DNA of 32,000 nt, taken from Candidatus Methanoperedens sp. (GTDB lineage: Archaea; Halobacteriota; Methanosarcinia; Methanosarcinales; Methanoperedenaceae). Numbering within the stretch: the first letter of the stretch is position 1; every line of letters starts with the position of its first letter. The position numbers were made by a program, and so were the translations under genes. Under the pieces are notes generated by a model, which was not told the origin of the DNA, made no database searches, and saw nothing but the letters and a program-made list of their open reading frames with translations. The stretch covers positions 1,414 through 33,413 of the forward strand of contig JAPZAR010000035.1 of NCBI GenBank assembly GCA_027460535.1. Direction: 5' to 3'. This document shows, in pieces, positions 1-32,000 of this stretch.

Positions 1-423
1 ATTTATTTCCACCAGTTTGTGCTCAATAGCAAGAAATCTGTAAATGCCTTCTGGAACATCGCTGACATTATTGATAAGCAGATATGTTTCAAGTGCATGT
101 CTTGCACCTGCAGAAGGCACATTTCTGAAAGTTGCACCAGGTGTAACGTGAACCACTCCCTGTGTAACCCACAGTAAATATGAAAGTTCTTCAATTGTCA
201 ATGGTTCCTGTGAATACTTGCGTATACTTCTTCGACCTTCAATTGCCTGTCTCAGGTCAAGGCTTCTTATTTTGATATTTTCATGCTTGGGAAGATCAAT
301 AACTGGTCTTGATGCATCATATTCCCGCTCTAATGGGGGCTGGGGCAAGTTACTGGATTGGTCAGACCTGTCAAGATACTGGAACTTCGTTTTTTCCATA
401 AATTCTTTTCCGATGGTACTCAT
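1..423 (-). CDS. SagB/ThcOx-type (nitroreductase-fold) dehydrogenase, N-terminal 141 codons only; gene runs off the left window edge
   Basis: Absent from the ORF track because it is edge-truncated. Hand translation from ATG (423-421): MSTIGKEFMEKTKFQYLDRSDQSSNLPQPPLEREYDASRPVIDLP...AIEGRRSIRKYSQEPLTIEELSYLLWVTQGV...FRNVPSAGARHALETYLL. Frame stays open to position 1. RRSxRxY and PSAGxxH motifs are typical of this fold. Confidence 0.75.
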   Translation of the reverse strand, partial: MSTIGKEFMEKTKFQYLDRSDQSSNLPQPPLEREYDASRPVIDLPKHENIKIRSLDLRQAIEGRRSIRKYSQEPLTIEELSYLLWVTQGVVHVTPGATFRNVPSAGARHALETYLLINNVSDVPEGIYRFLAIEHKLVEIN

Positions 424-548
424 CAATTTCAACTCCCTTTTATTATAGTGTAATGCTATATTTGTTTTTTGTGAGCCCGAAATATTGCTATCGAAAGATT
501 AATATGATTTAAATATATCTTACCCTGAAATATAATACAGGAATCCTT

Positions 549-920
549 ATGAGAACCCATGAAATTAACCCACCTGATGACCAGGAAATAGCGGAAATAC
601 TCATTTCCTTAGGCATGAGCAGACCTGTTGCCAGAACCCTGACATATCTTCAAAAAGTGGATGCTGCTACATCTGTTGAGCTTGAGAGAGCTACGGGATT
701 GCGCCAGCCTGAAGTCAGTATAGCCATGAAGGCGTTGAACCCACATGATTGGATAGGCGAGCGTGAAGAAAAGAAGCCGGGCAAAGGAAGACCGAATAAG
801 GTATACTCTCTTAAAGTCGGGTTTAAGGACATAATCTCCCATCTTGAAAAACAGCAGAAAAAAGCTATTAATGATGCAATGATATCGATCGAGCGGCTGA
901 AAGAGCTGGGGAAAGAATGA
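549..920 (+). CDS. winged-helix (ArsR/TrmB-like) transcriptional regulator
   Basis: 123-aa ORF. HTH-like segment VARTLTYLQKVDAATSVELERATGLRQPEVSIAMKAL is followed by a basic wing, KKPGKGRPNKVYSL. A TATA-like gatttaaatatatc lies about 40 nt upstream. Confidence 0.75.
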   Translation: MRTHEINPPDDQEIAEILISLGMSRPVARTLTYLQKVDAATSVELERATGLRQPEVSIAMKALNPHDWIGEREEKKPGKGRPNKVYSLKVGFKDIISHLEKQQKKAINDAMISIERLKELGKE

Positions 921-966
921 CCTTACAACTCAAGATCAGGATAGTACTTGCCTTATTCAAATAAAT

Positions 967-1647
967 ATGTATATCATACTACTCCAGGCAATTGTGCTCT
1001 ATCTGATTTCGGGATATCTACATCGTTCCCTGTCGTCATCAACTTTGTACGTTGTTCTTATGCTGCCGGGAACGATAATACATGAGATCAGTCACGCAAT
1101 AGTGGCTTTGCTCATGGGTGCACACATAACAAAATTCAGCGTCATGCCGTCGGGGGACACTTTAGGGCATGTAGAACATACCGCTCCAAAGATACCATTC
1201 ATTGGAAATGCTGCCATATCAGTCGCTCCGTTGATCGGATGTCCGGCAATACTGCTTCTTATAAGCAGCTACTTTGGAGTGCATTTTGATCTTCCGGCAG
1301 GTTCCTTTGACATAGTTGCAGAGACACGATTTTTGCTCGACGGAACTTTTTCTTTTATCACTGGCCTGGATTATTTGAGCTGGAAAACATATGTTTTTCT
1401 TTACCTTGCACTGACGCTGGGAGCTGGTGCAGCACCCAGCAAAACAGACATAAAAAGCATGCTTCCGGGTCTAATTATTGTTGTGGCGGTGATCTTCGCA
1501 TTGAACTACTTTGGTATCAACATTGTCTATCTGAACAATGTATTCTTCTGGTTAAGTGCAGCCCTTTCAGTTGCGATGATTCCTTTGCTGGCTGTAACTG
1601 TCATTGTTGCGATGCTAAAGTTGACAGCGGTTGTAAAATCGCCATGA
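967..1647 (+). CDS. polytopic membrane protein with HExxH zincin motif (putative M50/DUF3267-like metalloprotease)
   Basis: 226-aa ORF with several hydrophobic helices. GTIIHEISHAIVALLMG sits at the end of the first helix. Confidence 0.7.
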   Translation: MYIILLQAIVLYLISGYLHRSLSSSTLYVVLMLPGTIIHEISHAIVALLMGAHITKFSVMPSGDTLGHVEHTAPKIPFIGNAAISVAPLIGCPAILLLISSYFGVHFDLPAGSFDIVAETRFLLDGTFSFITGLDYLSWKTYVFLYLALTLGAGAAPSKTDIKSMLPGLIIVVAVIFALNYFGINIVYLNNVFFWLSAALSVAMIPLLAVTVIVAMLKLTAVVKSP

Positions 1648-1755
1648 TCTTATTCATGAAAAAAACAAGGACAACAAAGGGCATATCTTGAGTCGCGCCA
1701 CAAGCGGCCCTTCGAAATCAGTTTTATACCCTGCCAGTGTATAGGGTGTTAACAT

Positions 1756-2271
1756 ATGGAAGTTAAGATCATCAGAAGCCCGGACAGAAAAAAGACCATT
1801 CAGGCAAAGATGGCCGGAGAGACTCTTTTATTATATCTCCCTCTTGGAATGCACCGTGAAGAGGAGAGAAAGCTCATAGAGAAAATGAAACAAAAAATGG
1901 AGAAAAAGAATCTTAAGACCAGGATCAATAAAGATGATCAACTTAAGAAAAGATTTGATGAGTTCAACAGTAAATATTTCCAGGGTAGGCTCAGGGTCAA
2001 CTCCATCGAATTTGTTACAAACCAGAAAAAGAACAACGGAAGCTGCTCACCCAACAGAGGCACCATTAGAATATCTCACAGGCTCCTTGACATGCCAGGA
2101 TGGGTCCTTGACTATGTGATCATGCATGAGATGACTCACCTTGTGTATCCGGATCATTCAAGAGCCTTCTGGGAAAAGGTTGGAGAATATAAATATACAG
2201 AAAGGGCAAGAGGTTTCCTGATAGCTAAAGGCATGGAGGGGGAAGAGAATGGAAGCAATGGATGTGATTGA
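1756..2271 (+). CDS. YgjP/DUF45-type (M48-like) zinc metallopeptidase
   Basis: 171 aa. N-terminal VKIIRSPDRKKTIQAKM, then NNGSCSPNRGTIRISHRLL and YVIMHEMTHLVYPDHSRAFWEKV (HExxH plus downstream H/FW), as in the DUF45 family. Confidence 0.8.
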   Translation: MEVKIIRSPDRKKTIQAKMAGETLLLYLPLGMHREEERKLIEKMKQKMEKKNLKTRINKDDQLKKRFDEFNSKYFQGRLRVNSIEFVTNQKKNNGSCSPNRGTIRISHRLLDMPGWVLDYVIMHEMTHLVYPDHSRAFWEKVGEYKYTERARGFLIAKGMEGEENGSNGCD

Positions 2272-2548
2272 AGGAATCATGGTGCGTGCGTGAGGATGGG
2301 TTCTCATGAACACAGATTGCCTGTATCTGCGCTTATCGGCGTCATGCCTATTGAGAAAGTCACATTTTCATGCATAGTTTTTGATCAAAACTTGTGAAAT
2401 GTAATTTAGATATGCTGATTTTTAACAGGTGCGCCGGACTTTAATTAGCGTGATTAAATAAAATCAGAACGGCCCGTATAAAAGCACCTCCAAGGTCAAA
2501 ATAAGATGATTATATTTAGTTGAAAAACAAAGAAAAGATGCGTGTAAT

Positions 2549-2767
2549 ATGTCTGAAGCTGCCGCAGCAGAAACCCCAAAAATAATGGAGAAGGTATTCA
2601 ACATACTGAAAAGGGAGCTCAGCGCAGAAGAGTATCTAATATATCTTCAGGCGATAACTCCGAGAATAGGAGACGCAACAGCTGAACTCAGGGACATTAC
2701 TAAAAAAATGAGTCTTGAAGATGTGCTTCGCAAGGCAAAGCGAATTGAAAAAACAATGAAAGTGTAG
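2549..2767 (+). CDS. small hypothetical protein (72 aa, charged/helical)
   Basis: ATG-initiated ORF in an otherwise gene-free 600-nt gap. No recognisable motif. Confidence 0.45.
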   Translation: MSEAAAAETPKIMEKVFNILKRELSAEEYLIYLQAITPRIGDATAELRDITKKMSLEDVLRKAKRIEKTMKV

Positions 2768-2874
2768 AAATGGGTTAGTAGCAGAGGCAGACGCTCCACT
2801 GGTAGACAAATGGCGCGCCACCTGCGGTATCCTTCGGAACGATCCACCTCTCCCGCCAGTGCAGGTATTTTTGA

Positions 2875-4074
2875 CTAATACAACCGTCTGCGCCTGTTAT
2901 GCTGCTGCTGCCCTCTTCTCACAATGGGCTTATTCATCCTTCTCTCAGGGTTCCTTATCACAGCCTTCTCAAGGACAGGCAATATCTCTTCCTTGATCTC
3001 CACATCATTTTCCTTCAATACCTGTGAAAAGTTATCATAATCCTTGCTTGAAAGAATATTTATGGCCTTTCCTTCTGCTCCTGCTCTTGCAGTCCTTCCG
3101 ATCCTGTGGATGTACTGCTTGCTTTCACGTGGAATATCGTAATTGTAAACATGGGATACACCCTGGATATCAAGTCCCCTTGCAGCCACATCAGTGCATA
3201 CAAGGATACAGGATTTTCCGGAATGGAATCGATCCATCACATTGTTCCTTTTTCCCTGTGGCAATCCGCCATGAATGGCCATTGCATCTATTTCTGCAAA
3301 TCTCAAGTTTTTTGCAACTTTATCGGTATTTCGTTTCGTGTTGCAGAATACCATAACAAGGCGTGAGTTTTCATGCTTCAGCAGATGCACAAGCAATGAA
3401 AACTTTAGATCCTCGCCGACATCATAATAAGTCTGAATCAGTTTTTTGGGGTCGACATAGGAATCAACGGAAACCTGGAGCGGTTTTTTCATGTGCCTCT
3501 GGGCGAGCCTGACAACGTCTTTTGTGATGGTTGCCGAGAAAAGAAGGGTCTGCCTGTCCTGGGGGCATTTTCTGATTATTTTCTCCACGTCATCCTTGAA
3601 GCCCATATCGAACATCCGGTCTGCTTCATCAAGAACAAGGGTTTTCACTTTGCCCAATCGAATAGAATTTCTTGCGATGTGATCAAGTATCCTGCCGGGT
3701 GTTCCCACCACAACATCTGCGGTCCGCAATCCCTGGATTTGCGGATTGATCCCCACACCTCCATAGACCGCAATGATCGCTAAAGGTTTGTACTTTGAGA
3801 ATTTCGCCAGAGCCTTTGAAACCTGCTCGGCCAGTTCTCTTGTGGGAGTCAGGACCAGAGCCTGGATACCATTTCCCCTCTCGGAACTTTTTATTATACC
3901 GGAAGCAAATGCAAGCGTCTTTCCGGAGCCTGTTGCAGACCCGGCTATAACGTCTTTCCCTGCAAGTATCAGAGGGATCGATTTTTCCTGTATTTCACTG
4001 GGATTCTCAAACTTCTCATCTTTTATTGATTTCAAAACGGGCTCACTTATGCCCAGATCTTTAAAACTTTCCAT
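2875..4074 (-). CDS. DEAD-box ATP-dependent RNA helicase
   Basis: Q-motif region FENPSEIQ, motif I AGSATGSGKT, VLDEADRM (DEAD), SAT, HRIGRTARAG, and a basic C-tail. I place the start at the internal ATG 4074 (MESFKDLGI...) rather than the track start at 4140. Confidence 0.93.
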   Translation of the reverse strand: MESFKDLGISEPVLKSIKDEKFENPSEIQEKSIPLILAGKDVIAGSATGSGKTLAFASGIIKSSERGNGIQALVLTPTRELAEQVSKALAKFSKYKPLAIIAVYGGVGINPQIQGLRTADVVVGTPGRILDHIARNSIRLGKVKTLVLDEADRMFDMGFKDDVEKIIRKCPQDRQTLLFSATITKDVVRLAQRHMKKPLQVSVDSYVDPKKLIQTYYDVGEDLKFSLLVHLLKHENSRLVMVFCNTKRNTDKVAKNLRFAEIDAMAIHGGLPQGKRNNVMDRFHSGKSCILVCTDVAARGLDIQGVSHVYNYDIPRESKQYIHRIGRTARAGAEGKAINILSSKDYDNFSQVLKENDVEIKEEILPVLEKAVIRNPERRMNKPIVRRGQQQHNRRRRLY

Positions 4075-4247
4075 ATTATTTTTTTGAAAAAGCGTGATGC
4101 TGTTTCTTATTAACCTCTTTAATTTATATATTAGGAACAATTAAGAGCTATAAGCACAACTTTATAAAAGTCTAGATTAATTTACTGCTTAAAAGTTTAT
4201 TCACCTATTGCTAAACAACTATTATTTATAGTTTAGCAGGACTAATC

Positions 4248-4361
4248 ATGAAACTCAATGTAGATAAAGACATTGTCTGTTTAACCTGGATATGTAGCCT
4301 TAAACCCAAGACCGCTGCAACGTATAGATATGGCATACATCGATTTTGTGAGTACATTTAA
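4248..4361 (+). pseudogene. possible remnant of a tyrosine-recombinase N-terminal (SAM-like) domain
   Basis: 37-codon ORF MKLNVDKDIVCLTWICSLKPKTAATYRYGIHRFCEYI. The S/T-x-x-T-x-x-x-Y...F..Y pattern resembles integrase N-termini. A second short fragment follows at 4382-4453. Weak. Confidence 0.2.
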
Positions 4362-4453
4362 ACAAACATAACATAGTTTCAATGGCGACAGAGGAATACT
4401 TAGACCTTCCAACGATGAAACTCAAAGATATCCGCAAAGCCGTTAATATCTGA

Positions 4454-5089
4454 TTAAGAAACACTGGTAACGTAAATTATTTCGCAAGAACCGTCTCTCG
4501 TATCATATCTTGTTTGGCTTGTTTTCCACATCCATTTACCATCACCAACAATATATGTTTTGGTCACATCAACTAAGTAGCCCTTAATAGTTACTACATC
4601 ATTTGTTTTAATACTTTTAATTGCATTTGCGATAGAATCATTTGCTGGAATGATATGGTTATTTGACATATGGGATGTTATGTCATCCGATACCGTGCCA
4701 GTGTATCGATATGAGCATATTCTACCGCCCTGACTGTAAACAATATTGCTATCGTTTACTATTTTACCCCATACAACGCATAAATCCACAGGCGATATTC
4801 CAAGTTTGTCATGGTTATAATTGGCTGTGCTTACTACCTTTGCGGATATTTCATAATTTGCTACTGGGATTATTGTGTATGCTTCATAAATATCACTTAT
4901 CGTAAACGTTTTTCCGCTATATGAAGTTTGGATAGGTTCTCCTCCTAAATTACCTGCATTGCCTGAATAAGTTCTTGTCTCTAAATTATTGGCAAAAGCA
5001 CCTTCCATGTAAAGAATTGCTGTTGATGATACAAGAATAAACGTAAAAATTATACCAAAGATTATTATCTTGAACCTTAGATTAGACAT
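4454..5089 (-). CDS. hypothetical protein with N-terminal membrane anchor/signal (orphan, AT-rich)
   Basis: ORF with hydrophobic N-terminus MSNLRFKIIIFGIIFTFILVSSTAIL. Start set at ATG 5089 (track uses GTG 5110). No family recognised. C-terminal DTRDGSCEIIYV. Confidence 0.65.
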   Translation of the reverse strand: MSNLRFKIIIFGIIFTFILVSSTAILYMEGAFANNLETRTYSGNAGNLGGEPIQTSYSGKTFTISDIYEAYTIIPVANYEISAKVVSTANYNHDKLGISPVDLCVVWGKIVNDSNIVYSQGGRICSYRYTGTVSDDITSHMSNNHIIPANDSIANAIKSIKTNDVVTIKGYLVDVTKTYIVGDGKWMWKTSQTRYDTRDGSCEIIYVTSVS

Positions 5090-5291
5090 TATAGTATCTA
5101 CTACTATCACTGAGGATATATATTGTCATCGTTATTACCATTGCCATTTGATAAAGCAGCATTAGACCACTTTCCACCTCTTCCATCTTTCATTCCGTTA
5201 CCAGTTGAATTTCTTAGGTTGTAGGGTGAAGTGACAACAATATCAAGGCCAAAGTTTTTAATACACAATGACATAAATTATTATATATAAA

Positions 5292-7391
5292 TTGAAAGCA
5301 AATCATGCGTCTGCGTTTAAAACTAAATTCACAGAGGGGGCCAAAACCATAGTCAATAAAATCCGCAAAAGGGACGGAAGGATTGTAGAATTCGACAGAT
5401 CAAAGATAGCAAATGCGGTTTTCAAGGCTTTCATCGCCACAAAAACCAAAGATGGGAAGAGAGCAGAGGACATAGCGAACCAGGTAGTGAAAATCCTTGA
5501 GGAAAGGATTCCGGGAATACCCGGGGTCGAGGATGTCCAGGACATAGTCGAAGAAATCTTGATCAAAAACGGCTACACCGGCGTCGCCAAGGCCTACATC
5601 CTGTACAGAGAGAAGCGCGCCCAGATAAGGAAAGCCAAGGAATTCCTCGGTGTCAGGGATGAGCTGAAATTGAGCATTAATGCAGTCAGGGTTCTCAAGA
5701 AGCGATACCTGTTAAAAGATGAGAACGGGAATGTAATGGAGACACCTCTGCAACTTTTCCGGCGTATCGCTAAGGCCATTGCCCTTGACCCTGAATTGGA
5801 AGATGAATTCCTGAACATGCTGATAAATCTTGATTTTCTCCCCAATACACCCACGCTCATGAACGCTGGCACGGACCTGGGGCAGCTCTCTGCCTGCTTT
5901 GTCATTCCTGTTGAGGACTCGCTAGTGAGCATTTTTGATGCTGTTAAGAGCATGGCGCTCATCCAGCAATCAGGCGGCGGGACAGGTTTCTCGTTTTCAC
6001 GGCTCCGGCCGGCCGGGGATATCGTGAAATCCACGAAAGGGGTGGCCTCAGGACCGGTTTCTTTCATGCGTGTTTTCGACACGACCACGGATATAATAAA
6101 ACAGGGAGGCAAAAGGCGCGGCGCCAATATGGGAATACTCAGGGCGGATCATCCTGATATCATCGAGTTCATAACAGCGAAAACGAGGGAAGGATTCCTT
6201 TCGAATTTCAATATATCTGTAGCCGTGGATGATAAGTTCATGAACGCTCTTGCGGAGGACGGCATGTATGAGTTAATAAACCCCAGGAACAGTGAGGTGG
6301 TAAAGAAAGTGAGAGCAAGGGAAATATGGAATCTGATAATTACAATGGCCTGGAGGACAGGCGATCCCGGTGTCGTTTTCATCGATGAGATAAATCGTCA
6401 TAATCCCACGCCTCATATCGGGGAGATGGAGAGCACGAATCCTTGCGGTGAACAACCATTATTGCCCTATGAATCCTGCAATCTGGGGTCGATCAACCTT
6501 GCTAAAATGGTCAAGGATGGCGCCATCGACTGGGAAAAGCTTGAGAAGATCACGAATATCGCGGTAAAGTTCCTTGACAATGTGATAGACGTCAATAGAT
6601 ACCCGCTTCAGCAGACGGAAGAGATCACGCGGGCGAACAGGAAGATTGGCCTTGGCGTCATGGGTTTTGCCGATATGCTGGTGCAACTCAGGATACCCTA
6701 CGATTCTGAAGAGGCCCTGAAAACCGGGGAAGATGTAATGAGGTTCATCCATGAAAAATCCCATGCCGCTTCTGAAAGACTTGCGAATGAGCGTGGTGCC
6801 TTTCCCAATTTCCCGGGCAGCATCTATAAGGAGGCCATTCGTAACTCTACAGTGACCACGATAGCGCCCACAGGTACTATTAGCATAATCGCAGGCTGCT
6901 CAAGCGGCATCGAGCCTCTTTTTGCGGTTTCTTTTGTCCGGAATGTGATGGAAGGCACAAAACTCCTTGAAGTGAATCCTTATTTTGAAGCTGTGGCAAA
7001 GGAGAAGGGATTTTACAGCGAGGGGCTAATGATGAAGATAGCGAGAACAGGGACGCTTGCGGATATCAATGAAGTGCCAGGGGACGTGAAGCGCGTGTTC
7101 GTTACGGCTTTTGATATTGCGCCCGAGTGGCATGTCAGGATGCAGGCTGTTTTCCAGAAATATTCTGATAACGCCGTTTCCAAGACCATAAATTTCCCGC
7201 ATGACGTTGACATAAAGGAAGTGGAAAAAGCATACACCCTCGCTTATCAATTAAAGTGTAAGGGAATAACGGTTTACAGGTACGGCAGTAAGGAGCAGCA
7301 GGTGCTGTACCTTGGGGATTCTATTGACAAGTTCGTGTCCGCCGATGAAGAATATGCCGGTGGCTGTCCTGCACCTGTGTGCCCGGTATAG
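5292..7391 (+). CDS. nrdJ: adenosylcobalamin-dependent (class II) ribonucleotide reductase with N-terminal ATP-cone
   Basis: ATP-cone KIRKRDGRIVEFDRSKIANAV, active-site region TNPCGEQPLLPYESCNLGSINL, C-terminal Cys pair CPAPVCPV. The only in-frame canonical start is TTG at 5292. Confidence 0.93.
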   Translation: MKANHASAFKTKFTEGAKTIVNKIRKRDGRIVEFDRSKIANAVFKAFIATKTKDGKRAEDIANQVVKILEERIPGIPGVEDVQDIVEEILIKNGYTGVAKAYILYREKRAQIRKAKEFLGVRDELKLSINAVRVLKKRYLLKDENGNVMETPLQLFRRIAKAIALDPELEDEFLNMLINLDFLPNTPTLMNAGTDLGQLSACFVIPVEDSLVSIFDAVKSMALIQQSGGGTGFSFSRLRPAGDIVKSTKGVASGPVSFMRVFDTTTDIIKQGGKRRGANMGILRADHPDIIEFITAKTREGFLSNFNISVAVDDKFMNALAEDGMYELINPRNSEVVKKVRAREIWNLIITMAWRTGDPGVVFIDEINRHNPTPHIGEMESTNPCGEQPLLPYESCNLGSINLAKMVKDGAIDWEKLEKITNIAVKFLDNVIDVNRYPLQQTEEITRANRKIGLGVMGFADMLVQLRIPYDSEEALKTGEDVMRFIHEKSHAASERLANERGAFPNFPGSIYKEAIRNSTVTTIAPTGTISIIAGCSSGIEPLFAVSFVRNVMEGTKLLEVNPYFEAVAKEKGFYSEGLMMKIARTGTLADINEVPGDVKRVFVTAFDIAPEWHVRMQAVFQKYSDNAVSKTINFPHDVDIKEVEKAYTLAYQLKCKGITVYRYGSKEQQVLYLGDSIDKFVSADEEYAGGCPAPVCPV

Positions 7392-7397
7392 GTGGCA

Positions 7398-8426
7398 TTA
7401 ATAATTCTTGATCTTTACTTCATCTACAAGGAATGGCGGATAAAAAATGCCGTTCTCCGTGATAATGGCATTCACATTTTCCATGGGTGTGGCATCAAAT
7501 GCCGGATTATAAACTTCCACATCCAGCGGCGCTATCTGGTGTGTTCCAAAATACCTTAACTCATCAGGTTTTCGAAGTTCGATCTCGATCTCATCCTCAA
7601 GGTGCTCAAAATCGAACGTGGATACTGGTGCAGCAACATAAAACGGTATCCCGTGCTCTTTTGCGACGACGGAATGGGTATACGTTCCTATCTTATTGAA
7701 CACAGCATCCTGGGTGATCCTGTCCGCGCCCACAATGACCTTGTCCACCATTCCTTTTCGCATCACATGGCCCGACATGCTGTCGGTGATAAGCGTGACA
7801 GGTATCTTATCTTCCATCAACTCCCACGTCGTGATGCGGCTGCCCTGGTTCAGGGGTCGCGTCTCGCATGAGATGACTCTGATATCTTTTCCCTGCTCGC
7901 GGGCCGATCTGATGACCCCGAGGGCAGTACCCCAGTCCACGCAGGCAAGCCTGCCCGCATTGCAGTGTGTCATTACAGTATCCCCGTCCTCAAGAAGAGA
8001 AGCTCCGTGTTCACCCATTTGCTTGTTCTTTTCCACATCCTCATCGGCTATTGCTTTTGCTTCATCAAGGGCGAACATTTTTGCCTCTTTAATATTCCTG
8101 GCATCCTCGACCGCCCTGATAACGCGTTTTACTCCCCAGGAGAGATTCACGGCAGTTGGTCTCGTTCCTGTGATAGTTTTTCCGGCAGCTTCGAGGTCAT
8201 TCATTAATCCTTCCAATGAAGATGCGCTGCTTTTATGCGCAGCGAGCGCGATACCGAACCCACCTGCAGCTCCGAGAGCTGGAGCACCTCTTATGCGCAG
8301 CTTGATAATTGCCTCGCATAAAGAATCGATACTATTGCATTCGATCACCAAGTACTCCGCAGGGAGAAGTGTCTGGTCAATCATGACAATATTGCTTTTC
8401 TTATCATCCCAGTCTATTGTCCTCAT
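7398..8426 (-). CDS. mtnA: eIF-2B alpha/beta/delta family isomerase, methylthioribose-1-phosphate isomerase type
   Basis: 342 aa. N-terminus IDWDDKKSNIVMIDQTLLPAEY...IKLRIRGAPALGAAGGFGIALAA and ...VIVGADRI... are typical of MtnA / aIF-2B-like proteins. Confidence 0.85.
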   Translation of the reverse strand: MRTIDWDDKKSNIVMIDQTLLPAEYLVIECNSIDSLCEAIIKLRIRGAPALGAAGGFGIALAAHKSSASSLEGLMNDLEAAGKTITGTRPTAVNLSWGVKRVIRAVEDARNIKEAKMFALDEAKAIADEDVEKNKQMGEHGASLLEDGDTVMTHCNAGRLACVDWGTALGVIRSAREQGKDIRVISCETRPLNQGSRITTWELMEDKIPVTLITDSMSGHVMRKGMVDKVIVGADRITQDAVFNKIGTYTHSVVAKEHGIPFYVAAPVSTFDFEHLEDEIEIELRKPDELRYFGTHQIAPLDVEVYNPAFDATPMENVNAIITENGIFYPPFLVDEVKIKNY

Positions 8427-8493
8427 TGAAATCGGGTTTATATCGAGCCGTCAGATATTTAAGTACTGCCATTATGTTTAACCTCAGAGGAGC

Positions 8494-11163
8494 ATGGTAA
8501 ATAACGAAATTCGGATACTGAACGATCAACCGATAGACCATGAAACATTTTTTAATTTTGACGACTATTCGGATGCTCTGGCAGGAATAATCCTCCATGA
8601 GGATACGAACACACCGCTCGTCATAGGTATATTTGGCGATTGGGGAAGCGGGAAAACAAGCCTGATGAAAACTTTGAAGAAGAAGATCGAAAATGTGAAA
8701 GATGGCCACTCTGCCCAGACTATCTGGTTCAATGCATGGAAATATGATAAAGAGGATGTTATCTCGCGCGCTCTTCTGACTCGAATACTGCAGGAACTAG
8801 AGACTAAGGGCGAAAAAAAGGACGAGAAAATCTTGAATCGAAGACTAAAGGATCTTCAGAGAAGTCTCTACAAGGACGTTTATCGCGAAGATCCCGGCTC
8901 TTTGACTTTTGATCTGGGCAAAGCTAGCAAAGGGGTTCTTAAGCTTGGCCTTTCAACGGTTCCCATCATAGGGGAAGGATTGGCGAAATTATTTGAAAAA
9001 GGTGTTGATAAAGATGCAATTATAGAAATAGCAGAATCATTACATCATGAGAAAATCATCACAAATATAGAAAAAATTGGAGAGCTTGAGCAATTTCAGT
9101 CAACCTTCCGGGAGATAATCAGGGATCATTATATCCAACATAATAAGAGAGCAGTAGTATTTATTGATGACCTGGATCGATGTGTTCCTGATAAAGCAAT
9201 AGAAGTTATGGAAGCCATCAAGCTGTTTCTGGATGTAGAGGGCTGTATCTTTATTTTAGGCATAGACAGGAATGTCATCCGCGAGGGAGTACGAATCAAA
9301 TATAAAGATTTCACATTAGGAGGCATAAAAGTTCCGATCAATGGTGAAGAATATCTGGAAAAGATAATTCAACTGAGTTTTATGCTCCCGCCTATAATGG
9401 AAAATAAGTTAAAAGAATTTATAGATGATCTTGATCAGAAAAAATCGTATAAAGAGTATCACGATATGATTATAAATGGGATCGGAAGGAATCCGCGTAA
9501 GATCAAACGCTTTATCAATGCCATAAGATTCCAGCAAAACCTGGCTGAAATAATTCCTGAAATGAAGGATATTGTCAAAGAGGATATCAAGCAAACATTT
9601 GATGCGCTGCTGATAGAATGGCAAATTATAAGCAGCAGCAGCAATTCTGATTTTGAAAATTTCAGAAAGGAGGTTATTAAAAATCCGGGTCTTCTGATCA
9701 AGAGCCATGATTATGTGGAGAGCCTGAAGTCCGGGAAAAAAGACGAACCTCCCAAAGAGCTAAACCCCTTTTGGAATGATTCAATTAAAGAATTGATATG
9801 GGTATTCCCATATCCAGGGACTCTAAAAGAAGGTGATACAGATATCATCAAAAAGGTAACTCATCTTAGCAATGTAACAGAAACAAAAACAACAATAGAA
9901 ACAGGTGTGGAAGAAACCTGGACACTTGAGAAAGTTAAGGAAGCAATAAAGAAAGGTATGAGTTTGGAAGGGAAAGATTTAAGCGGGCTTTCCTTAAATA
10001 AAATGAATCTAAATGGGGCGAATCTTTCGGGTGCAAAACTTATTAAAACAGACCTTTCTGAAGCAAAATTGGTAGAAGCAAATATCGTGCATACAGATCT
10101 TTCAGGTGCGATACTTATTGGAACAGATCTTTCTAAAGCCAGTCTTGCATATGCGGTTCTTATCCGGGCAAATCTTTCAGAAGCGATTCTGAAAAACGCA
10201 AAACTTCCAAATGCAGATTTCAGTTATGCTATCCTGAATGGAGCAAATCTCACTGAGGCGTACCTAAGCCTTTCTGATTTCTCTTATTCAAATCTTTCAA
10301 AAGCTACACTCACTGGGACCCTCGGTGGTGAAAATAAATTCATAGGGGCTAATTTATCGGGTGCTGATCTTTCTAATGCAGACCTAACAGACGCGAAACT
10401 TTCAGATGCAAACCTTTCTGGATTAGACCTCACTAATGTACCCCTCAGTGGAGCAGATCTTTCTAATGCAAACCTCATTAAAACTAAGCTCCCTGAAGAC
10501 CTCACTCGTACAATCCTAACCGGAGCAGACCTCACGGGAGCCAAACTCTCCGGTTCAACACTCTATGGAGACCTTTCAAGAATAGTACTTAACAATGCAG
10601 AGCTTAATGATATAAAATTCACTGAAATACAAACCCTTTCCGGAGCGAAAATTAAAGGAGCGAAAATAGGCAAATCTGATCTCTCTGGGTTGGATCTTTC
10701 AAATGTGGATTTCTCCAATACAGATCTAATTGAAACTAACCTGAATAAAACAAACCTCTCCAAAGCCATCCTGATAGACGCCAAACTATTCAATGCAAAA
10801 CTTCAACATGCAAACCTTTCAAATGCAAACCTTTCTAATGCGAAGCTCTCCGGATCAGACTTTTATTATGCAGATCTTTCCAATGCATCTCTTATTGGTG
10901 CAGATATATCCGGAACAGACCTGTCGTATGCAACATTGATAAAAATAAAAACCACACGAATTAAAGTCAATGAAAATACAAATGCAAGAGATGTGATTTT
11001 GGTTATGGATGAAGATCCCCAGGATGAAGCCAAAATAAAGAGAGCTCTGGATGATATAGATAAGGGATTAAGGGATATAATTATCAAACAAAATGAGCGT
11101 TACCGCAATATCTATTCTGGTTCAGAACCTGCCTCTGCCATTCCTGGTAAAGCAAAAAAATGA
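8494..11163 (+). CDS. KAP-family P-loop NTPase fused to a very long C-terminal pentapeptide-repeat domain
   Basis: 889 aa. GIFGDWGSGKTSL (Walker A), FNAWKYD and VVFIDDLDRC (Walker B) are KAP hallmarks. Residues ~493-815 are continuous A(D/N)LxX pentapeptides. Confidence 0.88.
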   Translation: MVNNEIRILNDQPIDHETFFNFDDYSDALAGIILHEDTNTPLVIGIFGDWGSGKTSLMKTLKKKIENVKDGHSAQTIWFNAWKYDKEDVISRALLTRILQELETKGEKKDEKILNRRLKDLQRSLYKDVYREDPGSLTFDLGKASKGVLKLGLSTVPIIGEGLAKLFEKGVDKDAIIEIAESLHHEKIITNIEKIGELEQFQSTFREIIRDHYIQHNKRAVVFIDDLDRCVPDKAIEVMEAIKLFLDVEGCIFILGIDRNVIREGVRIKYKDFTLGGIKVPINGEEYLEKIIQLSFMLPPIMENKLKEFIDDLDQKKSYKEYHDMIINGIGRNPRKIKRFINAIRFQQNLAEIIPEMKDIVKEDIKQTFDALLIEWQIISSSSNSDFENFRKEVIKNPGLLIKSHDYVESLKSGKKDEPPKELNPFWNDSIKELIWVFPYPGTLKEGDTDIIKKVTHLSNVTETKTTIETGVEETWTLEKVKEAIKKGMSLEGKDLSGLSLNKMNLNGANLSGAKLIKTDLSEAKLVEANIVHTDLSGAILIGTDLSKASLAYAVLIRANLSEAILKNAKLPNADFSYAILNGANLTEAYLSLSDFSYSNLSKATLTGTLGGENKFIGANLSGADLSNADLTDAKLSDANLSGLDLTNVPLSGADLSNANLIKTKLPEDLTRTILTGADLTGAKLSGSTLYGDLSRIVLNNAELNDIKFTEIQTLSGAKIKGAKIGKSDLSGLDLSNVDFSNTDLIETNLNKTNLSKAILIDAKLFNAKLQHANLSNANLSNAKLSGSDFYYADLSNASLIGADISGTDLSYATLIKIKTTRIKVNENTNARDVILVMDEDPQDEAKIKRALDDIDKGLRDIIIKQNERYRNIYSGSEPASAIPGKAKK
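9970..10940 (+). repeat. 15-nt-periodic coding repeat tract (pentapeptide repeats) inside the KAP gene
   Basis: Reiterated gcagatctttc(t/c)aatgca-type units encoding ...ANLSGADLSNADLTDAKLSDANLSG... Boundaries are approximate. Confidence 0.85.
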
Positions 11164-11759
11164 TTGTCCTGAAACTCGGCGGAAGCCTTATGCACAGGGT
11201 AAAAGAACTCATAAAGGAGATAATAGATTATTCTAACGAAAGCAAGGATACGATATTGATAGTCCCTGGCGGCTCCATCTTCGCAGATACAGTGAGAAGT
11301 GTGAAAGCCTCGCAGGAAGCTTCCCACTGGATGGCTGTCCTCGCTATGGAACAATATGGTTATTTCTTATCTGATGGAAACGATGCGAAACTCATTGATA
11401 ACCTGGATATAGAAGGTTCAGGTACGTATATTCTTCTCCCCTACAACATTCTGAAAAAGATTGATGAACTCCGACATACTTGGGATGTCACATCAGACAC
11501 GATCGCCGCCTGGGTCGCCCTTCAACTAAATGCAAGGTTCATAAAAGCCACGGATGTGGATGGGATATATCTCAATGGCATGCTGGTGAAGGAAATTTCC
11601 GCGCGTGAAATCACAGGGAAAGAAACCTGTGTGGATGCAGAGCTTCCTGTTTTTCTCATGAAGAATAAAATGAATTGCGAGATAATCAATGGTAACTGCC
11701 CCGGAAGACTGGGCAGGGCTTTTTCGGGTGATGCAGCAGGGACGATTATTAAAGGTTGA
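11160..11759 (+). CDS. small amino-acid-kinase-fold kinase, MfnE-like (methanofuran biosynthesis type)
   Basis: 199 aa. MIVLKLGGSL, LIVPGGSIFADTVR, HTWDVTSDTIAAW, ATDVDGIY. Start overlaps the KAP gene stop (ATGA at 11160-11163). Confidence 0.75.
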   Translation: MIVLKLGGSLMHRVKELIKEIIDYSNESKDTILIVPGGSIFADTVRSVKASQEASHWMAVLAMEQYGYFLSDGNDAKLIDNLDIEGSGTYILLPYNILKKIDELRHTWDVTSDTIAAWVALQLNARFIKATDVDGIYLNGMLVKEISAREITGKETCVDAELPVFLMKNKMNCEIINGNCPGRLGRAFSGDAAGTIIKG

Positions 11760-11765
11760 GAAGCT

Positions 11766-12035
11766 CTATTTACTCATTTCGATTTCAATAGTGGAGACAT
11801 TGGACTCTCCTCTTTCGGAAGCAATTTTTTCCGTGCCAATCCGGATGTCATTGACTTTAGCATCTGTTACGAATCTATTTCTTGCGACCTCAGCAGCGTC
11901 TACAGCTCTTGATATTGCCCTACCTCTGGCTTTGATAGTGACTATCTTGGCGCCGTTATTGAACTCTGTGGCCACTGCGAGAACATAGTTCATCACTGGT
12001 TTATTTCCAACAAACACTACATTATCCTCTGACAT
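11766..12035 (-). CDS. albA: Alba DNA/RNA-binding chromatin protein
   Basis: 89 aa. [15 protein letters not shown]...[22 protein letters not shown] is the classic Alba core. Confidence 0.95.
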
Positions 12036-12097
12036 ACTGCCTCCTCTCGATTTGCTAAAGAAGAATAACGATACCTGTACATAAACTTAACGAAAGT

Positions 12098-13690
12098 TCA
12101 ATGCAGGAAATGCCTCATTCCGGTGAATACAAGTGAAACCCCAAGCCTGTTCGCGGTTGTGATCACTTCATTATCCCTTATCGACCCCCCAGGAGATACA
12201 ATGTATCTGATATTGTTCTCAGCCGAAGAAATGATACTGTCGTCGAAAGGGAAAAAAGCATCGCTTGCCATGACACATTCGCCCATGATATTCTTTATGA
12301 ACTTTTCTTCGGATATCTCTGGTTTATCACGTTCATAAAAAATTTTCAGGTTCTCCACAGCCTTTGTGACGGCAAGTTTCTTTATCGCATCCACCCTGTT
12401 GGGCTGCCCTGCGCCTATGCTCAGTATCTGGTAAAACCCTTCTTCATACTCCCGTGCGATGACGACCGCGTTGGATTTTGTATGCTTGCAGGCGGTCAGT
12501 GCAAATTCTGCAAGCCCTCTTTTCTCATCCGGGAAAGGATGTTCTGTGACGACATCCCATTTTGCGTACAATCCCCGGTTCCTTGACTGGACAAGCATTC
12601 CTCCCACGATATAGTGATACATGTCCGGGAGAGGGGTTCCGTCTTCCATGGAGAGTTCAAGTATCCTCATGTCTTTGCTTTTGTTTTTAAGGAAAAGGAG
12701 TGCATCATCTTCAAATCCAGGGGCAATGACCAGTTCCACGAACTTTCCTTTCAGGAATTCCACTGTCTCAAGATCGGGAACCCGGGTCATGCATATGATG
12801 CTGCCGAACGATGAGACAGGGTCCCCGTCCCATGCTCTTGAAAGAGCTTCAAGGAGCGTTCTCCCGGTCGCAAATCCGCAGGGGTTGGTGTGTTTTACCA
12901 CAGATACGGCAATAAGGTCTTTGAATTCAAGCGCCACGTTCAGTGCGCTCTCGGCATCGACATAGTTATTGTAAGAGAGGGCTTTTCCATGAAGCTGTCT
13001 TGCATTCCCCACGGAGGGCTCGGTCATTCCAGGCTCTTTATAGAATTTTGCGCCCTGATGCCAGTTCTCGCCGTACCGGAGTGTCTTCCCCTCAACGAAC
13101 TTGAGGCGGAGTATATCTTCACCGGTCAACTGCCGGCTCAGATATGTGTCGATGGCGCAATCGTAATCAGCTATCCGCCTGAAAGCCTTGACAGCAAGAC
13201 GTTCTCTCGTCTTCAGGCTCAACTCCCCATTTTCAAGTTCTTTCAGGATTTCAGGATAATCTTCCGGGTCAGTTATTACAGCAACGTACCTGCAATTTTT
13301 TGCGGCCGCCCTTACAAGGGCAGGTCCCCCGATATCTATGTTTTCAATGGCTTCCTCGAGGCTCACGTTTTCCTGTTCCACGGTCTTCTCAAAAGGATAC
13401 AGGTTCACGGCCACGATATCGATGAAGCCAATGCCTTCATCTTCGGCTTCCTTCACATGAACTGGGTTATCCCGCAATGCAAGAATAGCCCCATGGATCT
13501 TTGGATGAAGCGTTTTCACCCTCCCGTCCATCATTTCCGGAAATCCGGTCACTTCAGATACATCTTTTACCTTTATTCTGGCATTTTTTAGAAATCGTGA
13601 TGTTCCACCGGTGGAAATAATCTCAAAACCAAGCCCTGCAAGCCCTTTGGCAAATTCAACTATGCCTGTCTTATCGGAAACGCTGATCAA
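12098..13690 (-). CDS. purH: bifunctional AICAR formyltransferase / IMP cyclohydrolase
   Basis: 530 aa. ISVSDKTGIVEFAK...STGGT...MDGRVKTLHPKIHGAIL at the N-terminus, C-terminal ...VFTGMRHFLH. Start is a TTG; there is no upstream in-frame ATG before a TGA. Confidence 0.93.
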   Translation of the reverse strand: MISVSDKTGIVEFAKGLAGLGFEIISTGGTSRFLKNARIKVKDVSEVTGFPEMMDGRVKTLHPKIHGAILALRDNPVHVKEAEDEGIGFIDIVAVNLYPFEKTVEQENVSLEEAIENIDIGGPALVRAAAKNCRYVAVITDPEDYPEILKELENGELSLKTRERLAVKAFRRIADYDCAIDTYLSRQLTGEDILRLKFVEGKTLRYGENWHQGAKFYKEPGMTEPSVGNARQLHGKALSYNNYVDAESALNVALEFKDLIAVSVVKHTNPCGFATGRTLLEALSRAWDGDPVSSFGSIICMTRVPDLETVEFLKGKFVELVIAPGFEDDALLFLKNKSKDMRILELSMEDGTPLPDMYHYIVGGMLVQSRNRGLYAKWDVVTEHPFPDEKRGLAEFALTACKHTKSNAVVIAREYEEGFYQILSIGAGQPNRVDAIKKLAVTKAVENLKIFYERDKPEISEEKFIKNIMGECVMASDAFFPFDDSIISSAENNIRYIVSPGGSIRDNEVITTANRLGVSLVFTGMRHFLH

Positions 13691-13930
13691 AGCTTTCTTT
13701 TCCAGAACACATCACCTTATGTGAATAGAAAAAGGAAGGTATAAGCTTTTCTAAAGTGTGCATAATTGTGGAAAAGCCCATAAATACCATAATTGGAATT
13801 AGGTTACATCACTTAACCGGGGCCCGCCAGTGAAGGTAATGCTTTGCCTGCCTGAAGTATTCCGATTCATGCCTGATCGGAGCAAACTGGCCGGTGATAT
13901 CATTGAAATCGATGTGCTGAATCTGTAGAA

Positions 13931-15208
13931 TCAACCTTTTTTCATTTCCACAAGAGAAAACAGCCCGCCTAGCACGACAAGTATTATCCCTGTTAGCAGG
14001 ACTTTTAATTCAAGCTGTGAAATCATAAAGATACAGAATAGAATTCCGAAAAGGGGCAGCACAGGGAACTTTCCTATTGAAAGGGGAACCATGAACGGTC
14101 TTCTTAAATCGGGTTCCTTGTACCTCAGTACTATCATGGCGGCATTGATCACAAAAAATGTAACGAACAGCGTGAAATTGTCCACATTGGCGACGAAAGC
14201 GATGTCACCTGCAAAAATAAATAACAGCGATAATATCATCGTGATCAGTATTGCAACCCACGGGGTCCTGCGGGAAGGATGCACTCTGGCAAGTATGTTC
14301 GGGAGAGTGGAAGAATCTGCCATTCCATACATTATCCGGGATGAGCCAAGCAGCATCATGAGGACCGTATTGGCGGTTGCAAAAAGGGCGATCACGGATA
14401 AGAGAATAAATCCTTTGCTTCCAAAAACGGCATACGCCAGTTCCGCAAAGGGCGCCTGCGAGCTTGCAAGCTTTTCCCATCCCACAACGCTGACAGCTGA
14501 AATTGCCACCAATACGTACAGGATGATACTGATAATTATTGACAAAATCAGGCCCTTCGGGATCGTTTTTTCAGGAGCTTTCGTTTCTTCCGAGAGCTTG
14601 GCAATACTCTCAAATCCTGTATAAGCAAAAAATACGAGCGCTGCTGCTTGAAATACCCCGGGAAGACCCAAAGGCATATCGAAATAATCGACCTTTCCGA
14701 AATAAGGGAGACCTATAAAGATGACGATGAGAAGTCCTGCGGTCTCTATGAGTGTGGATATGATAGCGAACCATGCAGATTCTTTTATTCCGTAGAACAG
14801 GAGGAAGGAAAGAGCGATTATAAGAAAAAATCCGGAAGTGGCAGATGAAACCTTAAAAAAGGCATTGAAGTAGCCGCCAAATCCAAGTGCCACCGTTGAC
14901 GCACCAATTACGGCGCTCAGGATAATCAACCAGCCGATAATGAATGCGAGCTTCTTTCCAAAGGCATTCGAAGTGTATTCGTACTCCGCGCTTGCTTTCG
15001 GGAACATGGAGGAAAGCTCTGCATAGCTCAATCCGGTAAATACTGCCACCAATGCTGATATGGCGAACGAGAGCCACACGGAGTTCCCGGTGAGTCCTGC
15101 GGCTTTTCCTATGAGCGCGTATATGCCCGCGCCGAGGATTATGCCCACTCCCGCAAGGGTCACTTCGAGAAGCCCGAGTTCGCGTTTCAGTTCCACTTTC
15201 TGGGTCAT
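13931..15208 (-). CDS. APC-superfamily amino acid permease
   Basis: 425 aa with about 12 hydrophobic helices. N-terminal KRELGLLEVTLAGVGIILGAGIYALIG is typical of the APC family. Confidence 0.88.
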   Translation of the reverse strand: MTQKVELKRELGLLEVTLAGVGIILGAGIYALIGKAAGLTGNSVWLSFAISALVAVFTGLSYAELSSMFPKASAEYEYTSNAFGKKLAFIIGWLIILSAVIGASTVALGFGGYFNAFFKVSSATSGFFLIIALSFLLFYGIKESAWFAIISTLIETAGLLIVIFIGLPYFGKVDYFDMPLGLPGVFQAAALVFFAYTGFESIAKLSEETKAPEKTIPKGLILSIIISIILYVLVAISAVSVVGWEKLASSQAPFAELAYAVFGSKGFILLSVIALFATANTVLMMLLGSSRIMYGMADSSTLPNILARVHPSRRTPWVAILITMILSLLFIFAGDIAFVANVDNFTLFVTFFVINAAMIVLRYKEPDLRRPFMVPLSIGKFPVLPLFGILFCIFMISQLELKVLLTGIILVVLGGLFSLVEMKKG

Positions 15209-15246
15209 AGAGTCTTTAATCTTTCATTGTCATTTATTTATTGCTA

Positions 15247-15269
15247 CTCCCTGCATCGAGCGCAGGGAG
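15247..15269. repeat. perfect 8-bp-stem palindrome CTCCCTGC-atcgagc-GCAGGGAG in a GC-rich spacer next to the TA pair
   Basis: Read directly from the sequence. Resembles the palindrome CCTGCG-ag-CGCAGG at 31011-31024 beside the other TA cassette. Confidence 0.6.
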
Positions 15270-15387
15270 CCTGAAACGTGCCGTGAGAGGCCGCGGCTGG
15301 TATCTGGGCATGATCGTCAGATCGATCTTATTTGAATCGACCGTCGATTTTTTTCTTGAAACTACAATTGAGGACCGTCTTCCAGAT

Positions 15388-15612
15388 TTATGCAATTGCC
15401 TTATGCTTTGGCTTTTTTCCCTTGATTTCGTAGAGAAAAGCCTGCGGTTCGGAAATATTTTCAGATGCGTCAAGCATTTCTATTGCCACAACTTTGTTAT
15501 CTTCCCCATAATCCACGATAAGACCTTCTCTGACCTCATCGCTTTCTTTAACAGCTACTTCCCTTAAAATCAAAGTAAGTGAATCTGTTTGCGGGTCATA
15601 TACTATCTTCAT
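15388..15612 (-). CDS. DUF2283-family protein (putative antitoxin partner)
   Basis: 74 aa. MKIVYDPQTDSLTLILRE...IVDYGEDNKVVAIEMLDAS matches the DUF2283 pattern. Start overlaps the upstream gene stop (ATGA). Confidence 0.8.
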   Translation of the reverse strand: MKIVYDPQTDSLTLILREVAVKESDEVREGLIVDYGEDNKVVAIEMLDASENISEPQAFLYEIKGKKPKHKAIA

Positions 15613-15878
15613 TTCAAATCCTCTTTCCAGTATTTTTCAATTTTTGATGTTTTATAAATAGTAATAACATGAAATGCATTTTTCAACTTTTCACCGATTA
15701 TTCGAAGTAACATTTCCTTTTTTTCGTTATTATCATAATATCTTCCCTGCATAATAATTCTATTCTTTTTGGAAGGTATTTTCTGCAAAGTATGTTTGAT
15801 AATTCGCTCTACATCCTCTTTCTTGATTTTGCGGATTTCCATTTCAAAAAGTGCATGTTCGGAAAAAACAATTTTCAT
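15609..15878 (-). CDS. DUF4258-family protein (putative toxin partner)
   Basis: 89 aa. FSEHALFEMEIRKIKKEDVERII...HVITIYKTS is DUF4258-like. 4-nt overlap with the DUF2283 gene. Confidence 0.78.
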   Translation of the reverse strand: MKIVFSEHALFEMEIRKIKKEDVERIIKHTLQKIPSKKNRIIMQGRYYDNNEKKEMLLRIIGEKLKNAFHVITIYKTSKIEKYWKEDLK

Positions 15879-16143
15879 TTTTTCACCTGCATTGAGGCTA
15901 TCACTTCAATAACTATGTATTATAATGTAATTATTTAATTATATATTCTTGAAATTAAGGATTTCAAATATTGTTTTCCTAGAGTTTCCCTTTAATTTTC
16001 TCCAGGGATATGTATTTTTTTGCATTGCAGACTGATAACAGATTATTAGACTATATTATTTTTGATTGAAATTTTAGCTGCAATACATCTTATCTCAAAA
16101 AACTGTATTATTTATATGTGAAAAACAATAAAGTTTTATTAAA

Positions 16144-16395
16144 ATGTCCTCCGAGCTCCCACAGAATCCCGACTGGCAAATCCAGGAAGAACGCCTGCAG
16201 TACGGCGCCGAAAAGAAAAAGCAGCGCGACGCCGCGCGCCCCAAATGGGCGTCCAGGCCCAGGAAAGAGCCTTCGCCAAAGGATTTAGAGTTTCAGACGC
16301 AGAATATCTTTGAAGAACTGGAAGGAAGCGGATTACGAAGTCTGATCGACAAATGTGATGCGAATCTTGCTTTTTTGAAGATGAGAAAGGAATAA
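16144..16395 (+). CDS. hypothetical small charged protein (83 aa), uncertain
   Basis: ATG ORF ending 13 nt before the DUF366 gene, whose start is preceded by aggagg. Locally GC-rich and low-complexity. A longer antisense ORF also covers it. Confidence 0.3.
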   Translation: MSSELPQNPDWQIQEERLQYGAEKKKQRDAARPKWASRPRKEPSPKDLEFQTQNIFEELEGSGLRSLIDKCDANLAFLKMRKE

Positions 16396-16408
16396 GGAGG
16401 CAATAATT

Positions 16409-16969
16409 ATGATCTTTAAAATTCTCACCGATACAATAGAATACGACGGCTCCCAGATAGCTCCGCTCTGGGCATACGGCATTGGGATAAAAGGTGATTC
16501 CATCGTGTGCTTTCATGGCCCCATGGACGTGACGTTCGATAACATGAAAGACATTGAGGACAGGAAAGCCGGGAAAACGATCCAGGGAGATGATCTCATC
16601 CATATCATTGTGGAGAGATTCGACTCCCCGGCAAGCATGCGCCTTGCCTACTACATGCAGCGCCTTCTGGTTGTCTGCATCAGGGATGTTCTGGAAAAGC
16701 ATGGGATTGAAACAACGAGGAACGGCGATGACCTCTTCGTCAATGGAAAAAAACTTACCGTGAGCATAGCCAGTGCAGGCGTGGCGAGTGAAAAAATACA
16801 TTGCGGGATAAACATCACCACAGAAGGAACACCTGCCGATGTAAAAACATCAGCCCTTCTGGATTTCGGGATTAAAGATTGGAAAACAATTGCCCACGGG
16901 ATAGCCGAAAAATTCGTCCATGAAATTGAGGATATTGAAGGAGATATTGCCAAAACGAAAAGCCTATGA
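16409..16969 (+). CDS. DUF366-family protein (conserved archaeal/methanogen protein)
   Basis: 186 aa. ...IEYDGSQIAPLWAY... N-terminus and overall size fit DUF366. SD-like aaggagg upstream. Confidence 0.8.
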   Translation: MIFKILTDTIEYDGSQIAPLWAYGIGIKGDSIVCFHGPMDVTFDNMKDIEDRKAGKTIQGDDLIHIIVERFDSPASMRLAYYMQRLLVVCIRDVLEKHGIETTRNGDDLFVNGKKLTVSIASAGVASEKIHCGINITTEGTPADVKTSALLDFGIKDWKTIAHGIAEKFVHEIEDIEGDIAKTKSL

Positions 16970-17184
16970 CAGATATAACCAGATTAGGGATTTCTCTGAT
17001 ACTTATCGGTTTTGTTCTGGTTTTCCTGGGGTCGGTATTTTCGGCCGGGAATACAGGTTTTGGCGGACTCATCATGATAGGCCCCATACCAATAGCCTTT
17101 GGCACATCGCCGGGGATGACGATTGTTGCGATGATCATCGGTTTGCTCCTGATGCTGGTTATGCTCCGGAGGAGAAATGCCTGA
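16966..17184 (+). CDS. DUF131/TIGR00304-type small membrane protein
   Basis: 72 aa, two TM helices flanking GGLIMIGPIPIAFGTSP. ATGA overlap with the DUF366 gene. Confidence 0.78.
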   Translation: MTDITRLGISLILIGFVLVFLGSVFSAGNTGFGGLIMIGPIPIAFGTSPGMTIVAMIIGLLLMLVMLRRRNA

Positions 17185-17446
17185 CTGGACTTACCTTATT
17201 TCGATTGGTATTGCCTTGATACTACTGGGATTTTTGTTCGTTGCTTATGGTATCATGAGATCCTCGAGGGAAAGCGCAGGTACAGAGGGCAGGATTTCAG
17301 ATCAAGGTTTCAAAGAAGAGAGGGTAAAAGGGGGTGGTGTGATATTGATCGGGCCGATACCCATTGTTTTCGGCTCAGACAGGCGATATGTTATAATTGC
17401 CATGATACTTGCGATAGTGCTGGTGGCGTTAGTGATAATGAAATAA
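17177..17446 (+). CDS. DUF131/TIGR00304-type small membrane protein (tandem paralogue)
   Basis: 89 aa. GGVILIGPIPIVFGSDR motif as in the preceding gene. 8-nt overlap with it. Confidence 0.78.
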   Translation: MPDWTYLISIGIALILLGFLFVAYGIMRSSRESAGTEGRISDQGFKEERVKGGGVILIGPIPIVFGSDRRYVIIAMILAIVLVALVIMK

Positions 17447-26934: not shown

Positions 26935-27120
26935 ATGGACTGCTGTGGATCAAGTAAACCGAAAGAAAAAGATGATGATATAAAAGAAGAACAATCGGGC
27001 ATTAAAAAAAATTCCGTCGAAAAAGAGCAAGCCCACGGCGGCGGTTGCTCAGGGATGTGGTTTCACCTTTTGCTAATGATTATCGTAGTTTTATTAATAT
27101 CGTATTTTACGAAGAGGTAA
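26935..27120 (+). CDS. small Cys-containing tail-anchored protein (61 aa)
   Basis: Good SD (aaaggag) 8 nt upstream. MDCCGSS N-terminus, charged linker, HGGGCSG, then a single C-terminal TM helix ending FTKR. Confidence 0.55.
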   Translation: MDCCGSSKPKEKDDDIKEEQSGIKKNSVEKEQAHGGGCSGMWFHLLLMIIVVLLISYFTKR

Positions 27121-27139
27121 GAATATAAAAAAGAAGACT

Positions 27140-27526
27140 GTGTTAATAACTGGAATTGCCGGGTTGCTGCTTGTATTCGGTGCAGTAGTCGCGCTGGCGC
27201 AGAATACGAGCGAGAAAACGAAGGATGCGGAAAATCATGAATGCACTCCGGAGATGATGAAGGATATGTCAGGAAAATGTCCGGAGCATATGATGCAATC
27301 CGGTGCCTGCGAAAATATGATGAAAGGATCAAAAGGCGGCAGTGAAATGATGGGCGGGAAGAATCTGACAAGCGCATCAGAATCTAAAGAGACCGGCCGT
27401 TGTGGAAGTAATTCTGGCATGGGTTCGATGATGAGTTCCAAGCGCATGAAGATGAAAAATATGAAACATGGCACTCAGAACCCGCAGAGTCGGATTGATG
27501 AAAATAAGAAAGAGGAGCTTACATGA
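27140..27526 (+). CDS. exported Met/Cys-rich protein, putative soft-metal (Cu/Ag-type) binding
   Basis: GTG start, hydrophobic signal-like N-terminus LITGIAGLLLVFGAVVALA. The mature part has reiterated C-x-E-x-MM motifs (CTPEMM, CPEHMM, CENMM, SEMM) and a tail MGSMMSSKRMKMKNMKH. Confidence 0.6.
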   Translation: MLITGIAGLLLVFGAVVALAQNTSEKTKDAENHECTPEMMKDMSGKCPEHMMQSGACENMMKGSKGGSEMMGGKNLTSASESKETGRCGSNSGMGSMMSSKRMKMKNMKHGTQNPQSRIDENKKEELT

Positions 27527-27921
27527 GAATATTAGGAACAACAATAATAACCTTATTCGTATTGATGGCAGTCGCTATCAGCGGATGCTTATCAGGAGGG
27601 GAGAAACCTCCGACTGATTTATTGGAGCCGAGGGAGAATTCAGAAGCCGGAGTACAAATAACAGCAACTTATCTTCCTGATATCACCGACGCCACGGCTT
27701 TTGAAATTAAAGTCACTGCCCATATGGACTATAACGATGATTTTAAGAATAACTCTTACCTGCGTGATTCCAGCGGCAAAATATATCAACCTCTTTCTTA
27801 TGAGGGTGCAGGCGGGCACCATGCCAGCGGAACACTTCGATTTCCTAAGATCGAGAGCAGGACATTTGAACTTGTGATCAAGGATGTCGCAGGGGTAAAT
27901 GAACGAGTATTTAAGTGGTAA
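27523..27921 (+). CDS. lipoprotein with conserved-looking GGHH motif (hypothetical)
   Basis: ATGA overlap with the upstream gene. Signal plus lipobox AVAISGC. Beta-rich sequence with YEGAGGHHASGTLRFP. Confidence 0.72.
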   Translation: MRILGTTIITLFVLMAVAISGCLSGGEKPPTDLLEPRENSEAGVQITATYLPDITDATAFEIKVTAHMDYNDDFKNNSYLRDSSGKIYQPLSYEGAGGHHASGTLRFPKIESRTFELVIKDVAGVNERVFKW

Positions 27922-27925
27922 GCAT

Positions 27926-28411
27926 ATGCCAGGTATCAAAAGCCTTTTAAAAAATCCGTTTGTTTTCGGAGCTGGCATAGGAATATTTGTAATACTTTTC
28001 AATATCTCTATAGCTTCCTTAGGTGAAGGTTCATTTGAGAAAGGATACCAGGTATTCCTTACTAACGGGATATTTGTATACCTTATTCCCTTAGCAGTAG
28101 GTATTCAGATGGGGCTTTTCAGATACCACAGGAATCTGACTTCTGAGAACAAATTGTGCGGCTCTGAGAAGATGGGCATGGCAGGCTCAGCTACTTCATC
28201 ACTGACGATGGTTGCATGCTGCCTGCATCATGTGAGTGATTTCTTACCTTCAGTTGGTTTCATTCTCGCAACATCGTCATTCTTTATCCAATATAAAGAC
28301 ACCATAATAATCATCGGGCTCCTTGCCAATATAGCTGGAAGCGCCTACATTGCAAGAGCAATCCTAAAGGATAAATCGATTATTGCGGGAGCGAAAAAAT
28401 CAACGGTCTAA
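27926..28411 (+). CDS. 4-TM membrane protein with ACCLHH motif (hypothetical, possible metal handling)
   Basis: ATG lies 4 nt after the upstream stop. Hydrophobic helices; SLTMVACCLHHVSDF sits within a predicted helix. Confidence 0.72.
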   Translation: MPGIKSLLKNPFVFGAGIGIFVILFNISIASLGEGSFEKGYQVFLTNGIFVYLIPLAVGIQMGLFRYHRNLTSENKLCGSEKMGMAGSATSSLTMVACCLHHVSDFLPSVGFILATSSFFIQYKDTIIIIGLLANIAGSAYIARAILKDKSIIAGAKKSTV

Positions 28412-28454
28412 CTGGAGATTAGATGAAAAGAATTTTGGCACCTCAGGCAGTATC

Positions 28455-29258
28455 ATGACTGAAATACTCTGGATCTCACTCATACTTCTGGCTGTAGCAT
28501 CAATCCTTCCGAGAGCCTATAATTCAAGGTTCATTTTTGGAGGGTTTGGCTGGGTATTCCTTTCCATATACTGGTCTTTGCAGCCGGGAACTTATATTGA
28601 TATACAGGATTATGTTAATGCCTTTCTGGTAGTCGCCGCAGGAGGAGTTACCCTCTTTATAGCATATATTATGTTTAAGGCAAGGGATACGAAAGACGGC
28701 GGCTACGACATGTTTATTTCATTATCCAGGGCTGCATCCGTAGGCGGTCTTTTGTATTTCTTGTTTGCAGAAGTAGGCTTCTTAAATACAAGGATAATTT
28801 CAACGGTCACTGACCAGGCAATCTGGGTAAGCGGGAAATTCGGGTTCCCAGTTGTACAGGTAGCATGGAACAAGCTTGCAGTCAACGGCATGGCAATTGA
28901 AATAATCCTTGCCTGCACTGCTATCGAGAGCATAGCCCTATTTTCAGGTATAATCTCCTCCGCAACAGGTGCACCTGCTGCACGGAAATTCAAGGCGTTT
29001 ATGATTTCAGTGCCAGTAATCTATATTCTCAATCTGCAAAGATTGGCTTTCACCGCCTCTGCTTATGGGTTTAGCTGGTTCGGAACGCCTGATGAGAGTT
29101 TCCATATTTCTGAGCATATTATCACCAAGGCAGGCTCCCTGCTGGCGCTCCTTATCATTTCATATTTGGTTCTTAAGATCCTTCCTGAGGTTTCGGATAT
29201 GATAGACGGTGTAGTGAAAACCATGAGAATAGAATTCCACAGGTTGACGGTGAGATAA
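28455..29258 (+). CDS. artA: archaeosortase A-like protein (exosortase/archaeosortase family)
   Basis: Polytopic. EIILACTAIESIALFSGIISS (catalytic Cys region), VPVIYILNLQRLAF (Arg) and FHISEHIITK...LPEVSDMIDGV are collinear with Haloferax ArtA as I remember it (VLACTGLGSMAIFGG / VIYVLNLARTTF / FFISDRIISQ). Start set at ATG 28455. Confidence 0.75.
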   Translation: MTEILWISLILLAVASILPRAYNSRFIFGGFGWVFLSIYWSLQPGTYIDIQDYVNAFLVVAAGGVTLFIAYIMFKARDTKDGGYDMFISLSRAASVGGLLYFLFAEVGFLNTRIISTVTDQAIWVSGKFGFPVVQVAWNKLAVNGMAIEIILACTAIESIALFSGIISSATGAPAARKFKAFMISVPVIYILNLQRLAFTASAYGFSWFGTPDESFHISEHIITKAGSLLALLIISYLVLKILPEVSDMIDGVVKTMRIEFHRLTVR

Positions 29259-29260
29259 CA

Positions 29261-29554
29261 GTGAAAATAAAAGTGAATTATGATTTTTCCCAGCAGGAGG
29301 TTGTTGGCGAAACGGATGTTTTTGAAATTGCAGATGGAGCTAAACTTGGAGAACTGTTGCGGATAATCGACGCCAGGATTGTGGAAGCCGGAAAAAATAA
29401 GGGTATAGAGACCACTTATAAAACCACGTTGGCTGGCGGTCAGTTGAATGGATGTGTGGTTTTTATTAATGGTTCAGCACCGGAAAATATGCTGGAACAA
29501 TTGCTGCATGACCGTGATAACATTGAATTTGTTTATGGATTTTGTGGAGGATAA
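29261..29554 (+). CDS. ThiS/MoaD/SAMP-like beta-grasp protein ending in Gly-Gly
   Basis: 97 aa. GTG lies 2 nt after the artA stop. ...LNGCVVFINGSAPENMLEQLLHDRDNIEFVYGFCGG-stop, the same end pattern as MoaD/SAMP (..NG......L.DGD.v.f.PpvsGG). Confidence 0.65.
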   Translation: MKIKVNYDFSQQEVVGETDVFEIADGAKLGELLRIIDARIVEAGKNKGIETTYKTTLAGGQLNGCVVFINGSAPENMLEQLLHDRDNIEFVYGFCGG

Positions 29555-29556
29555 CA

Positions 29557-30396
29557 ATGAGCGGATTGATCGATTTTATATACAGGAATTATATTGATGG
29601 GATAATCAACGATACAAGTTATAATCATTTTGACATGATCACATATATCATTATTCTTTTCGTGGGCGTATATGCTGCACTAAAATTATTGAATAAATTG
29701 AAAATTAAAGTTGATGAGGAGTTTGTCATTGCTACAATTCCCTATATTTTCATGGGTTCAGTATTTCGGGTAATCGAGGATGCAAATTTACTAAAGCCGC
29801 CCGTCAAATATTTTTTTATCACGCCGCTTATTTACTTCGTAATCTTTGCAATATGTTTTGGGTCTCTTCTCCTCACAAGATACCTTGAAAAGCTCAAGAA
29901 AATAAGAAATTATATTCGTGTATACGCAATTGCCGGGGTCACATTATCGTTAGTGGGAGTTGCTATCCTCGTTTATTATAGTTCTTTTAATTGGAATCTC
30001 GCTATTCTTGTATATAGTCTTGTGCCAGCTATAGGATTGACCGAATTGGTCAGAAGAATATCTCCGGCGATCGGTATGACTTATCTTCGAAGCAGGATGT
30101 ATTCATTTGCAATATTTTCATTTCTGCTCGATTCGCTCACTACATATATTGGCGTAGATCTGCTGGGCTACACTAACAAACATCCTTTTAGTTCCTTCCT
30201 CACTTCCTTTTTTGGAACTGGAGCCATACTGGTTCCTCTGTCCCTGATTTTGGTACTTGTGATTGTCTTGTTGCTTGAAAAGGATTCCAAGGAAGATAAA
30301 AAACAGGATGAAAAGTATATGATGACATTGACCTTGATAGTTCTTGGTTTCTCCATGGGTGCAAGGAATTTGCTGGCAATGGTTTTCAGGGTTTAG
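29557..30396 (+). CDS. DUF63-like archaeal polytopic membrane protein
   Basis: ATG lies 2 nt after the upstream stop. About 7 TM helices, internal KDSKEDKKQDEK loop, C-terminal GFSMGARNLLAMVFRV. DUF63 assignment is from memory only. Confidence 0.62.
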   Translation: MSGLIDFIYRNYIDGIINDTSYNHFDMITYIIILFVGVYAALKLLNKLKIKVDEEFVIATIPYIFMGSVFRVIEDANLLKPPVKYFFITPLIYFVIFAICFGSLLLTRYLEKLKKIRNYIRVYAIAGVTLSLVGVAILVYYSSFNWNLAILVYSLVPAIGLTELVRRISPAIGMTYLRSRMYSFAIFSFLLDSLTTYIGVDLLGYTNKHPFSSFLTSFFGTGAILVPLSLILVLVIVLLLEKDSKEDKKQDEKYMMTLTLIVLGFSMGARNLLAMVFRV

Positions 30397-30461
30397 CCGG
30401 AGGACACGGCGCGGGGCAGGCGGTGGGGGGCGGAGAGAGCGGAGTAAATGGTGATCGCTTC

Positions 30462-30467
30462 TTTTTT
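30462..30467 (+). terminator. T6 run, candidate archaeal oligo-T terminator for the artA/DUF63 operon
   Basis: cttcTTTTTTatgg lies about 66 nt after the DUF63 stop. A shorter run is conserved in copy 2 (30781-30785). Confidence 0.3.
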
Positions 30468-30485
30468 ATGGTGGGAGTTCGAAGA

Positions 30486-30574
30486 ATAGAACGCGGATGA
30501 CGCGGATTTAACGGATACGCACGGATAATTTTAATCCGTGTCAATCAGTGTTATCCGTGCGCTCCGTGTTCTAT
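30486..30574 (+). ncRNA. candidate structured RNA / recombination hairpin, copy 1 (89-nt imperfect palindrome)
   Basis: Hand fold: 12-bp basal helix (30486-30497 / 30563-30574), 7-bp helix (30501-30507 / 30553-30559), AAC/GTT after a TT bulge, and a 7-bp apical helix (30520-30526 / 30534-30540) with loop AATTTTA. All arm mismatches are G opposite T on the + strand. Confidence 0.35.
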
Positions 30575-30720
30575 CACATCTTATATCACTTCAAAAATAT
30601 TAATATCTTGGCGCCGATATGTTCCCGAAGCAGCCTCACGGCCTATGGGACAGCGGGTTTACTCAGAATCAACAGCGAACTCCGGTTGAGAGCTATCCGA
30701 TGAGGGATAGTGCTGGCGAT

Positions 30721-30956
30721 GGCGCGGGGCAGGCGGCGGCGATGGGGGGCGGGGAGAGCGGAGTAAATGGTGATAGCTTCTTTTTATGGTGAAAGGAGCG
30801 GTTCAAAGAATAGAACGCGGATGACGCGGATTTAACGGATACGCACGGATAATTTTAATCTGTGTCAATCTGTGTTATCCGTGCGCTCCGTGTTCTATCA
30901 CATCTTATATCACTTCAAAAATATTAATCTCGCGGCGCCGATATGTTCCCGAAGCA
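30721..30956 (+). repeat. non-coding repeat unit, copy 2
   Basis: See copy 1. The hairpin offset between copies is 324 nt. Confidence 0.9.
30810..30898 (+). ncRNA. candidate structured RNA / recombination hairpin, copy 2
   Basis: Same fold as copy 1. Two right-arm substitutions (30861 T for C, 30871 T for A) give G-U pairs on the + strand. Confidence 0.35.
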
Positions 30957-30983
30957 ACTACCCCGCCAGCAGATTCCCCACAA

Positions 30984-31016
30984 CCGCCTCCATCAACTTC
31001 TCGCTGTCCGCCTGCG
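30984..31016. repeat. 33-nt direct repeat, left copy (ccgcctccatcaacttctcgctgtccgcctgcg)
   Basis: 30/33 identical to 31837-31869. Its right end forms half of the palindrome CCTGCG-ag-CGCAGG (31011-31024). Confidence 0.85.
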
Positions 31017-31080
31017 AGCGCAGGAGTACGGCTCAAGCTTATCGCAGAGGGGCATGAGCTGCTCTGGCGGCGATGCGGTG

Positions 31081-31416
31081 CTATCTAGCTGCATACATTA
31101 CTTTACCTTTTCTTGCGAAGTCAGTAATAAGAGAATTACCGCTTTCAAATTCTTCAGAAGTGAGGGTGATAATATCAAGAGGCACTCTGAATTTTTTTAT
31201 GGTGTTAATCTCTGCTTCCTTCGTCAATCTTGCCCTTTCAAAAATATCTTTGTTCCGAAAATCCGGAGAAATTATCAGAATATCCACATCGCTATCTAAA
31301 GTCGCTTTTCCCGTGCTGTGCGACCCGAATAGAATTATCTTTGAAACTTTCAATCCTTTTTCTTTCAAACAATTCTCAAAGAATTTAATGGCTTCTACTA
31401 TTTTGTCTTTAACCAT
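31081..31416 (-). CDS. minimal nucleotidyltransferase (MNT, NTP_transf_2) of a HEPN/MNT toxin-antitoxin pair
   Basis: 111 aa. IILFGSHSTGKATLDSDVDILII (GS...DxD). Confidence 0.9.
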   Translation of the reverse strand: MVKDKIVEAIKFFENCLKEKGLKVSKIILFGSHSTGKATLDSDVDILIISPDFRNKDIFERARLTKEAEINTIKKFRVPLDIITLTSEEFESGNSLITDFARKGKVMYAAR

Positions 31417-31769
31417 TTTAATAACTCCTTCCCTTTTTCAAGTATCTTTTCTGTTGTATTCATATTGTATTCGTTCAGCATTCTTTGCAGATTATCAGGA
31501 TATCGAGTGAGAACGCTTACTCTGTTCAGAGTGAAGACAAAATCATACATATCTTCAGGTAATTCCAGATCGATAATTTCAATAAGATAAAGCAGATTGT
31601 GAGTTTTGGGTGGCGCTTCTTTATTTTTTTGAATGATCAGACCCTTGAGCGCTTTTTCTATAGATAAATGGCACATGAAGACAGTATAAAAATAACGTTC
31701 TCCTTTGAACATGAATTCTGCGGTTTCCATGTCATAATCAGCTTGTTTGAACCATTCATCTTTATCCAT
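31398..31769 (-). CDS. HEPN-domain protein of a HEPN/MNT toxin-antitoxin pair
   Basis: 123 aa. WFKQADYDMETAEFMF...CHLSIEKALKGL...PKTHNLLYL...LTRYPD. 19-nt overlap with the MNT gene. Confidence 0.88.
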   Translation of the reverse strand: MDKDEWFKQADYDMETAEFMFKGERYFYTVFMCHLSIEKALKGLIIQKNKEAPPKTHNLLYLIEIIDLELPEDMYDFVFTLNRVSVLTRYPDNLQRMLNEYNMNTTEKILEKGKELLKWLKTK

Positions 31770-31836
31770 GTATTTCTCAGGATTGTAATTGTTTTAATTG
31801 CTTATTTGCTTTTCCCGTTACTCAACCAGCATCCTC

Positions 31837-31869
31837 CCGCCTCCATCAATCTCTCGCTGTTCGCCTGCG
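31837..31869. repeat. 33-nt direct repeat, right copy (ccgcctccatcaatctctcgctgttcgcctgcg)
   Basis: 30/33 identical to 30984-31016. Looser similarity (ccagca..tcc..) extends about 12 nt further left in both copies. Confidence 0.85.
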
Positions 31870-32000
31870 GTTGGGCGACAGTCCTACTATGGATTCAAGA
31901 TGGTGGGCAAGAGGAATAGGGTGATGGGGTTGCCGGAAATGCAGGGCTATGACCCTAGTTTGAATGAAGACCCTGTTCACTTGGAGAAATATATATCACT

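What the first reader, a model, noticed from the sequence alone, without database searches (positions are those of the whole stretch)
8494..11163. KAP P-loop NTPase fused to a ~320-residue pentapeptide-repeat domain in one polypeptide
Seen: a single uninterrupted 889-codon ORF.
- The N-terminal third carries KAP hallmarks: GIFGDWGSGKTSL, FNAWKYD, VVFIDDLDRC.
- Residues ~493-815 are an unbroken run of A(D/N)LxX pentapeptides, roughly 60 units (approximate count by eye).
- A charged helical tail follows.

Established: KAP NTPases are STAND-related, sporadically distributed ATPases often found in accessory or conflict loci. Pentapeptide-repeat proteins (MfpA, Qnr, AlbG) form right-handed quadrilateral beta-helices that mimic B-DNA and bind DNA-manipulating enzymes.

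Inference: this could be an NTP-driven switch coupled to a very long DNA-mimic rod. That would suit a sensor or decoy aimed at DNA-targeting enzymes of mobile elements, or a novel scaffold. I do not recognise this fusion as a described system.

The gene looks AT-richer than its neighbours by eye. Its stop overlaps the start of the MfnE-like gene (ATGA), so an accessory-looking gene is translationally coupled to a core gene.
Basis: partly seen in the sequence, partly recalled or inferred. Interest (0 to 1): 0.68.

Follow-up and report, generated by a model that had tools for sequence, protein, structure and literature searches.

The report
Archaeal KAP ATPase–pentapeptide-repeat accessory gene
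A methane-oxidising archaeon (Candidatus Methanoperedens) carries an accessory gene that fuses a KAP-type ATPase, a kind recently shown to protect bacteria from viruses, to a long pentapeptide-repeat beta-helix; the gene was dropped between a housekeeping gene and its promoter, and is most likely an uncharacterised single-gene immune protein rather than part of core metabolism.

Summary
Window 8494-11163 (+) is one 889-codon ORF with a KAP_NTPase domain (E=2e-43), intact Walker A/B motifs and about 60 pentapeptide repeats (E=1e-79).

- **Structure:** AlphaFold2 gives two beta-helical segments separated by a disordered break, not one unbroken rod. It also gives a helical tail and no membrane helix.
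- **Origin:** The window is from Candidatus Methanoperedens. In the other 24 Methanoperedens loci that hold both genes, 23 have the flanking IF-2B-family and MfnE-like genes directly adjacent. Only the window and one other species carry this gene, between the old mfnE promoter and the mfnE start codon.
- **Evolution:** The gene is AT-rich (GC3 0.35 versus 0.47-0.57). It evolves 1.6-2.9 times faster than its flanks but stays under purifying selection.
- **Context:** It has no conserved partner gene in 14 loci. This refutes a methanofuran or housekeeping role.
- **Family:** At least 46 protein clusters share the fusion. All named ones are Methanosarcinales-type archaea, and they form one clade. 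The sister clade carries FGE/C-type-lectin domains.
- **Relatives:** The KAP half resembles QatA, PifA and PDC-S20 by sequence and the RADAR ring ATPase RdrA by fold. KAP fusions with variable C-termini were shown to be antiphage in 2026.

Best reading: a stand-alone, ATP-dependent conflict protein with a pentapeptide target-binding module. The DNA-mimic idea is untested and weakly disfavoured. I rate it a new variant of a known kind, of moderate interest.

The parts
8455..8470 (+). Ancestral mfnE promoter element (TATA-like ATATTTAAG followed by ACTGCC), now upstream of the KAP-pentapeptide gene
   Evidence: The same element sits about 30 nt upstream of the mfnE ATG in empty-site genomes (L014, L015, L050, L018, L022, L025, L065, L053). 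It sits upstream of the KAP gene in the window and in L026. Promoter function is inferred, not tested.
8487..8492 (+). Shine-Dalgarno-like GAGGAG immediately upstream of the ATG at 8494; it is part of the inserted sequence
   Evidence: Read directly from the sequence. It is absent from the empty sites.
8494..11163 (+). KAP NTPase-pentapeptide repeat gene (889 aa)
   Evidence: ORF. Pfam KAP_NTPase E=2e-43 and Pentapeptide E=1e-79. Identical protein found on 5 contigs.
8557..9540 (+). KAP-family P-loop NTPase core (aa 22-349). Walker A is at 8626-8661 and Walker B at 9148-9183. An NPRKIKRF motif lies at aa 333-340.
   Evidence: Pfam. G45, G51, G53, K54, D225, D226, D228, R229, P334 and K338 are invariant in 66 relatives. 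The KAP-only AlphaFold2 model has pLDDT 86 and pTM 0.79. Best solved-structure matches are RdrA, then Orc1/Cdc6.
8869..9078 (+). Insertion between Walker A and Walker B (aa 126-195): a beta-hairpin stalk plus a flexible helical sub-domain. This is the position where other KAP proteins carry transmembrane helices.
   Evidence: AlphaFold2 secondary structure and low pLDDT of 41-67. No membrane-grade hydrophobic window: maximum KD(19) is 1.59, and that lies at aa 239-257, just after Walker B (helix end and the next core strand). The comparison with other KAP proteins rests on my own knowledge of Aravind et al. 2004 and on EF_KAP in PMC13552941.
9541..9873 (+). Alpha-helical domain following the NTPase core (aa 350-460)
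   Evidence: AlphaFold2 helices 355-460 with pLDDT 79-96. W376 is invariant in the family.
9961..10488 (+). Pentapeptide beta-helix segment 1 (aa 490-665, about 35 units, about 9 coils)
   Evidence: In-register pentapeptides. pLDDT is above 90 for 490-610 and mostly 85-92 (one block 78) for 620-665, with a short dip at 612-614. Foldseek matches to HetL, Np275/276, Qnr, MfpA and AlbG.
10489..10521 (+). Break in the repeat array (aa 666-676): register shift and predicted disorder
10522..10983 (+). Pentapeptide beta-helix segment 2 (aa 677-830). Residues 677-730 are irregular and of lower confidence; 730-830 are regular.
   Evidence: Pentapeptide_4 best stretch 734-809 and Pentapeptide_3 771-814.
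10984..11160 (+). Charged C-terminal helical tail (aa 831-889). The last codons (GKAKK) derive from the old mfnE 5' leader.
   Evidence: Helices 844-875. Right-junction comparison with L026 and the empty sites.
11160..11759 (+). MfnE-like amino-acid-kinase gene (199 aa). Its ATG overlaps the KAP gene's TGA (ATGA at 11160-11163), and it is now the second cistron.
   Evidence: AA_kinase E=5e-15. Best NCBIfam match is MfnE at 142 bits, below the equivalog cut-off of 300. Orthologues are 66-75% identical over 199 aa. NCBI calls the 199-aa start.
7398..8426 (-). IF-2B-family gene (MtnA / ribose-1,5-bisphosphate isomerase-like). It is the divergent left neighbour that defines the insertion site.
   Evidence: Pfam IF-2B E=7e-90. 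80-90% identical in about 40 Methanoperedens genomes.

Best explanation
This is a stand-alone accessory gene of Candidatus Methanoperedens. It encodes a soluble KAP-family, STAND/AAA+-like ATPase fused to a long pentapeptide-repeat beta-helix. It most likely acts as a single-protein conflict (anti-virus or anti-mobile-element) module.

**Shown**
- The NTPase motifs are intact and invariant across the family.
- The fusion is one old clade confined, as far as source names go, to Methanosarcinales-type archaea.
- This copy lies between the ancestral mfnE promoter and the mfnE start codon. It is present in only two Methanoperedens species.
- It is AT-rich and fast-evolving but under purifying selection.
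- No partner gene is conserved.

**Inferred**
- By analogy with KAP fusion proteins shown to need both Walker B and the C-terminal region for phage defence, and with the ring-forming RdrA fold, the ATPase assembles or switches in an ATP-dependent way.
- The variable-length repeat beta-helix is the module that binds a target. The target could be an invader protein, or a DNA-handling enzyme that the helix sequesters.
- The protein has no recognisable enzymatic effector. The output is therefore either target sequestration by the beta-helices, NTP turnover, or an effector encoded elsewhere.
- The ATGA overlap with mfnE is a by-product of the insertion. The TAA stop seen in the orthologue was lost, so mfnE, which has no ribosome-binding site of its own, is probably translated by termination-reinitiation.
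For: - **Domains and motifs:**
- **Defence ATPase matches over the KAP domain:** QatA 4e-39, PDC-S20 1e-35 and PifA 2e-34.
- **Fold:** the best solved match of the KAP half is the RADAR ATPase RdrA (E=3e-6, TMq 0.40-0.43), followed by Orc1/Cdc6, BrxC and an NLR. RdrA is a heptameric ring (PMC9994260).
- **Experimental precedent:** KAP NTPases fused to diverse C-terminal regions protect against phage, and both Walker B and the C-terminal region are required (PMC13552941). KAP can replace STAND NTPases in conflict systems (PMC8195603).
- **Sister clade:** it carries FGE/C-type-lectin domains like those of DGR-diversified antigen sensors.
- **Modularity:** a KAP+DUF498 variant is nested inside the pentapeptide-fused clade.
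- **Accessory status:** of the 25 other Methanoperedens loci that hold both flanking genes, 23 have them adjacent with a gap of about 55 bp, one (L034) has a different insert, and only L026 has the KAP gene. The nearest relatives by flanking genes lack it.
- **Single event:** the window and L026 share junction sequence.
- **Composition:** GC3 0.35 against 0.47-0.57.
- **Rate:** dN is 0.287 against 0.098 and 0.184 for the flanks, with dN/dS below 1.
- **Paralogues:** two copies occur in one genome.
- **No conserved neighbour** in 14 loci.
- **Defence-type neighbourhoods in some loci:** a type I R-M operon plus a toxin-antitoxin pair next to P0030; a RAMP gene near P0006; an HTH_3/Peptidase_M78 pair near P0037; AIPR and DUF2283/DUF4258 genes elsewhere in the window.
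Against: - No functional test exists for any member of this family.
- There is no recognisable effector domain and no transmembrane helix. The tested EF_KAP has two.
- Most contexts are ordinary housekeeping neighbourhoods rather than defence islands.
- Sequence similarity to QatA, PifA and PDC-S20 covers only the shared KAP domain. The QatA equivalog cut-off is missed by a wide margin (158 against 600 bits).
- The RdrA structural match is modest (TM about 0.4, 12% identity).
- KAP proteins also have non-immune roles in eukaryotes (Kidins220/ARMS), and pentapeptide proteins have many roles.
- No close relatives were found on plasmids, phages or viral contigs. The donor and the means of insertion are unknown, and there are no terminal repeats.
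Confidence: 0.55

Rival explanations
1. NTP-gated DNA mimic. The pentapeptide beta-helix imitates B-DNA and binds a topoisomerase, gyrase or other DNA-handling enzyme of the host or of an invader. The fused ATPase regulates this, much as the GTPase MfpB regulates MfpA in mycobacteria. It overlaps with the best explanation if the target belongs to an invader.
For: - The repeat half matches MfpA, Qnr, AlbG and EfsQnr structures and Qnr/MfpA sequence models at E of 1e-18 to 1e-28.
- Each of the two beta-helix segments (about 8-9 coils) is about the size of one MfpA or Qnr monomer (plus my own knowledge of those structures).
- There is a precedent for NTPase control of a pentapeptide gyrase inhibitor (PMC3575795).
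- The net charge of the repeat region is mildly negative, -7 over 309 aa.
Against: - All Qnr and MfpA model scores are far below their family cut-offs (99.7 against 240; 66 against 360). The similarity is generic to pentapeptide repeats: HetL, Np275/276 and designed solenoids score better.
- Repeat number varies 3.5-fold in the family, and net charge ranges from +3 to -16. This does not fit a surface tuned to mimic a fixed length of DNA.
- The rod is interrupted by a disordered break.
- A patchy, accessory distribution does not suit a regulator of an essential host enzyme.
Confidence: 0.12
2. A non-immune cellular role. The protein could be an ATP-dependent scaffold or regulator of a lineage-specific process in ANME or Methanosarcinales archaea, with the pentapeptide helix as a general protein-protein interaction surface. 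HetL in cyanobacterial differentiation is an example of such a role.
For: - The best repeat matches include HetL and Alr5209-type proteins.
- Many family members sit among housekeeping genes.
- A second locus next to giant surface proteins is conserved between two Methanoperedens genomes.
- The gene is under purifying selection and is fixed in its population.
- It has no effector domain.
Against: - Presence is patchy even among close species.
- The composition is foreign.
- It evolves faster than its flanks.
- Paralogues occur in variable copy number.
- The C-terminal module can be swapped (FGE, DUF498).
- The nearest characterised KAP relatives by sequence and fold are all defence proteins.
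Confidence: 0.2
3. A housekeeping partner of MfnE in methanofuran biosynthesis, implied by the translationally coupled operon.
For: - The ATGA overlap with the MfnE-like gene.
- The closest orthologue occupies the same position.
Against: - In 23 of the 25 other Methanoperedens loci that hold both genes, mfnE sits directly next to the IF-2B gene with its own promoter and no KAP gene.
- Twelve further family loci, representing about ten distinct contexts, have no AA-kinase neighbour.
- The linkage is explained by a single insertion between the promoter and the start codon.
Confidence: 0.02
4. A hitch-hiking or decaying remnant of a mobile element with no current function.
For: - AT-rich composition.
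- Lies at a site that holds a different cargo gene in L034.
Against: - The 889-codon ORF is intact.
- The catalytic motifs are invariant.
- dN/dS is about 0.2 between orthologues.
- It is fixed in the population.
- It is driven by a housekeeping promoter and has its own ribosome-binding site.
Confidence: 0.04

Closest known systems
Single-polypeptide KAP P-loop NTPase antiphage proteins (EF_KAP and three metagenomic examples; PMC13552941, 2026)
   Same: A KAP NTPase at the N-terminus is fused to a variable C-terminal region in one protein. They act alone as accessory genes. The Walker motifs are intact.
   Different: The tested proteins are bacterial (Enterococcus and gut Firmicutes). EF_KAP has two transmembrane helices, and their C-terminal regions have no known fold. 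Here the protein is archaeal and predicted to be soluble, and its C-terminal module is a recognisable pentapeptide beta-helix.
RdrA, the ATPase of the RADAR anti-phage system (PDB 8hr8, 8fnt)
   Same: It is the best solved structural match to the KAP half. Both have an AAA+-like core with helical insertions followed by an alpha-helical lobe. RdrA is a defence protein that forms a heptameric ring.
   Different: Identity is 12% and TM about 0.4. There is no RdrA hit in PADLOC. No RdrB deaminase partner is present. RdrA has no pentapeptide domain.
QatA (Qat system), PifA (F plasmid) and PDC-S20 candidates: KAP-type defence ATPases
   Same: They share the KAP NTPase domain, with E-values of 4e-39, 2e-34 and 1e-35.
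   Different: The matches cover only the first 45-60% of those profiles. The QatA equivalog score is 158 against a cut-off of 600. No qatBCD genes are nearby. The C-terminal halves are unrelated.
KAP NTPase + FGE-sulfatase / C-type-lectin proteins of Chloroflexi (the class of DGR-diversified 'antigen sensors', PMC10907252)
   Same: This is the nearest KAP clade by sequence, at 35-45% identity over the NTPase. The layout is the same: KAP domain, helical domain, then a variable binding module.
   Different: The C-terminal module has a different fold, matching FGE, TvpA and Mtd. These proteins are bacterial. No DGR or reverse transcriptase was looked for or seen near the archaeal genes.
MfpA, Qnr and AlbG pentapeptide DNA mimics, and the MfpB-MfpA pair
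   Same: They share the right-handed quadrilateral beta-helix fold. MfpB-MfpA is a precedent for NTPase control of such a protein.
   Different: Scores are far below the family cut-offs. Here the array is fused rather than operonic and has about 16 coils in two segments, against about 8. Length and charge vary across the family, and the distribution is accessory.
STAND / NLR-like antiviral ATPases (Avs, bacterial NACHT) with C-terminal repeat sensors
   Same: The logic of a central NTPase followed by a C-terminal repeat array matches. There is a weak NB-ARC hit of 24 bits, and an NLR appears among the fold matches.
   Different: The NTPase belongs to the KAP clade, not the STAND clade proper. 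There is no N-terminal effector domain. The repeats are pentapeptide rather than TPR, WD40 or LRR.

Membership tests
KAP family P-loop NTPases (Pfam PF07693) | Significant match to the KAP_NTPase model above the curated cut-off | tested here: met
   E=2.3e-43, 149 bits against a cut-off of 20, covering aa 22-349 and profile positions 1-291 of 293.
KAP family P-loop NTPases (Pfam PF07693) | Intact Walker A (GxxGxGKT/S) and Walker B (hhhhDD) motifs | tested here: met
   GDWGSGKTS and VVFIDDLDRC are present. G45, G51, G53, K54, D225 and D226 are invariant in 66 relatives.
KAP family P-loop NTPases (Pfam PF07693) | Transmembrane helices inserted within the NTPase domain. This is typical of the family as first described (Aravind et al. 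2004, my own knowledge) but is not universal. | tested here: not met
   No 19-residue window reaches membrane-grade hydropathy; the maximum is 1.59, at aa 239-257, just after Walker B (helix end and the next core strand). The insert at aa 126-195 is predicted as a beta-hairpin plus short amphipathic helices. No dedicated transmembrane predictor was available.
Pentapeptide repeat proteins (Pfam PF00805, PF13599, PF13576) | Tandem A(D/N)LxX units above the curated cut-offs | tested here: met
   Pentapeptide 262 bits against 20.2; Pentapeptide_4 110 against 38; Pentapeptide_3 67 against 27. 58 of 70 units fit the strict pattern.
Pentapeptide repeat proteins (Pfam PF00805, PF13599, PF13576) | Right-handed quadrilateral beta-helix fold | tested here: met
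   This is a prediction only. AlphaFold2 gives one short strand every 5 residues. pLDDT is above 90 over 490-610 and mostly 85-92 (one block 78) over 620-665, and 89-97 over 730-830. Foldseek probability is 1.00 to HetL, Np275/276, QnrB1, AlbG and MfpA. The helix is in two segments with a break at 666-676.
KAP NTPase fusion antiphage proteins (PMC13552941) | One polypeptide with an N-terminal KAP NTPase and a C-terminal non-NTPase region, acting alone | tested here: met
   Architecture. No conserved neighbour in 14 loci.
KAP NTPase fusion antiphage proteins (PMC13552941) | Confers protection against phage or virus that depends on Walker B and on the C-terminal region | not testable with these tools
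   This needs a heterologous expression and challenge experiment.
QatA (Qat anti-phage system ATPase) | Full-length match above the NCBIfam equivalog cut-off | tested here: not met
   158.6 bits against a cut-off of 600. The match covers profile positions 25-293 of 628 only.
QatA (Qat anti-phage system ATPase) | Encoded together with qatB, qatC (QueC-like) and qatD (TatD-like) | tested here: not met
   The neighbours are an IF-2B-family gene, an AA-kinase gene, Alba and PurH.
MfpA / Qnr DNA-mimic pentapeptide proteins | Score above the family cut-offs | tested here: not met
   Qnr family 99.7 against 240; MfpA 66.1 against 360; QnrB 81.4 against 460.
MfpA / Qnr DNA-mimic pentapeptide proteins | A conserved, strongly acidic surface of DNA-like dimensions, and binding to gyrase or a topoisomerase | tested here: inconclusive
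   Only net charge could be computed. It is -7 over 309 aa here and ranges from +3 to -16 in relatives, and the repeat number ranges from 28 to 101 units. Surface electrostatics and binding were not tested.
RADAR RdrA | Sequence membership and an adjacent RdrB adenosine deaminase | tested here: not met
   No RdrA model hit in PADLOC. No PDB sequence hit, even with a profile. No deaminase neighbour. The resemblance is at the fold level only.
MfnE ([5-(aminomethyl)furan-3-yl]methyl phosphate kinase), for the downstream gene | Score above the NCBIfam equivalog cut-off | tested here: not met
   142 bits against a cut-off of 300. MfnE is the best-scoring family and the match covers the full length. 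The gene is therefore called 'MfnE-like'.

The most novel reading that the evidence does not exclude
An archaeal single-protein immune device of a new mechanistic type. In this reading an ATP-driven, RdrA-like KAP ring displays long pentapeptide beta-helices as nucleotide-gated DNA decoys. The decoys trap DNA-handling enzymes (polymerases, nucleases, topoisomerases, terminases) of the viruses, plasmids or Borg elements that infect methane-oxidising Methanoperedens. Immunity would then come from sequestration rather than from an enzymatic effector.
Probability: 0.1. Interest if true: 0.75.

Novelty: new variant of a known kind. Interest (0 to 1): 0.48.

Why it matters
- **Understudied hosts.** Defence systems of archaea, and of the uncultured methane-oxidising ANME and Methanoperedens lineages in particular, are poorly charted. 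Yet these organisms host plasmids, viruses and Borg elements.
- **A testable case for an open question.** KAP NTPase fusions were validated experimentally as antiphage proteins only in 2026, and their C-terminal regions had no recognisable fold. This family pairs the same ATPase with a well-understood beta-helical module. It could show what the variable C-terminus of KAP defence proteins does: sensing, or sequestering a target.
- **A clean example of gene capture.** An accessory gene has taken over a housekeeping promoter and forced the core gene into translational coupling. The site looks like an insertion hotspot in Methanoperedens genomes.

Tried and rejected
1. **Methanofuran or housekeeping linkage.** Rejected. 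23 of the 25 other Methanoperedens loci with both genes have IF-2B and mfnE adjacent with no KAP gene.
2. **A conserved partner or effector gene.** I clustered 100 flanking ORFs from 14 loci by all-against-all comparison. Only the two syntenic pairs recurred.
3. **Origin on a known mobile element.**
   - Plasmid hits are 23-30% identical and cover the KAP domain only.
   - The full-length query has no plasmid record covering at least 80% of it.
   - Only 3 distant phage hits were found.
   - IMG/VR gave 18 distant KAP proteins at 22-38% identity.
   - BFVD gave only a Megaviridae KAP protein.
   - The paper on Methanoperedens plasmids mentions two pentapeptide proteins but no KAP.
   - No donor was identified.
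4. **Terminal repeats or a target-site duplication at the insertion.** None is convincing.
5. **Recent repeat expansion.** The internal DNA repeats are only 60-73% identical, so the array is old.
6. **A solved KAP structure by sequence.** None was found with the single sequence or with a 66-sequence profile.
7. **Taxon names through cluster look-up.** No names are held, so the taxonomic range rests on the few named hits.
8. **Metagenome scan for more family loci.** It returned mostly distant KAP proteins. Six loci matched through the repeat region, and five of them had usable flanks for the clustering in item 2.
9. **The 2004 KAP family paper.** It is not held. Statements about it are from my own knowledge.
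10. **dN/dS.** dS is saturated (above 1, or undefined), so only the relative dN values and the qualitative 'below 1' are used.

Full report
**1. The observation**

Window 8494-11163 (+) is an uninterrupted 889-codon ORF. Pfam finds KAP_NTPase over aa 22-349 (E=2.3e-43). It also finds Pentapeptide (E=1.1e-79, 12 stretches), Pentapeptide_4 and Pentapeptide_3, all above their curated cut-offs.

In aa 481-835, 58 of 70 five-residue units fit a strict pentapeptide pattern. 'About 60 units' is therefore right. The run is not unbroken, however.
- There is a one-residue register shift at aa 666-676.
- There is an irregular stretch at about aa 690-730.

The gene is AT-rich. Its GC3 is 0.346, against 0.47-0.57 for the flanking genes. 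The orthologue in another genome shows the same contrast. The TGA stop overlaps the ATG of the MfnE-like gene. That 199-aa start is supported by the MfnE profile, by the orthologues and by NCBI's annotation. Two other gene callers chose a start 30 nt downstream.

**2. Predicted structure**

The full-length AlphaFold2 model has mean pLDDT 80 and pTM 0.45. The KAP-only model has pLDDT 86 and pTM 0.79. Together they give this layout:
- A P-loop core (aa 22-350). It carries a beta-hairpin and flexible helical insertion between Walker A and Walker B (aa 126-195).
- An alpha-helical domain (aa 355-460).
- A disordered linker.
- A first beta-helix (aa 490-665, pLDDT above 90 to residue 610 and mostly 85-92 (one block 78) after a dip at 612-614).
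- A disordered break (aa 666-676).
- A second beta-helix (aa 677-830, with lower confidence for 677-730).
- Three C-terminal helices (aa 844-875).

No segment reaches membrane-grade hydropathy. This KAP protein therefore lacks the transmembrane insert typical of the family. That typical feature is my own knowledge of Aravind et al. 2004, a paper the library does not hold.

Foldseek matches the repeat half to HetL, Np275/276, designed solenoids, QnrB1, AlbG and MfpA. It matches the KAP half best to RdrA, the heptameric ATPase of the RADAR anti-phage system (E about 3e-6, TMq 0.40-0.43). Orc1/Cdc6, BrxC and a plant NLR follow. RdrA's structure is described in PMC9994260. No solved structure is detectable by sequence for the KAP half, even with a 66-sequence profile.

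**3. Where the gene sits and how it got there**

The left neighbour is an IF-2B-family gene on the minus strand. It is 80-90% identical to its orthologues in about 40 Candidatus Methanoperedens genomes, which identifies the organism. The window most likely comes from GCA_027460495.1, contig JAPZAT010000061.1.

I ran tblastn with the window's proteins against all 78 fetched loci.
- 25 of the fetched loci hold both the IF-2B and the MfnE-like gene.
- In 23 of them the two genes are directly adjacent and divergent, about 55 bp apart.
- L034 (M. nitroreducens Mnv1) has a different 1.27-kb insert at the site.
- Only L026, which lies on the same contig as protein P0002, has the KAP-pentapeptide gene between them, as the window does.

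Junction comparison shows three things.
- The conserved TATA-like element (ATATTTAA...CTGCC) precedes mfnE in the empty sites. It now precedes the KAP gene in both occupied genomes.
- The window and L026 share the sequence just beyond that element. This points to a single insertion event, or to the same cassette entering the same site twice.
- In L026 a TAA stop lies 7 nt before the mfnE ATG. In the window that stop is lost, and the ORF reads through the old leader to give the ATGA overlap.

The inserted gene brings its own GAGGAG ribosome-binding site. The mfnE gene has none. I therefore infer that mfnE is now translated by termination-reinitiation.

Other points about the site:
- No terminal repeats or target-site duplication mark the boundaries.
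- The L034 insert encodes an unrelated 342-aa protein. It is flanked by a duplicated promoter and a fragment of the IF-2B 5' end. The site therefore looks like a hotspot.
- In a tree built from the two flanking genes, the window, L026, the empty L014 and L034 fall in one clade.
- Every contig that encodes the identical IF-2B protein and extends far enough also carries the KAP gene. The insertion is fixed in this population.

**4. Rate and selection**

I compared the window with L026.

| Gene | Amino-acid identity | dN |
|---|---|---|
| KAP-pentapeptide | 59% | 0.287 |
| IF-2B | 84% | 0.098 |
| MfnE-like | 73% | 0.184 |

Amino-acid change is therefore 1.6-2.9 times faster in the inserted gene. 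Overall dN/dS stays near 0.2. dS is saturated, so only the qualitative conclusion holds: the gene evolves fast but is kept by selection. The catalytic residues are invariant in 36 and in 66 relatives.

**5. The family**

Among the best 120 hits in a 5.8-billion-protein collection, 46 clusters combine KAP_NTPase with Pentapeptide. All the named ones come from Methanoperedens, Methanococcoides, Methanogaster or unclassified Methanosarcinales.
- Repeat number ranges from about 28 to 101 units.
- Net charge of the repeat region ranges from +3 to -16.
- A tree of the KAP domain alone puts all the pentapeptide-fused proteins in one clade. A KAP+DUF498 variant is nested inside it.
- The sister clade is large and comes from Chloroflexi. 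It is 35-45% identical in the NTPase and carries an FGE-sulfatase / C-type-lectin domain instead. That domain matches the DGR variable proteins TvpA and Mtd in a profile search of the PDB.

The layout is therefore a constant KAP-plus-helical module with an exchangeable C-terminal binding module.

Contexts of other members differ from one another. They include ADP-forming acetyl-CoA synthetase genes, RAMP and beta-CASP genes, giant surface proteins, PPDK and CdhD, an ABC transporter, and a type I R-M operon with a toxin-antitoxin pair. One Methanoperedens assembly has two paralogues. Clustering 100 flanking ORFs from 14 loci found no recurrent neighbour beyond the two syntenic pairs.

No close relative occurs in 72,556 plasmids, 50,697 phage records or IMG/VR.

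**6. Interpretation**

PADLOC matches the KAP domain to QatA, PDC-S20 and PifA. These matches cover the shared NTPase only, and the QatA equivalog cut-off is missed.

The literature supplies the framework.
- KAP ATPases can replace STAND NTPases in predicted conflict systems (PMC8195603).
- Pentapeptide repeats and FGS domains recur as variable modules in such systems (PMC7159879).
- KAP NTPases occur among DGR-diversified 'antigen sensors' (PMC10907252).
- In 2026, single-polypeptide KAP NTPases with diverse C-terminal regions were shown to block phage, and both Walker B and the C-terminus were required (PMC13552941).

Combined with the accessory, fast-evolving and compositionally foreign nature of the gene, the best reading is a stand-alone, ATP-dependent conflict protein. 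Its pentapeptide beta-helix would be the target-binding module, acting as sensor or sequestering module. The ATPase would assemble in an RdrA-like manner. Only the anatomy and the evolutionary pattern are shown. The immune function, the oligomerisation and the role of the repeats are inferred. I put this reading at about 0.55.

**7. Rivals**

- **DNA mimic.** This reading has a real precedent in the MfpB-MfpA pair (PMC3575795), and the fold fits. Four points weaken it:
  - the interrupted rod;
  - the 3.5-fold variation in repeat number;
  - the variable charge;
  - family-model scores far below their cut-offs.
- **Non-immune scaffold or regulator.** This cannot be excluded. There is no effector domain, and most contexts are not defence islands.
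- **Role in methanofuran synthesis.** This is effectively refuted.
- **Functionless remnant.** The intact motifs and purifying selection argue against this.

**8. Novelty and score**

I found no description of the exact KAP-pentapeptide fusion in the searchable literature. It is, however, a family rather than a singleton, and it fits a class that is now supported by experiment. I rate it a new variant of a known kind: archaeal, soluble, and with a defined beta-helical C-terminal module.

Interest is moderate (0.48). It offers a structurally interpretable case for working out what the variable C-terminus of KAP defence proteins does. It also gives a neat example of promoter capture with forced translational coupling of a core gene.

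Noticed in passing
window 20596-21789 (-): A 397-aa AIPR (abortive-infection-type) protein, Pfam E=6e-20, with very low GC3 (0.281). It is a second compositionally foreign, defence-type gene about 9.4 kb from the KAP gene.
   Followed up: partly
window ~15388-15878 (-): A small DUF2283 + DUF4258 gene pair that looks like a toxin-antitoxin pair, in a low-GC patch. Coordinates were transferred from L001 16803-17293.
   Followed up: no
window 4454-5110 (-): A 218-aa ORF with the lowest GC3 in the window (0.265) and no Pfam match. A 55-aa ORF follows it. It may be another accessory insertion between the DEAD-box helicase and RNR genes.
   Followed up: partly
L034 5805-6833 (-) (Candidatus Methanoperedens nitroreducens Mnv1): The same IF-2B | mfnE intergenic site holds a different cargo: a 342-aa protein with hydrophobic ends and no Pfam match. 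It is flanked by a duplicated copy of the promoter and a fragment of the IF-2B 5' end. This suggests the site is an insertion or recombination hotspot.
   Followed up: partly
P0044-P0120 (proteins): A large sister clade of KAP NTPases in Chloroflexi/Anaerolineae is fused to FGE-sulfatase / C-type-lectin domains. Those domains match the DGR variable proteins TvpA and Mtd in a PDB profile search. I did not check whether DGR reverse transcriptases lie nearby.
   Followed up: no
P0058 / P0061: KAP NTPase + DUF498 proteins (541 aa) are nested inside the pentapeptide-fused KAP clade. This is a C-terminal module swap within the archaeal lineage.
   Followed up: partly
L010 / L094 (P0022, P0014): A second conserved locus holds a KAP-pentapeptide paralogue in Methanoperedens. 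It lies 78 nt downstream of a gene for a surface-type protein of about 1,280 aa (CarboxypepD_reg-like) and near another of about 1,470 aa.
   Followed up: no
window 11160-11190: Gene callers disagree on the mfnE start. ENA and Logan give 189 aa and NCBI gives 199 aa. Only the 199-aa version keeps the conserved KLGGS phosphate-binding motif of the amino-acid-kinase family.
   Followed up: yes

What the first reader, a model, noticed from the sequence alone, without database searches (positions are those of the whole stretch)
30408..30956. Duplicated ~230-nt non-coding unit with an 89-nt rod-like hairpin whose variation is G-U compatible only on the + strand
Seen: 30408-30632 and 30721-30956 are direct repeats. 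They lie inside about 680 nt that has no ORF of 60 codons or more on either strand, which is exceptional for this tightly packed window.

Each unit contains, in order:
- a G-rich tract (ggcgcggggcaggcgg...gggggg);
- a T-run;
- an imperfect palindrome (30486-30574 in copy 1, 30810-30898 in copy 2);
- a TATA-like box, ttcaaaaatattaat;
- the block ggcgccgatatgttcccgaagca.

Hand folding gives a 12-bp basal helix (ATAGAACGCGGA / TCCGTGTTCTAT), a 3x3 internal loop, a 7-bp helix (CGCGGAT / ATCCGTG), a TT bulge, AAC/GTT, an internal loop, and a 7-bp apical helix (CACGGAT / ATCCGTG) with loop AATTTTA.

Every non-Watson-Crick position within the helices is G opposite T on the + strand. That is a wobble pair in RNA but a C-A mismatch on the other strand. 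The two right-arm differences between copies behave the same way. The change at 30537 C to 30861 T turns a G-C pair into G-U, and the change at 30547 A to 30871 T turns a G-A mismatch into G-U.

Inference: this is a strand-specific structured RNA, or a single-strand recombination hairpin, of unknown class. I cannot match it to any RNA family I know.
Basis: partly seen in the sequence, partly recalled or inferred. Interest (0 to 1): 0.7.

Follow-up and report, generated by a model that had tools for sequence, protein, structure and literature searches.

The report
Gene-less copy of nuclease-linked palindrome
The 89-base hairpin is a gene-less copy of a palindromic repeat found across many bacterial phyla and this archaeon; its full-length form carries a small nuclease gene of unknown function, a link I could not find described, and it looks like a DNA-level repeat rather than a strand-specific RNA gene.

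Summary
The direct repeat and both 89-nt hairpins are real. The window comes from Candidatus Methanoperedens.

- **Family.** The hairpin is not unique to this locus. It has the form ATAGAAC-[R-C-N-GAT x4, about 10 nt apart]-loop-[mirror x4]-GTTCTAT. One pattern scan returned at least 120 such sites, in more than 10 bacterial phyla plus Methanoperedens.
- **Membership.** A covariance model built without any Methanoperedens sequence scores the window copies at 66-68 bits.
- **Linked gene.** In full-length elements the two arms, or two whole hairpins, flank a ~125-aa GxxExxY nuclease gene (PDDEXK_3, function unknown). Phased iterons occur in 62/152 gene flanks against 8/1117 control windows.
- **Neighbours.** Solitary hairpins sit beside unrelated housekeeping genes, preferentially between convergent genes, as REP elements do.
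- **Strand claim.** The G-U-only pattern holds for the two window copies. It fails in sister copies and across 45 independent elements (64 vs 82, no over-dispersion).
- **The ~324-nt duplication.** It is a polymorphic tandem duplication of lineage-specific non-coding DNA. It lies at the edge of a variable toxin-antitoxin / hsdS-fragment array.

Best reading: a non-autonomous, REP/MITE-like DNA palindrome. Mobility, and action of the nuclease on it, are inferred and not shown.

The parts
30408..30455 (+). G-rich tract of unit 1 (C-rich on the minus strand)
   Evidence: Sequence read. It is repeated at 30721-30770 and in L001 paralogues. No conserved structure was found.
30462..30467 (+). T6 run, 66 nt after the DUF63 stop codon. 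A possible archaeal oligo-T terminator for rightward transcription (inference).
   Evidence: Sequence read. The repeat TTTTTTATGGTG is family D6.
30486..30574 (.). Hairpin copy 1: a gene-less iteron palindrome. Layout: ATAGAAC, then 4 x RCGGAT (periods 9-9-10), loop AATTTTA, the 4 mirrored iterons, then GTTCTAT.
   Evidence: Fold of -44.3 kcal/mol, z -7.0. Model R2, which contains no Methanoperedens sequence, scores it 65.9 bits on + and 63.4 bits on -.
30590..30604 (.). A/T-rich box ttcaaaaatattaat. It could be a BRE/TATA-like promoter on the + strand, or a T5 terminator on the minus strand downstream of hsdS fragments. This is unresolved.
   Evidence: 8 copies of the core TATATCACTTCAAAA lie in 5 kb of L001 (family D8). 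In the array it always lies just downstream of minus-strand hsdS fragments.
30610..30632 (.). Conserved block ggcgccgatatgttcccgaagca
   Evidence: Invariant core GCGCCGATATGT in 6 paralogues. It follows the stop codon of the hsdS fragments on the minus strand.
30633..30720 (.). Segment between the two repeat copies. It is part of the full ~324-nt tandem period and is paralogous to L001 14060-14150.
   Evidence: BLASTN of window 30575-31082 vs L001 14010-14493 gives 89%. It is not conserved as coding sequence. It has no covariation-supported fold.
30721..30770 (+). G-rich tract of unit 2
30781..30785 (+). T5 run of unit 2
30810..30898 (.). Hairpin copy 2. It differs from copy 1 by 30861 T and 30871 T.
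   Evidence: Fold of -46.1 kcal/mol, z -7.6. R2 scores it 68.5 bits on + and 62.0 bits on -.
30914..30928 (.). A/T-rich box of unit 2
30934..30956 (.). Conserved block of unit 2
30958..31081 (-). Decayed 3' fragment of a type I restriction S-subunit (hsdS) gene, abutting the MNT gene. It forms the right boundary of the duplicated unit.
   Evidence: The repeat family CCGCCTCCATCAAC..CTGCG appears. The paralogous 74-aa ORF hits 'restriction endonuclease subunit S' / PF01420 fragments of Ca. Methanoperedens.
31081..31769 (-). MNT (31081-31416) and HEPN (31398-31769) toxin-antitoxin pair: the first cassette of the variable array.
   Evidence: Pfam NTP_transf_2 3.7e-14 and HEPN 8.7e-23.
31837..31869 (-). 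Second, shorter hsdS 3' fragment. It is followed by a hairpin-less paralogue of the unit ('B module'), which runs off the end of the window.
   Evidence: Window 31862-32000 is identical to L001 13697-13835 and matches L001 11978-12120.
29557..30396 (+). DUF63 membrane protein gene: the left neighbour, convergent with the minus-strand TA genes.
   Evidence: Pfam DUF63 1.2e-68. An exact product was found on 8 contigs.

Best explanation
**What the hairpin is.** Each 89-nt hairpin is a gene-less copy of a widespread extragenic palindrome. One arm is ATAGAAC followed by four R-C-N-GAT 'iterons', about one helical turn apart (9-10 nt). After a short A/T-rich loop, the other arm mirrors it and ends in GTTCTAT.

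**The full-length form.** The same arms, or two whole hairpins, enclose a ~125-aa GxxExxY protein (Pfam PDDEXK_3, TIGR04256). This is a minimal RecB/Cas4-like PD-(D/E)XK nuclease with intact catalytic residues and no assigned function.

**How I read the window copies.** They are non-autonomous derivatives or cognate sites of that element. They relate to the nuclease gene as REP/REPIN sequences relate to RAYT genes, or MITEs to their parent IS. They act at the DNA level, as an extruded hairpin/cruciform or paired arms recognised through the phased iterons. They are not a strand-specific RNA gene.

**The ~324-nt direct repeat.** It is a separate, local event. It is a recent tandem duplication, or the one-copy allele is its deletion, by unequal homologous recombination. 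The duplicated DNA is lineage-specific, non-coding and happens to carry one hairpin. It sits between the convergent DUF63 gene and a variable array of toxin-antitoxin cassettes and hsdS 3' fragments, next to a type I R-M operon in Candidatus Methanoperedens.

**Shown:** family membership, the gene-palindrome association, maintenance of the stem by compensatory change, lack of strand bias, the copy-number polymorphism, and absence of coding or conserved RNA structure in the rest of the unit.

**Inferred:** that the nuclease acts on the palindrome, and that the element is or was mobile.
For: **Family.**
- The iteron pattern has 20 specified bases, so about 1 chance hit is expected in 596 Gb.
- Compact members align end to end with the window copies and share the 13-nt terminus ATAGAACGCGGAT.
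- 9 of 31 pairs show double-sided compensatory changes. Basal-stem columns 2-6/103-107 have 6-10 each.

**Non-circular membership.** Model R2, built from 24 bacterial/metagenomic hairpins only, scores the window copies 65.9 and 68.5 bits (E about 1e-16, full length). The next best window hit scores 13 bits.

**Gene link.**
- In L057 the arms flank a PDDEXK_3 gene (5.8e-39).
- All 3 PDDEXK_3 genes present in the ~120 hairpin-selected loci abut arms.
- In 80 independently collected PDDEXK_3 loci, at least 4 phased C-N-GAT iterons occur in 31/76 upstream and 31/76 downstream 150-nt flanks. Control windows give 8/1117 (odds ratio 95, p=8e-54).
- An exact inverted repeat of at least 10 nt spans the gene in 34/67 loci vs 2/40 controls.
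- Complete hairpins are 12-fold denser near the gene: 1.29 vs 0.11 per kb.
- The L214 element (45-nt arm, RBS, gene, arm) is wedged between DUF72 and dinB.

**Dispersed, REP-like behaviour.**
- 148 neighbour ORFs fall in 156 unrelated Pfam families, with no recurrent transposase or integrase.
- Flanking genes are convergent 25, tandem 34, divergent 8, against 17/33/17 expected. REPs show the same bias (PMC3733652).
- Tandem hairpin arrays occur in L138, L189 and L035.

**Nuclease.** The AF2 model has pLDDT 90.9. Its nearest solved folds are Cas4 SSO0001, LHK-Exo, lambda exonuclease and Hjc. D66, E76, K78, Q90 and Y94 are invariant. PDDEXK_3 is listed as function unknown with multiple inter-domain transfers (PMC3424549).

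**No strand specificity.**

**Duplication.** The two-copy allele is in the window, L002/L006, L007 and L008. The one-copy allele is in L001/L005 and L009. Flanks are 99.97% identical.
Against: - No GxxExxY gene was found in the ~90 kb of Methanoperedens DNA I could read (window, L001, L090, L217). A cognate nuclease in this genome is therefore unproven.
- No empty-versus-filled orthologous site and no target-site duplication were found, so mobility is not demonstrated.
- The iteron word (CGGAT/CAGAT/CTGAT) does not co-vary with protein similarity among the 51 scorable loci (p=0.59). That set spans only about 64% mean identity.
- Only about half of the PDDEXK_3 genes show clear arms with my detectors.
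- The window's hairpins have a 1-nt shorter first spacer than the pattern I used for the genome scan. The window's own spacing variant was therefore not counted genome-wide. It does recur in PDDEXK_3-flanking hairpins.
- The + strand does fold 8-12 kcal/mol better than the minus strand in the two window copies. An RNA role at this particular locus is therefore not excluded.
Confidence: 0.65

Rival explanations
1. Strand-specific structured non-coding RNA. The + strand is transcribed and the rod-like hairpin is the functional RNA, kept intact by G-U-tolerant substitutions.
For: - In both window copies the + strand folds better: -44.3/-46.1 vs -36.7/-33.7 kcal/mol.
- All transition-type mismatches in W1 and W2 are G:T.
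- The upstream gene is on the + strand.
- A BRE/TATA-like box lies in each unit.
Against: - Sister copies carry C:A, A:C and T:C mismatches.
- At most about 6 vs 2 independent events in this lineage favour the + strand, which is not significant.
- The family-wide count is 64 vs 82, with no over-dispersion.
- A model without the window sequences scores both strands alike.
- A T6 run precedes the hairpin on the + strand, which in archaea would tend to terminate transcripts before it.
- There is no Rfam match.
- Neighbours of family members are unrelated genes.
Confidence: 0.1
2. RNA-level 3'-end element working on either strand. The palindrome is tolerated or exapted as a bidirectional terminator or mRNA 3' stabiliser between convergent genes, as proposed for many REPs. 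The nuclease gene is then merely a frequent passenger.
For: - Family members are enriched between convergent genes and depleted between divergent ones (25 vs 8).
- Here the hairpin lies between convergent DUF63 (+) and the hsdS-fragment/MNT/HEPN genes (-).
- It is bracketed by a T-run on the + strand and an A-run, which reads as a T-run on the - strand.
- Symmetric mismatch statistics fit use of both strands.
- REPs are thought to act this way (PMC3733652).
Against: - The T-runs lie before the hairpin in each direction of transcription, not after it, so it is not an intrinsic-terminator layout.
- This does not explain conservation of the phased C-N-GAT iterons across phyla and domains.
- It does not explain the tight embedding of GxxExxY genes.
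- It does not explain tandem arrays of 16 or more hairpins.
- This role is compatible with, and could be secondary to, the best explanation.
Confidence: 0.15
3. attC-like or other site-specific recombination site that bounds the toxin-antitoxin cassettes: an integron-like cassette array in an archaeon, recombined as a folded single strand.
For: - The hairpin is 89 nt, within the attC size range, and ends in ...AAC / GTT....
- It lies at the edge of an array of small TA cassettes that differs between strains.
Against: - The termini ATAGAAC/GTTCTAT do not fit RYYYAAC/GTTRRRY beyond AAC/GTT.
- Internal loops are symmetric, with no extrahelical bases.
- No integrase was found in 32 kb of window or in the 10 kb beyond it.
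- Hairpins do not occur once per cassette: L001 has 3 hairpins for 3 TA cassettes plus several empty units, and L217 has 1 hairpin for 2 or more cassettes.
- The recurrent cassette boundary is the ~125-nt hsdS 3' fragment, not the hairpin.
- The same palindrome sits beside housekeeping genes in over 100 bacterial loci.
Confidence: 0.04
4. Double-stranded iteron array for a DNA-binding protein, for example an operator for the adjacent A/T-rich promoter-like box or a centromere-like site, with no hairpin ever formed.
For: - Four repeats per arm lie at about one helical turn (9-10 bp), as in ParR/omega-type iteron arrays.
- The array lies 16 nt upstream of the BRE/TATA-like box in every unit.
Against: - A duplex-binding site does not require the non-conserved spacers and basal stem to stay complementary, yet they co-vary strongly.
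- In some genomes the palindrome extends about 30 nt beyond the iterons, with locus-specific sequence (L013, L033, L034).
- In bacteria the element is not associated with promoters and avoids divergent intergenic regions.
Confidence: 0.06

Closest known systems
REP / REPIN elements and their RAYT (TnpA-REP) genes
   Same: - Short extragenic palindromes dispersed beside unrelated genes.
- Preferentially between convergent and unidirectional ORFs (vs PMC3733652).
- Occur singly, as doublets and in clusters.
- A small nuclease-type gene is itself flanked by the repeats in inverted orientation.
- The stem is maintained while the sequence drifts.
   Different: - The flanked gene is a PD-(D/E)XK (RecB/Cas4-like) nuclease, not an HUH/Y1 transposase.
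- There is no GTAG or CGTC tag.
- Each arm is about 40 nt, made of four phased iterons, rather than a 20-40 bp simple palindrome.
- The same consensus is shared across phyla and domains, whereas REPs are largely lineage-specific.
MITEs and their parent insertion sequences
   Same: - Two inverted-repeat arms joined by a short loop.
- They correspond to the ends of a longer, gene-carrying element.
- Sizes are about 85-105 nt.
- They lie in intergenic positions.
   Different: - No DDE or other known transposase.
- No target-site duplication seen.
- The 'parent' is only about 480 bp and encodes a 125-aa nuclease.
- Not catalogued as an IS as far as I could determine.
Integron attC sites
   Same: - An imperfect hairpin of similar length with AAC...GTT at its base.
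- It lies next to an array of small, strain-variable cassettes, many of them toxin-antitoxin pairs.
   Different: - No IntI.
- No R/L box consensus or extrahelical bases.
- Not one per cassette.
- Conserved internal iterons are shared across phyla, which attC sites lack.
Free-standing / palindrome-embedded homing-type PD-(D/E)XK nuclease genes
   Same: A very small selfish-looking nuclease gene inserted precisely in intergenic DNA between housekeeping genes (L214). PDDEXK_3 phylogeny shows many transfers (PMC3424549).
   Different: No cleavage or homing has been shown for GxxExxY proteins. The association with a multi-copy gene-less palindrome is not a feature of classical homing endonucleases.

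Membership tests
GxxExxY (PDDEXK_3)-associated iteron palindrome (unnamed family defined here) | Termini (A)ATAGAAC ... GTTCTAT(T) closing a rod-like palindrome of about 80-105 nt | tested here: met
   Window 30486-30492 and 30568-30574, and 30810-30816 and 30892-30898. The 13-nt terminus is identical to L040, L055 and L121.
GxxExxY (PDDEXK_3)-associated iteron palindrome (unnamed family defined here) | Four phased R-C-N-GAT iterons per arm, at 9-10 nt spacing | tested here: met
   GCGGAT, GCGGAT, ACGGAT and ACGGAT at periods 9-9-10. The same spacing occurs in the PDDEXK_3-flanking hairpins L173, L204, L165 and L147.
GxxExxY (PDDEXK_3)-associated iteron palindrome (unnamed family defined here) | Significant full-length score with a covariance model that contains no sequence from this lineage | tested here: met
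   R2 gives 65.9 and 68.5 bits, E about 1e-16, model positions 1-89/89.
GxxExxY (PDDEXK_3)-associated iteron palindrome (unnamed family defined here) | A GxxExxY nuclease gene in the same genome, flanked by matching arms | tested here: inconclusive
   None was found in the window, L001, L090 or L217, about 90 kb in total.
REP / REPIN-RAYT | 20-40 bp palindrome carrying an unpaired GTAG or CGTC tag at one end (PMC3733652) | tested here: not met
   The hairpin is 89 nt, its ends are paired ATAGAAC/GTTCTAT, and it has no GTAG/CGTC tag.
REP / REPIN-RAYT | Associated gene is a RAYT (Y1/HUH transposase) flanked by the repeats | tested here: not met
   The flanked gene is PF13366/TIGR04256, with a PD-(D/E)XK fold. 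No Y1_Tnp appears among 148 neighbours.
REP / REPIN-RAYT | Extragenic, mostly between convergent or unidirectional ORFs | tested here: met
   Convergent 25, tandem 34, divergent 8. The window copies lie between convergent genes.
MITE | Target-site duplication flanking terminal inverted repeats | tested here: not met
   There is no direct repeat at the hairpin borders in the window (GAAGA|ATAG...CTAT|CACAT) or in L214.
MITE | Derivation from an IS encoding a recognised transposase | tested here: not met
   The only gene found between the arms is the GxxExxY nuclease.
Integron attC | R''/R' boxes RYYYAAC / GTTRRRY with extrahelical bases | tested here: not met
   ATAGAAC/GTTCTAT match only AAC/GTT. 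Internal loops are symmetric. No attC-specific model was available.
Integron attC | IntI integrase adjacent to the array, and one site per cassette | tested here: not met
   No integrase domain was found in the window or in L001/L216/L217. Hairpin count does not equal cassette count.
Any Rfam 15 RNA family | Score at or above the family gathering threshold | tested here: not met
   There were 0 hits in the window. Only a 13.8-bit chance hit appeared at E<=10 in 30300-31100. There were 0 hits in 15 bacterial/archaeal loci carrying the element.
Intrinsic (hairpin + U-tract) terminator | G+C-rich stem immediately followed by a T-run on the transcribed strand | tested here: not met
   The T-runs (30462-30467 on +; 30594-30598 read on -) precede the hairpin in each transcription direction.

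The most novel reading that the evidence does not exclude
The hairpin is the non-autonomous form of a previously undescribed class of prokaryotic mobile or selfish element. Its only gene is a ~125-aa RecB/Cas4-like PD-(D/E)XK nuclease (GxxExxY). Its ends are arrays of four helically phased C-N-GAT iterons that pair into a hairpin or cruciform. The nuclease recognises and cuts that structure to drive copying. This would make it a second, mechanistically independent REP/RAYT-like system, spread across most bacterial phyla and into archaea.
Probability: 0.35. Interest if true: 0.8.

Novelty: new variant of a known kind. Interest (0 to 1): 0.6.

Why it matters
GxxExxY/PDDEXK_3 is a very large protein family. 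7,988 of the 8,000 scored candidates pass E<=1e-10, and it is still listed with unknown function (PMC3424549).

Tying it to a specific, easily recognised DNA palindrome has several consequences:
- It gives the protein a testable substrate.
- It suggests a REP/RAYT-like system built on a different nuclease fold.
- It explains a class of intergenic hairpins found in many phyla. These break metagenome assemblies (L003 and L004 end at the hairpin) and attract spurious ORF calls.
- It warns against reading such hairpins as lineage-specific structured RNAs.

For Methanoperedens it marks the edge of a rapidly rearranging defence/TA island.

Tried and rejected
- **Rfam.** Gathering and permissive scans of the window, plus 15 family loci, found nothing.
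- **Literal-sequence literature search** for the iteron words returned only primers and other irrelevant hits.
- **Keyword searches** (GxxExxY, PDDEXK_3, PF13366, TIGR04256; REP/RAYT/nuclease/archaea; Methanoperedens + palindromic repeats; the assembly accession) found no description of this element.
- **Coding hypothesis for the inter-hairpin segment.** The 57-aa ORF has stops or indels in paralogues and no homologue but itself. Rejected.
- **Conserved RNA structure in the inter-hairpin segment.** The covariation term is about 0 on both strands, with 1 compensatory pair. Rejected, though only 4 sequences were available.
- **Integron/attC idea.** Rejected; see the membership rows.
- **Phage origin.** There were 0 and 1 hits in IMG/VR for the two spacing variants.
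- **Iteron-word vs protein co-variation.** No signal.
- **Sequence search of PDB** with the nuclease gave no hit.
- **My own error.** The genome scan pattern used N6 for the first spacer, whereas the window has N5. The scan therefore retrieved a sister spacing variant rather than the window's own. Membership was re-established with models R1 and R2.
- **First strand-bias count.** The count on the scan hits was discarded because the pattern forces a perfect left arm. It was redone on independently ascertained elements.
Full report

Yes. The repeat finder recovers the direct repeat in three collinear blocks:
- 30408-30426 vs 30721-30739
- 30419-30466 vs 30738-30785
- 30477-30643 vs 30801-30967, at 93-95% identity with a period of 313-324 nt

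The first 22 nt of the palindrome occur exactly twice in the 32-kb window, with none expected.

Both 89-nt segments (30486-30574 and 30810-30898) fold as single rods. As + strand RNA they give -44.3 and -46.1 kcal/mol, with z about -7 against dinucleotide shuffles. The minus strand gives -36.7 and -33.7 kcal/mol.

The non-Watson-Crick pairs are G:T, G:T and G:A in copy 1, and four G:T in copy 2.

One correction concerns ORFs. ORFs of 61 and 118 codons do overlap the right end of the 'ORF-free' stretch, but they are antisense artefacts.

**2. Where are we?**

The window is chromosomal DNA of Candidatus Methanoperedens sp. Two small ORFs of the locus are 100% identical to NCBI MAG proteins of that name.

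The surrounding genes are housekeeping and defence genes. They include ribonucleotide reductase, PurH, PdxS, CofC, ZnuABC, an archaeosortase-like protein, DUF63, a KAP-NTPase and AIPR/HNH.

The repeat lies between DUF63 (29557-30396, +) and an MNT/HEPN toxin-antitoxin pair on the minus strand (31081-31769). The flanking genes are therefore convergent.

**3. The duplication is a population polymorphism.**

The same locus in other assemblies exists in two forms, with flanks 99.97% identical:
- Two units: the window, L002/L006, L007 and L008.
- One unit: L001/L005 from GCA_027460495.1, and L009.

The single-unit allele is a clean hybrid, with the left part like unit 1 and the right part like unit 2. 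Unequal homologous recombination would produce exactly this.

**4. The unit belongs to a larger scrambled array.**

Beyond the window's end, L001 shows about 5 kb (10840-15810) containing:
- three hairpin-bearing units
- several hairpin-less paralogues ('B modules')
- three TA cassettes: MNT/HEPN, PemIK and RelB/ParE-like
- four copies of a ~40-125-nt fragment

The array ends at a type I R-M operon.

On the minus strand that fragment reads ...DQLMSLCDKLEAGLMRSQADSERLMEAV.... It matches short Methanoperedens proteins annotated 'restriction endonuclease subunit S', some carrying PF01420. It is therefore an hsdS 3' remnant.

Another strain (L217, GCA_040223915.1) has the same R-M operon and ParE cassette. 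However, it has a PIN cassette instead of PemK and MNT/HEPN, and only one hairpin. The cassettes there are bracketed by the hsdS fragment, not by the hairpin.

**5. The rest of the 230-nt unit shows no sign of function I could detect.**

- The 57-aa ORF over the inter-hairpin segment is interrupted in the paralogues. Its only database match is itself.
- RNAalifold on four paralogues gives a covariation term of about 0 on either strand.
- The 'TATA-like box' plus 'block' recur 8 times in L001. They could be an archaeal BRE/TATA promoter on the + strand.
- They always lie just downstream of the minus-strand hsdS fragments and read ...ATATTTTTG... on that strand. They could equally be the old hsdS terminator region. 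I cannot decide between these without transcript data.

**6. The hairpin is a member of a very large cross-domain family.**

A scan of one genome per species (596 Gb) for four phased CGGAT words used 20 specified bases, so about one chance match is expected. These lay in Acidobacteriota, Chloroflexota, Gemmatimonadota, Planctomycetota, Bacteroidota, Ignavibacteria, Gammaproteobacteria (Luteimonas), Desulfuromonadales, Spirochaetia, Firmicutes, KSB1, Cloacimonadota and Marinimicrobia, and in Ca. Methanoperedens nitroreducens.

Most hits are palindromes of the form (A)ATAGAAC-[RCGGAT]x4-loop-[ATCCGY]x4-GTTCTAT(T). The spacers differ between loci but stay complementary within each element.

I must flag an error. 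My pattern had a 6-nt first spacer whereas the window has 5, so the scan retrieved a sister spacing variant.

Membership was therefore tested separately:
- Compact members align end to end with the window copies, sharing the 13-nt terminus.
- RNAalifold finds 9 of 31 pairs with double-sided compensatory change, with 6-10 such sequences at each basal-stem pair.
- A covariance model built from 24 bacterial/metagenomic hairpins only scores the window copies at 65.9 and 68.5 bits over its full length (E about 1e-16). The next window hit scores 13 bits.

The window contains exactly these two copies.

**7. What the family is associated with.**

Neighbours of 100 or more solitary hairpins are unrelated housekeeping genes. 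The 148 ORFs fall in 156 Pfam families, none recurring more than four times, with no transposase or integrase.

Flanking gene orientation is skewed. It is 25 convergent, 34 tandem and 8 divergent, against 17/33/17 expected. This is the distribution reported for REP elements (PMC3733652).

Some 'left arms' had their right arm several hundred nt away. In L057 the interval is a 128-aa PDDEXK_3 gene (E=5.8e-39; TIGR04256 'GxxExxY protein'). All three PDDEXK_3 genes present in the hairpin-selected loci abut arms or hairpins.

For the reciprocal test I collected 80 PDDEXK_3 genes from metagenomes, without reference to the repeat. Reading their flanks shows two layouts:
- arm-gene-arm
- hairpin-gene-hairpin

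The termini are the same, but the iteron words vary and are often mixed (CGGAT, CAGAT, CTGAT, CGAAT and others). The effective word is therefore C-N-GAT.

| Measure | Near the PDDEXK_3 gene | Control |
|---|---|---|
| At least 4 phased C-N-GAT iterons in a 150-nt flank | 31/76 upstream, 31/76 downstream | 8/1117 windows (OR 95, p=8e-54) |
| Exact inverted repeat of at least 10 nt spanning the gene | 34/67 loci | 2/40 |
| Complete hairpins per kb | 1.29 | 0.11 |

In Ignavibacterium (L214) the whole element is about 480 bp: a 45-nt arm, an RBS, the gene, and the other arm. It is wedged between DUF72 and dinB.

**8. The protein.**

[quoted passage not shown] The family is very large. It has no PDB relative by sequence.

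An AlphaFold model (pLDDT 90.9) is closest to Cas4 SSO0001, LHK-Exo, lambda exonuclease and the AdnAB nuclease domain. It is more distantly similar to the Holliday-junction resolvase Hjc.

The D...ExK and QxxxY residues are invariant. It is thus a minimal, probably active RecB/Cas4-type nuclease.

**9. The strand-specific claim.**

- Within the Methanoperedens lineage, the other copies add G:T pairs but also C:A, A:C, T:C and G:A. By my count of independent events that is about 6 vs 2, which is not significant.
- My first family-wide count was biased by the search pattern, and I discarded it.
- 45 independently ascertained elements were oriented by the PDDEXK_3 gene. G:T-type vs A:C-type mismatches are 64 vs 82 (p=0.16), and the per-element imbalance is what independent coin flips give (150 vs 146).
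- Model R2 scores both strands of the window copies almost equally.

The family therefore behaves as a symmetric palindrome. The window's G:T-only pattern is best read as a small-sample effect in two nearly identical copies. An RNA role at this locus is not excluded.

**10. Most likely mechanism.**

Shown:
- The hairpin is a family member.
- The family's arms are the ends of a tiny nuclease-gene element.
- The stem is maintained by compensatory change.
- Copies sit at the 3' ends of unrelated genes.
- Copy number at this locus is polymorphic.

Inferred: the gene-less hairpins are non-autonomous derivatives or cognate sites. The GxxExxY nuclease would recognise them through the helically phased iterons on a hairpin or cruciform, and they would be propagated or maintained at the DNA level, by analogy with REP/REPIN-RAYT and MITE-IS pairs.

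Against this:
- No cognate gene was found in the ~90 kb of Methanoperedens DNA I could read.
- No empty site or target duplication was found.
- The iteron word does not co-vary with the protein at shallow depth.

**11. Novelty.**

No Rfam family matches. None of my literature searches found a description of the palindrome or of its link to GxxExxY proteins. The library is limited to open-access text, so prior description elsewhere cannot be excluded.

I class it as a new variant of a known kind: an extragenic palindrome with an associated nuclease gene, but with a different nuclease fold and an iteron-built arm.

Noticed in passing
window 30958-31081 and 31837-31869; L001 11104-11136, 11957-11989, 14394-14426, 15109-15141; L217 10755-10880, 11560-11690: Short 3' fragments of a type I restriction S-subunit gene (hsdS) recur on one strand. 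They bracket each toxin-antitoxin cassette at the same junction (GGCGGCGATGCGGTGC). It looks as if TA cassettes are repeatedly inserted into, or recombined at, the conserved hsdS C-terminal region. 55 clusters of such 45-105-aa fragments exist, many annotated as Methanoperedens.
   Followed up: partly
L001 10840-15810 vs L217 9400-12200 (beyond the window's right end): The TA-cassette array next to the type I R-M operon differs between Methanoperedens strains. One has MNT/HEPN, PemIK and ParE; the other has ParE and PIN. In L217 the array ends beside a tRNA gene. It is a fast-evolving defence/TA island.
   Followed up: partly
L001 13571-13646: A second kind of iteron palindrome, with the word CACAGAG (GGCACAGAGGACACAGAG...CTCTGTGCTCTCAGTGTGC). 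It scores weakly with the hairpin models (19-22 bits). Similar CACAGAG/CACGGAG runs flank several bacterial hits (L021, L078, L125).
   Followed up: no
L001 15339-15360 and 15655-15700, vs window 30668-30680: The inter-hairpin segment carries a 10-11-nt tandem repeat (GAACTCGTAY). It is present in 1, 2 or 3 copies in different paralogues.
   Followed up: no
L138 1737-3325; L035 3717-4061; L189: Some genomes hold tandem arrays of the element. L138 has 16 or more complete hairpins at about 95-nt period around a GxxExxY gene. L035 has repeated left arms at 44-nt period.
   Followed up: no
L013 3185-3330, L033, L034 (Acidobacteria MAG PMV_8.33): Palindromy extends about 30 nt beyond the iteron core. 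The outer stems are locus-specific but perfectly complementary, which hints at arm-to-arm copying or strong structural selection.
   Followed up: no
L003 (1339 nt) and L004 (1087 nt): Short metagenome contigs of this locus end exactly at the hairpin, so the repeat breaks short-read assemblies.
   Followed up: no
window 31193-31204: A third exact copy of TTTTTTATGGTG, the T-run motif that precedes each hairpin, lies inside the MNT coding region on the antisense strand. About 3e-4 such copies are expected by chance in 2.5 kb. No explanation.
   Followed up: no
window 8494-11163 and 20253-21789: Other defence-type genes lie in the window: a KAP-family NTPase fused to pentapeptide repeats, and an AIPR (abortive-infection) gene followed by an HNH nuclease.
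   Followed up: no
L153 vs L154, downstream of the PDDEXK_3 gene: Two near-identical metagenome contigs differ by exactly one 10-nt iteron unit in the right arm. Iteron number therefore changes by slippage.
   Followed up: no

What the first reader, a model, noticed from the sequence alone, without database searches (positions are those of the whole stretch)
30984..31869. HEPN/MNT toxin-antitoxin cassette bracketed by 33-nt direct repeats, apparently inserted into the repeat-unit array
Seen: ccgcctccatcaaCTtctcgctgtCcgcctgcg (30984-31016) recurs as ccgcctccatcaaTCtctcgctgtTcgcctgcg (31837-31869), a 30/33 match. The 820 nt between the two copies contain exactly the HEPN-MNT operon and its upstream region.

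The sequence right of the second copy (gttgggcgacagtcctactatggattcaag...gaggaatagggtgatgggg, 31870-31915) aligns loosely with the spacer that follows repeat unit 1 (cggcctatgggacagcgggtttactcagaatcaac...gagggatagtgctggcgatgg, 30638-30722). Unit 2 therefore looks like unit 1 interrupted by the cassette.

The left junction sits at the centre of the palindrome CCTGCG-ag-CGCAGG (31011-31024).

Inference: this is a site-specific, cassette-style insertion, comparable to integron cassettes or small mobile TA modules, into a tandem array that may continue beyond the window edge.
Basis: partly seen in the sequence, partly recalled or inferred. Interest (0 to 1): 0.65.

Follow-up and report, generated by a model that had tools for sequence, protein, structure and literature searches.

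The report
Toxin–antitoxin cassette between duplicated hsdS tails
A small toxin–antitoxin gene pair in a methane-oxidising archaeon sits between two copies of the tail end of a restriction-enzyme specificity gene (hsdS), and the same layout recurs in its relatives as shuffled multi-cassette arrays, which suggests an integron-like way of collecting such genes with no integrase in view.

Summary
The 33-mer pair is real (30/33 matches; none expected by chance), and HEPN and MNT are confirmed. The repeat is not a bare 33-mer and not an attC. It is the conserved core of a ~125-nt module: the 3' end of a type I restriction-modification specificity gene (hsdS), read on the minus strand.

- **Left copy (30958-31084):** full length, frameshifted, starts at the MNT stop codon.
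- **Right copy (31818-31869):** truncated at its 5' end.
- **Elsewhere:** 132 such tails lie in 61 Methanoperedenaceae loci, always co-oriented within a locus, median spacing 820 nt. They bound more than 10 TA cassette types.
- **Link to live genes:** some arrays start at an intact hsdS. In M. nitroreducens Mnv1 the order is hsdS, HEPN-MNT, orphan tail.
- **Mobility:** cassettes are gained, lost and reordered between genomes, with breakpoints at the tails.
- **Not an integron:** no integrase, no attC-like fold, no Rfam match.

Best reading: cassettes accumulate and shuffle by recombination between hsdS-tail repeats. The closest analogue is the pneumococcal tvr locus; the topology is integron-like.

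Two of its claims fail: insertion into the repeat-unit array (the loose alignment is not significant) and the junction at the palindrome centre. I rate this a new variant of a known kind.

The parts
30400..30720 (.). A-type repeat unit 1 (~320 nt). It contains the 'gaacgcggatgacgcggat...' core and a terminal 'tatatcacttcaaaaatattaat..ggcgccgatatgttcccgaagc' module.
   Evidence: Direct repeat families D1/D2/D6. The unit count is 2 in the window, L002, L003 and L008, and 1 in L001 and L004.
30721..30957 (.). A-type repeat unit 2. Its right end abuts the stop codon of the left hsdS tail. This unit/tail junction is conserved at other array ends.
   Evidence: 91-93% identical to unit 1. The same junction follows tails in L001 (c3), L012 and L013. 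The A core starts 0-120 nt after a tail in 10 of 22 hits across 12 loci.
30958..31084 (-). Left hsdS tail (c1): a full-length orphan copy of the C-terminal conserved block of a type I R-M specificity gene, including its TAG stop (30958-30960). It is a pseudogene with 5-nt and 1-nt deletions and contains the left 33-mer (30984-31016).
   Evidence: The translation ...QLMPLCDKLE / LLRSQADSEKLMEAVVGNLLAG* is split across two frames. It aligns with the 3' ends of intact hsdS genes in L017 and L027. The tail peptide is 89% identical to HsdS residues 521-555 (E 2e-19).
31081..31416 (-). MNT (minimal nucleotidyltransferase, 111 aa), the predicted antitoxin. The GSX10DXD motif is present at residue 31. 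Its stop codon lies at the first bases of the tail.
   Evidence: PF01909 E 3.7e-14 and PF18765. Motif. The stop-to-tail distance is -2 nt.
31398..31769 (-). HEPN-domain protein (123 aa), the predicted toxin partner. It overlaps MNT by 19 nt and has no Rx4-6H motif.
   Evidence: PF05168 E 8.7e-23. The motif search is negative.
31770..31817 (-). Cassette leader (AACGGGAAAAGCAAATAAGCAATTAAAACAATTACAATCCTGAGAAATAC before the ATG), conserved wherever this cassette occurs. It probably carries the cassette's own promoter (inference).
   Evidence: The same leader precedes HEPN in L027 and L005, and precedes MNT in the HEPN-deleted derivatives in L026 and L017.
31818..31869 (-). Right hsdS tail (c2): a 5'-truncated copy (CGCAGGCGAACAGCGAGAGATTGATGGAGGCGG, a 7-nt deletion, then GAGGATGCTGGTTGAGTAA) with its TAA stop at 31818-31820. 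It contains the right 33-mer (31837-31869).
   Evidence: Alignment A6. In L027 the homologous bases are the real C-terminal codons of an intact 574-aa HsdS directly upstream of HEPN-MNT.
31870..32000 (.). C-type repeat unit that runs off the window. It begins exactly where the right tail is truncated. Five copies in L001 all start after ..CC(G/A)CCTGCG|GTTGGGCG.
   Evidence: The C body was found only in L001 and L012.

Best explanation
The two 33-mers are the best-conserved core of two copies of one ~125-nt module. That module is the last ~40 codons plus stop of a Methanoperedens type I restriction-modification specificity gene (hsdS), encoding the C-terminal conserved coiled-coil helix (...EQRRIVAKVDQLMSLCDKLEAGLLRSQADSEKLMEAVVGRMLAG*) on the minus strand. 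HEPN-MNT with its own leader is a self-contained toxin-antitoxin cassette lying between a truncated upstream tail and a full, decayed downstream tail.

In Methanoperedenaceae the same module separates many different TA cassettes in co-oriented arrays. Some arrays start at a live hsdS gene.

Proposed mechanism: the tails act as portable recombination sites. A unit of one cassette plus one tail is looped out and re-enters at another tail (Campbell-type excision and reintegration), or is gained or lost by unequal crossing-over. Because an incoming unit brings a replacement tail, insertion at the 3' end of a live hsdS keeps that gene intact and leaves an orphan tail downstream. Repetition builds arrays. 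The window's array is an orphan one whose hsdS body is gone.

Shown: what the repeat is, the array architecture, the sharp module boundaries, cassette gain/loss, and cassette reordering.

Inferred: the excision-reintegration route, and whether it runs on general homologous recombination (my preference, since no recombinase is linked) or on an unidentified site-specific enzyme.
For: Identity of the repeat:
- The copies extend to ~125 nt.
- Translation gives RRIVDRVDQLMSLCDKLEAGLMRSQADSERLMEAVV.
- The 5.8-billion-protein search returned 42 clusters, all 32-78 aa and mostly Ca. Methanoperedens. Several are named restriction endonuclease subunit S, one carries PF01420, and several keep PLPPLAEQxRIV.
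- The peptide is 89% identical to residues 521-555, and 64% to residues 237-261, of a 561-aa HsdS. That protein family is PF01420-positive.
- The only PDB hits are HsdS 3okg and 5ybb, at both conserved helices (weak, E about 5).

Anchor to live genes:
- L027 has intact hsdS, then HEPN, MNT and an orphan tail, with the cassette 88% identical to the window's.
- L017 has hsdM, hsdS, then MNT.

Arrays:
- 132 tails in 61 loci, never on both strands of one locus, up to 5 per contig, median spacing 820 nt.
- Of 70 inter-tail segments only 5 are open TRD-like frames. The rest are mostly co-oriented TA pairs: ParE, PemK, PIN, MazE, HEPN/MNT, Fic.

Sharp boundaries:
- More than 10 unrelated upstream sequences join the tail within ~8 nt before CCGCATCGTCGCC.
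- About 25 downstream contexts diverge right after GGATGCTGGCGG.

Mobility:
- L012 equals L001 plus one [PIN cassette + tail] unit, inserted exactly at a tail.
- The same cassettes occur in different orders in L014, L019 and L028. [tail-PIN-tail] is 92% identical in L026 and L012 but has different upstream neighbours.
- The window's own cassette has three upstream contexts: a C-type unit (window), AT-rich DNA (L005), and an intact hsdS (L027).
- 76 full tails fall into 32 upstream and 32 downstream flank clusters.

Precedent: in the pneumococcal tvr locus, hsdS direct repeats guide excision and reintegration of circles that carry a Phd/Doc TA pair, and a recombinase-independent route acts on the long terminal repeats (PMC6265443).
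Against: - No excised circle or read-level heterogeneity was seen. No tail-bearing contig of 7 kb or less has terminal overlaps.
- No empty site was found for this particular HEPN-MNT cassette.
- Homologous recombination explains shuffling but not how each new TA type first came to abut the tail's 5' edge within ~8 nt. That precision hints at a site-specific step.
- The test of which part of a tail travels with which neighbour was weak. Tails sharing a downstream flank were 0.03-0.09 more identical in all six bins. Tails sharing an upstream flank were 0.06 more identical, in the first bin only.
- Almost all sequences come from metagenome assemblies, where repeats can cause chimeras. Against that, the HEPN-MNT arrangement recurs in 7-10 independent contigs.
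Confidence: 0.68

Rival explanations
1. Same architecture, but the tails are bona fide sites for a dedicated site-specific recombinase encoded elsewhere in the genome (tvr/TvrR-like, Xer-like or new). It would cut at the tail's edges, making this a true cassette-capture system.
For: - The 5' junction is very narrow, within ~8 nt for more than 10 unrelated cassette types, and the 3' boundary is sharp.
- The two ends of the tail are imperfect inverted repeats (GCCGCATCGTCGCC / GGGGAGGATGCTGGC; 12 of 14 with one bulge; only 4 of 300 shuffles reach this).
- In tvr a tyrosine recombinase acts on hsdS-encoded repeats.
Against: - No recombinase lies in the window, in three 20-kb loci, or recurrently among 39 large ORFs near tails in 12 loci.
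- The junction position varies by several nt rather than sitting at one phosphodiester bond.
- There is no covariation in the terminal stem: 5 compensatory cells against 4-19 in slid controls.
- The sharp edges also coincide with the natural limits of sequence conservation in hsdS (the TRD/conserved-region boundary and the stop codon).
Confidence: 0.2
2. Classical integron or CALIN: the repeats are attC sites recombined by an IntI integrase.
For: A co-oriented array of small cassettes, mostly TA genes, with a repeat starting right after each stop codon. Archaeal integrons and CALINs exist, and TA genes are their commonest annotated cargo (PMC9668308).
Against: - No IntI or other tyrosine recombinase nearby.
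- The tails do not fold as hairpins: z-scores run from -3.1 to +2.1 and centre on 0, on both strands.
- The repeat is protein-coding hsdS sequence conserved at the sequence level rather than the structure level.
- No R''/R' GTTRRRY-type cores are evident in the consensus.
- Rfam gives no hit.
- Ghaly et al. do not mention Methanoperedens.
Confidence: 0.03
3. Static relics. Several hsdS genes with TA genes embedded between them (a known R-M/toxin association) simply decayed in place, and the direct repeats are leftovers with no role in cassette movement.
For: HEPN and other toxins are well known to sit in R-M operons (PMC3710099 and PMC3632139). The tails are pseudogenised. Some tails are 5'-truncated at various points, starting at model positions 22-77.
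Against: - There are no TRD remnants between toxin stops and tails, and the junction is the same for many cassette types.
- The same cassette occurs in different contexts and orders.
- One-unit presence/absence occurs exactly at a tail.
- Only 5 of 70 inter-tail segments are TRD-like.
Confidence: 0.06
4. One reading: the cassette, with 33-nt target duplications, was inserted into a pre-existing tandem array of ~320-nt repeat units, splitting unit 2.
For: A-type units lie to the left and a related-looking repeat (C-type) to the right. A and C units share a terminal module (38 nt at 84% identity, E 3e-5).
Against: - The proposed continuation alignment is not significant.
- The left repeat is ~125 nt, not 33 nt.
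- The A-unit/tail junction is conserved at other array ends and in other species.
- In L027 the same cassette follows an intact hsdS with no A or C units.
Confidence: 0.03

Closest known systems
Streptococcus pneumoniae tvr locus (SpnIV phase-variable type I R-M; Kwun et al. 2018, PMC6265443)
   Same: Direct repeats encoded by hsdS conserved regions (mid-protein and terminal repeats) bound movable segments. Circles are excised and reintegrated at another repeat. A TA pair (Phd/Doc homologues) lies inside the movable part. A recombinase-independent route works on the long terminal repeats.
   Different: In tvr the cargo is TRDs, the purpose is specificity switching, and a dedicated tyrosine recombinase (TvrR) sits inside the locus. 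Here the cargo is almost entirely TA pairs (only 5 of 70 segments are TRD-like). Up to 5 or more cassettes are chained, many arrays are detached from any live hsdS, and no recombinase is linked. The host is archaeal.
Chromosomal integron cassette arrays (e.g. the Vibrio cholerae superintegron with VCR repeats and TA cassettes; archaeal integrons, PMC9668308)
   Same: Co-oriented arrays of small cassettes. A ~120-nt repeat of high sequence similarity starts right after each ORF. TA cassettes carry their own promoters. Cassettes are reordered and gained or lost between strains.
   Different: No IntI, no attI, and no hairpin-forming attC. The repeat is a coding fragment of a cellular defence gene, and the array head, where present, is hsdS rather than intI.
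Inverting hsdS shufflons (SpnD39III/ivr; REBASE survey in PMC7394358)
   Same: They use hsdS conserved-region repeats as recombination substrates within type I R-M loci.
   Different: Those use inverted repeats and swap TRDs by inversion with a linked invertase. Here all 132 tails are direct repeats within each locus, and the cargo is TA genes.
Integrative elements that target the 3' end of a gene and carry a replacement 3' end (tRNA/tmRNA-targeting islands; from general knowledge, not tested here)
   Same: Insertion leaves the target gene intact and a displaced partial copy at the far end. Serial insertions make tandem arrays with repeated att-like copies. The last copy keeps the native downstream flank, as seen for c1, c3, L012 t3 and L013 t3.
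   Different: Those elements are kilobases long and encode their own integrase. These units are 0.6-1.1 kb and encode only a TA pair.
Acinetobacter pdif modules (small TA or resistance modules bounded by XerC/D sites; from general knowledge, not tested here)
   Same: Small integrase-less modules, often TA pairs, bounded by short recombination sites and found in varying contexts.
   Different: pdif sites are 28-bp Xer sites in inverted pairs on plasmids. Here the sites are ~125-nt direct hsdS fragments on archaeal chromosomes.

Membership tests
Integron / CALIN | Integron integrase (IntI, a tyrosine recombinase) at the head of the array or nearby | tested here: not met
   None among the window's large ORFs, none among the called genes of L001, L012 and L013 across 20 kb each, and none recurrent among 39 large ORFs from 12 loci (though only the top 25 of 81 families were visible). 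CALINs lack IntI by definition, so this alone is not decisive.
Integron / CALIN | attC sites: imperfect palindromes that fold into a hairpin (R''-L''/L'-R' with extrahelical bases), conserved in structure rather than sequence | tested here: not met
   DNA-fold z-scores of 26 tails on both strands run from -3.1 to +2.1 and centre near 0. A 14-nt terminal inverted repeat exists (4 of 300 shuffles reach it) but has no covariation. Conservation is at the sequence and codon level. IntegronFinder and HattCI could not be run.
Integron / CALIN | Co-oriented array of cassettes, each ending in the repeat | tested here: met
   132 tails in 61 loci, a single orientation per locus, median spacing 820 nt, and a toxin stop -24 to +23 nt from the tail in about 40 cases.
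tvr-like excision-reintegration type I R-M locus | Direct repeats encoded in hsdS conserved regions bounding the movable segments | tested here: met
   The tail corresponds to HsdS residues 521-555, and its first half also matches the central conserved region, residues 237-261. Intact hsdS genes show CR1 and CR2 about 850 nt apart.
tvr-like excision-reintegration type I R-M locus | Locus-encoded tyrosine recombinase (TvrR) driving the rearrangement | tested here: not met
   No recombinase lies within or beside the arrays.
tvr-like excision-reintegration type I R-M locus | Movable cargo consists of TRDs, giving switching of methylation specificity | tested here: not met
   Only 5 of 70 inter-tail segments are open TRD-like frames. 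The rest are TA or other cassettes.
tvr-like excision-reintegration type I R-M locus | Circular excision intermediates | not testable with these tools
   No contig of 7 kb or less with terminal overlap, but assemblies cannot show rare circles. This needs outward-facing PCR or long reads.
HEPN-MNT (type VII) toxin-antitoxin module | Adjacent HEPN-domain and minimal nucleotidyltransferase genes in one operon | tested here: met
   PF05168 (E 9e-23) and PF01909 (E 4e-14), on the same strand with a 19-nt overlap.
HEPN-MNT (type VII) toxin-antitoxin module | MNT catalytic GSX10DXD motif | tested here: met
   GSHSTGKATLDSDVD at residue 31.
HEPN-MNT (type VII) toxin-antitoxin module | HEPN Rx4-6H RNase motif | tested here: not met
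   No R.{4,6}H in the 123-aa protein. Domain membership stands, but RNase toxicity is unproven. Toxin-deleted, MNT-only derivatives (L026, L017) fit the usual pattern of toxin loss with antitoxin retention.
Type I R-M specificity subunit (HsdS): are the repeats functional genes? | Intact reading frame with TRD(s) plus conserved regions (PF01420) | tested here: not met
   The window copies are a frameshifted 3' fragment and a 52-nt remnant. Pfam finds nothing in the short ORFs. They are hsdS-derived, not hsdS genes. Intact relatives occur in L017 and L027.
MITE / IS-type transposable element | Terminal inverted repeats with target-site duplication and/or a transposase | tested here: not met
   The flanking repeats are direct, ~125 nt long and gene-derived. 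No transposase lies in the cassettes.

The most novel reading that the evidence does not exclude
The hsdS tail is a dedicated recombination site of a previously unrecognised archaeal gene-cassette platform. It would be analogous to an integron but anchored on the 3' end of a type I R-M specificity gene. It would capture, stack and shuffle promoter-bearing TA or defence cassettes through a precise site-specific step at the tail's inverted-repeat ends, catalysed by an unlinked or unknown recombinase. Insertion would restore the gene, so hsdS stays functional.
Probability: 0.2. Interest if true: 0.85.

Novelty: new variant of a known kind. Interest (0 to 1): 0.66.

Why it matters
TA modules are among the most mobile genes in prokaryotes, yet how these tiny integrase-less modules move is largely unknown outside integrons and pdif modules.

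Here a conserved coding block of a defence gene (hsdS) serves as the repeated boundary of more than 10 TA cassette types, in arrays that differ between related archaea. If recombination at this block is what moves them, three things follow.
- It gives a concrete, testable route for TA spread and for building defence/TA islands next to R-M systems.
- It extends the hsdS-repeat excision-reintegration principle, known from one pneumococcal locus, to Archaea and to non-TRD cargo.
- It explains the many short 'restriction endonuclease subunit S' or hypothetical ORFs that annotators call in Methanoperedens genomes.

It also has a practical consequence: these repeats break metagenome assemblies of an environmentally important methane oxidiser.

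Tried and rejected
- **Rfam** on 30300-32000 at E up to 1: no match.
- **tRNA scan** of the window: none, so this is not a tRNA-targeting island.
- **Pfam** on the short tail ORFs: no hit because they are too short. The PDB sequence search gave only weak HsdS hits, so the large protein search and BLASTP against a full HsdS were used instead.
- **attC-like hairpin:** rejected by fold z-scores. The terminal inverted repeat is marginal by shuffling and has no covariation.
- **Local hsdS as the source of the repeats:** rejected, because the L001 hsdS has a different C-terminus and the opposite orientation.
- **Recombinase search** in the window and loci: negative.
- **Viral contigs:** no tail found.
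- **Empty site for this cassette** through the DUF63 neighbour: not found, because relatives' contigs break in the A units.
- **Circular-looking contigs:** none.
- **Left or right part of the tail travelling with the upstream or downstream cassette:** only a weak, non-diagnostic signal.
not significant.
- **Literature:** six full-text searches found no description of TA arrays bounded by hsdS tails. Absence from this library does not prove novelty.
Full report
**1. The observation.**
The 33-mer at 30984-31016 recurs at 31837-31869 with three mismatches. These are the only two matches in the 32-kb window, and no dinucleotide shuffle gives any. Between them, on the minus strand, lie an HEPN-domain gene (31398-31769; PF05168, E 9e-23) and a minimal nucleotidyltransferase gene (31081-31416; PF01909, E 4e-14) that overlap by 19 nt. 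To the left are two ~320-nt repeat units (30400-30720 and 30721-30957).

This fails a proper test: 758 of 1000 shuffles score at least as well.

**2. Extending the contig.**
Exact-protein look-ups found the same HEPN-MNT pair on 7-10 independent contigs. One is a 47-kb contig of a Ca. Methanoperedens assembly (GCA_027460495.1, locus L001). It is 99.9% identical to the window apart from having one repeat unit fewer, and it runs ~10 kb past the window's right edge.

L001 holds four co-oriented copies of the 33-mer. The two extra copies bracket a DUF2683/ParE toxin-antitoxin pair, and beyond them lies a type I restriction-modification operon.

**3. What the repeat is.**
Aligning the copies shows that three of the four are ~125 nt long. 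The window's right-hand copy is cut short where a different repeat (C-type unit) begins.

Read on the minus strand, the module translates to ...RRIVDRVDQLMSLCDKLEAGLMRSQADSERLMEAVV.... A search of 5.8 billion proteins returned 42 clusters, all only 32-78 aa long and mostly from Ca. Methanoperedens. Several are annotated as restriction endonuclease subunit S, one carries PF01420, and several keep the upstream PLPPLAEQxRIV motif.

Against a full-length, PF01420-type HsdS from another Methanoperedens genome (L017, 561 aa), the peptide is 89% identical to residues 521-555 (E 2e-19). It is 64% identical to residues 237-261, the central conserved region (Pfam). The only PDB hits, though weak, are HsdS structures at the same two helices.

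So the repeat is the 3'-terminal conserved block of an hsdS gene, called the 'tail' here. In the window:
- The left copy (30958-31084) is complete through its TAG stop but carries 5-nt and 1-nt deletions.
- The right copy (31818-31869) keeps only the last third, plus a TAA stop.
- The hsdS gene next door in L001 has an unrelated C-terminus and the opposite orientation, so it is not the source.

**4. The link to live genes.**
In M. nitroreducens Mnv1 (L027) an intact 574-aa hsdS ends with this block. It is followed directly by the same leader, HEPN and MNT (88% identical to the window's cassette) and then by an orphan tail. The bases that form the window's right-hand 33-mer are real C-terminal codons there.

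In L017 the order is hsdM, hsdS, then an MNT-only derivative. L026 has tail, MNT-only, tail. In both, HEPN has been deleted from its ATG to the MNT ATG.

**5. How general it is.**
One scan each of the genome and metagenome collections, using a degenerate version of the 33-mer core, gave 14 and 44 stretches. All named stretches are Methanoperedens or Methanoperedenaceae, except a 1.5-kb contig labelled Flavobacteriales. Nothing was found in viral contigs.

A profile of the tail finds 132 copies in 61 loci. Copies are never on both strands of one locus, there are up to five per (short) contig, and the median spacing is 820 nt.

Of 70 inter-tail segments only 5 are open, TRD-like frames. The others hold mostly co-oriented TA pairs:
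- DUF2683 + ParE
- DUF2281 + PemK
- MazE-like + PIN (two kinds)
- a 57-aa protein + PIN
- a second ParE type
- HEPN + MNT, or MNT alone
- reverse-oriented Fic, and PIN + UPF0175
- a larger HEAT-repeat gene

**6. Boundaries.**
More than ten unrelated upstream sequences join the tail within the same ~8-nt window, just before CCGCATCGTCGCC. They include toxin 3' ends, reverse cassettes, and true TRD coding sequence ending ...PPLxEQ. About 25 different downstream contexts diverge within a few bases after GGATGCTGGCGG, the end of the HsdS frame. The tail is therefore a discrete module with sharp edges.

**7. Mobility.**
- L012 equals L001 plus exactly one [57aa/PIN cassette + tail] unit, inserted at the tail after ParE. 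This is an occupied/empty pair.
- The same cassettes occur in different orders in L014, L019 and L028.
- A [tail-PIN-tail] block is 92% identical in L026 and L012 but has MNT versus ParE upstream.
- The window's own cassette has three upstream contexts: a C-type unit (window, L001), a differently truncated tail after AT-rich DNA (L005), and an intact hsdS (L027).
- Seventy-six full tails fall into 32 upstream and 32 downstream flank clusters.

**8. What it is not.**
- No integrase or resolvase is encoded in the window (housekeeping genes, a KAP NTPase, an AIPR gene), in 20 kb around three arrays, or recurrently near tails in 12 further loci. The recurrent neighbours are hsdS, hsdM and hsdR.
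- The tails do not fold as hairpins (z about 0).
- A 14-nt imperfect inverted repeat at the tail's two ends is marginally unusual (4 of 300 shuffles reach it) but shows no covariation.
- Rfam has no match.

It is therefore not an integron in the defined sense.

**9. The repeat units.**
The A-type unit's core occurs in 12 tail-bearing loci and often starts within 120 nt after a tail. The junction between tail and A unit is conserved at the ends of arrays in three genomes. C-type units are confined to this species. The units are thus the customary flank of array ends, not an array that the cassette interrupted.

**10. Mechanism.**
The best-supported model is recombination between tail repeats. 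A [cassette + tail] unit loops out and re-enters at another tail, or is gained or lost by unequal crossing-over.

The pneumococcal tvr locus gives experimental precedent. There, hsdS-encoded direct repeats guide excision and reintegration of circles that include a Phd/Doc TA pair, and a recombinase-independent route acts on the long terminal repeats (PMC6265443).

Because a unit brings its own tail, insertion at a live hsdS preserves the gene and leaves an orphan tail. Serial events then give arrays whose last tail keeps the native downstream flank, as observed.

What remains unexplained is how each new TA type first came to abut the tail edge so precisely. That keeps a site-specific recombinase acting in trans as a live rival (about 0.2).

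**11. Novelty.**
TA genes embedded in R-M loci are known (PMC3710099, PMC3632139). So are hsdS-repeat recombination (PMC6265443, PMC7394358) and TA cassettes in integrons, including archaeal ones (PMC9668308). Six full-text searches found no report of TA cassette arrays bounded by duplicated hsdS 3' ends, in Methanoperedens or elsewhere. I rate it a new variant of a known kind, with interest 0.66.

Noticed in passing
window 30400-30957; L001, L002, L004, L008: The ~320-nt A-type repeat unit between the DUF63 gene and the tail varies in copy number between samples of otherwise 99.9%-identical sequence. There are two units in the window, L002, L003 and L008, and one in L001 and L004. Assemblies of close relatives break inside it.
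   Followed up: partly
window 30470-30580 and 30790-30900; L015, L017, L039, L043, L048, L061, L066: The A-unit core (gaacgcggatgacgcggatttaacggatacgcacggataa...atccgtg...) is a hairpin-rich repeat found in 12 tail-bearing loci, in either orientation, often right after a tail. It produces spurious ORFs such as 30386-30544 (minus; ...IIRAYPLNPRHPRSI...). Its nature (MITE, terminator or sRNA) is unknown, and Rfam has no match.
   Followed up: partly
window 31870-32000; L001 7906-8520 and 9517-9912: C-type repeat units (~190 nt) occur five times in L001, flanking a reverse-oriented PemK/antitoxin pair. Each begins right after ..CC(G/A)CCTGCG, the same bases that end the 33-mer, so they may have been amplified together with a sliver of the tail. 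They were found only in this species (L001, L012).
   Followed up: partly
tail consensus, e.g. window 31062-31075 and 30965-30979 (approximate positions): The two ends of the hsdS tail are imperfect inverted repeats (GCCGCATCGTCGCC / GGGGAGGATGCTGGC; 12 of 14 with one bulged T), and they sit exactly at the edges where similarity between cassettes starts and stops. Only 4 of 300 shuffles reach this, but there is no covariation.
   Followed up: yes
L026 5426-5758; L017 2742-3074; L019 1526-1951: MNT-only derivatives of the cassette exist. The HEPN gene is deleted precisely from its ATG to the MNT ATG while the leader is kept. L019 and L028 hold MNT remnants fused into a Fic cassette. This is toxin loss with antitoxin retention.
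   Followed up: partly
window 31398-31769 (minus): The HEPN protein has no Rx4-6H RNase motif, although its MNT partner keeps GSX10DXD. Whether this HEPN is an active toxin is open.
   Followed up: partly
L015, oriented 3687-6260 (record strand: L015 1744-4314, minus): A much larger cassette, an 857-aa HEAT-repeat protein, also sits between two tails, and four related copies occur in the census. The cargo is therefore not limited to TA pairs.
   Followed up: no
L024 (CAJPFH010000134.1, 1484 nt): A contig filed under 'Flavobacteriales bacterium' carries two tails whose upstream 45 nt and first 35 nt are identical to a Methanoperedens BLZ2 tail (L023). It is probably a mis-binned contig.
   Followed up: no
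window 20596-21789 (minus) and 8494-11163 (plus): Other defence-type genes lie in the window: an AIPR (abortive-infection-like, PF10592) gene and an 889-aa KAP-family P-loop NTPase fused to pentapeptide repeats.
   Followed up: no
L001 362-6007 (beyond the window's right edge): A complete type I R-M operon (hsdR split into two ORFs, hsdS, a 277-aa ORF, hsdM) is followed by an HTH-MNT/HEPN pair. It lies divergently, ~640 nt from the first tail of the array, and its own hsdS tail is unrelated to the repeated one.
   Followed up: partly
L014 108-632 and 750-1449: Two tandem copies of the reverse-oriented Fic cassette occur within one array, consistent with unequal crossing-over between tails.
   Followed up: no
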